A stretch of 64,000 bases of DNA from positions 90,892,001 through 90,956,000 of the forward strand of contig OZ024746.1 of NCBI GenBank assembly GCA_964016885.1, in the 5' to 3' direction. Of this stretch, positions 1 through 64,000 are shown one piece after another. The notes under the pieces are model-generated. The model was not told where the DNA came from and made no database searches. It saw nothing but the letters and a program-made list of their open reading frames with translations. The translations under genes and the position numbers were made by a program. The first letter of the stretch is position 1; every line of letters starts with the position of its first letter. Origin of the DNA: Eledone cirrhosa (Eukaryota).

Positions 1-814
1 TACGTTCAGCAAGAGAGATATTTATAGCTGAGTTAATTTCTCTCTGGAAGGTTTCGTTGAGCAGCTTTGCCAGTTCGGGATAAACTCTACAGGCATGGAA
101 GTGCCGTCAGCCGGGCCTGTCCGAGATGCGCGCAGGGCGACGAAACCGTCCTATACGCACTCGTCCAGTGTCCGAGCATTGCTGACTTGTGGGTTTATAT
201 CGAACACCTGCTGTCGCGTGTAGGACGGATCCAGCTATCAGCTGAGTCCGTCGTGAGGATTGCCCCGCCCTCTTCCTTTAGCCGGGAAGGGCAGGCAGTT
301 TTTATCTGTCTGGTGGCCATGGCGAAAGAGATAGTATGGTGGACACGTTTGAAAGGGCTGAAGACGAACACTTACCTCTTCGGTGATGCCCTGATTAACG
401 TTTTCAAATTTCATTTGAAAAGGAAAATCAGGGTAGAGAGGGAAGTGCTCTCTTCCCAGCATTTTGTTGAAAGATGGGTGAGAGAGGCAAGAATGGCCCG
501 AGTGAATGGGCCTACTCTGAGTATGTGTCTGTAAATTAAAGGTGGAAAACTGGGAGAGGGCACTTGCCCTGGTGGTCAGGGTCACTGTGGCCTTTTAATG
601 GGCTTTCTCCACAAATGTCCCTCGGAAGTCTCCCCCCCCCCTATTGGTGAATTTTTCATTGTTATTTTTGTGTTACATCCTCTGTTTTTGTTTTTTTATA
701 CGCAGAAATGCCCATTTGTACCGTCCTGTATTGTCCTGTACTGTCCTTAATGTCTACTTTATGTAAACCCTTGTGGGTAATAAAGAAAGCATTATTATTA
801 TTATTATTATTATT
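1..814 (+). mobile_element. 3' fragment of L1/Tx1-like non-LTR retrotransposon (zf-RVT C-terminus)
   Basis: ORF 67-534 LPVRDKLYRHG...CPRC..GDETVLYALVQCP..W resembles the zf-RVT motif; AATAAA at 779-784 followed by an (ATT)n tail; sister copy at 24450-25490. Confidence 0.8.
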
Positions 815-1103
815 GACTTTGCCTTTCATCCTTACGGGGTTGATAAAATAAAGTACCAGTAATGCACTGGGTAATTGCTGGCCTTGTGCCTAAAGTAGAA
901 ACAATTATTATTTGCAGCACAGTTACGTCCCTTTACGAACTGAGTTCAAGATAAAATAAAGTACCAGTAATGTACTGGATAATTGCTGGCCTTGTGCCAA
1001 AAGTAGAAACAATTATTATTAATACGGGGTCGATAAAATAAAGTACCAGTAATGTACTGAATAATTGCTGGCCTTGTGCCAAAAGTAGAAACAATTATTA
1101 TTA
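815..1103 (+). mobile_element. Three tandem partial copies of tRNA-derived SINE family A (3' halves)
   Basis: First copy has GCCTTTCATCCTTACGGGGTTGATAAAATAAAGTACCAG; all three share GATAAAATAAAGTACCAG...GCTGGCCTTGTGCC(T/A)AAAGTAGAAACAATTATT. Confidence 0.8.
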
Positions 1104-1634
1104 TTATTATTATTATTGTTGTTATTCCTTGAATCTCAGTCATTGATGTTAGTGAACTGGAAAGTTTGTTGAAATGAATATCAAGCCACTACCTGCAGCC
1201 TCAGATATTCAGGACGTATCGGAGGGTTCTTGCTGTTCCCAGCAAGCATGCCTTTTGAAGTGTTCCAAAAAGCGGGGCGGGGCCAATTTTCTTTAACCAA
1301 CCCTGGAAACTCCTTGAAATAGTACCTAGTGCGCCTATGACAATCGGGACCACTTTGACTTCATGGCAGTTCCAAATCCTTTTTACCTCCCACTTTAAGT
1401 CCTGGTATCGGTTAATTTTCTCCCTCTCCTTCTCTTGCACTCTCGTGTCGAATGGGCAGGCCACATCCACAATCAGGCACGATCTTTTTTCCTTGTCCAA
1501 AACCACCAGGTCAGGCCTATTGTGTTCCAGTTTCTTGTCCGTCTGTATCCTAAAATCCCACAGCACCTTCACCTGATCGTTTTCTATCACCGACTCTGGC
1601 TTATGCTCATACAACTTCTCAGAATGTGGTAAAT
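1104..1634 (-). mobile_element. 5'-truncated R4/Dong-like non-LTR retrotransposon (restriction-like endonuclease C-terminus)
   Basis: ORF 1201-1641: LWDFRIQTD..LEHNRPDLVV.DK....IVDVACPFD...EKINRYQDL..VPIVIGALG is a PD-(D/E)xK RLE; (AAT)n tail; 16-bp TSD GAAACAATTATTATTA at 1088-1103 and 1635-1650. Confidence 0.85.
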
Positions 1635-1679
1635 GAAACAATTATTATTAATATTATTATTATTATTATTATTATTGTG

Positions 1680-1897
1680 GTGGTGGATTTGCAGAATCCG
1701 TAGAGCGTCGGACAATATGCTTAGCGACATAGAGTTATGGCCCTTTACGTTCCGAGTGCAAATCCCGCCGAGGTTAGCTTTGCTTTTCATCTTTACGGGC
1801 TCGATAATATAAAGTACCAGTAATACATTGCGGTCGGTGTAATCGACTTCCCGTCCCCTTCAAATTGCTGGCCTTGTGCCTAAAGTAGAAACCATTG
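1680..1897 (+). mobile_element. Full-length SINE family A (tRNA-like head, Meta-like central domain)
   Basis: GGTGGATTTGCAGAATC..AGAGCGTCGGAC head, B-box-like GAGTGCAAATCCC, central CTTTTCATCTTTACGGGCTCGATAATATAAAGTACCAG; many copies in window. Confidence 0.8.
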
Positions 1898-1979
<82 letters not shown>

Positions 1980-2350
1980 ATATATATGGGGGCGTGAGAA
2001 AGAGAGAGAGTATTTCATATTTACGTTGATCTTTGCTCGGCCGTGAATGATCTACCTCTCTCTCTCCCCTTCCCCCTCCCTCTCGCTTCCTTCACTTACT
2101 CTGTCCCTCCTACGCTCAGATGTATACATTAACAAAACACATTTCATTCATTTGAAAGTAGATGTAAAATCCTCGTAACTAGATAACTAGAAATGATAAA
2201 ATATACATTTTAGTTCTTTTGAGTTCTAGGAAATTTCTTATTTTGATTTGTTAATGACTTGCAAATGTCTCCATCGACCTTGCGAAATGGTTTGAAGCAT
2301 TGAAGTGTTTACCAACTAATTCCTCTTCGACAGGGTATGACTAGCAGCAG

Positions 2351-2400
<50 letters not shown>

Positions 2401-2407
<7 letters not shown>

Positions 2408-3232
2408 GACGTAAAATAAGAAAATTATAAAAATTAACTTACTTACTAAAATTTCACTCCAACTAATTAGTTTCTGAAAGGGAATAAACATGGTTTCCAA
2501 ATGGAAAGCATGGAGAAGCCATTTCGTCATCAGGAAGTCTGTTCTCAGCTAAGTTACCAGGCGATGCGTGGACACAGGGAACTTATACAAAAATAATTCA
2601 GTGGATGGAAAAAAGCAAGCGTGGACTAAATTCCAAGACATTGAAAATATCACTGCCTACTTGGTCGGTGGCAAATTCAAAAGAATCAATCACGTGACAT
2701 CGAGGTTAATCAGTGAGGAGTGGGGTGTTAAAAAGACAGTAGCCGAGCCATTACTATGAACTATAGTAGCAGTTTTGGCAAATTTTTGCTCAACAAAATA
2801 ATTTGGAGATAATTATAAAGAATTAGTATATCTACCAACATATATATACAGATGCATACCTATGCTAGCAAATATATAGGTTCTGTCTTAGTAACTTTGT
2901 GGTTCAATGCAAGGGGATGCAGAACAATTATATGAAAGACGTAAAATAAGAAAATTATAAAAATTAACTTACTTACTAAAATTTCTGCATCCCCTTGCAT
3001 TGAACCACAAAGTTACTAAGACAAAACCTATATATTTGCTAGCATAGGTATGCATCTGTATCATTAAAGACCAGATACCTCAGGCTAGCGAGAACAATAA
3101 CTAAAATAAGTTCTTATTTTAGTTATTGTTCGCGCTAGCCTGAGGTATCTGGTCTTTAATGCTAAGAAATACCTATGATGGCTAGTAGATCACTGATGAT
3201 GGATAGTCCTATTTCTAATTCTTCATTTTAAT
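2401..3232. mobile_element. Composite (TA)n-embedded element, probably Penelope pLTR-derived, with direct and inverted repeats
   Basis: 55-bp exact direct repeat 2401-2455/2931-2985; inverted repeat 2846-2924/2983-3061; palindrome 3062-3161; degenerate HHR core on minus ~2490-2535; flanked by (TA)n. Confidence 0.6.
3134..3200 (+). ncRNA. Kink-turn (box C/D-like) hairpin plus half-hammerhead, K-family copy 1
   Basis: GCTAGCC-TGA-GGTAT...ATACC-TAT-GA-T-GGCTAGT followed by ATCACTGATGA. Confidence 0.6.
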
Positions 3233-3254
3233 TTATATATATATATAATATATA

Positions 3255-4192
3255 TATAATAAAAAATTGAACAGGGACAGAACAGAGAGGCAGTACGACA
3301 AATGTTTATTAGATTCACGCTCAGGAGAGTGGGGGGTAGGTGGAGGACGACGTTTCGGGCATAAGCCCTTCTTCAGGTAAGAGTTCAAAAGGTGTGTAGG
3401 GGAGTGGTGGAGAGACATATAGCGAAAGGAAACGGTGCGAATGAAAAATTAACAAATAAAGACAAAAATATAATAAATAATAAATAAAAATAAAGCATGA
3501 TCAAAATACAAGGAATGAGAACATTTAAAAATAAAGGCATGATCAAAATAAACTGAAATTAAAAGGGGGGTAAACAGGTGGTGGAAGGGTGTGGGGTGAG
3601 TAGAGGTGGAGGCGGGTGGAGTGGGGAGAGGGAGACGGGGTGTCCGAGCGGGGAGGACTGAAGGTGGTGTGTGTGGTTAGGTGTGCGTGTGTGTGTGTAT
3701 GTGAAAGTGAGGGTTGGGGGAAGAACGGGGTTGCATGTTCAGGAAGGTGTGTGTGGGGGGTGTTTTTGTGTGTCGGAGGGTCTGTACGTGTGTGGATAGG
3801 GGGTGGGGGGAGAGGAATCAGGGGGCTGAGGGTGTAAATATGTGGTGGGAAGCACGTGTGTGTGGTTTAAGCGTGTTGTGGGTGTGGATAAAAAAAATTT
3901 GTTTTGGGATGTGTGTGTGGGTGAGTTATATAGGTGATGGTGTTAGAGGATGGTTGAAAGTAGTAAGTTACACGGATGTATGGAGATTTTGGTTGGAAGT
4001 CAAAACGCGTGTGGGTAATCCAAGAAGCGGTGGTCGGAAGAGGAGAGATGTGGGGTGCGCGCGCAACAGGAAGTGGTCAGCAGTGGAAGTGCTGTGGTCA
4101 GTTGGTGCTGAGACAGTGGTCGGAAGGGCATAGCAGCAGTCAGCGGAATGGTAGGGAGGCGAGGATGGGTAGGTGTGAGAGTTGGAGTGAGG

Positions 4193-4277
<85 letters not shown>

Positions 4278-4790
4278 TAGTAGGGGTGTTAGTGGGATGA
4301 GTGAGTGTGGAGTGGGGAGAGAAGGGTGTGTGTGGTTCTATGGAGGGAGTGTGGTGTACTGGTGTGTGTAGTTTGGTGAGGAGGTGTTAGTGGGTGTTAG
4401 TAGACGGGAGATGGGGAGGGGTGGAATGCAGGTGTGAGTGGGGGTTAGTGGGGGTAGGGTGTGTAGAGTTGGTGGTGTACGAGGGTGTGTGGGTACATGT
4501 GCGTGGGGTTGGAGGGTGTTAGTGATGTTAGTTACGTGTGGGGTGGGTGGTGTAAGTGTGTGCGTGTGATAAGGAGGGGGGAGGAGGAGAAGAGGGGAGG
4601 GAAGGGATGTTAGTATGTTAGTTGGGGAAGGGTGGTTAGATGAGGGGTGGAGTGGAGGTGTTAGTATTGTTAGTGTGGGGTGGGCGGTGAAAAGGAGGGG
4701 TGTGTTAGTGGTGTTAGTGGGGGAGGGGGGCGGTCGAACGCTAAAGGAATAAGGGTGGGGAGTTCAGGCCGGGGGGAGTGTGGGTCTGTA
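3255..4790 (-). mobile_element. 5'-truncated Penelope-like element (GIY-YIG tail, 3' UTR/pLTR with HHR)
   Basis: Minus strand 4745-4790 encodes LQTHTPPGLNSPPLFL*, like PLE endonuclease C-termini (L.T..P.GLN); CA-rich 3' UTR; HHR near the 3' end; abuts (TA)n. Confidence 0.7.
3346..3378 (-). ncRNA. Minimal type I hammerhead ribozyme (PLE-type)
   Basis: Minus: ac CTGAAGA A GGGC ttat GCCC GAAA CGTC gt; intact core, 4-bp stem II, palindromic ACGT stem III, weak stem I. Confidence 0.8.
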
Positions 4791-4919
4791 ATACACATAT
4801 ATACCTAATACCTAATTTTTGCTGTACCGGCAATTGCTCTGTATAATCAGCTCCAGATTATTACTGGAATTCTATAAGAATCCAGCTTCTAGAATTTTCG
4901 GCGGAAGCAGGGTGTGCGT

Positions 4920-4961
4920 GGCTCTGATGATCGCCAACCAGTGTGAAACAAACTGTTAGCT
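4920..4961 (+). ncRNA. Type I hammerhead ribozyme, slightly degenerate
   Basis: GGCT CTGATGA T CGC caacca GTG T GAAA CA aac TG TT AGCT; stems I, II and III can all be drawn. Confidence 0.7.
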
Positions 4962-5648
4962 TCTCTCCCTTCTTTTGCCGAAAAGAAGTAAGTGACATAG
5001 TCACTACTTTAAAACTGATAGCGTATGGTCTTCTAAATGTTTTTAATTAAACATACGTTATATTGCCAAATATACTATACATTCATATATAAATAAATAC
5101 ATTATCGGAGAAAGCTTTTAGCGATACTCCGGCCAAATTCCAGCTCACTCAACAAACATTAGGAAATAAGTGAGTATATTCCTAACTAAGCGTTCGGGGT
5201 GCTAACTAAATGTATTATGTGGAGAATTGGCTGTATTATTTCATATGAGACATATCGAATATATCTCTTCCTCGACGGACGTCTCGTTTCATTATAAGAT
5301 TCCTACAATTCGGGTGAAATTATACCAATTTATGTAGGAGCTTGTATACGATCAACAGATATATATTCAAGTGGGCTCATATATTTCATCAGTGGGTGCC
5401 CAATAATACTAATATTGATAATCTAACCAATATCAGTATTTAGTGATAATCATCATCAGTGCCTGAGGCATCTGTTAGGTTGCTACTCTAGCAGTTCTAA
5501 AGAAATACTCAAACTGATTCAAAAATGAGGAAGTATATTACCGCCAAAAAAACAATACATGCGCAAGGCGATGAATTCTAAAAGGAATATATAAATAGGA
5601 AAGGGTTGTATTAAACACTACCCAATTACCAGGGGTCATACTTTTTCC

Positions 5649-5681
<33 letters not shown>

Positions 5682-5939
5682 TATTATATATATATATATA
5701 TTATATATATATTTTATATATATTATATATATATTATATATATATATGTGGGGGGGGGGGGTCTGTGATCTACATACGCTGGTCATAGACACACACATAC
5801 ACATATATTATATATACACAACAACACCATCAGCTCTCTCTCTTCCATTCTCCTTCTCTGTCTCCTCTTCCCCTCTCTCTATACATCTCTTTCAATCTAC
5901 TCTTTTACAAACACTATCTCTTTCTCTCTATCCTTCACG

Positions 5940-6133
5940 CTCTCTGTTTATGAAGTTACCCAGAAAACCTCATATCTCGGGAACCCGTGCTTCGATTTAC
6001 GCGAAACTTTTCTTCCATTTATATTCCCATTTCAGGGGCAACTTCCTTTCAAAGTCTTTACCGATTATCCGCCCTTTTGGCTGTATTACATTACAGACAA
6101 GCAGGCAAGTAATCACAAATCTTTAATAATAGA
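5940..6133 (-). mobile_element. Possible non-autonomous Helitron 5' end fragment
   Basis: Minus strand begins TCTATTATTAAAG... resembling the 5' ends of the other Helitrons here; no 3' CTAG end found. Confidence 0.35.
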
Positions 6134-6233
6134 TAGATAGATAGATTATTTACAAATTGCATCTTAGCAGGTCTCTCTGGAAATAGGGTAGGGGATGTTG
6201 AGGGTATTACGTGGTCATGAGGGGGCTGAGGCT

Positions 6234-6345
6234 CTAAAAGATTGAGAATCTTTGGTTTAGAAAAAGTAGATCCATCTTCAATACGTAATAGGTCCCAGAC
6301 ACACCCAGCTTCAAGTATGACAGCAAATAGCTTTTGTAGAGAGGA
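6234..6345 (-). pseudogene. Tiny degenerate LINE reverse-transcriptase fragment
   Basis: LLSYLKLGVSG...KWI / FLNQRF across frameshifts resembles the KL...GI.G..L.W...FL..R.Q RT segment. Confidence 0.35.
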
Positions 6346-6567
6346 GGTGTAAATAAACTAAAATATTCCAGCAAAATCACAGCTGGCATCATCAGCAGTA
6401 CAGCAGTAGTAACAGTACGGAACATTGCAGTAGTAGCAGCAGCAGCTGTAACAACAACAACAACATTGCAGCAGCAGCTGTAACAACAACATGATTGGTG
6501 TTGCTGCCATTAAGCACGTGTGTGAGTGCTGCTTATAGTCATATATAATTTAATGGGAAGTAATATA

Positions 6568-6659
<92 letters not shown>

Positions 6660-6733
6660 ACATGAAATAAAGACTGAATTTATATATATACACACACACA
6701 CGCATCCACACACACACACACACACACACATGT

Positions 6734-6766
<33 letters not shown>

Positions 6767-6840
6767 GCCCCAGTTTGTGAAACAATTGTAACCATGACTG
6801 ATCAATAAGTTCTTGATGTAACACCTCCCCTTTGTTCCTA

Positions 6841-6879
<39 letters not shown>

Positions 6880-7039
6880 CTTACACACGTGCACAAGTAT
6901 AGCTCTTTTTACAAAACGTTTTTATCCCATTTCAGGTAGACGCACTCCATCATTCACTTTTTAAAAAAATAAATCATACACAAAACACCAGCATCAACAG
7001 TTTTCCAAGAGCTGTCAACATGAATCGACCTGTTATTTT

Positions 7040-7600
<561 letters not shown>

Positions 7601-7884
7601 AACCAATCTTTATTTTATGACACAGTCTAGCACAGAATGAGGTACACTATTTACAGCAAAAGAGAGAAGAAAACTACTGAAATAATTGTACCAACAGTCG
7701 GCCATTAACAAACACACTGCACAGATGAAAAGGTTCTAATTAATAGACATTGAATGTGATGTTGGATTGTGTTACATTCCTCATTCAGCAACAATGATCG
7801 AATTTAATTGAAATAAACCGAATATATCACTAGAATAGATTATAAAAAGATCGAACAGAGAGAAATATCAGACACTTGTATAAT

Positions 7885-8234
7885 GATTTCTGGCTTAGGT
7901 ACAAGGTCAACAATTTGGGGGAAGGGGAATTTGATTAGCCCCATTGCGTTACCGGTACTTTATTTTATCAATCCTGCAAAGATCAAAGATAAAGCTAACC
8001 TCGGCAGGATTTGAACTGAGAACATAAAGGGACGTAACTCTATGCCGTAAAGCATGTCGTCTGAGGCTCTACCGACTCTGCCAATCCACTGCCCTAAACC
8101 TATAAATAATTGTTTCTACTTTTGGCACAAGGCCAGCAATTATCCCAGTGTATTATTGGTACTTTATTTTATCGACCCCGTAAGGATGAAAAGCAAAGTT
8201 AACCTCGGCGAGATTTGAACTCAGAATGGCAAGG
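7885..8234 (-). mobile_element. Two SINE family A copies, the second cut by the gap
   Basis: Reverse complement of the family A sequence (GTACTTTATTTTATCGACCCCGTAAGGATGAAA). Confidence 0.8.
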
Positions 8235-8434
8235 NNNNNNNNNNNNNNNNNNNNNNNNNNNNNNNNNNNNNNNNNNNNNNNNNNNNNNNNNNNNNNNNNN
8301 NNNNNNNNNNNNNNNNNNNNNNNNNNNNNNNNNNNNNNNNNNNNNNNNNNNNNNNNNNNNNNNNNNNNNNNNNNNNNNNNNNNNNNNNNNNNNNNNNNNN
8401 NNNNNNNNNNNNNNNNNNNNNNNNNNNNNNNNNN
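8235..8434. other. Assembly gap (200 N)
   Basis: Run of n. Confidence 1.
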
Positions 8435-8940
8435 GCATGAAGCGACTGGAAGTACAAGATTTACTCCCTGGACAAGGTGCCAGCCTCTTGGTCCCCGTGG
8501 CATGAAGCGACTGGAAGTACAAGATTTGCTCCCTGGACAAGGTGCCAGCCTCTTGGTCCCCGTGGCATGAAGCGACTGGAAGTACAAGATTTACTCCCTG
8601 GACAAGGTGCCAGCCTCTTGCTCCCCGTGGCATGAAGCGACTGGAAGTACAACATTTACCCCCTGGACAAAGTGCCAGCCTCTTGGTCCCCGTGGCATGA
8701 AGCGACTGGAAGTACAAGATTTACTCCCTGGACAAGGTGCCAGCCTCTTGGTCCCCGTGGCATGAAGCGACTGGAAGTACAAGATTTACTCCCTGGACAA
8801 GGTGCCAGCCTCTTGGTCCCCGTGGCATGAAGCGACTGGAAGTACAAGATTTACTCCCTGGACAAGGTGCCAGCCTCTTGGTCCCCGTGGCATGAAGCGA
8901 CTGAAAGTACAACATTTACCCCCTGGACAAAGTGCCAGCC
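8435..8940. repeat. 65-bp tandem repeat (at least 7.8 copies) derived from the 3' part of SINE family B
   Basis: Unit GCATGAAGCGACTGGAAGTACAAGATTTACTCCCTGGACAAGGTGCCAGCCTCTTGGTCCCCGTG at 8435, 8500, 8565...8890; runs directly into the SINE body. Confidence 0.95.
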
Positions 8941-9117
8941 CATCGTCGTGTCGAGCTCTCACCTATTGCTGGTACTTATTTTCAGTTGAGTAAACTGGAG
9001 CCACGTGAAATGTAGTGTTTTGCTAAAGATCACAACACACAACCCAGTCCAGGAATTGAATCCTCGACATTATGATCGTATGTCCAACACACTTACCACT
9101 AGGCCACACACCTCCAC
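8890..9117 (-). mobile_element. tRNA-derived SINE family B (CORE-like plus V-domain-like)
   Basis: Minus: GTGGAGGTGTGTGGCCTAGTGGTAAG (A box)...GGATTCAATTCC (B box); homologous to 57402-57683. Confidence 0.8.
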
Positions 9118-9179
9118 TTTATGCTTAATTTCTTAATGGTTAATCCAGCCGTGAATATATTATATCACATTTTTCCTCG

Positions 9180-9376
9180 TATACCATACCATATACCATA
9201 CCATATCATATCACTCTTTTCTTCCTATACCATACCATACCATATCATATCACACTTTTACTCCTATACCATACCATACCATATTACACTTTTCCTCCTA
9301 TACCATACCATACCATACCATATTACACTTTTCCTCCTATACCATACCATACCATACCATATCATATCACACTCCT
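9180..9376. repeat. (ATACC)n-based repeat with ~37-bp higher-order unit
   Basis: ATACC runs interleaved with ATATCATATCACACTTTT / ATATTACACTTTTCCTCC. Confidence 0.85.
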
Positions 9377-9505
9377 AAACAGTAAAGCCATGTCCACTGC
9401 ACACAACACAAATAAATTAGTATAAAATACCTTTTTATTTACTGACGTTTAAATATTTTTGTGAGTGTGGAACCCATTCCTCTCTAATTAACGCATCCTT
9501 GCTCT

Positions 9506-9960
9506 ATTCTTCTTCTTCTTCTTCTTCTTCTTCTTCTTGCTGAGAGGGTCGTGGAGGGGGAATCCTCACACACTCCTTCCAGCAGGTCCTGTTAGAAGCA
9601 ACCGTCTCCAAGAGATCCAGCTGGATCCCCAAGCAAGACCAGCCAAACTCATGGATGTTATCCAACCATCTTACTTACGGTATACCCCTGGGACTCCTAG
9701 CGGTTGATTTTACCCGTAAAATCTGTCCACTGATTCTTTCCTGGGACATTCTAACCACATGTCCTTCATATGAGAGCTGTGATCTCTCAATTTGAATAAG
9801 TAGTGGTTCTACCTGGAGTGACTCTCATCTCCGAGCTACCCATTTTATCGAGTAATGTTACGCCAAAGAACCTTCGAAGGAACCCCATTTGGGCCGCTGG
9901 TATTCGCGATCGTATTCTTTCGGTCATTACACAAGATTCATGACCATAAGTAAGGGTTGG
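9506..9960 (-). mobile_element. 3' fragment of RTE-clade LINE (Rex3/Expander-like)
   Basis: Minus: PTLTYGHESCVMTERIRSRI.AAQMGFLRR..GVTLLD...VEPLLIQIERSQL...GHVVRM with stop/frameshift; (GAA)n tail at 9508-9538. Confidence 0.85.
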
Positions 9961-10699
9961 CATGAATTGTTCATAACTAACTTTGTTAATTGATATAATG
10001 AAATATTCTTTAAAAACTTACATAGTTGCTGAGCAAAACTTCTCCAGAATAAATTATGTAGCGAGTCTTCGCCGACGTTGAGGGTCTCCCCAACAAAGTG
10101 CTTTCTCATCATGACCACCATTGGAGAATGCTATAGTGGACTCTCCGCCAACCACTATACTACATTGGTAGATGATTATCATTTATTTATTTACTTATAT
10201 AGTTGTTTTGGTCGGATGTAAGCAGTGTTCATGATCTTTGCAGGTCCTTACAGGTGAAATCGATGGCTTCACATTCGACTTGACGAATGACATATAGATG
10301 GTTGAAGGGGGAGAAAATACTTGACCTACTAGTTAGAGAAAGGCATTGGAAAAAATATATGGGTGACGAGAAGGTGAAAGACGAATGAGTTGGGATAACT
10401 CAGTGGAGGTGGCAGTAGATCCAACGTAGTAGCGGTAGCAGAGAGAAGAAGGAAATTCTCGGCCAGCGAGGGTGTTCGTGTACGACTTCACGCCAATCAG
10501 TGGCCGTGTATGTGATCTAAAGTGTGGCTAGTAGCAACACTGTCCAAATGTACTTCTCCATTATGGGTCTCATATGACCATTGTAAAGGATCAGGTATTT
10601 TGCAGGAGTCTAAAGTATTTTCTGTCTCTGAAGGGGAACGCCAGTCTTGGGATGAAGTCCTTTGTGATATTTCTCTGACAATACACACACGTGGTTTTT

Positions 10700-10826
10700 A
10701 TTCTCGCAGTTTTTCTCCCGTTCATTCCTCTTCTCTCTCTATATTTCTGTTTAATCTTTTATTTCTCATTCTATCTTCCAATGAAGGAATAAAGTGTCGC
10801 TTGCTTTGTTATTTCTGTTTACGGTT

Positions 10827-10830
<4 letters not shown>
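10700..10830 (+). mobile_element. Degenerate pLTR 3' end of the (CA)n-targeting Penelope family
   Basis: Ends TGTTATTTCTGTTTACGGTTCT then (CA)n, like 7206-7229; HHR reduced to CCAATGAAGGA. Confidence 0.5.
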
Positions 10831-10916
<86 letters not shown>

Positions 10917-11389
10917 GGGAGAGGAGGAGGGGAGGAGGGGAGGGGGAGAATGGGGTGTGGGTATGAGGGGTGTGGGGAGAAGAAGAAGAAGATATGAATA
11001 CATTCTCATTCTTTCTTTACCGAAAATAATTCAACTCAACCCTTATCCTACGAAATATATTCTCCAGTAGTAGTCAACACTTATTCCCATTACACTGGTC
11101 AACAAAATAGACTTTATTGATCAGAAATGGAAATAAACTAAATACATGTACACTCAGTTTCCAAATCTGACTTTAGCTTTTCTCTTACACAGTTCATGTT
11201 TTCTCAATATCAAAGTATGTATATTGTTTGAACCGAAACATATCATGCACATTATTAATTCATACATAATTTATTTTATCTTCATTTTTATATCGCAGAT
11301 TCAATTATGTACATATGTAAATCAAAGAGGATACACAACACAATTTTTTTTTTTTAAATCGGTTGTAAATATAATTTTCTCACATAAAC

Positions 11390-11760
11390 TTGATCTGGGT
11401 TGTTCCTACATACCCGCCATTGATAGTCAGTCATCACAGTATCGTGTTTCTATTCCCTATCACGATAGAATCGTTTTTCGTGCTCAGCGTTTACGAGAAA
11501 GAAACCCACATGAGAGTTTAGAAAATGTATTTTTAACGACATTCGACAACCCTTTTCTTTATTGGCATCAAAGAGGTTCTCAATTCCCTCTCTACATGCA
11601 CAGGGCTTATTGTTCTGCAAAAAGTTTTCACATAACCATTTGAAAGCCTGCCAAGCGTTTAATTCTAATGTATTGGGAGTTTGTTCAAATATACAACTTC
11701 TCTGACTCACAGCTTTACCAATTTCACTCGCTTATTTTTGCTGCAGGCACACTAAAGTTA
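11390..11760 (-). pseudogene. Degraded DNA-transposase fragment, Chapaev3 (CMC)-like
   Basis: ORF 11450-11710 E.NAWQAFK..CENFL.N.K...GCRMSLKIHFLNSH..FF...EH..RFY.D matches the GC.MSLK.HFL.SHLDFFP..SDE.GERFHQD motif recalled for this group. Confidence 0.6.
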
Positions 11761-11869
11761 TCTTATTCCCTTTGAACGCAGAACTACATAACAGATTGTT
11801 TGTACATGTCTAGCGGCTAAGTGACCGTTCAACACCGACAGGAAACCCGATATTTCTGTCCATAAAGTA

Positions 11870-12176
11870 TGGAGGCACTCCGTCGGTTACGACGATGTGT
11901 GTTCCAGTTGATCCAATCAATAGAACAGCCTGCTCGTGAAATTAACGTTCAAGTGGCTGAGCATTCAACAGAAACGCGCACTCTTAACGAAGTCCTCGGG
12001 GAGATTCAGCGTGACACAGAACGTGACAAGGCCGGCCCTTCCAATTACACGTACAAATCCTTTTTGCCAACTGAGTAGACTGGAGCAACGTGAAATAAAG
12101 TGTCTTGCTGGGAATCGAACTCACGATCTTACGATTGTTAGCCGATTACCCTAACCACAAAGCCACGTGCCTTCAC
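11870..12176 (-). mobile_element. Full-length SINE family C with 13-bp TSD
   Basis: tRNA-like head GTGAAGGCACGTGGCTTTGTGGTTAGG...GAGTTCGATTCCC; TSD TGTCCATAAAGTA at 11857-11869 and 12177-12189; degenerate copy at 46443-46612. Confidence 0.85.
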
Positions 12177-12207
12177 TGTCCATAAAGTAGGATAGAGTCA
12201 AATATCG

Positions 12208-12280
<73 letters not shown>

Positions 12281-12290
12281 AGACACACAC

Positions 12291-12349
<59 letters not shown>

Positions 12350-12560
12350 AATCCCTTCCTGCTATTCCATGTACGAAGGAACGCTATGTATGTCATATCA
12401 AATATAGAGAATACCTCAAATGATCTGTCAGGTTTGCATGGCGTGCAGACGTTTGGCAACGTAATTTAACAAATATAACAATAGAACGTAATATAACCGC
12501 TAGAACGTAAACTTTAGGAAGATATGTATGTATGTTTGTATGTATATAATATATATATAT

Positions 12561-12847
12561 TGCTATGCTTTGGGAGGATCATGTTGCCAATAAGAAACAC
12601 ACGCACCAGTTGCTTTCACTTCAATTTATTATAAATTTAGGAATTTATAAATTTCCGGTTGGTTGGTTGGTTCCACAACCAGACGATTGTTCATATATTG
12701 TCAAAGTTCTTTCGTCACACTTTCTGTGACCTCTTCAGTGACGAGGGATTCTTTTCTTTGTTTTTGTGCCTCTCCTTTGTTCTGTCCTACGCCATCTTGT
12801 TTTTGTGTGTGTTGTGTGCAACATGACCCCCCCCCCCCAGCATAACA
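12561..12847 (-). mobile_element. Solo LTR (Gypsy-like) or small TIR element
   Basis: TG...CA ends, imperfect terminal inverted repeats (TGCTATGCT..CATGTTGC / GCAACATG..AGCATAACA), 4-bp TSD ATAT, AATAAA on minus. Confidence 0.6.
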
Positions 12848-12904
12848 ATATCGGTTTCAACACACGTTTTCAGATAAAGAATCTTGCTAAACAAATTCAG
12901 AAAC

Positions 12905-13197
12905 GGGGAAAATTCCCGAGATCCATGGACGAGTTCTCTCCAGCGGTCTCTGTCCCTCATTATCGCTGCCATGTCCTGCGTCTCCAAGAGACCAGTGTCT
13001 GTCCTTAGGGCATCAACATATATTAACCTCGGTCTTCCTCTTCCAGCGTGTCCATGCAGGGGCCCCCATAGAAGCACTGAGTGCAGTGTCAACTTTGGAT
13101 GTCAGTGAGCATGTCCAACTAACCTCAGTCTCCTCTGTGTCACTTTTGAGCTGACTTTTGGGAGGCTCCCATACAGCTCTGAGTTCTTCATTCTCAG
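12905..13197 (-). mobile_element. 3' fragment of RTE/RTEX-like LINE
   Basis: [33 protein letters not shown]....MRDRDRW; same family as 54135-54410. Confidence 0.8.
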
Positions 13198-13219
13198 TGT
13201 ATATATATATATAACACCT

Positions 13220-13277
<58 letters not shown>

Positions 13278-13438
13278 ATATATATATATATATATAATAT
13301 ATATATATATATACACATATATATATATATATACACATACACATATATATATATATATATACACATACACATATATATATATATATATACACATACATAT
13401 ATATATATATATACACACATACATATATATATATATAT

Positions 13439-13561
<123 letters not shown>

Positions 13562-13791
13562 TAACATAAAAACAGGTAGAATTCCCAAAACTAATCAGAT
13601 CAGAGCAAACAGCACGGACACTCTATCTCAAAATTATTTTTGAAAAGCATTTAGAAATGCGCAACCGGTAAAAACTTAAAAACTTAAAACCACAACTGAA
13701 TACTAACCCATACAATCACTAATACTCTTTTATTCCTAATTAAACCATTTTTCAACTGTGAACAATTTGTCAGCATTTTCTATTCCGTTTA

Positions 13792-13856
<65 letters not shown>

Positions 13857-14059
13857 AGTGAGGTTTTTTTACAAACTGAAAAAAAGACGATGTGTCCTAC
13901 ACGAGTGTAAGTAGAGCGAAAAAAAAAAATGAAATCGAAAATGCAACTGGAGTCTTTTTTCCTTATATATATTTTTCCTTATATAAAAGAGTGGCTGTGG
14001 TCTTACTACCGTATTTTAAATCTATTGGACGCCAATGTACGTTTTTTTTTGTTGTTGTT

Positions 14060-14640
14060 GTTACCTATGACATCGCATATGTATACGTTTTTGTCCATCA
14101 AACATTTGTTTTCCAATAGGAAAATATCCTTGTTTGTGCAGTTGCACAGTGCCCCACTACGGACATGGGTTTCGGAAGTTGTTGACTTATTCAGTTTAGG
14201 GATGTTTAGGTTGACTATGTTCCTAGCTAAATTAGGTGTTGTTGAGTAGGAAGGTCTAACAGCGTTCCTCTTAAAGCTTGTATAGTGTTGTGTGGGAAAG
14301 TGTTTATTTAATAATTTGAAGAAGATCCCAGCGGTGTTGACGCCTCCCTGTTAAAGGGGGTTGTACCAATTAATCTGCCTATTTCTATTAAGTGGTCTGA
14401 GTGTGCTGGCGGTAATCTTGTCCTTAAAGCCGCTGCGAGTTAGAGGCTCGTTGTAGCAGGGGCCAGATGTTCTAAAGATGTCTTTATTATCTGAAAGATT
14501 CGAAATTTTAAGGGATACGCTCCTAACAAGATTATAAGTAATATTTTGGGCGTGGTTAACATATAAGGAATCCGTTAGGTTTGTGGTAGGGGTAGTAATG
14601 GAGGGAAGTTGCTAAATCTAAAATAATGTCTAGAAAATTT
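14060..14640 (-). pseudogene. Naiad-type Penelope-like element fragment (RT C-terminus and linker)
   Basis: Frameshifted minus translation: NFLDIIL..PYHKPN...RNRQINWYNPP...KHFP...RNAVR.SYS..PNL...CNC.NK...CL...VY. Confidence 0.7.
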
Positions 14641-15774
14641 GTCCTAGTTGTGTTTGATTCTATAGTGATCCTACGGAAGAAGGTATGTAGGTTTTACTGA
14701 AACTCACCAGTGGCTCTGGGGTTCACTCTTTGCAGAGAGACCGTTGTCGTAGTCCCCAGGAATCCCGGCGAAGAATTACTTCACCCCCCCCCCCCCCTCC
14801 ATATATAATGATGACATGAAACTATCAAATAGGACCGACATCACTCCATAATTAAGTCAGTATCATTGGGACACCAACCCAGGACAATTAGAGTGGACAC
14901 CTATCTGTTAATTAGTGAGAAAAATGACTCCGTGCGGGTAGAAAATTTGATATTCTGGCCTCGCACCAATGTATTAGTTTCTGGGACTCCATCTGTTAGC
15001 GGCAGTCCAGATGCAACTACCCTGCACAGATATTAGGTAGTGTTAGTACACATCACGTAAGTGACTAAGAATCGCGTCTTCAACGAGGATTAGCCTCTCT
15101 GGATAGTTTGGACCAGCTATCCGTCACATTACTCCGATGAACATCGGCCGTTGTAACAACCTTAACTTTCTGTGGCACCTTACTTGATACCAAAGAGGAG
15201 GTAAGCTAGTCCTGACCGTCATATATGTATGTGTGTAATTATTCATACGCGTGCGTGTGTGTGTGTCTGTGTGTATTTACACGTAAAACTGTGAATGGGT
15301 TCCCTCTCTGAACCAGTCGAATGTGAAGTGATAAGAAGAGCTGAAATATCCAGGGAAGTAATGAATCGGGTTAGAAACATATTTTCTACAGCTCCAGCTT
15401 TACACAACTCAGTCACTTTAGTAACAGAAAGTCTTCATATGTTCAAAGAGATTATTATAAACGGCTGAAGTCAACTATTTTCATTCCTACTTCAAATGAC
15501 ACTTAAAAAGGTTAATGAGATTGAAGAAAGACTCCACTTCCCTACTCACGTGCAAGTCTTATAAAATTTGGCTAAAAGTGCTCCTTTTCACGTGGATGAA
15601 TGAATTAAATCGGGGGTAATATAAGACATGGTGTTATTTCCCATGGCTATAAATCAAGAGGAAGAGATCTGGGGATCCCCTAAGCTTAGTAAACTTGTAC
15701 AAGCACCTTATTCAAGCGAACCAGAAAGCTGCTAAATCTTTCTTTAAATGTATCGTCTTTGAAAAGCAATTTAT

Positions 15775-16085
15775 GTACTGGCAAGCTCCTCCGCAAGATT
15801 GGAACGTCGGTGGCACATCTGAGGAAGGAGCCCCGCGAGGTGGGGTGGCTATTGCAGCGGGTGTCGCTGGTCATTGTCCGCGGGGCGCAACCCCATTACC
15901 GCTGCACCCTAGGCCCAGAGCCCAATCACACTCACCCTCACCCTTCCACCTCCCCATTCTTCTGTGACACTAGAGCCCTTGCCATTCCCTTCCTTTTCCG
16001 TATTTTTTTTATATTATCTTATTTTACATTCCATTCTTTCTTCTCAATCTAAATTTTCTTTTTTCCTATTAAATTCTATCCACAT
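15775..16085 (+). mobile_element. 3' end of CRE-clade non-LTR retrotransposon
   Basis: LLRKIGTS.AHLRKEPREVGWLLQRVSL.IVRG; 3' UTR shared with 28060-29105. Confidence 0.75.
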
Positions 16086-16261
16086 GCTATATGTATGCAT
16101 TGAATAATATAGTCCTAGATTTATTATACACAAAAATAAAATCTTGAACTGGGAGGAGATGGTCACGCCTAGAAGCTCTTTAGTAATAGGTCTACCTGAT
16201 CAAACAGGACCAAGTGCTAAACAATAACAGCAACTCTCATCTGTGTTTTGCCATTATTACC

Positions 16262-16765
16262 GGCATGGAACGACCACGACGAAGACAACCGCGACGGGAT
16301 CCACCACCACCACCACCACCACGAGCACGACCACCACCATTATACCACCATCATCTCCACCACCACCACCAACAACACCAACACCACCATTATACCACCA
16401 ACACCAACACCACCATTATACCACCAACATCAACACCACCATTATACCACCACCACCACCATCTCCACCACCACCACCACCACCACCACCACCACCACCA
16501 CCACCTCGACAACGAAGACGACAACCACGGCCGCCACCACAATCACCACGGCCACCACCACCATACCACGACCATCAGCGCCGCCTCCATTACCGTCACA
16601 ACCACCACGATACCCAGACCATCAGCGCCATAACCACAACTACGACACCACGACGACACCACGACGACCATCAGCGCCGCCTCTACTACTACCACTACAA
16701 CCACCACCATCATCATCAGTAGCAACAGCAGTAGAATCATTGTTGTCATCGTCCCCATCACCATA
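16262..16765. repeat. Degenerate (CCA)n-rich simple repeat
   Basis: Direct inspection. Confidence 0.9.
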
Positions 16766-16966
16766 GTTACCAGTTATTCTCTCCTATCGATAATTCCTCT
16801 TGTCAAGCTATTCTAATTATAATCCTCCTCGTTATTTTTATATAAGCTATTATCTGCTTCAGACATTGCTACGTCTCAATAATATCACAGTAAAATGATC
16901 AAAACGAATATCTTCATATGCACATCACATATAACAGGCATAAATTTTACAAGTCGTTCGTCAATT

Positions 16967-17039
16967 GCCTCCGTGGCCCAATGGATAAGGCACCGGCCTC
17001 CTAAGCCGGGGATTGCGGGTTCGAGTCCCGTCGGAGGTA
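16967..17039 (+). tRNA. trnR-CCT: tRNA-Arg, anticodon CCT
   Basis: 73 nt; acceptor GCCTCCG/CGGAGGT, anticodon arm CCGGC-CTCCTAA-GCCGG, T-arm GCGGG-TTCGAGT-CCCGT, intact A and B boxes. Confidence 0.97.
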
Positions 17040-17045
17040 TAATTA

Positions 17046-17050
17046 TTTTT
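17046..17050 (+). terminator. RNA polymerase III terminator (T5)
   Basis: TTTTT 6 nt after the tRNA 3' end. Confidence 0.75.
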
Positions 17051-17562
17051 ATTGTGAAAGAATATAGTGTTCCACCTTCTTTCATTTAGCTTTTCACAAT
17101 TCAATCGTTCTCCCCCTCTCTCTCTCTCTCTCTGTTTTTTTATTTGAACTACAATCAAGTAAGTGTGTATTCATATCCCCCCCCCCCAATAAGTTGACAC
17201 CCATGTCGGCTATCACTGATATAATGGAGGTTCTTGCCAGACACGAACAAAAACTTAGAATTATTTAGACATTATATTGTGTATCCCTAATGTGTCCTTA
17301 AAATAAAACAATATCGTGAGATGGATTTGAAGTAGATTTCGCTGCAATTTTTAGCTTGACCGCGTAGAACAGAGGTTCTCAAAGTGTGCACTACCGCACA
17401 CTTTGGTCCAGGGGGCGCTGATGCCTAAGTGGGAAGTAGAGATGATATAATAGTAAATTAAATATCAAATGATACATATTATATATAAATATAGTAAAAT
17501 AAAACATATATTTATTTATACATAGTATGTATTATATTATGTATTATATTATGTATTATATA

Positions 17563-18558
17563 CTAGCTGAATTACCCGGCGTTGCCCCCGGTTACTGCTG
17601 TTCTTATTCAGATTAATAAACAATAAATATGAAGATATGTTTTTTTTTCTCATAATTATTTCAAAATACCTAAATTTTATTTTTAAAATATCAAAATTGT
17701 AATGATAATAGAATTTAGAAATGAAAATCTGTCAATCTTGAAGCACCTTAAGGTAAACTATTCATTGTGTAATTTTTTGATGGTGTCCAAATGAATAAAT
17801 TGTTGTTACACACTCACACACATGCACTTTCATATACATATACTAAGACAGACACACACAGACATACATTCACGCAAACACACACATAGCTTTTTACCTC
17901 ATTTTTTTTGTCAGTAGCCACATATGTATATATATGTGTAGATGTGTGTGTGTGTATTTAATAACGTACCTAATGAACGCGCGCACACACACACACACTC
18001 TCAGACACATATATATTCATATACAAAATGTAACGTCATTGCGTTATTTTCTATTGTTTTAATCCAAATGAAAATAAAAATTATCACACATACACTCTCA
18101 TATACACTCTCACACACACTCACATACATATACTAAGACAGACACACACAGACATACATTCACGTACACCTATTACATGTCTGTCATCACATGTGTATCT
18201 GTATGTGTAGATGTGTGTGTGTTTAATTCTCTGAGGTCTATCGTACGTAACGAACTGGTAAACACATACTCACAGACACATACACACTCATATACAAAAT
18301 GTGATGTCGTCGACGTGGTTTACTATAGTTCACTATAGAAATGTCAATTTATATAAAATATTATATTTTTTAATCCAAATGAAAATATTTAAATTATATT
18401 TTTTTTATTTATTTTAAAAAGTAGTTTGAATCTTGCTTGCTCTGCTTATCTCAATTTTATAGTTCTGGTATGTCAAATTAATACCATAGAACAACCATTG
18501 TATCATAGACACCCTATATATTTCCAGGGGTACTTAGTACCTGTGGGGATATTAACTT

Positions 18559-18570
<12 letters not shown>
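17563..18570 (-). mobile_element. Non-autonomous Helitron (3' terminus clear, 5' end lost in (TA)n)
   Basis: Minus 3' end CCGGGGGCAACGCCGGG hairpin-like motif then CTAG|T; internal duplication ~17810-18100/18110-18390. Confidence 0.65.
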
Positions 18571-19467
<897 letters not shown>

Positions 19468-19709
19468 CTGCATACATACTCACACACACACACATATATA
19501 AAAGTAAGTTGTCTGTTTTAATTAACCCTCATCAACAAATGTGAGGTATTGTTCCCGTGTATTCAAAGAACTATCTTAGCTTTACTTCAGTCTTTCTCAA
19601 ATGAATGCTGGTCATTGTTTGTGTTATAGGTTACATATAAACCCTCCATTGAGGAGACCACACCACCATTTCTTATCTATCTATGTTTGTTTGTCAGTCT
19701 AGCTGTCTG

Positions 19710-19777
<68 letters not shown>

Positions 19778-19881
19778 TCTCTTCCTGTCTATCTATCTAC
19801 CTTCTATCTATCCATCTATCTATCTATCTATAATTGAACCAGCTCACCATTCTCTGTGATAGTCTTTTACAAGTGTTCTCT

Positions 19882-20510
19882 CGCCATCACCATGTGCCAC
19901 CGCCACCACCACCGTATGCTACCGCCACCACCACCGTATACTACCGCCACCACCACCATGTGCCGCCGCCACCACCACCGTATGCTACCGCCACCACCAC
20001 CGTATGCTACCGCCACCACCACCGTATGCCGCCGCCACCACCACCGTATGCCGCCGCCACCACCACCGTATGCCGCCGCCACCACCACCGTATACTACCG
20101 CCACCACCACCATGTGCCACCGCCACCACCACCGTATGCTACCGCCACCACCTCCGTATGCCGCCGCCACCACCACCATAAGCCGCCGCCACCACCACCG
20201 TATGCCGCCGCCACCACCACCGTAAGCCGCCGCCACCACTACCGTATGCCGCCGCCACCACCACCGTATGCCACCGCCACCACCACCGTATGCCGCCGCC
20301 ACCACCACCGTATGCCGCCGCCACCACCACCGTATGCCACCGCCACCACCACCGTAAGCCGCCGCCACCACTACCGTATGCCGCCACCACCACCACCGTA
20401 TGCCGCCGCCACCACCACCACCGTATGCCGCTGCCACCACCACCACCGTATGCCGCCGCCACCACCACCACCGTATGCCGCCGCCGCCGCCACCACCACC
20501 GCCTCCGCTA
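19882..20510. repeat. GC-rich minisatellite, ~19-25-bp unit CCGCCACCACCACCGTATG
   Basis: Direct inspection; produces spurious Pro/His/Gly ORFs. Confidence 0.95.
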
Positions 20511-20791
20511 TGAGCGAGGCCATACTTTAGTGTATAAAATGCAATAGTCACCAGCCTGGGGCCTGCACTACACATGTCCACTACACTAATGGAAGACACA
20601 AAACCTACGGCGTTTTGCCTACTTTCTGTTAATATTTCTAGTTGAGAGACAAGTTGAATGGAGAAGACATCAAGTGATCGACATTAGGCCAACAGATATT
20701 TTGTTTGTTTTCTATCTTTCGACATAACTGTTGTCATTTATTCAACACTAAATTATGTTCTACTTCTGCAGTGTGCTGTCTTGCATCTGGC

Positions 20792-21005
20792 CGTGGATTG
20801 GCAGTAATCTATAGAGCGTCGGACAGTATGTTTAGCAGCATAGAGTTATGGCCCTTTACATTCCGAGTTCAAATCTCCCAAGGTTAGCTCTACTTTTCAT
20901 CCTTACGGGGTTGATAAAATAAAGCACCAGTAATGCATTGGGGTTGATTTAATCGACTTTCCCCTCCCCAAAATTGTTGGCTTTGTGTCTAAATCATAAA
21001 TCATT
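20792..21005 (+). mobile_element. SINE family A
   Basis: Homologous to 1680-1897. Confidence 0.8.
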
Positions 21006-21137
21006 CTAATGAGAGAAGGGGTATTAGTTCCGAGAAGAAGCTGTATTGGAACTAGTGTCAGTTTTTTCCAGGGAGTTGTGGTGTTGTGACACACAGAAAC
21101 CAATGTACTCTGGGTGTCTACATAATGTAGCCAACTA

Positions 21138-21607
21138 GAGGCATAACTAAGGAAAATAGCCCCCACGGCAAGCAGTGAAATTGTGACCCCTGTCCAGAGG
21201 AGGCATAACTAAGGAAAATAGCCCCTATGGCAAGCAGTGAAATTGTGACCCCTGTCCAGAGGTATAACTTGGTGAAATAGCCCCTGTGACAAGCAGTGAA
21301 ATTATGAGCCCAGTCCAGAGGCATAACTAGGGGAAATAGCCCCTATGGCAAGCAGTGAAATTGTGACCCCTGTCCAGAGGTATAACTTGGTGAAATAGCC
21401 CCTGTGACAAGCAGTGAAATTATGAGCCCAGTCCAGAGGCATAACTTGGTGAAATAGCCCCTGTGGCAAGCAGTGAAATTATGAGCCCAGTCCAGAGGCA
21501 TAACTAGGGGAAATAGCCCCTGTGGCAAGCAGTGAAATTGTGACCCCTGTCCAGAGGCATAACTAGGGAAAATAGCCCCTATGACAAGCAGTGAAATTGC
21601 ACCCCTA
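21138..21607. repeat. 59-bp tandem repeat, about 8 copies
   Basis: Unit AGAGGCATAACTAGGGAAAATAGCCCCTATGGCAAGCAGTGAAATTGTGACCCCTGTCC with alternating variants. Confidence 0.95.
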
Positions 21608-22427
21608 CCAAGCACTGTATTTTTATCTATGGTGGTCTAATAATTTATATAAATGGTTTAATGATCCAGCCACCATAGTGTTCTCACCCATGATAGAGAC
21701 AGATCATACATCTGAAGGAGTTTCTTTTTTCACTCTTCGACGAGGCTTATTTGACTTTAATAGGACCTGCTCTAAGTAGCGCCCCCTTCATGGTAGTGCC
21801 ATGGGCGCCATATCCTAATCACGCCTCTGCTCCCAACGCATGTTCATCTACAACTGGTGCCAGCTATTGTTTTTTTTTAATGGAATGAATACACACAGTT
21901 ATTCACATATCAACATACGTAATCACACACCATCATCTCCACATACACACTCACACACTCAGATACACGTGTACACAAACTCTTTATTATACACACAATA
22001 TTATACACACACATACACACACACACATATATATATGTGTGTGTGCCCGCACTCTACTAACTTTGGATATAAACCTTCTTGTATGGATTTCTTAATATAT
22101 ATATGTGTGGGTGTGTATATGTGTGTATATATATGTGTGTGTGTATGTATATATATATATATATATGTGTGTGTGTTTGTATATATATATGTGTGTTTGT
22201 ATATATATATGTGTGTTTGTATATATATATATGTGTTTGTATATATATATATGTGTGTATATGTGTACATATACACACATATATATGTTGTACATGTGTA
22301 TATACATCTATAAGTTTGTGGATGTGTGTAAAAAAATATCACGTATTCACAATCCAAATTGAAAATAATGACGTACGTAACTGTCAAAAATTAGTTTCAC
22401 TTTTGAGACCGGCCGTTTTGACGTATG

Positions 22428-22466
<39 letters not shown>

Positions 22467-22467
<1 letters not shown>

Positions 22468-23124
22468 GCATAGGTTAAGAATAACGTCCTCGAAACTGAA
22501 AGTAGGTTTTCTGACAAGTGAATGTGTTTTTTTTTTTTTTTACATTGAAATTTACGATACACTATTTGTTTATTTACAACAGGTCTCTATAGTGATATGG
22601 TGTTAATTAGTATTGCGTGTGTGATTATTTTCTCTTATATATATATGTGTGTGGGTGTGTATATGTGTGTACATATATGTGTCTGTATGTATATATATGT
22701 GTGTTTGTATATATATATGTGTTTGTGTCATCATCATCGTTTAGATGTTTTTACCCAAATCCCTTATCATTCTCTGTCCTTCTTATGACCCGACCTTAAT
22801 TTGTTTATAGTTGGTGCCAACTTTGGCAAGATATTACAAAAACATCTAAACGATGATGATGACACAAACACATATATATATACAAACACACATATATATA
22901 TACATACAGACACACATATATATACACACATTGCACACCCACACATATATATATAAGAGAAAATAATCACACACGCAATACTAATTAACACCATATCACT
23001 ATAAAGACCTGTTGTAAATAAACAAATAGTGTATCGTAAATTTCAATGTAAAAAAAAAAAAAAACACATTCACTTGTCAGAAAACCTACTTTCAGTTTCG
23101 AGGACGTTATTCTTAACCTATGCC
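22467..23124. repeat. Long inverted repeat (~285-bp arms) between (TA)n runs
   Basis: 22467-22752 is the near-exact reverse complement of 22838-23124. Confidence 0.9.
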
Positions 23125-23234
23125 ATATATATTATATGAATATATATATATTATATGAATCTAATACATTTTTATGAGAATTGTTTCTTCCGTTTGTTTA
23201 CACAAGTGTGTACGAACACTATCTCTCTACCTAT

Positions 23235-23327
<93 letters not shown>

Positions 23328-23332
23328 GTATA

Positions 23333-23583
<251 letters not shown>

Positions 23584-23604
23584 ATGTGTGTATATATATA
23601 TATA

Positions 23605-24158
23605 TGGTCGGGTCGTTGGCGACTAAACTGGCAACCCCACCAAGGTTTCTTGGTGAGGAGGGTGACTTTGGACATCCTGCAGGACTAAAAACAAAACCTG
23701 TCAAAGGGCAAAGGAGCTCTTAAGAGTCAATGGCCATCCAAAATCACCGGGAGAGATGACCCCTTAGCCTTTGTCAAGGCAGAATTCTAGGAGAAGGAAA
23801 ACTCTGATATAACACCTGCAACCCTGATGGTATCCAATGATGTTGACTTGTTCTTCTTTTTGGTAAATATCATCTTGGTTAAGAGAGTGGGACTGGCTTT
23901 GTGCAGTGCCTTTGCTCACTATAAAAGCTTCACGGGACAGGCATTGCTTTATATCTGGAGATCTCTCTGCACTTGTCGTCACATGGTACCATGGGCCCAG
24001 CACTATGTGTCAATAATTGTCACAAGTGTAGTGTTTGTACCAGAGTTTTCAAGTCGCTGGCTGGACTAAAAAGTCACACTCGTTCAGCGCATCGGTAGGG
24101 GTTCTCCTACATGGATATAAAGTAGTGGCCGTACTCGAAAACGAGTTGGCAGCCACCA
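23605..24158 (+). mobile_element. Non-coding element resembling an RTE 5' UTR
   Basis: Contains CTAGGAGAAGGAAAACTCTGA, recalled from RTE 5' UTRs; paralog at 27501-27900; flanked by (TA)n. Confidence 0.55.
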
Positions 24159-24449
24159 TATATATATATATATATCCGTGTGTGTGAGAGAGAGGGAGAT
24201 AAAGATTGCTGATTGGCGGAAGTTTTGCTAATGTAAGAGAGACATATGTGCTCCATAACTGAATTTAGTAGTAAAATGTGGATATTAAAATAATTACTGG
24301 AAAATGAGAAATATTTATTAAAGTTAGGAATTTCAGAATCAGTTTATCGCACAACTGAGCAGGATTGTTTCAAACATTAGCTTTTGCCCTTCCATGCTGG
24401 AATTACTCAAACCATCTAGCTAGCTATCTCTCAATCTATCTATTTATCT

Positions 24450-25490
24450 CGACTGGCACATCGAATGTGCTCAGGCGCTCACAGTCCTCTGGCAAACGGA
24501 CCCGGCGATCAGTGGAGACTCCACTTCGACATTATAGAGGGTTGATCCGCAGCAAGTGCGATGACACGCTCGGAGAAACTTTAGGCGTAGAGGAGGACGA
24601 ACTGGCCAGTCTGTTCGGTAGGACCTTCCACCCGGGACCAATGGACAACTTCCAAAAGTCCCTGGCCTGGCAGTGCTACCGAGGAGCTCTACCAGTTCGA
24701 GACAAGCTCTACAGACACGGGCGCCCGGGTAGGGACCCTTCGAAAAAGATTTGTCCGAGATGCGTGCGCGACGCCCTGGCAGAGATCCTGCCAAAAGGAC
24801 CTGTCCAAGATGCGAGCAGGACATCGAAACCGTTCTGCACGCAATTGTACAGTGCCCAGGTGTGACCGACCTATAGAATTATGTCGAACAGCTACTGTCA
24901 CGTGTGGGACGCATCCAGTTGTCAGCCGAGTCCATCGCGAGGATCACCCCGCCGCCTTCATTTAAGAATGAAGGAGAGGCGGTTTTCCTTTGTCTGGTGG
25001 CTTTGGTGAAAGAGGTAATATGGTTGACGAGATTAAAAGGACTGAGGGCAAACACTTTTCTCTCCGGACAACAATTCATCCCCTTCTTTAAGTACCACTT
25101 CAGAAGGAAGGTGAGAGTGGAGAGAGAGGTGCTACACCCCAGTAAATTCGCTGAAAAGTGGGTGAATGTGACGAAAATGGCCCGAGTGAATGGGCTTTCT
25201 CTGTATATAAACCTGTAGGTTGAGGAAGATAAATAGAGGGAAGACGGGAACACCTACAAAACGTGTTCCTGGTATTGAGGGTTGTTCTATACAAGGGGTG
25301 TAAAACAACCCCGTAGTAACGTTAGAAATCCCCATTAGGGGGTGGGGGCTAATGGGAATTTCGATTATTTTTTTTTTATATATAGTTTATTGTTATTCAT
25401 CATTGTTAAAGATTTTATATAAAACCCCCGCCGTCACGTCTTGTAATGTCCCATTTTTGTACGCGCATGTGGCAAATAAAGAAAGATATC
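24450..25490 (+). mobile_element. 3' fragment of L1/Tx1-like LINE (same family as 1-814)
   Basis: QKSLAWQCYRGALPVRDKLYRHG..CPRC..; GRIQLSAESI...KMARVNG; frameshifted; AATAAAGAAAG end. Confidence 0.85.
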
Positions 25491-25601
25491 TATCTATCTA
25501 TCTATATATATATATCTATCTATGTGTTAAGTTAACAAATTGGTAAAGTCGTTAGAGCGTCTGATCAACTAGTTCGGTATTTGATCCGGCCCACTGCACA
25601 G

Positions 25602-25932
25602 TTCTTAATACGTGTGGAAACCTGAATGCTTGGAAGAAGCACACACACACACAGATAGGAAAGGGATGGAAGAAATAGAAATGTAGGGGTGCCTTATAAA
25701 GTACCAGTCGAGTACTGAGGTCTATTCGTCCCCTCTCTCTCTCCCTCTCTCTCTCCCTCTCTCTCTCCATTATTTTTACTTGTTCTCTCTCCTTCTCGGG
25801 TTTCTCCATACTTGGAGAGGAATGAGCTCAACTTAAATACCCCAAAATGGCACCCCTACAATTTCATTTCTTTCATTCGTTTCCTTTCTCTGTGTGTGCT
25901 TCTTCCGAGCAGGTTCCCACACGTATTAAGAA
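25602..25932. repeat. Imperfect inverted repeat (~90-bp arms)
   Basis: 25602-25693 vs 25849-25932 (TTCTTAATACGTGTGGAAACCTG / CAGGTTCCCACACGTATTAAGAA). Confidence 0.75.
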
Positions 25933-26539
25933 GCATTTCACATTACAATCAACGGTGCTTTACCTCCCGACATTCTTTTTTCCATTCAGTTTTCAAGTTC
26001 TTTTAGGAATTAAATTATTCCAAGAACAAAGAATAAAGTATTTTGTTGAATAATAGTTCCAATTGAAATAAAACTGGTTCACTTGCACTCAGTAATATAC
26101 CTTTATTTAATATGCGTGAAATAAGTTATATGACATTTATAAAAAAATTATTCAATCGCGGTGCCCCAGCATGGCCTCAGCTTGTCGGCTGGAACACGTA
26201 ATGATAATAGAGGAATATGCAATAGACAAGAAACTTGTGTCTGCCGCACAATGGATGTGGCACCACCCTGCAATGTAATGGAAAATCATTTCTTTTCTTA
26301 TAGAATAAGCAACTTTTCATGAGAAAATCAGCAGCAGTGCATTAAATAGAACATGTCTACGTTAAGAATATGGAAGTCATCCGCCATTCTACTTTTGTAT
26401 AAACTAGAATTATTTTTCCATACGCTGACGCGTATATGTATATGTGTGTGCCTGTGTGTGCCTGTGTGTATGTGTATATGTGTGTGCCTGTGTGTATGTG
26501 CATATGCATACATTTATATGTATAAGTATATAAATATAA

Positions 26540-27225
26540 ACGCGCATACACAGACACATTTACAAAAACACACATTCATTCACACAAACACACACGTGCA
26601 CACAAACACACACATGTACAGTCACATAAACACACACATACATTCACACAAACACACACATTCATTCACACAAACACACACGTGCATTCACACAAACACA
26701 CACATGTACAGTCACATAAACACACACATACATTCACACAAACACACATACATTCACACAAACACACACACATACATTCACACAAACACACACATACATT
26801 CACACAAACACACACATACATTCACACAAACACACACATACATTCACACAAACACACACACATACATTCACACAAACACACACATACATTCACACAAATA
26901 CATTCACACAAACACACACAAATACATTCACATACACACACACATACATTTACACAAACACACACACACACATACACTCACACACACACACACGTACATT
27001 CACACAAACACACACACATACACACACAAACACCCACAAACACATGTACATTCACACAAACACACACATACACTCACACAAACAACACATACACTCACAC
27101 AAACGCACAAATACATTCACACAAACACACACACGTACATTCACACAAACACACACACGTACATTCACACAAACACACACACATACATTTACACAAACTC
27201 CCACATTCACATACTCACACACAGC
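26540..27225. repeat. CA-rich minisatellite (ACATACATTCACACAAACACACAC-like unit)
   Basis: Direct inspection. Confidence 0.9.
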
Positions 27226-27500
27226 GTAGTTTTCTCACCGTCCCCTTCCTTCCATTTACACACACATACATTCATGCAGGTAGCAGATGTAAAGAGAGAG
27301 GAGTAGTATGAGGTAGTCAAACTACTCCTCTCTCTTTATGTGTTGTGACAGAATCGTAGAAATTTATATATAGATGTATGTATGATTTATGTATGTATGT
27401 ATGTATGTATGTATGTATGTATGTATGTATGTATGTATGTATGTTATGTCAGGCCGATTTTCAGCGCTACTGGTAACATGTAATCCAGTACAACCTGTAC

Positions 27501-27900
27501 ATGGTCGGGCCGTTGGCGACTAAACCGGCAACCACACCAAGCTTGCTTGTTGAGGAGAGTGATTTTGGACACACAGGCGGATGAAAAATAAAAACCGTCA
27601 AAGGCCGGAGTAACTCAGGAGAGTCAACGGCCATCCAATGAAGTTTTTTTTTTTATTTTTATTTGTGGAGTGAGAGACTCCTAGACTTGATTAAGACATC
27701 TCTCTAGGTCACTCTGATATAAAACCTGCGACATCATTTGCATCCAATGATGTAAACCAGTTCTTTTCGGGTAAAAGCATTCGATATTCAGAGAGTGGGA
27801 TCGGCTCCGTGCAAAGCCTTTCCTCACTTTAAAAAGCTTCAAGTAAAAGCATCGCTTGATATGTGACATTTATTTGCATCTCACACAAGCCCCAGCGCTT
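27501..27900 (+). mobile_element. Second copy of the RTE 5'-UTR-like element
   Basis: Same 5' start ATGGTCGGG(C/T)CGTTGGCGACTAAAC as 23605. Confidence 0.55.
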
Positions 27901-28059
27901 CCCGAGGAATAAGAGACAAGACAAAACAATAATTTATATCAATTAAGCTATACAGAATTTTATGTGACGTCAGGGAGAAGGTAGTGATTTTATAGCAACG
28001 AAAGTCTCGTGAGACTGAAACAAAAGAAAGTAAAAAAGAAAAAGGAAGGAGGAAGAAAG

Positions 28060-29105
28060 TAAGATATTGTGTTAATAATTGGGGGGGGGGGGGGTCGTCA
28101 GAGATTAGGAATGATAAGGAAGTATGTTTATGGAATATATCATGTAAATACAGTTTAATAGAAAAAGAAAAAAAGATTGAGAAGAAAGAATGGAATGTAA
28201 AATAGGAAAATATAAAGAAAAGGAAAAAAACGGAAAAGGGAGAGACAGGCAAGGACTCTAGTGTCACTGAAGAATGGGGAGCGGGAGGGTGATTAGGCTT
28301 TGGGCCTAGAGCGCGGCGGTAAAGGGACTGCACCCCGCGGACAAGACCACAAAAGCATTCCCGCTGACAACAGCCAGCGACACCCGCTGCAACAACCACC
28401 CCACCTCGTGGGGCTCCTTCCTCAAATGGGCCGTCGACGTCCCGATTTTGCGGAGGAGTTCGGCAGTACGGGGTCCAAGTACGCCTGAGGTCTCTACGGT
28501 GACCGGTGCGAAGGGGAAACGGCCGGACAATCCCCGGTATTTGTTTATCTTCCTTTCCTCTATATAGCGGGCTGTGGTACCGGGGTTTGTGGCCGAAGTG
28601 ACTAAGTCGGAGGCAGAGGACGTGTCATAACATGTGGCGTCCCAGATGAGGGTGATACCATGGGGACGCTTGCCGTCTCCGCGGTCAAGGCCTGTTGGTT
28701 CCAGTTGTGATGGAAAGCCAGCTGCATCCAAGTTGCTTTTCAATATGTCGTTGAGAGCGGCATGTCGGGGGAACCGGCCTGCGCTCTGGCGGCAAGACAG
28801 TGGGTGCAGGCCGAACATGTCAACGACCGCCCCGCAACGACATTTATGTGGCTCACGTACGCTGAGGCCGAGTCGTTGGGCTACTCCGATGCGAATGCAG
28901 TCGTTATGAAGAAGAGTACCGGTTGATGAAGAGGGCACCAAATTGAGCCACGCGTCGCTGTTGGGCTGAGAAGCGGAGCGGAGGCAGGCGAGGCGGTGTT
29001 GGTCCAAGCCAGACTCGATCCGCCTGACAGAAGACCTGCAATTGATGTCGCCCCAGTTAGGTTGGACCGTTGTATACTGAGGAACACAAAGGCCCTCACC
29101 TGTCC
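28060..29105 (-). mobile_element. 5'-truncated CRE-clade retrotransposon (CCHC knuckle plus RLE), inactive
   Basis: ORF 28306-29007: AWL..VP...G..L...RLG..CRCG...D.FG.HPLSC....GR..RHAALND..LEP.GL.R.DGKRP(H)G..WDATC.DT...K..KY...F.P..VETSG..G...LLQRVSLA...GNA; expected catalytic PD reads PH. Confidence 0.85.
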
Positions 29106-29241
29106 AGTCGGCCAGAGCCTCTACTTCGTAAAGTTAACAAACGGAAGACAACAAAAACACGGCAAAAGGAAAGAAATATTGGACAAAATTTTTTTTGAAA
29201 ATAAAAAATAGTGACGAATGTATTTGTTTGTTGTGTTGGTA

Positions 29242-29274
<33 letters not shown>

Positions 29275-29849
29275 GTGTGTGTAAGTTTGTATGTGTGTGT
29301 ATTGATACACCAGTCTAAGTACACATTACATCTTGTATATATATATATATAAAAAAACACGACCATCCAATTATCTCTATGCACACATACACATATACAC
29401 TCTATCTCTCCCTTTCTTTTCTCTGTCCCTCTCTTTTCTCTCCCCTTCTCTTTCTCTTTCTTTCTCTCTTTTCTCTCTCCCCTCTCTCTCTTTTCTCTCT
29501 CCTCTTCTTTATCCCTCTCTCTCTCACTTTTCTCTCTCCCCCTCTCTATCTCTCTCTCCTTCTTTTCTCTCTCCTCGTCGCTCTTCCCCTCTCTCTATCT
29601 CTCTCCCTTCTCTCTCTTTTCTCTCTCCCCCTCTCTATCCCTCTCTCTCTTTCACTTTTCTCTCCCTCTCTCTCACTAACTCTGTTATCTCTCTCACCTT
29701 TCGCCTCATCCCCTCCCTCTCTTTGTTCCTCTAACAATCACAGCAGCCATTGCTATAAGACATTAGCGTCTATTCCTCCACTCGATAATGTCCAGTGTAA
29801 TATTTCACTGTTTACTTCTAACTATAATCTTAATCCTTCCTAAACATGT

Positions 29850-30200
29850 TTCTGTTTATAGTAAGATAAACAAATCCCGGGGATTTTCCGACCCCTTCTT
29901 CTTCGCACCGGTCGCCGTGGAGACCTCAGGCGTATTTGGACACCGTACTGTCGAGCTCCTCTGCAAGATCGGAACGTCGTCGGCCGCCCGTCTGGGGAAT
30001 GAGGTCCGCGATGTGGGGTGGCTGTTGCAGCGGACGTCGCTGGCCATTGTCCGCGAGAATGCTTTTGCAGCCCCATTATCACCAAGACCCATAGCCCAAT
30101 CACACTCATCCTCCCCCACCCCATTCTTCTGTGACACTAGAACCTTTCCCTTCCGTTTTTTTTTTATGTTTACATTATCTTTCACTCATTTAATAAATAA
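29850..30200 (+). mobile_element. CRE-clade 3' fragment
   Basis: KINKSRG.SD.F.FAPVAVETSGVFG..T.ELL.KIG...GWLLQRTSLAIVRENA. Confidence 0.75.
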
Positions 30201-30739
30201 AACCACAAAATCCCTGCAAACCCATTATTTGGATGTTTTGGGAAATAGAAAGATTTGATATAATATTGAATCTGACAAGATTGTTATTCAATTTTTTTTA
30301 GAGCAGGAAATTCAGGACCTCCGAGACAAAGTGTAGAACTGGCCTTGACACTTGCAGCCGGATGGATTCATTAAAGCCACCCCAAGGGCCAGATGGCTGA
30401 AATAAACCTAGCAATAGCCAACTATGGAATTTGAATTTAAAACGGAACAATCAGGAATTAATATTGCATCTTTTTTACCCTAGAAAGGATGTAAAACAAA
30501 GTTTACCTCGTTGGGATTAGAACTCAGAGCGGAATGACTGCCATAAATAATTTTATCCTACACTCTAACGACTTTGCTAATTGTGAAATGCATATCTTTC
30601 ATAAAGCCTTCCCAACACTATAAAGCTCTTTAGCCTGATTTTTGGTGGTTGAAAAGAGTGGTCTACTCAAAGCACGTCCCATCAAATTTCATTTCATTAA
30701 GCTTAAACTGCTACAAGCTGGGAAACTCTGCATTGCTGT

Positions 30740-31035
30740 TATTAACTGATAGGTTTGTGATTGAGCCTGTGGCATTGGAGACTTCCAGTGTTCTTGACCT
30801 CCCCTGGACTACAGCCCTACTCACAGCTATCGGGGCGGAGTTGGCTACCCGCAGATGTGAGCCCTGCGAGGTGGAGCGGTTCTTCCAGTGCGTTTTCTTC
30901 ATCATCCCCCGGGGTAATGTCTTCTCTAACCTGTCGGCCGGGATTACGAGGTGGACTGACCCTTAAGTTTCATTTATGATTGTGGCGTGTGGATTTGATT
31001 AACTTCCATAAGCCTACATTGTATAATAAATAAAT
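30740..31035 (+). mobile_element. Diverged CRE-clade 3' fragment
   Basis: LTDRFVIEPVALETS.VL...ALL.AIG..L..R..EP.E...FFQ....I.RGNVFS. Confidence 0.6.
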
Positions 31036-32135
31036 CACTCTGACAAAAGAAGTGACCCTACCATCGTGCAATCAGCAGACGAGAACAATATTTAGTGTTC
31101 ATCTTTTCTGCTAGCGTTTCTGTTATTGTCCAGGCTAAAATAGAACAGAACTTGCAAAGCCAGTTTTGAAAAGTAACATTTTAATTCTGTTACTGAGTAA
31201 ACAATTCGAAATAATGTGAAATTTCGCGTGCTGCTTACGTCTTTGTCTTAAAAGCATTCCTACTGTTTGCAATGTCACATCCAAGGCAATAAAAGTCTAT
31301 AACATATTGATTGTGGGGTTCAACGACATTACTTTGCTTTCTAATTCATTGATTTTTGGAACCACTTTCACAGATGTAGTTTAAAAAAAAAATCTTGTCA
31401 GTTGTGTTTGAGCTGCCAAAAGGTTATCACTTTACTACTAGAGATCTGCAGGATAGCCTTCTTTTGACAGAATATATATATATTCGTCGAATAGAAATAT
31501 ACGCAGTATATAATACAAAACATTTATGAAATGTTAAGGTGTAAGTCGGCGGAAGAATGTCTTTGTAGCTAATACATTAATTTGGAAACCATGGGTTATC
31601 GGGTTCGAGCCTGCTGCAAGATATTTCTACTATAGCGACAACGACCCTTATATGTAGTAGTTTAGCTCGGAGTCAGCAGCCCTGATCACTGAAATCCAGA
31701 CTCAGAGGTTTTCCAGTCGTCACTATTTTCTATTTCAGATTTAGTATGTATAGGCATTATCTGAGTTAGGTTGCTGTTTCTTGCAGGTCAAGCCACCAAT
31801 GATGTACTAACCTACTAGCAAGAGTAACATTTGCTACAACATTTTGCATTTTCAAGTTCCCAGCACCAAGGGCTGTATACAACAACACTATATTGTCTTT
31901 AATCTTTATGTTCCATTTTTTTAAACATGTAAAGCCCCTTTGTAATATATGTTATAGCCTCCACGGTAACATAATCCTTCACTGAAGGCGACTACACCAA
32001 AGTGCCCCACATTTGTTTGTAGAAAAAGTAGTGTGAATGTGTATTAAAAGGGACCTCTTTTGCAAATATGAAGTCATGGGAAAAGGTATAGGAATATGCA
32101 TGTATGTATATCTATATACACACACACACATACAT

Positions 32136-32166
<31 letters not shown>

Positions 32167-32222
32167 CATATATATCTATACATATATATATATTTACACA
32201 CACATATATATATATATATATA

Positions 32223-32294
<72 letters not shown>

Positions 32295-32418
32295 ACAATA
32301 CACCTTCAGAAAGAAAAACTATTTACCTATCTATATCGTGGAAACTATGAAATAACGATGTTAACTCTCGGTGTATTGATTTTGAACGAGAAAACTGTTT
32401 GAGGACAAAGATAGATCG

Positions 32419-33558
<1,140 letters not shown>

Positions 33559-33596
33559 ATATATATTTTATATATATATATATATGTACATATAGC

Positions 33597-33629
<33 letters not shown>

Positions 33630-34609
33630 GGGGAGAGAAGTGGTGTATAAATAGATATAAAGAGAAAGAGGGGGTGAAGGGGGAGGAGAAAGAGTGAGAA
33701 AGAGAGGAGGGAGAGGAGGAGGAAAAGGAGAAAGAAGTGGTGTATCGATTTAGTTCATCGATAAAGCAATAGTTTCTCGGGCGAACTAAAATCAAGTTCA
33801 AATCTAATCGGAGCCAAAATTAATTTTCTTCAGTTGTTTAATGTCTGTTAAAGACATTGAGTGGAAGTCCTTGTAAAGGAATAAAAACTGTCTCGTCTTG
33901 CTGTCACTTTGTCCCTATATAGTAGACCGACAAATCAAGCTAATTAATAGAAAGATAGAAATATAGAAATAAGTTCTTTGTCCTTTTCTATCTCCGCTTA
34001 AACGTTCTTAAATTCTTTTTCTTTTTTTTTTTGTCTTCTTTGGTAATGACGATAGAAGGACTCGCCTATTATGTTTTGGTACTTGTATCTCCTTGAATAT
34101 ATATCTGTCTGGTGAAAATCGTCAAGAGAGGAGAAAGACCAAAGCAAAGTAAATAAAGTTGTAGAAGGATTTCCGCGTCTATCATGTGGTTTATGAGAAT
34201 TTAATGTCAGCGACTGTTTGGTAAAGCCATACAACAGTATAGTTTGAAAAACAATCAACAGCCGATCATCCAACTCTGTCCGACATCGTCCGCCATTTTG
34301 CAATCACCGCACTTTTCGAGGAGAGTTTTATTTCAATGAAAATCATTGCTTTTAGTTTATTGTACTACTTTCCAATTTCAGTTTGTCGTTATTGTTGTTG
34401 TTGTTATTGTGGTGGTGGTGATTGTTGTTGTTGTTATTGTTGTTGTGGTGGTGGTGGTGGTTGCTGTTGTTGTTGTGGTGGTGGAGCTGCTCTTGTCGTT
34501 GTTGGCGTTGCTGTTGTGGGGGGAGGGTTATGGTGGTGGTGGTATCTTTGTTTCTGCCGTCGTTTTATTTTCTTATATTTCTACATTTTTCTATTTTTTG
34601 TCCTTTTAT

Positions 34610-34984
<375 letters not shown>

Positions 34985-35439
34985 GTGTGTGTATGTATAT
35001 ATATTGAGGTATAGGGCTGAAAAAAAAACGTCATTTTGATATATTGCTCCTAACAACGGGGAACGATTTCGAAAGCACCTGCATACCGAAATATGGCTTT
35101 CTCAAGATTCTGTCATTTGTGTATCGAGGAGATTTTTATATAATTAACTGTCAAAATTCTATTAATCTTAAAACAGAATTATTTTCTAGTTGCAGACATC
35201 GCCAAAATTCCACTTTCAGAAGTATTTTTGATTTATGATATTCATTACACTTGACTATATCTTATACACCTTTAAAATGATCCTATTTACTGAAAATTTC
35301 AATTTTTTAAATGATCTTCCTTCTTAATTTTAATATTTTTACCATTTGACATTATTTTCTATATATATAATATTCTATTCTAAGTTGAGCCAACTTCATA
35401 TGTAAATGAGATTAATTACCTCATTTGCAGAGAAAACTA

Positions 35440-35835
35440 CATATTCTCGCCTGTTTCCAAAGTCCAGCAGTTGAGTCATCGAGTCATTTGAGGTCAGCTC
35501 TGACAACCTCTACCCAGGTCTTTCTAGGTCTACCTCTACTGTGGCTTCCTTCCACTGGCATTTCCTGGCAATTCTTCACCCAGCGATCATTGTCCATGCA
35601 TATCAAATACCAACACCAACACAATCGTCTCTCCTGCACACTACTACGAATTCCTTTTAAACCCAACTTCTCCCCCAACTCGTCCAAGCTCTGCCTCTCA
35701 CATTTACATTGCACATCCAATGGAGTATGGTTGCTTCATTTCTCTCCAGCCTACACACGTCCTCTGCAGTCACAGCCCATGTTTCACTACACCATGCAGC
35801 ATCGCACTTCGCATACAGTCTTGCTTTTGTATGTA
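35440..35835 (-). mobile_element. RTE-clade LINE 3' fragment
   Basis: SETWA.T....RLERNE...L.WMC....ELGEKLG...I....QERRL.W.....M....WVK.......EG...RGRPRKTW.EVV..DL. Confidence 0.85.
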
Positions 35836-35868
35836 CATCCGGACAGCTGTATATGTATGTATATGAAC

Positions 35869-35929
<61 letters not shown>

Positions 35930-36422
35930 TGTGTGTGTGTGTGTGTGCGAGTGTGCGAGTGTAACCGTGTGTCTGTGTAGAGAGACAAAAATAAATAGGC
36001 AAAGAGATAGATAGATAGATAAGTACATGCACACCCATTCTTATGTCTATACACACTCATAGATGCACACACACACATACACGCACATACATACATACAC
36101 ATGTACATGCTCATATACACACGCATATCCATACGTACACATAGATACTTACATACATGTATTCATATACACATATATACTTATATACACACGTACACAT
36201 ATGTATACATATACATACAAGTTCATACAAGCATAAACATATGCCTATACAGATATATAGGCATACATACATGCATATATACATACTTATGTACACATGC
36301 ATACATATATACACACATATGTATATATACATACATATATACATACAGACAGACAGAGAGATGACAAACATACATACATACATACATACATACATACATA
36401 CATACATACATACATACATACA

Positions 36423-36454
<32 letters not shown>

Positions 36455-37426
36455 CACACATATTGATTTAAATAACATCGGAACGTTTCATTTTGAATTA
36501 GTAAATATGGCAGCTGATATCGGAGAGGTATTTTACGGTGTTGGTCGTATTGAAACACTTATAAGTTGTCCACCATCTTGTCTGCGCTGACTCAACATAT
36601 AAATTGACTTTTCCACATATAAATACAGAATTTTTCATATTTCGCTGGCTTCCTATCTTCAATTACTTTATTTATTTATTTATAGTTTGGAAAATTGTAT
36701 TTGTTTCAATTTTATCATGTAGCGGCTTCAAGAACATGACATACAAGCAAAACTAGATAGGATTTCCCTATATAATGTATCTATGGCTTTGCTTAAATCA
36801 AAAATCGTATGTAATAACATCATTGCAAAAATATATATCACTTGTCACGGAATGATTAAACTGAAAAAAAAAACTTTAGCTGTGACTGATACTTCCCTGT
36901 TCTGCTCGAAAGGAAGTGAATGTAACATTTGATGATTGATAAATAAATAAAGAAATCAATAAATAAGCAAACAAACAAGGAAGCTAACAAACAAGTAAAT
37001 GAATGCAGCTATCGACAACTTTATTGGTAAGCATATTGGCAATGAAAAGAGTAGTGATATCAAAGTAATGAACTAACTATATAAGATAGAAGGACAGGAA
37101 AAGAAAGATGGTGTCGTAGATGAGAGAACGTCTGAATCATGTGTAGGAGCAGAAAACGGGGTGTAAATTATGTAGCGGGATATTAAAAGGAATATGAGGA
37201 GAAGAAATAGAAAAACAGAGAGAAAAATATTTCCGAGACTGTGCTTGCCACTACACAGTCTATAACACCATACAGACCTCTCCACCACGTCTGAATTATG
37301 TAGAAGAATGTGGCTTAAACTGTGTAGAGGGACTTTAAACAGAATGGGAACAGAAGAAAAAGCAAAGAGAGAGAAATTACTAAGACCGTATTTTCCACAA
37401 CACAACCCACACTCACCCCCGCTATG

Positions 37427-37630
37427 GTTTCTAATTTAGACACAAGAAGAACAATTGGGAACGAGGAAGTCGGTTAAATCGATCTCAATGTATTACTGGT
37501 ACTTTATTTTATCGACCCCGTAAGGATGAAAGGCAAATCTAACCTCGGTGGAATTTGAATTCAGAACGTAAAGGGGTGAAACTATATGCCACAAAGTATG
37601 GTATCCGACGCCCCACCGATACTCCTCCAC
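37427..37630 (-). mobile_element. SINE family A
   Basis: Reverse complement of the family A sequence. Confidence 0.75.
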
Positions 37631-37979
37631 CCCCCACCCGCCCTTCACCCTCTTTAACATCAGACGTATCTCTCCACCATTTCCGATATCTCCACTACGC
37701 TACTACGTGGTAGCTATCTTTAGGTATTCATTTATTGGTCGAAATTATTATACAAATGTATATAAACCTATGATTATTTTAAAAGATCAGTACTGCGCCT
37801 ATCTGAGGTTTGCGCCATAGGTAGCTGACTAGTCGGTCGTAATAGTAGTGCCGTCCATGATGACAAGACAAATGCGTCAGAAAACATATCTGAAATGAGC
37901 CAACAAGAGAACCACAACCTAGTCGCTCAGTCTGACTGATATAACAGACAAATATTGTCTCAAATTATATCATCTACCT

Positions 37980-38143
37980 CAGCCGTGGACAAATTGCGGC
38001 CCGTACTGCGCATGCGGCCCGTTTGGCTTCATGAATGACGCCTAATTTCAAGATTGCCTTGTATTTTATAGTAGTGTGGCCCGACTTATGATGAGCTGCA
38101 TCCTATGCAGGTCACTACTAAAAAAAAAGGCTTCCCATGCCTG
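37980..38143. mobile_element. hAT (Charlie-like) MITE
   Basis: Ends CAGCCGTGGACAA...TTCCCATGCCTG, internal GCGGCCCG motifs, 8-bp TSD ATCTACCT/GTCTACCT. Confidence 0.7.
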
Positions 38144-38622
38144 GTCTACCTTCCCCTCAGTCTTTCTATCTTCCACTCCTTTCTTTCACATAGTAATGAC
38201 CGCTGTCGCAGCTCCTGATCTGCACCAGCTATATACCTTTCAACTGCCGAGTTAAAATCGCCGATTCACCTACATTTTGCAACAGTAGAGAGAAATGAAT
38301 ACGAAAAAAGAAAAAAAAAAAATGCTGAGTCAGAAATATGGTTGTCGATAGAATGGCAGCCATGTTGGCAGTACAGAACACGTAGCGTTGAACTGTCAGA
38401 TTAGCGACAATTATCAGAAAATGTCGGCTGAGACAGAAAAGATAATTTTACAAAAGATTGTCTCTCGCCTGTTTTCTGAAGACAGAAAAATAATCGATAG
38501 AAGAATCAAAAACTATTTTGTTCAAATTATCGATAATTTTATTTATATATATTTCAAGATATGTGAGAGTATATGTGCATATGTATGCAAGTGAATACAT
38601 ATATACATACATAAATACATAC

Positions 38623-38675
<53 letters not shown>

Positions 38676-38805
38676 GAGGTTATATTTAATTTGTTGGGAT
38701 ACAACAAGCAAAATATTTTTATAACTGATATAAAGCACTCAACAAATTATTGGAGTAAATATACAATATATTAACAAATGGAAACTATATTTATAAAACC
38801 ATATT

Positions 38806-38871
38806 TATTTCATTATACATATTTCAAGGGCCACCAGAGCAAACTATGGTGCGCTTTCATCAGATAAAATA
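38806..38871 (-). ncRNA. Type I hammerhead ribozyme (mirror copy)
   Basis: Reverse complement of 39041-39106. Confidence 0.8.
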
Positions 38872-39040
38872 TAATATAGGCTAGTTTTATAAATAAATAT
38901 TGACATACCCTTAAAAAATGCAACCATTCTGGTTGGAATCTCTCTGGTTGGAATCTCCTGACTATCCAGGAGATTCCAACCAGAATGGTTGCATTTTTTA
39001 AGGGTATGTCAATATTTATTTATAAAACTAACCTATATTA

Positions 39041-39106
39041 TATTTTATCTGATGAAAGCGCACCATAGTTTGCTCTGGTGGCCCTTGAAATATGTATAAT
39101 GAAATA
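39041..39106 (+). ncRNA. Type I hammerhead ribozyme
   Basis: TATTTTAT CTGATGA AAGCGCACCA..TGGTGGCCCTT GAAA TATGTA TA ATGAAATA. Confidence 0.8.
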
Positions 39107-39146
39107 AATATGGTTTTATAAATATAGTTTCCATTTGTTAATATAT

Positions 39147-39191
<45 letters not shown>

Positions 39192-39196
39192 CAGTC

Positions 39197-39247
39197 AGCT
39201 TCCTGATAATTTCTCACGAATGAAACAGTTCTAGTCCTGTAGAAGCT
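39197..39247 (+). ncRNA. Compact type I hammerhead with G8>A core change
   Basis: AGCTTC CTGATAA TTTC tcac GAAT GAAA CAG ttctagtc CTG TA GAAGCT; 6-bp stem I, 4-bp stem III. Confidence 0.7.
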
Positions 39248-39271
39248 TTTCTATATTAATATATATATATA

Positions 39272-39716
39272 TTTATAAATAAAATAACAGGAGGCTGGAC
39301 TGGTGTAAATCCTTGAAAAGTTTATTATGCCATGATCATTTCAATGATCGGATTCCGTATGAGGTCGTATGAGGGCGACTGACCAAGGTGAAAGCAGCTA
39401 GTTGGTCAGTCGTACTCTCTGTCGTCCTCTCGGACCCATGGATTTTATATATTCCTTTGTTATATTTCGAATACCTGATGATATCACCGGATTCATACGG
39501 AACCCGGTCATTGAAATGATCATGGCATAATAAACTTTTCAAGGATTTACACCAGTCCAGCCTCCTGTTATTTTATTTATAATAATTAATTCCGTATTAG
39601 AACCACCAACTACACAAACGAAGACGCGTGAACTGCACTACGTTGAGTACTCTCCATAATATTACATCAAGATTGACCATACGGAATGACCAGTTCTATC
39701 CAGTGGTGAACCTAAA
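39272..39716. mobile_element. Fold-back HHR element (family H2), copy A
   Basis: Arms ~39273-39362/39493-39582 plus extension to 39716; HHR at 39471-39528. Confidence 0.8.
39471..39528 (+). ncRNA. Hammerhead ribozyme with cleavage triplet mutated (H17=G)
   Basis: ATAC CTGATGA T ATCACCGG..CCGGTCAT T GAAA TGATCA TG GCAT. Confidence 0.65.
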
Positions 39717-39875
39717 TATATATATATATATATATAACAAAGAAAGTGTGGTAAGATACCAGGTAGACGCTCCAGAGTACTTGATACTTAGGGTAATAGA
39801 GTGGGTAATATGAACAGATTCAGGACCCCGATGGCTGAGCTCCGGCCGTTTCGACAGCTATAGCTGAATCTTTCC

Positions 39876-39902
<27 letters not shown>

Positions 39903-39906
<4 letters not shown>

Positions 39907-40010
39907 GCGACTCCTCCCACACACGCATATGAATATATATGATGTGTTTGTATGAGTAATATGCAAACACATCATATATATTCATATGTGTGGGAGGAGT
40001 CGCTATATAT
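39903..40010. repeat. Short palindrome; one arm recurs at 41234-41290
   Basis: ATAGCGACTCCTCCCACAC...GTGTGGGAGGAGTCGCTAT. Confidence 0.85.
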
Positions 40011-40154
40011 ATTAAATTGTTAAACAATATTCAATGATTATGTCAAAGAATGAGTTTTACAGTAGATTGGAAGCACTCAACGGAAAAAATATTTTTCTGG
40101 AGTTATTAATATTAAAATATAAGTATTAATAAAATAGATGTTCTTTTGATCAAT

Positions 40155-40213
40155 TACATTTTATTATACATATTTCGGATGTACAACAGTACGTCCTCAT
40201 CAGACAAAATATA
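40155..40213 (-). ncRNA. Type I hammerhead ribozyme (mirror copy)
   Basis: Exact reverse complement of 40311-40369. Confidence 0.85.
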
Positions 40214-40310
40214 ATGATACATGACATACCCTGAGATGTTAAATGGTTAAGATTTAATTTTGACCATTAAATCTTAACCATTTAACATCTCAGGGTATGT
40301 CACGTGTCCT

Positions 40311-40369
40311 TATATTTTGTCTGATGAGGACGTACTGTTGTACATCCGAAATATGTATAATAAAATGTA
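40311..40369 (+). ncRNA. Type I hammerhead ribozyme, intact core
   Basis: TATATTTTGT CTGATGA GGAcGTAC tgtt GTACaTCC GAAA TATGTA TA ATAAAATGTA; 10-bp stem I. Confidence 0.9.
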
Positions 40370-40715
40370 ATTGATCAAAAGAACATCTATTTTATTAATA
40401 CTTATATTTATATATATATATATATATATATGGGAAAAGATTCAGCTATAGCTGTCGAAACGGCCGGAGCTCAGCCGTCGGGGTCCTGAATCTTTTCCTA
40501 TATATATATATATATATATATCTTAAGGTTTGTTGGTTCACCACTGGATAGAACTGGTCATTCCGTATGGTCAATCCTGGTGTAATATTGTGAAGAGTAC
40601 TCAACGCAGTGCAGTTCACCCATCTTCGTTTGTGTAGTTGGTGGTGCGAATACGGAGTTAATTATAAATGAAATAACAGGAGGCTGGACTGGTGTAAATC
40701 CTTGAAAGGTTTATT

Positions 40716-40773
40716 ATAATATGATCATTTCAATGACCGGGTTCCATATGAATCCGGTGATATCATCAGGTAT
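40716..40773 (-). ncRNA. Hammerhead ribozyme (mirror copy)
   Basis: Reverse complement of 40950-41007. Confidence 0.7.
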
Positions 40774-40949
40774 TGGAATATAACAAAGGAATATGTAAAA
40801 AGCCATGGGTCCGAAAAACCATGGGTCCGAGAAACGGAGGGCGGCTGGCTGTGAAGCTAGTTGGTCAGCCGCCCTCTCTGTCTCTGGTTTCTCGGACCCA
40901 TGGTTTTTTCGGACCCATGGCTTTTTACATATTCCCTTGTTATATCCCA

Positions 40950-41007
40950 ATACCTGATGATATCACCGGATTCATATGGAACCCGGTCATTGAAATGATC
41001 ATATTAT
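40950..41007 (+). ncRNA. Hammerhead ribozyme with palindromic stem III (ATGATCAT)
   Basis: ATAC CTGATGA T ATCACCGG..CCGGTCAT T GAAA TGATCA TA TTAT; first stem I pair mismatched. Confidence 0.7.
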
Positions 41008-41099
41008 AATAAACCTTTCAAGGATTTACACCAGTCCAGCCTCCTGTTATTCCATTTATATATATATGTATCTATGTATGCATGTATGTATGTATGTAT

Positions 41100-41470
41100 G
41101 TATGTATGTATGTATGTATGTGTGTATCTATGTATGTATGATTATCATTGTGTGTGTATGTGTGTAGCGCACGCTCGATGTGGATTTGTAACTGTCGTCT
41201 GGTATGTGTAACCCACACAAATACCTACAAGAAAGCGACTCCTCCCACACACATATGAATATATATGATGTGTTTCTATGTATAATATGCATATAGGTTC
41301 ATGTATGTGAGTGTGTGTGTTGGATAATGTCTTTCTTGTAGGTATTTGTGTGGGTTACACATACCAGACGACAGTTACAAATCCACATCGAGCGTGCGGC
41401 TACACACATACACACACAATGATAATCATACATACATAGATACACACATACATACATACATACATACACA
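41100..41470. repeat. Inverted repeat (~135-bp arms)
   Basis: 41100-41235 vs 41330-41470 (CACGCTCGATGTGGATTTGTAACTGTCGTCTGG and its reverse complement). Confidence 0.85.
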
Positions 41471-41744
41471 CATACATACATAGATACATACATACATACA
41501 TACATACATACTTACATAGATACACACATAGATAGATAGATACATACATACACACATACACACATACATACATAGATACATACATACCTACATAGATACA
41601 CACATATATACATACATACCTACATAGATACATTCGTAGATACACACATACATACATACATACATACATACATACATACATACACATGTAAGCCCTCCAA
41701 GTGACAGGGTTTGAGGAGATAAGAAATGGAAGAGACAGGACGTT

Positions 41745-42387
41745 GAATATTATATGGTGTGTGTGTGTGTGGTTAGATGAATATGTTTACTAAACACACG
41801 TATATGGTGTGTGTGTGTGTGTGTATGTCTGGTTAGATGAATATGTTTACTAAACACACGTATATGGTGTGTGTGTGTGTGTGTGTCTGGTTAGATGAAT
41901 ATGTTTACTAAGCACACGTATATGGTGTGTGTGTGTGTGTAGTTAGATGAATATGTTTACTAAACAAACGTATATGGTGTGTGTGATTGTGTATGTGTCT
42001 GTAGTTAGATGAATGTTTACTAAACACACGTATATGGTGTATGTGAGTGAGTGTGTGTGTGTAGTTAGATGAATATGTTTACTAAACACACGTATATGGT
42101 GTGTGTGTATGTCTGGTTAGATGAATATGTTTACTAAACACACGTATATGGTGTGTGTGTGTGTGTGTAGTTAGATGAATATGTTTACTAAACACACGTA
42201 TATGGTGTGTGTGTGTGTGTAGTTAGATGAATATGTTTACTAAACACACGTATATGGTGTGTGTGAGTGAATGTGTGTGTGTGTGTGTGTATGTAGTTAG
42301 ATAAATATGTTTACTAAACACACGTATATGTTGTGTGTGTATGTGTGCGTGTAGTTAGATGAATATGTTTACTAAACACACGTATAT

Positions 42388-42427
<40 letters not shown>

Positions 42428-42575
42428 TGGTTAGATGAATATGTTTACTAAGCACACGTATATGGTGTGTGTGTGTATGTCTGTAGTTAGATGAATATGT
42501 TTACTAAGCACACGTATATGGTGTGTGTGTGTGTGTGTGTGGTTAGATGAATATGTTTACTAAGCACACGTATAT

Positions 42576-42607
<32 letters not shown>

Positions 42608-42643
42608 TGGTTAGATGAATATGTTTACTAAGCACACGTATAT

Positions 42644-42678
<35 letters not shown>

Positions 42679-42833
42679 TTAGATGAATGTTTACTAAACA
42701 CACGTATATGTTGTGTGTGTGTGAGTGTGTGTGTAGTTAGATGAATATGTTTACTAAACACACGTATATGGTGTGTGTGAGTGTGTGTGTGTGCGTGTAG
42801 TTAGATGAATATGTTTACTAAACACACGTATAT

Positions 42834-42891
<58 letters not shown>

Positions 42892-43312
42892 TGTGTGTAG
42901 TTAGATGAATATGTTTACTAAACACACGTATATGGTGTATGTGTGTGTGTGTATGTCTGTAGTTAGATGAATATGTTTACTAAACACACGTATATGGTGT
43001 GTGTGTGTATGTCTGTAGTTAGATGAATATGTTTACTAAACACACGTATATGGTGTTTGTGTGTGTGTGTGTGTGTGTGTATGTCTGTAGTTAGATGAAT
43101 ATGTTTACTAAACACACGTATATGGTGTGTGTGTGTGTATGTGTGTGTGAATGTCTGTAGTTAGATGAATATGTTTACTAAACACAAGTATATGGTGTGT
43201 GCGTGTGTGTGGTTAGATGAATATGTTTACTAAACATACGTATGAGGCGTGTGTGTGTGAGTGTGTGTGTATGTGTGTGTGTAGTTAGATGAATATGTTT
43301 ACTAAACACATA
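41745..43312. repeat. Composite minisatellite: ~25 copies of a 35-bp core separated by variable (GT)n
   Basis: Core GTTAGATGAATATGTTTACTAAACACACGTATATG. Confidence 0.95.
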
Positions 43313-43339
43313 CAGGTATACTTACACGCTTACACACAT

Positions 43340-43520
43340 GGTGGTGGTGGCGGGTGGTGATGGTGGTGGTGGTGGTGGGTGGTGATGGTGTTGGTGGTGA
43401 TGGTGGTGGTGGTGTGTGGTGGTGTGGTGGTGGGTGGTGATGTTGGTGGTGCTGGTGCTGGTGCTGGTGGTGGGTGGTGGTGTGTGGTGGTGGGTGGTGG
43501 TGGGTGGTGGTGTGTGGTGG
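43340..43520. repeat. (GGT)n-rich simple repeat
   Basis: Direct inspection. Confidence 0.9.
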
Positions 43521-43673
43521 CTTTTTTCGCTTAGGTGGTTAATGGCTTCTTAACCATCCTCTCAGTTTTGTATGGCCCTTTTAACTTGTGTTTATTGCAC
43601 TGGTATCTTCGTATCCATTGAGCGCTTGACAACACAAATCGGAAGTTGCCTTTCGCTAATTTCTACTCGCTAA

Positions 43674-43707
<34 letters not shown>

Positions 43708-43747
43708 GATATTAAATAAATGGAAACTATATTTATAAAACCATATT

Positions 43748-43813
43748 TATTTCATTATATATATTTCAGGGATATCATATTAAAAATATGTTATGCCTTC
43801 CTCAGACAAAATA
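43748..43813 (-). ncRNA. Type I hammerhead ribozyme (mirror copy)
   Basis: Reverse complement of 43933-43998. Confidence 0.82.
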
Positions 43814-43932
43814 CAATATAAACAGTCTTATAAATAGATAGATTCGACATACCTTTCAACATCGACTTTTCAAATTGAAGTCGATGTTGAAAGGTATGTC
43901 GAATCTATCTATTTATAAGACTGTTTATATTG

Positions 43933-43998
43933 TATTTTGTCTGAGGAAGGCATAACATATTTTTAATATGATATCCCTGAAATATATATAATGAAATA
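43933..43998 (+). ncRNA. Type I hammerhead ribozyme, intact core
   Basis: TATTTTGT CTGAGGA AGGcATAaCATATT ttt AATATGaTATcCCT GAAA TATATA TA ATGAAATA. Confidence 0.85.
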
Positions 43999-44144
43999 AA
44001 TATGGTTTTATAAATATAGTTTCCATTTATTTAATATCGTAAATATACTCCAAATACTTGTTGAGTGCTTTTATATCAGTTATAAATATTTACTCGTTGT
44101 TAACCCAACAATTTAAATAAAACTTTGCATATATATATATATAT

Positions 44145-44707
<563 letters not shown>

Positions 44708-44837
44708 GTAATACGTAATAAATTGAGTTCCGATGCATCACTGATTCTTCGTTTTCCATGTTATCATACTCTGCTCCGTAGGAGCATAGAGTGCTCAACC
44801 GGCATACCGCCTATGGACGCATCCTAGCAACCATATG

Positions 44838-44892
<55 letters not shown>

Positions 44893-44907
44893 TAATATGA
44901 TATAGTT

Positions 44908-44944
<37 letters not shown>

Positions 44945-44950
<6 letters not shown>

Positions 44951-45080
44951 CACCAACGTGAGGTATATGATTTTTAATGCAATGAAATATCTACGACCGT
45001 TGGCAAATCACTGATGAGGGACTCATTTTATAACATGTTATCCATGTGCAACCTGCAGTATTCTTCTCCCCATTTTTTCA
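44945..45080 (+). mobile_element. K-family element copy 3 (kink-turn at 44953-45003)
   Basis: CCAACG-TGA-GGTAT...ATATC-TAC-GA-C-CGTTGG then ATCACTGATGA; between (TA)n runs. Confidence 0.7.
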
Positions 45081-45162
45081 TATATATATATATACATATA
45101 TATATATAATATGATATAGTTTGATATATATGATATAGTTTGATATATATATATATATATAT

Positions 45163-45345
45163 AATTGTTTCTACTTTAGGCACAAGGCCAGCAATTAACC
45201 AGTTCATTACTGGTACTTTATTTTATCGACCCCGTAAGGATGAAAGGCAAAGTCAACCTCGGCGGGATTTGAACTCAGATCGTAAAGGGACGTAACTATG
45301 CCGGAAAGCATGGCGTCCGACCCTCTACCGATACTGCCAATCCAT
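45163..45345 (-). mobile_element. SINE family A
   Basis: Reverse complement of the family A sequence. Confidence 0.85.
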
Positions 45346-46442
45346 GATATAGTTTGATTCAGTGGAACGCATCCACGAATTTTTATATAGTCACTTACAT
45401 GTGATTGGCTAGCTGCCATCACCATTCTGCAGTTCTTTTACAACATCCTGCGTAGCTCACATTTTTATACTAAAAGACTTGCAATTTGCCTGGAATGTTT
45501 CTAAACCCCGTTTTTCAAAAAGGTCCGACAGACAAAGGATACGTAAGAAATAAGTGTATGTGTCAATGTAATTCCATGTTTAACAATGTTTATTACAAGA
45601 ATTGCGTCTGATGTGTCTCCTTCATCTTTTACCTTTGCCAACAACCCGATGTTCAATGACTCCACTATCAGTGTATTTCTTAAAACAATTACTTCCTTGT
45701 CTAGAGATGTATTGTGTATTTAAATAGTGATTCTCTCATCAATACTTCGACAATTAGTGTGAGGTTCACTCTTTTCGGAAAAAAGTCTAACAACACTGAA
45801 ACAGGACCAAACTTGTCTCCTGTAGTAACCAAAAATAAAACGAAAACAACTTTAGTCAATGACTTATATTGTTGTTTTTTCAACACCATTTAATTATTTC
45901 GTGTTAGCTTTTGATTCTCACAACATTAAATATTTGATCATAACCATTGAAGTCGATTTGATCGATGATACATTGATGGATTTCTCTAATAATAGGAAGT
46001 CTAACAATTGAGTTGTTCAGATGTAAACTCATTGCCAGATCAATTACATAGAACGTGGTACTCTATCACTACATGTAGAGTCTGTTAAAAACACTTGCAT
46101 ACTTTGTTTTGCCAGGATAATCAGGAAAACGATGGAGACGGTTTGGTAGAACAAAAAGACTTTTTGAATTTTACGGGATCTGTTTCTGTGTTAATGTGTT
46201 TGGGTGTAATATTAAAGAGAGTAGAATCAATTGAGGTGAAATAAGTGTGCCGTAATGTTATGAGGTGCGAGGCTAATGTTTTGTTGAGGGCCGATAGCCG
46301 GGGCCGATAGCCCGGGGCCGATAGCCCGGGGCCCAAGCCTTAAGTGTACTTTAAAGATGATGCTAACATTATTTGGACAATGCTGATGGAATATTTCCCA
46401 TATCATGCAGATATATATAATATATATGCTTTCGTCCTCAAC

Positions 46443-46612
46443 ATACTCAGTTGGAAAAAATGAGTTATATATTGTGTGACACTGAATCTCCCTTAGAAAT
46501 ATGTCAAACGTGCACGTGACTTGTATGTTCAGCTAGTTATACGTTAATTTCCTGATCAGGCTGTTTTATTGATTGAATCAACTTGAGCACACGTCATCGC
46601 AACCGACGGAGA
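46443..46612 (+). mobile_element. Degenerate SINE family C 3' half
   Basis: ACGTTAATTTCCTGATCAGGCTGTT...GCAACCGACGGAG matches the reverse complement of 11878-11950. Confidence 0.6.
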
Positions 46613-46715
46613 TCCACAGAAGCCGACAGACAAGAGTTTGTTTATTTAAGGAAAGGTAGAGGACAGGTAAGAAGAGGTAAAGTAAGGTAAAGAGAGACGG
46701 AGAGAGGTTGAGAAA

Positions 46716-46756
<41 letters not shown>

Positions 46757-48442
46757 ATACAGAGCGAGAGAGAGAGAGAGGGGGAGAGAGAGAGAGAGGG
46801 GATAAAGAGCGAGAGAGAGAGAGGGGGAGAGAGAGAGAGATGAGATGACGGAAAGTTTATTGTTCCATCGGAACAAAAGTGTTGAAACTATAGGAAAAGT
46901 TGTTTATTTCCTATATTTTGCCTATTGTTTTAGTTCTTATTGTCAGATTGCCACCATCTTGGCATCAACGATGTAACAAAGTTTTACCTCTTAATTCACT
47001 AAGCCTCTATCACACACATATATACATACTAATACACACAGACATACATACACACACACATACACACATGCATACTCACATACACACATACCCACACATG
47101 CATACACACACACACATACACACGCTCATATACACACACATATATACACACACACGCACATATACATACTCACACACATACACACACACACGCGCATACT
47201 CACATACACACATACTCACACATGTATGCACACACACACATACACACGCACATATACACACACACATGCACATATAATACACGCACAGACGTACATACAC
47301 ACACGTACGCATACACATACTTACATACATACTCACATACACACACACACACCCACACATGCATACATACACACACACATACATACATACATACATACAC
47401 ACATATACACACATACGTATACACATACACACATACGCATACACATACACACATGCATACATATACACACATACACACACATACACACATACACACACAT
47501 ACACACACATACACACACATACACACATACACACATACACACACACTATGTTTATCTCTTCTCAGCTTTCCTAGCTCCCTTCACTTTCTCTTACTTTACT
47601 CCAAACACGTGTGTGTGAGAGAGAGAGTGTGTGTGTGGATGAGGGGTAGCGTGTGAGAGTGTGTGTGGGGGGATGTAGTGTGTGTGTGTGAGAGAGAGTA
47701 TGTGGGGGGGGGGGTAGTGTATGTATGTGAGAGAGAGTGTGTGTGTGGGGGGGGGGGGTTAGTGTGTGTGTGTGTGTGTGTATGTCGAAGCGAGTGTGGT
47801 AAAGTAGTTAAGAAGCTACCTTCGGAATTATGAGGTCCTCAATTCGATTACACAGCCTTAGATGTTGAGTATTCGTGTCTGTGGAATACAGTGTTCAGTT
47901 AACGGAACAATTGGGTACTTATGGCCGATATGTGTGGCTGTGTGTATGTGGTGTGTGTTGTATGTGTGTGCTGTATGTGTATGTGTGTGTCTTTTGTCTT
48001 TTTTTAATTTCACTTTTATATTAATCTCCGCGATGCAAAGACAAGAAAATATCCGCCATTTCTTGTGCAGTCGTTCATCCTTTGAATCTTGAGAAAGTTT
48101 TACAGATTTTAAAATTTCCAGACATCTTAGAGCTGCGTTCTTTCTCCCAAACTTTATTTTCAGTCATAATTTGGTCGAGACTGGGAGGTTTGTTTCCTAT
48201 CGCTTCTTATTAATCTATATTATAACATCGCTGTCCGTCCGTCCGTCAGGCATTATGTCATGCTCACTTTATATAGAGAGGGGGATCGCCAAGTGAGAGA
48301 TATGTACATAGATAGAGAGAGGGAAGGGAACACCGTGTGTTTTTGAGGTGACAGAAAGAGGTAGATAGATAGAAAGTTATGACGTCACCCTCATCTCGCA
48401 AGAGATATGTACATGGATAAAGAGAGAAAAGGAACACCATTT

Positions 48443-48483
<41 letters not shown>

Positions 48484-48731
48484 AAGAGAGAGAGAGAGAG
48501 GAAGAGAGAGAGAGAGAGAGGGGAAGAGAGAGAGAATGTGTGTGTGTGTGTGTGTGTGTGTATAATAGAGGGGGATGGAGAAGACGGTGTTGCCACCATC
48601 CAGTAAGTATTAAACTAAACATGTATTTTTGGTATTTGATCTGTAAAGTGCACATAAATAATTAGTAGATATCCTCCTTCTTTTCTATCGTCCTTACTCC
48701 ATTGACATCGCGCGGGCAACTGGCTTCTTAC

Positions 48732-48912
48732 AACAATGCATGTTTTCCGTCAGTGGCCCCAAACAGTAGTATCGGTGAATACAAGACAGTGAATATAAGC
48801 CAACCACTCTCCAAATACTGATGAAGAGACTGTAAAAGCCTAGAAATGCTGATTAGACTATAGATTTGAGAACTTCCCCGTTCAAAGAACCCCGAAGAAG
48901 ATATGAGCAAAC
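48732..48912 (-). CDS. Candidate internal coding exon of an unidentified gene
   Basis: Minus: TTCTATTTTTTTAATCAG acceptor, 181 nt with one fully open frame (LLISSSGFFERGSSQIYSL...GWLIFTVLYSPILLFGATDGKHAL), GTAAGA donor; non-repetitive. Confidence 0.4.
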
Positions 48913-49299
48913 CTGATTAAAAAAATAGAAGGTAAAACTCAGAAATAGATCTGCATATACGTACATACCGCTACGTGAGATGTTGCGTGCATTCTTTGAC
49001 GTATTCCCCATATGTACTTTTTTTTTCTATTTTTTACGTATTTCTTGACGTAAAATTTCTTTGTGTATTCCCTGATGTACAGAATTATATGCATGTTTCT
49101 ATCTACTTTCCAAGTATTTTTGTACAGTTTCTTTTCATATGTGTGCGTACGCGTGTGTGTGTGTGTGGATGTGTGTGTGAGTGAGTGTGTGTATATATAT
49201 ATACACACACTCACACACACACATATATATATGTATATATATACATATATATATATATATTATATAGATAAGTGTGTATATATATAATATATATATATA

Positions 49300-49360
<61 letters not shown>

Positions 49361-49444
49361 AGTAGGCATGACTGACTGCATATGTACGCACGGGTATATG
49401 TATGTGAGTGTATGTGTGGGTGCGCATATATATGTATATATATA

Positions 49445-49599
<155 letters not shown>

Positions 49600-49781
49600 C
49601 CATCTCGCCGGCTGAAGACATTCGAGTTCCGCGTCTTTGATTTCAATTTTTATTTTCAAGGTTTCCCCTTCAAAAAATACTTTTTTTCGTTTTGCCTTGT
49701 TTTCGCTCATTGTCGTCTCTTTGTTAATTTTATTATATATATGTATGTATATATATAATATATATATACATATATAATATA

Positions 49782-50971
49782 CTAGCATTAAAGCCCGGCG
49801 TTGCTCGGGGTCATTAAGTTACCAAAGTTAGGTTGCACCACCCATTTTATGGCAGCACTTTTTTGTCTGCCAGGCACTGGGTGAATGAATTGCAGACCTG
49901 GAAGCATGAGCTGCGCCAACAGTGACAATTGTAGTTTCGCCTATGGATATTATCTCTGTGCAAAAAAGTGTTGAAATTTATTGTTTCACAGTACTTGCGC
50001 AACACGCGCGTAGACGGTGCCAGCCGAACAACAGAGCTGCGATGGAGTTGTTCTGCATGGTTGTCTAATGTGTGTTTTCTAAATTTAAGACAGTAGGGAG
50101 GCTTGTGATATGAGGGAGTGTTAGCTGTTGTTTCTAGCAGGTTTAGTGACCTCATAGAGGATATGTGTTTTCTAAATTTAAGACAGTAGGAGGGGTGTGA
50201 TATGAGGGAGAGTTAGCTGTTGTTTCTAGCAGGTTTAGTGACCTCATAGAGGATATGTGTTTTCTAAATTTAAGACAGTAGGGAGTGGTGTGATATGGGG
50301 GAGAGTTAGCTGTTGTTTCTAGCAGGTTTAGTGACCTCATAGAGGATATGTGTTTTCTAAATTTAAGACAGTAGGGAGTGGTGCGATATGGGGGAGAGTT
50401 AGCTGCTGTTTCTAGCAGGTTTAGTAACCTCATAGAAGATATGTTTTCTAAATTTAAGACAGTAGGGAGGGGTGTGATATGGGGGAGAGTTAGCTGCTGT
50501 TTTCTAGCAGGTTTAGTAACCTCATAGAGGATATGTGTTTTCTAAATTTAAGACAGTAGGGAGTGATATGGGGAGGGGTGTGATATGAGGGGGGGGGGAG
50601 TTAGCTGCTGTTTCTAGCAGGTTTAGTAACCTCATGGAGGATATGTGTTTTCTAAATTTAAGACAGTAGGGAGTGGTGTGAACGGACAGTATCACCATCA
50701 AGCTTGGAAAGAGAAAGTAGCAGAAAGTATGAAGTTGTATAGATTTTGAATGGTAGTAGAAAGAGTTCAGCAGTTTAAATGAGAGAGAAAAATCGTAAAA
50801 TATTGAGTTTTATCTATTTTTTGCGTAATTGTGGGTGAAATTGAAAAAATTATCTGCGTCAAGACGCAATCGAAACTATTTCGAATACTGAATTGTAAAT
50901 TTCAATTGAAGAAATTCTATATCGTAGATTTCTATAACGAAGGAGCATGACCACACACTGAGCTTTATAGA
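49782..50971 (-). mobile_element. Complete non-autonomous Helitron with internal tandem array
   Basis: Minus: A|TCTATAAAGCTCAGTGTG 5' end; 3' CCCGAGCAACGCCGGG hairpin then CTAG|T; inserted between A and T with no TSD. Confidence 0.85.
50068..50680. repeat. ~92-bp tandem repeat (~6.5 copies) inside the Helitron
   Basis: TGTTTTCTAAATTTAAGACAGTAGGGAG...GTTAGCTGTTGTTTCTAGCAGGTTTAGTGACCTCATAGAGGATATG. Confidence 0.95.
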
Positions 50972-51011
50972 TTATGATATACGTATGTATGTATATATAA
51001 TATATATATAT

Positions 51012-51122
51012 ATATTTATTAAAATAAGAGATTAAAGATTAAGCAAAGAATCGGTGCTTTCACCTTTAAGTTGAAAGCAGCGATTCTTTGCTTAAACTTT
51101 AATCTGTTATTTTAATAAATAT
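51012..51122. repeat. Short palindrome after (TA)n
   Basis: 51012-51062 vs 51072-51122. Confidence 0.8.
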
Positions 51123-51211
51123 TTGCTCTACGGTTCTTATATATTTGATATATATTTATCCTTATCGATCCCTCTGGATTTTAGTCTTCACATTTATTAT
51201 TATTACTATAT

Positions 51212-51266
<55 letters not shown>

Positions 51267-52094
51267 GAAAAATTGTTCCGGAGAAAATGGAAGAGGGAAG
51301 TTATAGAATAGGTAAGTCAAATGAGAGTAGGAGACAATAAAAAATAATAGAGAAAAAGATAAAATTAAAAAAAAATATATAAAATTAGATATTGAGAAAT
51401 AAATTTAAAAAAAAAAACATAAAAAAAAATAAACGAAAACAGTAGAGTCTAGAAACAGCTGTTATAATTAGTAGGTGTTGCTTGTACGGACAAAGCTATA
51501 GAAAAAGTTAATAAGTTGAGAATGGGAAATACTAAATAAGAAATTGTAGAAGTGGGTAGTGAAAAAATATATAATGCAAACTTTTCAGGGGTCTAACACA
51601 GCTGCTAAAAATAGTTAGTGAAGCGTATTCCTCCAATGCTATCTTGTAATTACAGGTTAATAAGTTGAGAATAGAAAATACTAAATAAGAAATTTTGAAA
51701 TTGTAGAGTTGGAGTAGTAACAAAAATGATACAAAATTACAGGGGTCTAACACATCTGCTATAAATAGTTAGTAAAGCGTATTCGGCCAATTCTATCTTA
51801 AAATTACAGGGGTGGGGGTACTGAGATGTGTGTATGAGGGTATGTGTGCGGTCGTATAGTTATCGTTACGTGGGTGTGAACTAACGTATACGTATCCTGT
51901 ACACCTTTACGTGTACATATCGATGAGTGATTGTGTTAACGTGTGCTTATGTCTGTGTATGAGTCACTGCGACTATCTGCGTGTTTCTGAATTCGTGTGT
52001 GCGTGTGTGCATGAGGAAGGGAGCAAAAATAAGGCGTGAAAAAGAGACAGCAGGGGAAAAAAGAGAATGAGAGAGAGAGAGAAGGAGAGAGAGT

Positions 52095-52165
<71 letters not shown>

Positions 52166-52309
52166 AGAGAGAGAGAGAGAGGGCGTATATGGATGGGTGT
52201 GTTTGTGAATGCGAGGGAAAAGGGAGGGGTAAATAGTTGTGTGTGTCTGGGTGTGTATGTTGCTATAGCCGTGTAGAGAAGCTGTATAACAACTTTCAAA
52301 GGGTTATGA

Positions 52310-52760
52310 AATAGAAGTGACGTGCAGTGACTCGTTCTCCGTCGTCCAGTCGCTTAGATCACTAACCCGCAATGTGGAGGAGATAGTCAACTACAATGGC
52401 CTCACCGACCGCTTCCTCTTTGTACTGGGCACCGTCGGGACATCTGATGTCCTTGGGCCGCCACACTGCTCATTCCCTCCGTAAAGAGGGCTGCCTGTTT
52501 GAGGAGGGTAACCCGTGAAGTGACGGTTGCAGCGGCTGTCTCTAGCTAGTCTCCACTGTAACACTTTTGCTGTTTTGTCCTTGGGGCACGGCTGAGGCAC
52601 GGCTGAGGCACCGCTCAGACTGGGGTGTAGTGCCTGTCTTTTTCCTTCTCTCTTTCTTTCGTTGCTTCATCTTTCCTTTTCTCCTTTTCCTTTTCGTTTT
52701 CTCCTCCCTTTTCTGCCCCCTTTAATGCGGTCTTTATAAGCCACTGCATACTTAAATAGA
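52310..52760 (+). mobile_element. Old CRE-clade 3' fragment
   Basis: YNGLTDRFLFV..TVGTS.VLGP...LQRLSLA....NTFAVL across frameshifts. Confidence 0.55.
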
Positions 52761-53062
52761 AACATATCTACATGGAAGATACACAGTTGAAGATCAACAA
52801 ATCGTTCCACGTATAAGACTCGTTCCACGTATAAGACTCATAACATTTCTCTGCATATGTACACACAAACACAGACACACACGTGCGCGCGCTCACATAC
52901 ACATACATGCACATATATGTATAAATATATTTATACACACACATGTACACACAGATATACGTGCGTGTACACACGTGGATGTGAGTGTGTGTGTATAAAC
53001 ATATTTATACACAAACACTCACTCACATACATATACACACATATCTATTGTGAGAAAGAGAA

Positions 53063-53095
<33 letters not shown>

Positions 53096-53096
53096 G

Positions 53097-53133
<37 letters not shown>

Positions 53134-53236
53134 ACGGGGGGGACTTACAGAATTAACACAGGTAGATAGATAGATAGATAGATAGATAAATTTCTTTATT
53201 AGCCACAAGGGCACAAAAGAAGGGGACAAAGGTCAA

Positions 53237-53424
53237 TAATTGTTTCTACTTTTGGCACAAGGCCTGCAATTACCCAGTGTATTACTGGTACTTTATTTTA
53301 TCGATCCCGTAAGGATGAAAGGCAAAGTTAACCGCGGCGGGATTTGAACTCTGATCATAAAGGGACGTAACTCTATTCTTCAAAGCATGGTGTCCGACTC
53401 TCTACCGATACTGCCAATCCACCG
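53237..53424 (-). mobile_element. SINE family A
   Basis: Reverse complement of the family A sequence; followed by a small SINE-derived palindrome at 53437-53481. Confidence 0.85.
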
Positions 53425-53623
53425 TCTTTCTAGACTGGTACTTTTATTATTGACCTTACAAGGTCAATAATAAAAGTACCAATCTGGTACTGGGGTCGAT
53501 TCTACCTTTCTATAACTCTTTCTCATTTCCTCTCTCTTACTTTCTATCTCTTTCTCTGGATGAATTCTGCCATACTCAGGCCTGTAAATGAAGTGATTAA
53601 TCTCATTTGCATATATATATATG

Positions 53624-53804
<181 letters not shown>

Positions 53805-54110
53805 GTAAAAGGTAAACAGAAATAACAACACAATCGGTACAGTATATATTAGGTTAACGCTTGATATAGCAGGAAGAGGGTCTTAAAGTTTCGGACGCTA
53901 GTCCTTCATCAGAAGAAAGAATGAGAAATAAGATAGATTGAAGGGGGACGGGCGGGTTGGAATTAGTCTCTGGTTAGTAAATCAGAGGTGTGATTTATTG
54001 GTGGTCAGTATTCCGAGGAAACAGGGATATTTAAAGTAGATGTTGGTTAATAATAGTTGAGATAGCAGTAGATTAATGTTCAGCATTCTCGTGTAGCACC
54101 CATCACCATC
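53805..54110 (-). mobile_element. Penelope pLTR 3' end of the (CA)n-targeting family
   Basis: Homologous to 7040-7229; 3' end abuts (GT)n on plus. Confidence 0.75.
53881..53916 (-). ncRNA. Minimal type I hammerhead ribozyme
   Basis: Minus: TCTT CTGATGA A GGAC tagc GTCC GAAA CT TT AAGA. Confidence 0.75.
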
Positions 54111-54134
54111 TGAGTGAGTTTCTTGGTCAGTGTC

Positions 54135-54410
54135 CAAGTCTCAAAAGTGACACAGAGGAGAGTGAGGTTAGCTGGACATGCTCACCGACATCCAGAGTTG
54201 ACATTGCACTCAGTGCTCCTGTGGGAGCCCCTACATGGACACACTAGAAGAGGAAGACCAAGGTTAACGTATGTTGATGCCCTAAGGACAGACACTGGTC
54301 TGTTGGAGATGCAGGACATGGCAGCGATAATGAGGGACAGAGACCGCTGGAGAGAACTCGTCCATGGATCTCGGGAATTTTACCCGCCCTGGATAGATAG
54401 ATAGATAGCA
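54135..54410 (+). mobile_element. RTE/RTEX-like LINE 3' end with (GATA)n tail
   Basis: QRRVRLAGHAHRH...LWEP.HG...RGRPRLTYVD.L..DTG...MRDRDRW. Confidence 0.85.
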
Positions 54411-54591
54411 GTAGAGGTGTGAGAGATGAGGCGAACAATAAGAGTAGGCATCATAGAAGTTTCCATCTGTGAAGCATGGGTCATAAAGTCACAGGTTGGG
54501 TTGATGCCCAGTGAAAGAAGGAGAATCGCGAGAAAATAGAAAACAACAAAAAACACTGGAGTTAATCCAGATGCGTTAAATTGTTTAAAAG

Positions 54592-54634
<43 letters not shown>

Positions 54635-54671
54635 TATACATACACGCACATATATATATATATATACACAC

Positions 54672-55050
54672 ATGGTGGTGATGGTGGTGGTGGGTGGCGG
54701 TGGTAGTGGTGCTGGTGATGATGGTGGCGGTGGTGGTGGTGGTGGTGGCGGTAGTGTCGTTGATGATGGTGGAGGTGATGGTGATGACGGTGGTGATGGT
54801 GGTGACGGTGGTGGTAGTGGTGGTGGTGGTGGTGATGACGATGGTGGTGATGGTGGTGGTGGTAGTAGTGGTATTGATGATGGTGGAGGTGGCGGTGATG
54901 ATGGTGGTGATGACGGTGGTGGTGATGGTGGTGATGGTGGTGGTAATGGTGGTGATGATGGTGGTGGTGGTGGTGGTGGTGGTGACGATGCTGGTGGTGG
55001 AGGTAGTGGCGTTGATGATGGTGGTGGTGGTGGTGGTGGTGGTGGAGCGG
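54672..55050. repeat. (GGT/GAT)n trinucleotide repeat
   Basis: Direct inspection. Confidence 0.95.
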
Positions 55051-55403
55051 TAGTTTTGGCAGCTGGAGGTCTGCTGATAGAACTGTCAGGATTGTGAAGC
55101 CAGAGAAAGCATGATTCAGAAAAGTTGGCTCAGATGTGTTTGGCCAACGACCAGAATGCTGGGCTGCAGTAAAAGATGGGAATTTGTTGGCGGGTATGTT
55201 AGGAACATCGTTTACATCTTTCCAACAGATGTAGAGCAATACGTCAAGTTTATAAACTGAAGAGAAGTGTGTTCTTACGGAGGAAAGAAACTATATCCCC
55301 CCAGGAGAGAGAGGCCGATGAAAATATCCGTTGTAAGTTCACATTTCTGATAACGTGAGTGCGACACGAAAAGACAAAGGAAAAATATAGAAATCGATAT
55401 GTA

Positions 55404-55445
<42 letters not shown>

Positions 55446-55462
55446 ATATATATATATATATA

Positions 55463-55538
<76 letters not shown>

Positions 55539-55680
55539 CAGTAATGAGAGGAAATGGAGCTCTAGATAGTGGGATAGAGAGATATAAAATGTAGGAAATG
55601 AAAAAAAAAGGACGAGGAAAACGAATGAGAGAAAAAAAGGGGAAGATGAAGAGTGAGAGAGAGAGATAGAGACAGAGGGA

Positions 55681-55712
<32 letters not shown>

Positions 55713-55894
55713 ATCTCAATTGTACTTTTGTATTCGCCCACTGAACTGCTTCGAATTTTCATACAACCTATCTTTATTTCTCATTCTCCATGTCAGTATT
55801 TCCCAGCCCCTCTCTCTCCCCTCTCTCTCTGTCTTTCTCTGTCTTTCTGTCTCTCTGTCTCTCTCTCTGTCCCCCTCTCTGTCCCCTTATCTCT

Positions 55895-56110
55895 CCCTCT
55901 CTCTCTCTCCTTCACTGTCTATCTTTCAATCTCTCCCATCTAGCTCCAGCTCGCTTTACCCCCCTCTCTCTCTCTCTCTCCCTCTCTCCCTCTCCTTCAC
56001 TGCCTATCTTTCCATCTCTCCCATCTAGCTCCAGCTCGCCTTACCCCCCCCCCCTCTCTCTCTCCTTCACTGTCTATCTTTCCATCTCTCCCATCTAGCT
56101 CCTGCTCGCC

Positions 56111-56171
<61 letters not shown>

Positions 56172-56240
56172 TCACTGTCTATCTTTCCATCTCTCCCATC
56201 TAGCTCCAGCTCGCCTTACACCCTCTCTCTCTCTCTCTCT
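55895..56240. repeat. Composite tandem repeat: 4 copies of a ~55-bp core plus variable (CT)n
   Basis: Core CTCCTTCACTGTCTATCTTTCCATCTCTCCCATCTAGCTCCAGCTCGCCTTACCCC. Confidence 0.9.
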
Positions 56241-56561
56241 ACTATTTTACCCCTTCCTATAGTGCCAGAATAGCTTAGCTTCCTTCGTACAACGTGACAA
56301 GCTTTCGCTAGTTAATCTCGGCTGATGATTATTTCAGCTATTGATCTTTCCGTGTAATGATTTCCGACAGGTGACAAGTTGCTATGGCCACCCTCACACT
56401 CCACCCCTTCAACATATTTCATCTCGACTCCATCTCGACTCCATGTTCCATTTCATAACTTTGTCAGAAGACCATCTCCGGCTGGGTTTTTAGAAGTGTT
56501 TACCTCACTCTATATCACACACACACACACATACTCTCTCTCTCTCATACACACACATACT

Positions 56562-56597
<36 letters not shown>

Positions 56598-56621
56598 CTC
56601 TCTCTCACACACACACACATA

Positions 56622-56669
<48 letters not shown>

Positions 56670-56825
56670 CTCTCTCATACACTCTCTCTCACACACACAT
56701 ACTCTCTCTCTCTCATACACACACATACTCTCTCACACACACGCATACACACACTCTCTCTCTCACACACACACACACATATTCTCTCTCTCTCTCACAG
56801 ACACGCAATCTCTCTCACAGACACA

Positions 56826-56864
<39 letters not shown>

Positions 56865-56917
56865 ATTCTCTCTCTCTCTCACAGACACGCAATCTCTCTC
56901 ACACACACACAGACACA

Positions 56918-56948
<31 letters not shown>

Positions 56949-57029
56949 TCTCTCCCTCTCTCTCACACACACACACACATATTCTCTCTCTCTCTCACAG
57001 ACACGCAATCTCTCTCACACACACACAGA

Positions 57030-57114
<85 letters not shown>

Positions 57115-57223
57115 TCTCTCTCTCTCTTATACACACATTTTATCTATCTGCCTGTCTATCCCTCAGTCTATCCAGTATATATATTTATAGCTTATCAATC
57201 ACTCCGTCATCCTACCCGCCCTC

Positions 57224-57322
<99 letters not shown>

Positions 57323-57401
57323 TCTTACCACTAGGCCACGTGTCTCCACTATATACATATATATATATATGTGTGTGTGTGTGTGTATGTATATATATAT
57401 A

Positions 57402-57683
57402 GTGGAGGCACGTGGCCTAGTGGTAAGAGTGTTGGACTTACGATCATAATGTTGTGGGTTCGATTCCTGGGCTGCGTGTTGTGTTCTTGAGCAAGACACT
57501 TCATTTCACGTTCCTCCAGTATACTCAGCTGAAAATGTGTACCAGCAATAGCTGGAGGTTTAACCCTGCGATGGACTGGCGTCCTGTCCAGGGTAGGGGG
57601 AGTCTTGTACTCTCAGTCGCTTCGCGCCATGAAACCGGGATAAGCACCGGCCAAATGAGCCTTCTGGCTTAAGACAGACTTTA
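57402..57683 (+). mobile_element. Full-length SINE family B
   Basis: A box TGGCCTAGTGG, B box GGTTCGATTCC, CORE-like TGTGTTCTTGAGCAAGACACTT, V-domain-like CCTGCGATGGACTGGCGTCCTGTCCAGGG. Confidence 0.85.
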
Positions 57684-57711
57684 GATATGTATGTATATAT
57701 ATATATATATA

Positions 57712-58426
57712 CTAGCTAAACTACCCGTCCTTTTAGACGGTTCAAGTAGCTTTCGATGTAGCTCATTAAACTAAACAAAGTAAATTTGAATACATAGAAG
57801 AAAAACGTACTTTACGTAAACATGAAAACCTTAGGCACTATTCCAGCGAAATAATTAATATGTGAGCTCGGTGTCATCCGTTATACCATGTCACAACAGA
57901 AATCCAGTCTAGGTATAAATGTTTTTAACAACAGTAAAAGCGAAGTGAAGTGAATAATAGACACTATTATGTACAAAGCATAATATTGTAAAGTTATGAC
58001 ATCACTTAATGTATGAACATCAAGCTTGAAACGATAAATTATACAATGTCAAATCTATAACTTAACTTAGTAATCTGTTAGAAATTGCTGGTTGTGAAAT
58101 ATACAAAATGATATTGTTAGTCTCAAGGAAGCGTACCTTTTGTTTCAAGTACAAAGAGTAAATCAAAATCCGAATACGCCGAATTACGAAAGATAACTCT
58201 TGTCTTACTTAATCACGAAAATTCACACAAATAACCGAAACTTTTTTAATGTCTCCAAAGGCCCCAATATCGATTTTTGAAAGCCTTTGTAAATCATGTG
58301 CAGGTTTTGTGCAAGAAGAACTGTAAAAAAATTCAAAGAAATCGCATATGATTTAGAATATATGAGCCCTCATTAAAAATTGTCCACACACACATACAGA
58401 AAACTTCGTCTTTATATATATACAGA
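57712..58426 (-). mobile_element. Complete non-autonomous Helitron
   Basis: Minus: A|TCTGTATATATATAAAG 5' end; 3' CCGTC-taaaag-GACGG hairpin then CTAG|T. Confidence 0.8.
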
Positions 58427-58444
58427 TATATATATATATATATA

Positions 58445-59069
58445 TAAATTTGGAAGAAACAAGGAGTTGTGTGGTTACTTGATAAAGTGTAGTTAAAAAT
58501 AAAAGGAAAGTACAGACGGGGGAACAGTCCCTTCTACTGTGGTGTGTTGGAGATCACGGACATTTCAACATATAAAAGACAATATAGTTAACTCCGTCAA
58601 TAACTTGTGGAAGTTATTGGGGGAAAAGGAGAGAGAGAAAAAATTAAACCGAAAGGAAAAAACTGCAGAGAACATACTGGAAAAGAGGGGAATACGAAGA
58701 GAGCATATGTATGTATATAAGTAACCGGAAGTAACCACACAGCTCCCTCTTTCTTCCAAATTGTTATTAATTTTATGCTGTGACCTGTTCTTTCTCTCTA
58801 TTTACTTTGTTGCTATTAACTCTTTCCCTTTCTTTCTTTCTCTCCCTTTCTCTCTCTCTCTCTCTCTCTTTTCTTTCTCTCCCTTTCTCTCTCTCGCCTC
58901 TCTCTCTCCCTCTCACTCTCCTTCTCTCTGCTCCCATACTACTTCCGTTTTCTCTCGTCTCTGCCTCCTTTCGTCAACTTTTGCCGAGGTTAGACTTTTT
59001 TTTCTTCTCTTTCCCTAATTCACCGTCAAAAAAAGCCTCGGACTTATGTTCAGTAGCAGTTTCTCTCTC

Positions 59070-59137
<68 letters not shown>

Positions 59138-59377
59138 CCTCTCTCTCTCCCGGTTACTTATATACATACATATGCTCTCCTCGTGTTCCCTTCTTTTCCA
59201 GTATGTTCTCTGTGTTTTTCCTTTTTTCCCTTCAGTTTAATTTTTTCTCTCTCTCCCCTTTCCCCCAATAACTTCCACAAGTTATTGACGGAGTTAGCTA
59301 TATTGTCTTTATGGGTTGAAATGTCCGAGATCTCCAACAGACAACAGTAGAAGGGACTGTCCCCCGACTGTGCTTTC

Positions 59378-59381
<4 letters not shown>
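58445..59381. mobile_element. Fold-back element with ~230-bp inverted arms in (TA)n
   Basis: 58500-58728 vs 59151-59381; secondary IR 58450-58480/58729-58759; CT-rich spacer. Confidence 0.75.
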
Positions 59382-59436
<55 letters not shown>

Positions 59437-59528
59437 CAAAGAAAGTGTAAGGAACCAGGTAGACCATAGCACACCAGAGTACTCGATACTTAGGGTAGTA
59501 GAGTGGATAAGAGGAAAAGAGTCAGGAC

Positions 59529-59591
<63 letters not shown>

Positions 59592-59962
59592 TATATCCTC
59601 TAAATGGTCTTAATCATCGGACAGCGCTCATACTGGAGCAACAAATTTATAGTTTTTATCATACCAATACCAGTACATATTTCAGCCTGGTAATTTATCG
59701 AGCTCTATTTGTCGAACGGCTAGCACACAGGACATGAAGTTACGTGGCATATGCCGCCCACACACACATCTCTCTCTCTCTCTATATATATATATATAAG
59801 AGTTTAGATCGATATATATATTTATGGGCCCCCGAACTCACGAAAGTTTGCGCCTCGGTGGGATTAGAACTTAGAGCACGAAGATCCGGAACAAATATTG
59901 CCAAGTTTTCCGTCTAACGTCTCAGTTAGTTAACATTCTAGTCAGGGATCTCATTATAATAT

Positions 59963-60130
59963 GGTAGATTGGCAGAATCGGTAGAGCGTCGGACAACATG
60001 CTTTGCGGCATAGAGTTTCGTCTCTTTACGTTCTGAGTTCAAATCCCACCGAGGTTGACTTTGTCGTTCATCCTTACAGGGTCAATAGAATAAAGTACCA
60101 GTAATGTACTGAGGTCGATATAATCGACCC
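59963..60130 (+). mobile_element. SINE family A
   Basis: Homologous to 1680-1897. Confidence 0.85.
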
Positions 60131-60293
60131 CCCCCCCCCCCCCGCCAGCCCCCTAAATCAGAAACTAATATCTACACCTATCGTTGGTAGCAGATTCTCC
60201 TCTCTTTAAATTTATGTCGATTTAAGTAGTTTAAGTCTTGGAGGAAATAATTTGAAATGATGTGTAATGGAGTTGCCTCAGCAACTGTTCAAC

Positions 60294-60580
60294 AGATTGG
60301 CAGAGGTATACTGATGAAGGGTAATGACCCAGAAACATGTTGTGTGTTCCTCAGTGCCTGTGTTGGACAAACGGATGACGATTTGTCATCGGTACGGCAC
60401 AGCTTTAATCGGCAGGTTCGGACGCCATGCTTTGCAGCAAAGAGTTACGGCCCTTTATGGTCTGAGTTCAAATCCCGCCGAGGTTAACTTTGCCTTTCAT
60501 CCTTACGGGGTCCATAAAATAAAGTACCAGTAATACACTGAGATAATTGCTGGCTTTGTGCCAAAAGTAGAAACAATTAT
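60294..60580 (+). mobile_element. SINE family A apparently interrupted near its 5' end by an HHR-bearing insert
   Basis: AGATTGGCAGA (60294-60304), ~100-bp insert, then ATCGGCAGGTTCGGACGCCATGC resumes the SINE. Confidence 0.65.
60307..60345 (+). ncRNA. Hammerhead-like core with poor stem I
   Basis: CTGATGA A GGGT aatg ACCC A GAAA CATG TT; palindromic ACATGT stem III. Confidence 0.55.
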
Positions 60581-60837
60581 TGTTAATGTTCGATATAACC
60601 CATACGTACATATGTATATGTAAATATGTGTGTGTGTATATATATGTATGTGTGTGTGTGTGCGCGTATGTGTGAATGTGTGTATGTGTGTGTGAAGGTG
60701 TGTGTGTGTATATACGCGCGCACGCGCGTGTGTGTGTGTTTATGCTTCACCATGTTCATAGTCTAATGCCTAAAACTGGTAAAATAAAAGAAAAACAAAT
60801 TGTATCTGTGTATGGATGCATGTATGTGTGTGCATGT

Positions 60838-60874
<37 letters not shown>

Positions 60875-60877
60875 TGT

Positions 60878-60993
<116 letters not shown>

Positions 60994-61219
60994 ATGTGTG
61001 TGTGTGAGTGTCGATATAGCATTTTTCAAATTCTTCACATATTTGTAGATAAGCCGATGATACTCAACATTCATTCTATGGAAATATTTTACCATATCTT
61101 GTTTCCCTAGCGGTTCTAAGATCCTGTCCCCCTGGGTATCGACCTTTCAGGGCCAATCAATTAATTCTATCCCATTGGCACTGTCTCTACTATTAGACGT
61201 AAATGCTGCGCTAAAAGAG

Positions 61220-61430
61220 TTATTTAGACGTTTGTAGTATTTTTAAAAATATGTTACGGACCCGTCGCTCCTGAGGAGTCGAAGGGGTGCCATATTGACA
61301 TACGGCGTTTCTAAGGCAATTCTTTAAAAACCTGGTTGAGCCCATCTCCTCTCCAGGTCTTAATACAGCATATTTCTTCCAGAAAAGGAAACATTGGTTC
61401 CTTGGTCCGATGTGGAGCTCCACCCCACTC
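61220..61430 (-). pseudogene. Possible LTR-retrotransposon integrase remnant
   Basis: CL..A.CQYGTPST / LRSDG across a frameshift resembles the F..GxPxxLxSDxG integrase motif. Confidence 0.3.
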
Positions 61431-61809
61431 GGTAGGTGATCAAATCCTTTATTTTCCCTTAATGTGATCTGTTCTCACACTAACCAGTGACACGCTCTTC
61501 TTTGACCCCTGTAACGGCCATATTTTTTTTTTTTTTTGTGGTCTTCGTAAATTATATTTTCAGTTTTGCTTTCCTGGTAATAAATTATTAGCAGCCACCA
61601 TGTAGCTAGCAAGGTGTGTGACGCTAATAAATGGGCCTAGGCCTAACATGCACTTGTTGACAGCACAACACATATGGGATGGGAGAGGGAATGTTTTTCT
61701 TGGCAGGAAGAGTAATTCAGGATCTAAAGTGTTCCCTGTTTGACCCCAGGGGTCTATCGCTCTATTTAGACGTTTTATTTTATTTGCATTTTCTGTTCTT
61801 TTTCATGCC

Positions 61810-61867
<58 letters not shown>

Positions 61868-61868
<1 letters not shown>

Positions 61869-62150
61869 AAATATAGAGAAAAATACTGCAGGTAGCACAT
61901 GGATAACATGTAATAAAATGAGTCCCTCATCAGTGATTTGCCGACGATCATAGATATTTCATTGCATTAAAAATCATATACCTCACGTCGGTGCAATAAT
62001 AACCAAAATAAGTTATTAGGACAATTGAAACGCGTAAAGCGAGTGAGACAGGAGAACAACAAAGAGTATAGCTAACCGTAGGGGAAAGAAACAAGCTTCA
62101 AAATTATTCTGTTTAGCATAAGCTAGGTGAATATATGAGCGCTTTAGAAA
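61868..62150 (-). mobile_element. K-family element copy 4 (kink-turn at 61941-61991)
   Basis: Minus: CCGACG-TGA-GGTAT...ATATC-TAT-GA-T-CGTCGG then ATCACTGATGAGGGAC; close to 44945-45080. Confidence 0.7.
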
Positions 62151-62226
62151 TATATATATATATAAAGTGTTCCCTGTTTGACCCCAGGGATCTATCGCTC
62201 TATTTAGACGTTTTATACTTTATATA

Positions 62227-62271
<45 letters not shown>

Positions 62272-62394
62272 AATTACAAAATATGAGGAAATAATAGACA
62301 AAATATACCTTTTTTTCTTCAATGTCCCGACTGCAGTTTCGCCGATAGACACCACACACACACATATACATATGAATATGTGTGTGTATTTCAT

Positions 62395-62445
<51 letters not shown>

Positions 62446-62484
62446 TTCAAAATATTAATAAATATAGACATTCACGTAATCAAA

Positions 62485-62556
62485 ATATATTTTATTATAT
62501 ATATTTCGGAGGTACTGTGTTGCTTTCTCAGTACGTCCTCATCAGATAAAATATAT
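62485..62556 (-). ncRNA. Type I hammerhead ribozyme, intact core
   Basis: Minus: ATATATTTTAT CTGATGA GGAcGTACTG..CAGTACcTCC GAAA TATATA TA ATAAAATATAT; 11-bp stem I. Confidence 0.9.
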
Positions 62557-62631
62557 AAATTGATGTCTGACATACCTCAACTGTACTGATGGTTCAATTC
62601 CAGTCTTGGCAGTGATTAGTTACAACAAAAC

Positions 62632-63190
62632 TCAATATTTATATACCATATGTACTAACATGACAAACGGGCATTTAATGCAGTAAATTAGATTTCTGCT
62701 TTTGCAGTTCATATTTGCATTTGGGAATATTTTTCCAGTTTTTGTTTTCATATATTGACCGGCGTGTATGGGTTGACATGTGCCACATCGACTATCATTG
62801 CATTTAGATACAGTGAATGATTGGTCTTTGTTGTTAAGGTCAAACTTTGCTTTTGTTAGTAATTGCTTCAAATTTTTCTGCTGTCTTTTACTAAGAGTCA
62901 AAGATCGATCTGTGATTAAGCCTTTTAATTCATTACTTTGAGCAATGATCGGTAGGTTTGCTTTGGCAGTGTTGAAGATATTCTGGTGACATGGGTTGTG
63001 TGTCATTATAAATGGTATAACCAGTTCTTGGTTTCTTCTTCCTTGGGTTGTCCTAAGTTGTTGTATAGGTATTTTTATAGCCCGCTGTATGCCATTTTCT
63101 ATAAGTAGAGATGGGTATTTTTGTTTGAGCAAAAATTCTCTTAGTTCTGTTAGGCGTTTGTACCTGGTATTCGTATCTTCTACAATGGTA
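62632..63190 (-). pseudogene. Penelope RT thumb, Cys-linker and start of GIY-YIG endonuclease (truncated)
   Basis: L.QKYP..LIE.GI.RA...IPFI.T.NP...KRQ.KNLKQLL.....KC...RC.TC...NCKSRNLIYCIKC. Confidence 0.85.
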
Positions 63191-63499
63191 CAAATACGAG
63201 TAACAGGTACAAACGCCTAACAGAACTAAGAGAATTTTTGTTCAAACAAAAATACCTATCTCTACTTATAGAAAATGGCATACAGCGGGCTATAAAAATA
63301 CCTATACAACAAGGTATATATGTGTTTTGGTATATATATGTTTTGGCAACTTTTCACGATGTGGCTCAATGGAGAATTAATAAATTAAATAATCAGAGCA
63401 AAATACTATAGAGTAAAGCACGTCCAGAGAATTATTTGATAATATATATACATCATCTCTACTCCCAATCAGCATAATTAACCACACAAAAAAATCAAT

Positions 63500-64000
63500 T
63501 AGACCAGGCTATAAGAATAAAAGGCATCTATGAAGAAACAGTAAATAAATATACCATTGCAGCGTCTTCGCGTCCAACCGCTATAGAATATTTACCCAAC
63601 ATTTCAACAGCACGTGGAAATTAATTAAATATACGGTCAACCACACATAATTAGGTAAAAATTAATGTTAGAAATGCTTATATATACATACCAGGATTAA
63701 ATCACTAAATTCCGACCCTAGGGTTTCGCTCACTTTTGAGATACCTTATTAAGGTTAATACTCGAGTTTTAGAGCTCTTCAGGGGATAAACTCGTTAGTA
63801 ATTTAATCCTGGTATGTATATAAGCATTTCTAACATTCATTTTTACCTAATTATGTATGGTTGACCTATATTTAATTAATTTCCACGTGCTGTTGAAATG
63901 TTGGGTAAATATTCTATAGCGATTGCACGCGAAGACGCCGCAATGGCGTATTTATTTACTGTTTCTTCATAGATGCCTTTTATTCTTATAGCCTGATCTA
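63500..64000. mobile_element. Fold-back element with a single HHR in the loop (runs off the window)
   Basis: 63500-63708 vs 63795-64000 inverted, roughly 90% identical by eye. Confidence 0.8.
63709..63787 (-). ncRNA. Type I hammerhead ribozyme, intact core, GUC site
   Basis: Minus: ATCCC CTGAAGA GCTC..GAGC GAAA CCCTAGGG TC GGAAT. Confidence 0.85.

Follow-up and report, generated by a model that had tools for sequence, protein, structure and literature searches.

Five fold-back inserts lying in (TA)n tracts of the Eledone cirrhosa genome are Penelope-like element (PLE) insertions of a known type, and the proposal that they constitute a new class of element does not hold. Each is very probably an independent insertion of a 5'-truncated PLE end, in which a tail-bearing and a tail-less arm are placed head to head in (TA)n and are likely to derive from two cDNAs primed from two RNA start sites. 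The inserts were analysed in a 64,000-nucleotide stretch of contig OZ024746.1, hereafter the window.

Anatomy of the inserts and their hammerheads

Inverted repeats with a single-copy extension on one side were recovered at all five places named in the original prediction (Table 1), and (TA)n is present on the flanks of every one. The extension measures approximately 91 nt in E1, 134 nt in E2, 93–100 nt in E3, 143 nt in E4 and 89 nt in E5, and the range of 90–135 bp initially assigned to it is thus exceeded by E4. The repeats had also been described as near-perfect. This agrees with the arm-to-arm identities (179/180, 88/90, 145/150, 162/166 and 169/170 for E1 to E5), and does not apply to E2 as a whole, whose 90-bp arms surround ~130 bp of single-copy DNA. 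Two further fold-backs, at 39907-40003 and 41140-41425, have matches in the window only, in a DNA search that passes over very common words.

Table 1. Features of the five inserts (positions in the window)
Feature	Position	Strand	Remarks
E1	38672..39150	.	fold-back end, autonomous PLE family; long copies L319, L322; 98.9-99.5% identical to L319/L322 ends
E1 arms			tail-bearing arm on -; tail-less arm on +
E1 tail	38672..38762	-	interval between two fixed 3' ends
E1 stem-loop ACTC...GAGT	38737-38756	-	inside E1 tail
E1 type I hammerhead motif, left arm	38814..38863	-	descriptor match
E1 type I hammerhead motif, right arm	39049..39098	+	descriptor match
E1 splice-donor-like GGTATGT	39003-39009		upstream of right-arm hammerhead
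E2	39272..39716	.	asymmetric fold-back end, ORF-less ~1.96-kb PLE derivative; 87-92% to L274
E2 arms	39273-39362 (short arm)	-	short arm tail-less; long arm and tail on +
E2 hammerhead core	39475		UG at cleavage site
E3	40011..40410	.	fold-back end, autonomous PLE family; long copy L123; 94-98.5% to L123
E3 tail	40011-40103	-	
E3 stem-loop	40075-40103		
E3 type I hammerhead motif, left arm	40165..40203	-	descriptor match
E3 type I hammerhead motif, right arm	40321..40359	+	descriptor match
E3 GGTATGT	40294-40300		
E4	40520..41058	.	fold-back end, ORF-less family common to E2; 86-95% to L274
E4 tail	40520-40662	-	
E4 stem-loop	40599-40658		
E4 hammerhead cores	40769; 40954	-; +	first stem I pair broken on both arms
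E5	43705..44130	.	fold-back end, autonomous PLE family with intact ORF (L268, P0001); 97-99% to L268/L269
E5 tail	44042-44130	+	
E5 stem-loop	44047-44066		
E5 type I hammerhead motif, left arm	43756..43805	-	descriptor match
E5 type I hammerhead motif, right arm	43941..43990	+	descriptor match
E5 GGTATGT	43893-43899		

Palindromes in AT-rich microsatellites are a known trouble spot for assembly, and a fold-back artefact of assembly or of long reads would mimic such structures. This explanation is extremely improbable here: the arms differ from each other at 1–5 positions, the same layout has been published for PLEs, and a tail-less end on one arm and a tail end on the other are fixed over dozens of loci, a regularity that a read artefact would not reproduce.

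A search of both strands of the 64 kb with a type I hammerhead descriptor gave eight matches. Six are the two arms of E1, E3 and E5, and the others are a related single arm (62496-62545) and a loose match (2461-2533). A full type I hammerhead on each arm, claimed for four elements, is therefore confirmed in three. E4 has a core on each arm that the descriptor rejects: a U.U pair closes stem II, and on both arms the first stem I pair is broken by TAT, against TAG in 97 of the 107 distinct family records. E2 carries CUGAUGA on one arm only. An Rfam hammerhead search, which had been put forward as a check, returned no match at the gathering score or up to an E-value of 10; the E-value matches obtained for the inserts are miRNA-precursor models that fit any hairpin, all below the gathering score. 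Exact 34–43-nt hammerhead patterns occur 1465, 800 and 638 times across the genome against zero occurrences for each reversed control, an abundance far above chance.

Predicted folding energies range from -205 to -361 kcal/mol for the whole elements, with perfect helices of 75–180 bp, and from -7 to -16 kcal/mol for hammerhead monomers. Long dsRNA on read-through is a prediction that follows from this anatomy and, as transcription of either strand meets the antisense arm before the ribozyme arm, read-through across the inserts would likely silence the putative ribozyme. Such helices would also be expected if the cluster were a host hairpin-RNA or ribozyme system, kept to supply dsRNA to Dicer or ADAR. 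Any inverted repeat folds in this manner, however, and a host role is highly improbable for inserts that are 94–99% identical to coding PLE ends or 86–95% identical to an ORF-less relative, that sit among other repeats with the same (TA)n target and whose hammerheads are damaged in two cases out of five.

Coding parents and an ORF-less relative

Judged by sequence, three RT and GIY-YIG Penelope-like families supply the 3' ends (pLTRs) that make up E1, E3 and E5; members of these families are present in the same genome with 3' ends 94–99% identical to the inserts. The only intact ORF among the parents is a 748-aa open frame, P0001, in the E5 parent L268; the parents of E1 and E3 are present as broken ORFs. 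L123, the E3 parent, retains fragments of RT and EN with a hammerhead copy on either side, the two in direct orientation, and the E1 parents L319 and L322 have ORF pieces that are 71–79% identical to P0001, on the same strand and ~1.4 kb upstream. A partial tandem of hammerhead-bearing pLTRs, with two direct hammerhead copies around the ORF, is found in L123, L268 and L269 and was not seen for the E1 parent.

P0001 is a single ORF with RT followed by a C-terminal GIY-YIG, as indicated by the motifs YRDD360 and IIY..YVG626. It has 23 homologues at E<=1e-10 and its atlas neighbours are RVT_1/GIY-YIG families at 0.96–0.99; these domains are carried by the homologues and the atlas clusters, and direct Pfam and PDB sequence searches with P0001 returned nothing significant. 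The Nematis/Neptune clade, a first guess for the parents, was dropped in favour of Hydra on the published motif list. The Hydra clade of C-terminal-EN PLEs, which includes Hydra-1_Obim and the Repbase entry Penelope-13_HM, is characterized by RT then GIY-YIG, RW(R/K), DKT, a CxCx5C linker, absence of CCHH, and CxxC and CxH around the EN E/N residues, together with (TA)n targets and, close to the 3' end, a canonical hammerhead whose stem II is frequently closed by U.U (Craig et al. 2021, PMC8557442). P0001 displays RWR45 (RWK in homologues), DKT126 and the linker CNCRDRSKC607; its EN part has a single Cys in the stretch from IIY to YVG (CCHH is absent), as well as CDLC705 and CRH732. As a canonical 3' hammerhead and (TA)n insertion are also present, the coding parents would, by their motifs, belong to the Hydra clade. 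Hydra-clade elements are mostly under 3 kb, a tendency rather than a strict criterion, whereas the tandem units measured here, of 3850, 3868 and 4047 bp, reach ~3.85–4.05 kb through a long 3' UTR, and the hammerhead listed for Hydra-1_Obim differs from those reported here.

E2 and E4 are, by their matches, ends of an ORF-less ~1.96-kb PLE derivative with termini of the same kind as those of the coding families. This unit is a linear head-to-tail element and not a palindrome, and 27 of 30 read-through loci, out of 77 matches, enter a common interior. Its longest stop-free frame is 83 aa and it has no Rfam match. No coding partner with E2/E4 ends was found among those 30 of 77 loci, and the sole PLE protein match near E2/E4 loci starts 589 nt off, in a locus that does not match the interior. 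The stem-loop and CACT of the coding families recur in this family, which lacks GGTATGT. Its PLE-type ends, non-coding nature and many copies mark it, on sequence evidence, as a non-autonomous PLE derivative; the Hydra sheet (PMC8557442) lists no ORF-less ~2-kb derivative of this kind.

Ends, junctions and the origin of the inverted arm

Genome-wide, the inserts have two fixed 3' ends, with or without the tail, and variable arm lengths and junctions. In the E3 family, sampled as all 80 loci behind the first 100 exact matches listed, the 3' ends cluster at a single base in 50 cases and, ~100 nt further on, at two bases in 58. The layout regarded as typical of EN+ PLE insertions, an inverted 5'-truncated copy with a one-sided tail, is displayed by 49 of these loci as a tail arm and a tail-less arm head to head; 30 have one arm type only and one has neither, within fetched stretches of 1.5–10 kb, so that partner arms may lie outside or be shorter than 25 nt. 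The 5' ends pile up at the Inr-like CACT: 19 of 115 E3-family arms end at -64, 46 between -55 and -66, and nine between -67 and -116. The same pile-up is evident in the other families, in sets that include 10 E5 loci chosen for short spacing and BLAST-selected E1 loci, and is weaker in E2/E4 (7/34 arms within -10..+1).

An ACTC/GAGT stem-loop follows the first 3' end in all four families and a GCTC/GAGC stem-loop follows the second in the E4 and E5 families, in counts for which the search expression partly selects; the second stem-loop is imperfect in the sole E3-family read-through copy. The pLTR also harbours Inr-like CACT, GGTATGT and AG candidates (a candidate promoter and 5'-UTR intron), and CACT is preceded by a TATA-like word, located by hand, at a distance of ~24–31 nt in the E1, E3 and E5 families and ~53 nt in E2/E4. 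No splice joint was found in contigs of four sequencing runs from one study; these contigs are uninformative on starts and carry no weight either way.

Of 29 rows of directly adjacent arms, two belonging to L149 are spurious; in the remaining 27 pairs it is the tail-less arm that extends further 5' in 17 cases and the tail arm in four, the other six being equal. Deletion at the hairpin centre after insertion could partly mimic this distribution. In the 17 pairs the tail is confined to the arm that is shorter at its 5' side, and neither arm is therefore a copy of the other. A rival account with the same PLE origin, already proposed (Arkhipova et al. 2013, PMC3846280), has one cDNA fold back and prime on itself, perhaps with an antisense strand as template, to yield the inverted arm. 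Such self-priming is favoured by the short palindromes and nested hairpins found at many junctions and by private variants common to both arms, such as the UG seen in both arms of E2 only, and the 5, 3 and 3 locus-private shared variants of three families. Self-priming nonetheless appears unlikely, since a copied arm must lie within its template, which is not the case in those 17 pairs, and both 3' ends are fixed.

The original prediction had suggested comparing fold-back points, along with the ends, across copies, and had reserved a different position in every copy for ordinary truncated PLE insertions; these points do differ, and that outcome largely obtains. In exact-pattern listings, unbiased by score, 18 different spacings were counted in 18 E3-family pairs (88–3321 bp) and 24 in 30 E5-family pairs (43–6783 bp). 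The family matches listed are mostly single or inverted, not tandem direct, junctions often overlap by a few bases, and spacings and junctions lack the fixed internal structure expected of a discrete fold-back element or MITE. Discrete families, as first read from whole-element BLAST, were discarded as score-biased in the light of these listings.

A discrete palindromic non-autonomous element, a retrozyme analogue in which some perfect palindromes anchored at the Inr would use an internal promoter and be re-mobilised as whole hairpins, is consequently very improbable. Whole E3 and E5 did find full-length counterparts in 40/40 scored BLAST matches, but these were the best 40 of 1908 and 965 candidates, hence selected for likeness, and even they show 28 distinct junctions in 29 loci and 28 in 30. 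One spacing recurs in 5/30 E5-family pairs, four of which have a perfect GTAC-centred junction; that junction, however, is common to two variant backgrounds and turns up again in a second family, as expected from TA-microhomology convergence at a fixed 5' end, and the modal junction is present in none of the five window inserts. L032 is 98% identical to the whole of E4 and has different flanks, a further point in favour of a mobile palindrome. Against it, the stem-loop that lies past the end of the tail is missing from inserted copies, and a palindrome copied as such would hence probably not keep its tail. The two alternatives originally offered thus fare differently: the evidence upholds stereotyped abortive PLE insertions and does not support mobilisation of a palindromic retrozyme analogue as a unit, because the arms are ends of longer PLEs and the fold-backs differ.

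Taken together, the fixed 3' ends, the CACT pile-up, the arm-length result and the repeated stem-loop point to dual priming from one element's RNA. Arms of the same locus share more variants than shuffled pairs (19 versus a mean of 2.7, maximum 9; 5 versus 0.27, maximum 3; 46 versus 8.1, maximum 35), which also counts in favour of this reading, although arm-to-arm conversion after insertion could yield the same pattern. Transcription would start at the A of the Inr-like CACT in the upstream pLTR, and the PLE protein, a predicted dimer in the only PLE studied in vitro, would nick both (TA)n strands. Reverse transcription would begin internally at two points, both 5–7 nt upstream of an RCUC...GAGY stem-loop; the two cDNAs would stop independently of each other, often at the RNA 5' end, and their 3' ends would anneal by microhomology, followed by fill-in. 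The ORF-less E2/E4 family would have moved in trans, and the double hammerhead would be a by-product of this origin.

Relation to known systems and significance

Non-LTR retrozymes were reportedly the subject of work by Cervera and De la Pena in 2020. In the available portion of a later account, they are non-coding, PLE-derived tandem direct repeats with a type I hammerhead in each unit (Li et al. 2026, bioRxiv 10.64898/2026.07.22.740005). Set against that portion, the five inserts differ in being inverted rather than tandem, the E2/E4 unit is ~1.96 kb, mostly dispersed and truncated, and the E2/E4 family resembles retrozymes in the broad sense of a non-autonomous PLE derivative.

The inverted copy with a tail, hammerheads on opposite strands and (TA)n targeting are all already published. 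The Penelope-13_HM entry comprises an inverted 5'-truncated copy with a hammerhead on both strands (PMC8557442), and minimal type I hammerheads of metazoan PLEs include dual motifs 100–700 bp apart on opposite strands, probably truncated PLEs (Cervera and De la Pena 2014, PMC4209133). These hammerheads share with those described here a long helix II and a short palindromic helix III, and stem I spans 8–12 bp in E1, E3 and E5 compared with 4–5 bp in schistosome motifs. EN+ PLE insertions, in the accessible parts of three reports (PMC3846280; PMC8557442; PMC11167929), have an inverted 5'-truncated pLTR and a one-sided tail, and agree with the present inserts in head-to-head arms, an Inr-like TCACT in the pLTR, AT-rich targets and a tail equal to the interval between two RT start sites; the tails given there are 30–40 nt long versus 89–143 nt here. 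In those portions of the PLE literature that were searched, nothing was found on the 5'-end pile-up, the comparison of arm lengths or the repeated stem-loop.

The origin of the inverted PLE structure has been named an open question (Craig et al. 2021, PMC8557442) and later steps of PLE integration have been left unvalidated (Frangieh et al. 2024, PMC11167929). The value of the inserts is mechanistic: they supply starts and stops resolved to the base, a candidate RNA signal present at the two start sites and a straightforward comparison of arm lengths, each of which could be carried over to an existing in vitro assay. Three coding Hydra-type families and one ORF-less derivative are added to the known repertoire, and the genome is strewn with long hairpins which, were they transcribed, might serve as dsRNA substrates. 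The chances are about even that the fold-backs, thousands in number, are a read-out of PLE integration, whereby a dimer binds two RCUC...GUUGAGY stem-loops and primes on opposite (TA)n strands, with a strong-stop-like run to the 5' end and joining by microhomology. If so, a single model would account for the inversion, for the tail and for the surplus of copies that consist of the pLTR alone, and the ORF-less 2-kb family would exploit the same pair of stem-loops. In the fixed positions at which the arms start and stop, the simultaneous priming of two DNA copies has likely left its trace, and this would hint at the way in which PLEs integrate.

The five fold-back inserts and their surroundings

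The window corresponds to G000:C6:90892001–90956000, and its repeats appear cephalopod-like. The five inverted repeats of the original prediction (E1–E5) are present at the positions tabulated below, with (TA)n on their flanks. Each bears a single-copy extension on one side, as had been claimed, although its length is about 89–143 nt instead of the proposed 90–135. Scanning the 64-kb window in both orientations with a descriptor for type I hammerheads gave eight matches: both arms of E1, E3 and E5, one related arm (62496–62545) and one loose match; no hammerhead was found in the window by an Rfam search. E4 has a hammerhead core on each arm, yet the first stem I pair is broken on both, and the single core of E2 reads UG at the cleavage site. 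A full hammerhead on each arm, which had been attributed to four inserts, is therefore true of three out of five, E1, E3 and E5, and not of E2 and E4. Predicted folding energies are −205 to −361 kcal/mol for the full hairpins as against −7 to −16 kcal/mol for the hammerhead monomers, and the antisense arm comes first in the transcript whichever strand is read; for both reasons read-through transcription would likely block the ribozyme. Opposite-strand hammerhead pairs 100–700 bp apart are described in the accessible text of Cervera and De la Pena 2014 (PMC4209133), which ties dispersed hammerhead motifs to truncated Penelope-like elements (PLEs) and reports low cleavage activity, a dimer being needed.

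Features of the window and of one related locus
Feature	Position	Strand	Observation
E1	38672–39150		arm identity 179/180
E2	39272–39716		arm identity 88/90
E3	40011–40410		arm identity 145/150
E4	40520–41058		arm identity 162/166
E5	43705–44130		arm identity 169/170
Chain of inserts	38600–41450		at least 8 short inserts, about six families, strung together through (TA)n tracts
Fifth dispersed family	39730–39878, 40433–40501, 59429–59534		no hammerhead core seen
Two related fold-backs	39907–40003, 41140–41425		without hammerhead
Lone hammerhead-bearing arm	62450–62576	−	family related to E3 (72–75% identity); runs into (TA)n
PLE-like coding fragment	13985–14672	−	P0001-like RT/EN piece
Endonuclease-proximal PLE-like fragment	62635–63216	−	ends near the 62.5-kb hammerhead arm
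Minisatellite	41750–43310		about 52–70 nt, variable (GT)n core, >20 copies
tRNA gene	16967–17039	+	Rfam RF00005, 63.8 bits
Fragments with zinc-knuckle-type motifs	61–531, 24359–25215	+	presumably LINE-like ORF2 C-terminal fragments
ORF-less PLE-type unit	L274:2980–5060 (G000:C1:221883000–221885100)		GC-rich interior patch

Chains of different PLE ends joined through (TA)n also occur in many loci fetched from the same genome. The fifth dispersed family, judged from 40 scored out of 4009 candidates, is built like the five inserts, with a fixed tail-less end, a tail of ~80 nt, a variable fold-back and (TA)n flanks; it may represent an end of a PLE type that lacks hammerheads, for instance Naiad. 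For the two related fold-backs no copies outside the window were found by a pattern search and by a DNA search that skips very common words.

Variable junctions among dispersed copies

In this 3.0-Gb genome, exact hammerhead patterns have 1465, 800 and 638 matches (none for reversed controls), the first 100 of each in positional order being used. Among the matches listed, the E3 family shows 18 inverted pairs, no two of them equally spaced (88–3321 bp), and the E5 family 30 pairs with 24 spacings (43–6783 bp, transcribed by hand), the commonest of which occurs in five. BLAST with whole elements gave full-length matches for 40/40 scored hits of E3, 40/40 of E5 and 22/40 of E4, these being the best 40 of 1908, 965 and 2554 candidates, respectively. 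Such matches were set aside as a sign of a discrete family: they are the best-scoring copies, and their junctions still differ. Two sets of BLAST-selected copies, of 29 and 30 loci, contain 28 different junctions each, and the sole repetition in the first is one locus counted twice. The proposed discrete palindromic family with a common fold-back point is contradicted by this variation in spacing and junction. The inserts were also rejected as retrozymes, which a preprint describes, in its accessible part, as tandem direct repeats (bioRxiv 10.64898/2026.07.22.740005).

Re-mobilisation of some palindromes as whole units, although improbable, would be compatible with a copy (L032) at another site that has 98% identity to E4, and with a perfect GTAC-centred junction common to four of the five E5 pairs of modal spacing. 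That junction fits convergence, since it occurs on two variant backgrounds among the E5 pairs and the same type recurs in the E3 family.

Penelope-like parents and an ORF-less relative

Long copies connect E1, E3 and E5 with coding elements. The ends of one locus (L123) are 94–98.5% identical to E3 and enclose a frameshifted RT and endonuclease ORF between two direct hammerhead copies, the first alone carrying the tail. Two further loci have ends 97–99% identical to E5, and one of them (L268) contains a 748-aa open frame, P0001; in another two, with ends 99% identical to E1, ORF pieces 71–79% identical to P0001 lie on the same strand about 1.4 kb upstream. P0001 has no significant match in Pfam or PDB. 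Its homologues at E<=1e-10 number 23, of which one bears an RVT_1 annotation, and it has atlas neighbours at 0.96–0.99, some of whose members carry RVT_1, GIY-YIG and HTH_animal families. Its motifs (RWR, DKT, YRDD, CxCx5C, CxxC and CxH, without the CCHH cysteine pair) are the set given for the Hydra clade in the accessible text of Craig et al. 2021 (PMC8557442), which also describes the hammerheads of that clade as canonical and its targets as (TA)n. Among the Hydra hammerheads in the supplement to that paper are some whose stem II has U.U at its base, a trait of E2 and E4 too; for Penelope-13_HM an inverted 5' copy is recorded together with one hammerhead per strand. The supplement also includes a cephalopod Hydra family, Hydra-1_Obim, whose hammerhead differs from those found here. 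The five inserts are very probably ends of PLEs.

The E2/E4 family is non-autonomous, PLE-type, and linear, not palindromic. Its long relatives form a 1964-bp head-to-tail unit (L274), in which no stop-free frame exceeds 83 aa and for which Rfam has no match. Out of 77 matches, 30 read-through loci were examined: 27 run into the same interior, and none has a PLE protein in register or revealed a coding partner. The single PLE protein match begins 589 nt on, at a locus with no match to the family interior.

Fixed ends and the origin of the two arms

The first 100 E3-family matches trace to 80 loci once four duplicate records are merged, and all 80 were analysed; together they hold 115 hammerhead-bearing arms. 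Their 3' ends fall at one base in 50 cases and at two bases about 100 nt beyond in 58, the interval between being the tail. At 49 of the 80 loci an arm with the tail faces one without it, head to head, the others having a tail-less end only (17), a tail end only (13) or neither (1); because the fetched stretches span 1.5–10 kb, long partners were missed, and a few distant pairs may be unrelated. Two E5-family palindromes (L203 and L278) carry the tail on both arms, an exception to the one-tail rule.

The 5' ends also accumulate: counted from the core, 19 of the 115 arms end at position −64, 46 between −55 and −66, and only 9 between −67 and −116. The base at −64 is the A of TCACT, called Inr-like in a pLTR (pseudo-LTR) in the accessible text of Arkhipova et al. 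2013 (PMC3846280). Arms ending at −10 to +1 of CACT, compared with +2 to +50, number 19 versus 1 of 57 for E5 (a set with 10 loci chosen because their spacing is short), 17 versus 3 of 38 for E1 (BLAST-selected) and 7 versus 2 of 34 for E2/E4; one arm of each of E1–E5 ends 0–9 nt from CACT. GGTATGT follows CACT in E1, E3 and E5 and is absent in E2/E4. The A of CACT would be a candidate transcription start, and GGTATGT a candidate splice donor for an intron reaching to an AG past the tail; contigs of sequencing runs showed no splice joint, a result that speaks neither for nor against such an intron. Introns are described across the pLTR boundary of Chlamys-3 and in the 5'-UTR of Penelope (PMC8557442, accessible part).

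Across 27 directly adjacent pairs (29 rows minus two spurious ones from L149), the arm extending further 5' is the tail-less one in 17 and the tail arm in 4, and 6 are equal. As neither arm contains the other in those 17, simple fold-back copying of one arm into the other cannot account for them unless a deletion at the centre came afterwards. In three families, the arms of a locus have more variants in common than in any of 2000 shuffles (19 against a maximum of 9 in 30 pairs, 5 against 3 at 25/30 loci, 46 against 35 at 18/22 loci), suggesting that both arms of a locus derive from one source; later conversion could produce the same sharing. A predicted stem-loop begins 5–7 nt past each 3' end. 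All four families have ACTC/GAGT beyond the first end; beyond the second, GCTC/GAGC is present in the E4 and E5 families, imperfect in the single E3 copy and unseen for E1. The regular expression used partly selects for the stem-loop, and the copies are not independent. Overlaps of 1–8 nt are common at arm junctions.

For an anole PLE, the accessible text of Frangieh et al. 2024 (PMC11167929) describes both target strands being cut and extended, reverse transcription starting internally at two sites that bound the tail and requiring sequence downstream of them, a predicted protein dimer, and hammerhead cleavage that is dispensable and protein-assisted. We infer that the arm-length test, shared variants and stem-loops extend those findings. 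The simplest reading, with about an even chance of being correct, is that RNA of one element would be primed twice, each cDNA often extending to the 5' end of the RNA, and the two cDNAs would join through microhomology. Neither the accumulation of 5' ends nor the arm-length comparison, the recurring stem-loop or an ORF-less Hydra derivative was found in the literature searched, which excluded key subscription papers and Repbase. Judged from sequence, the observation is real but chiefly of a known kind, namely new Hydra-type PLE families and their usual short inserts.
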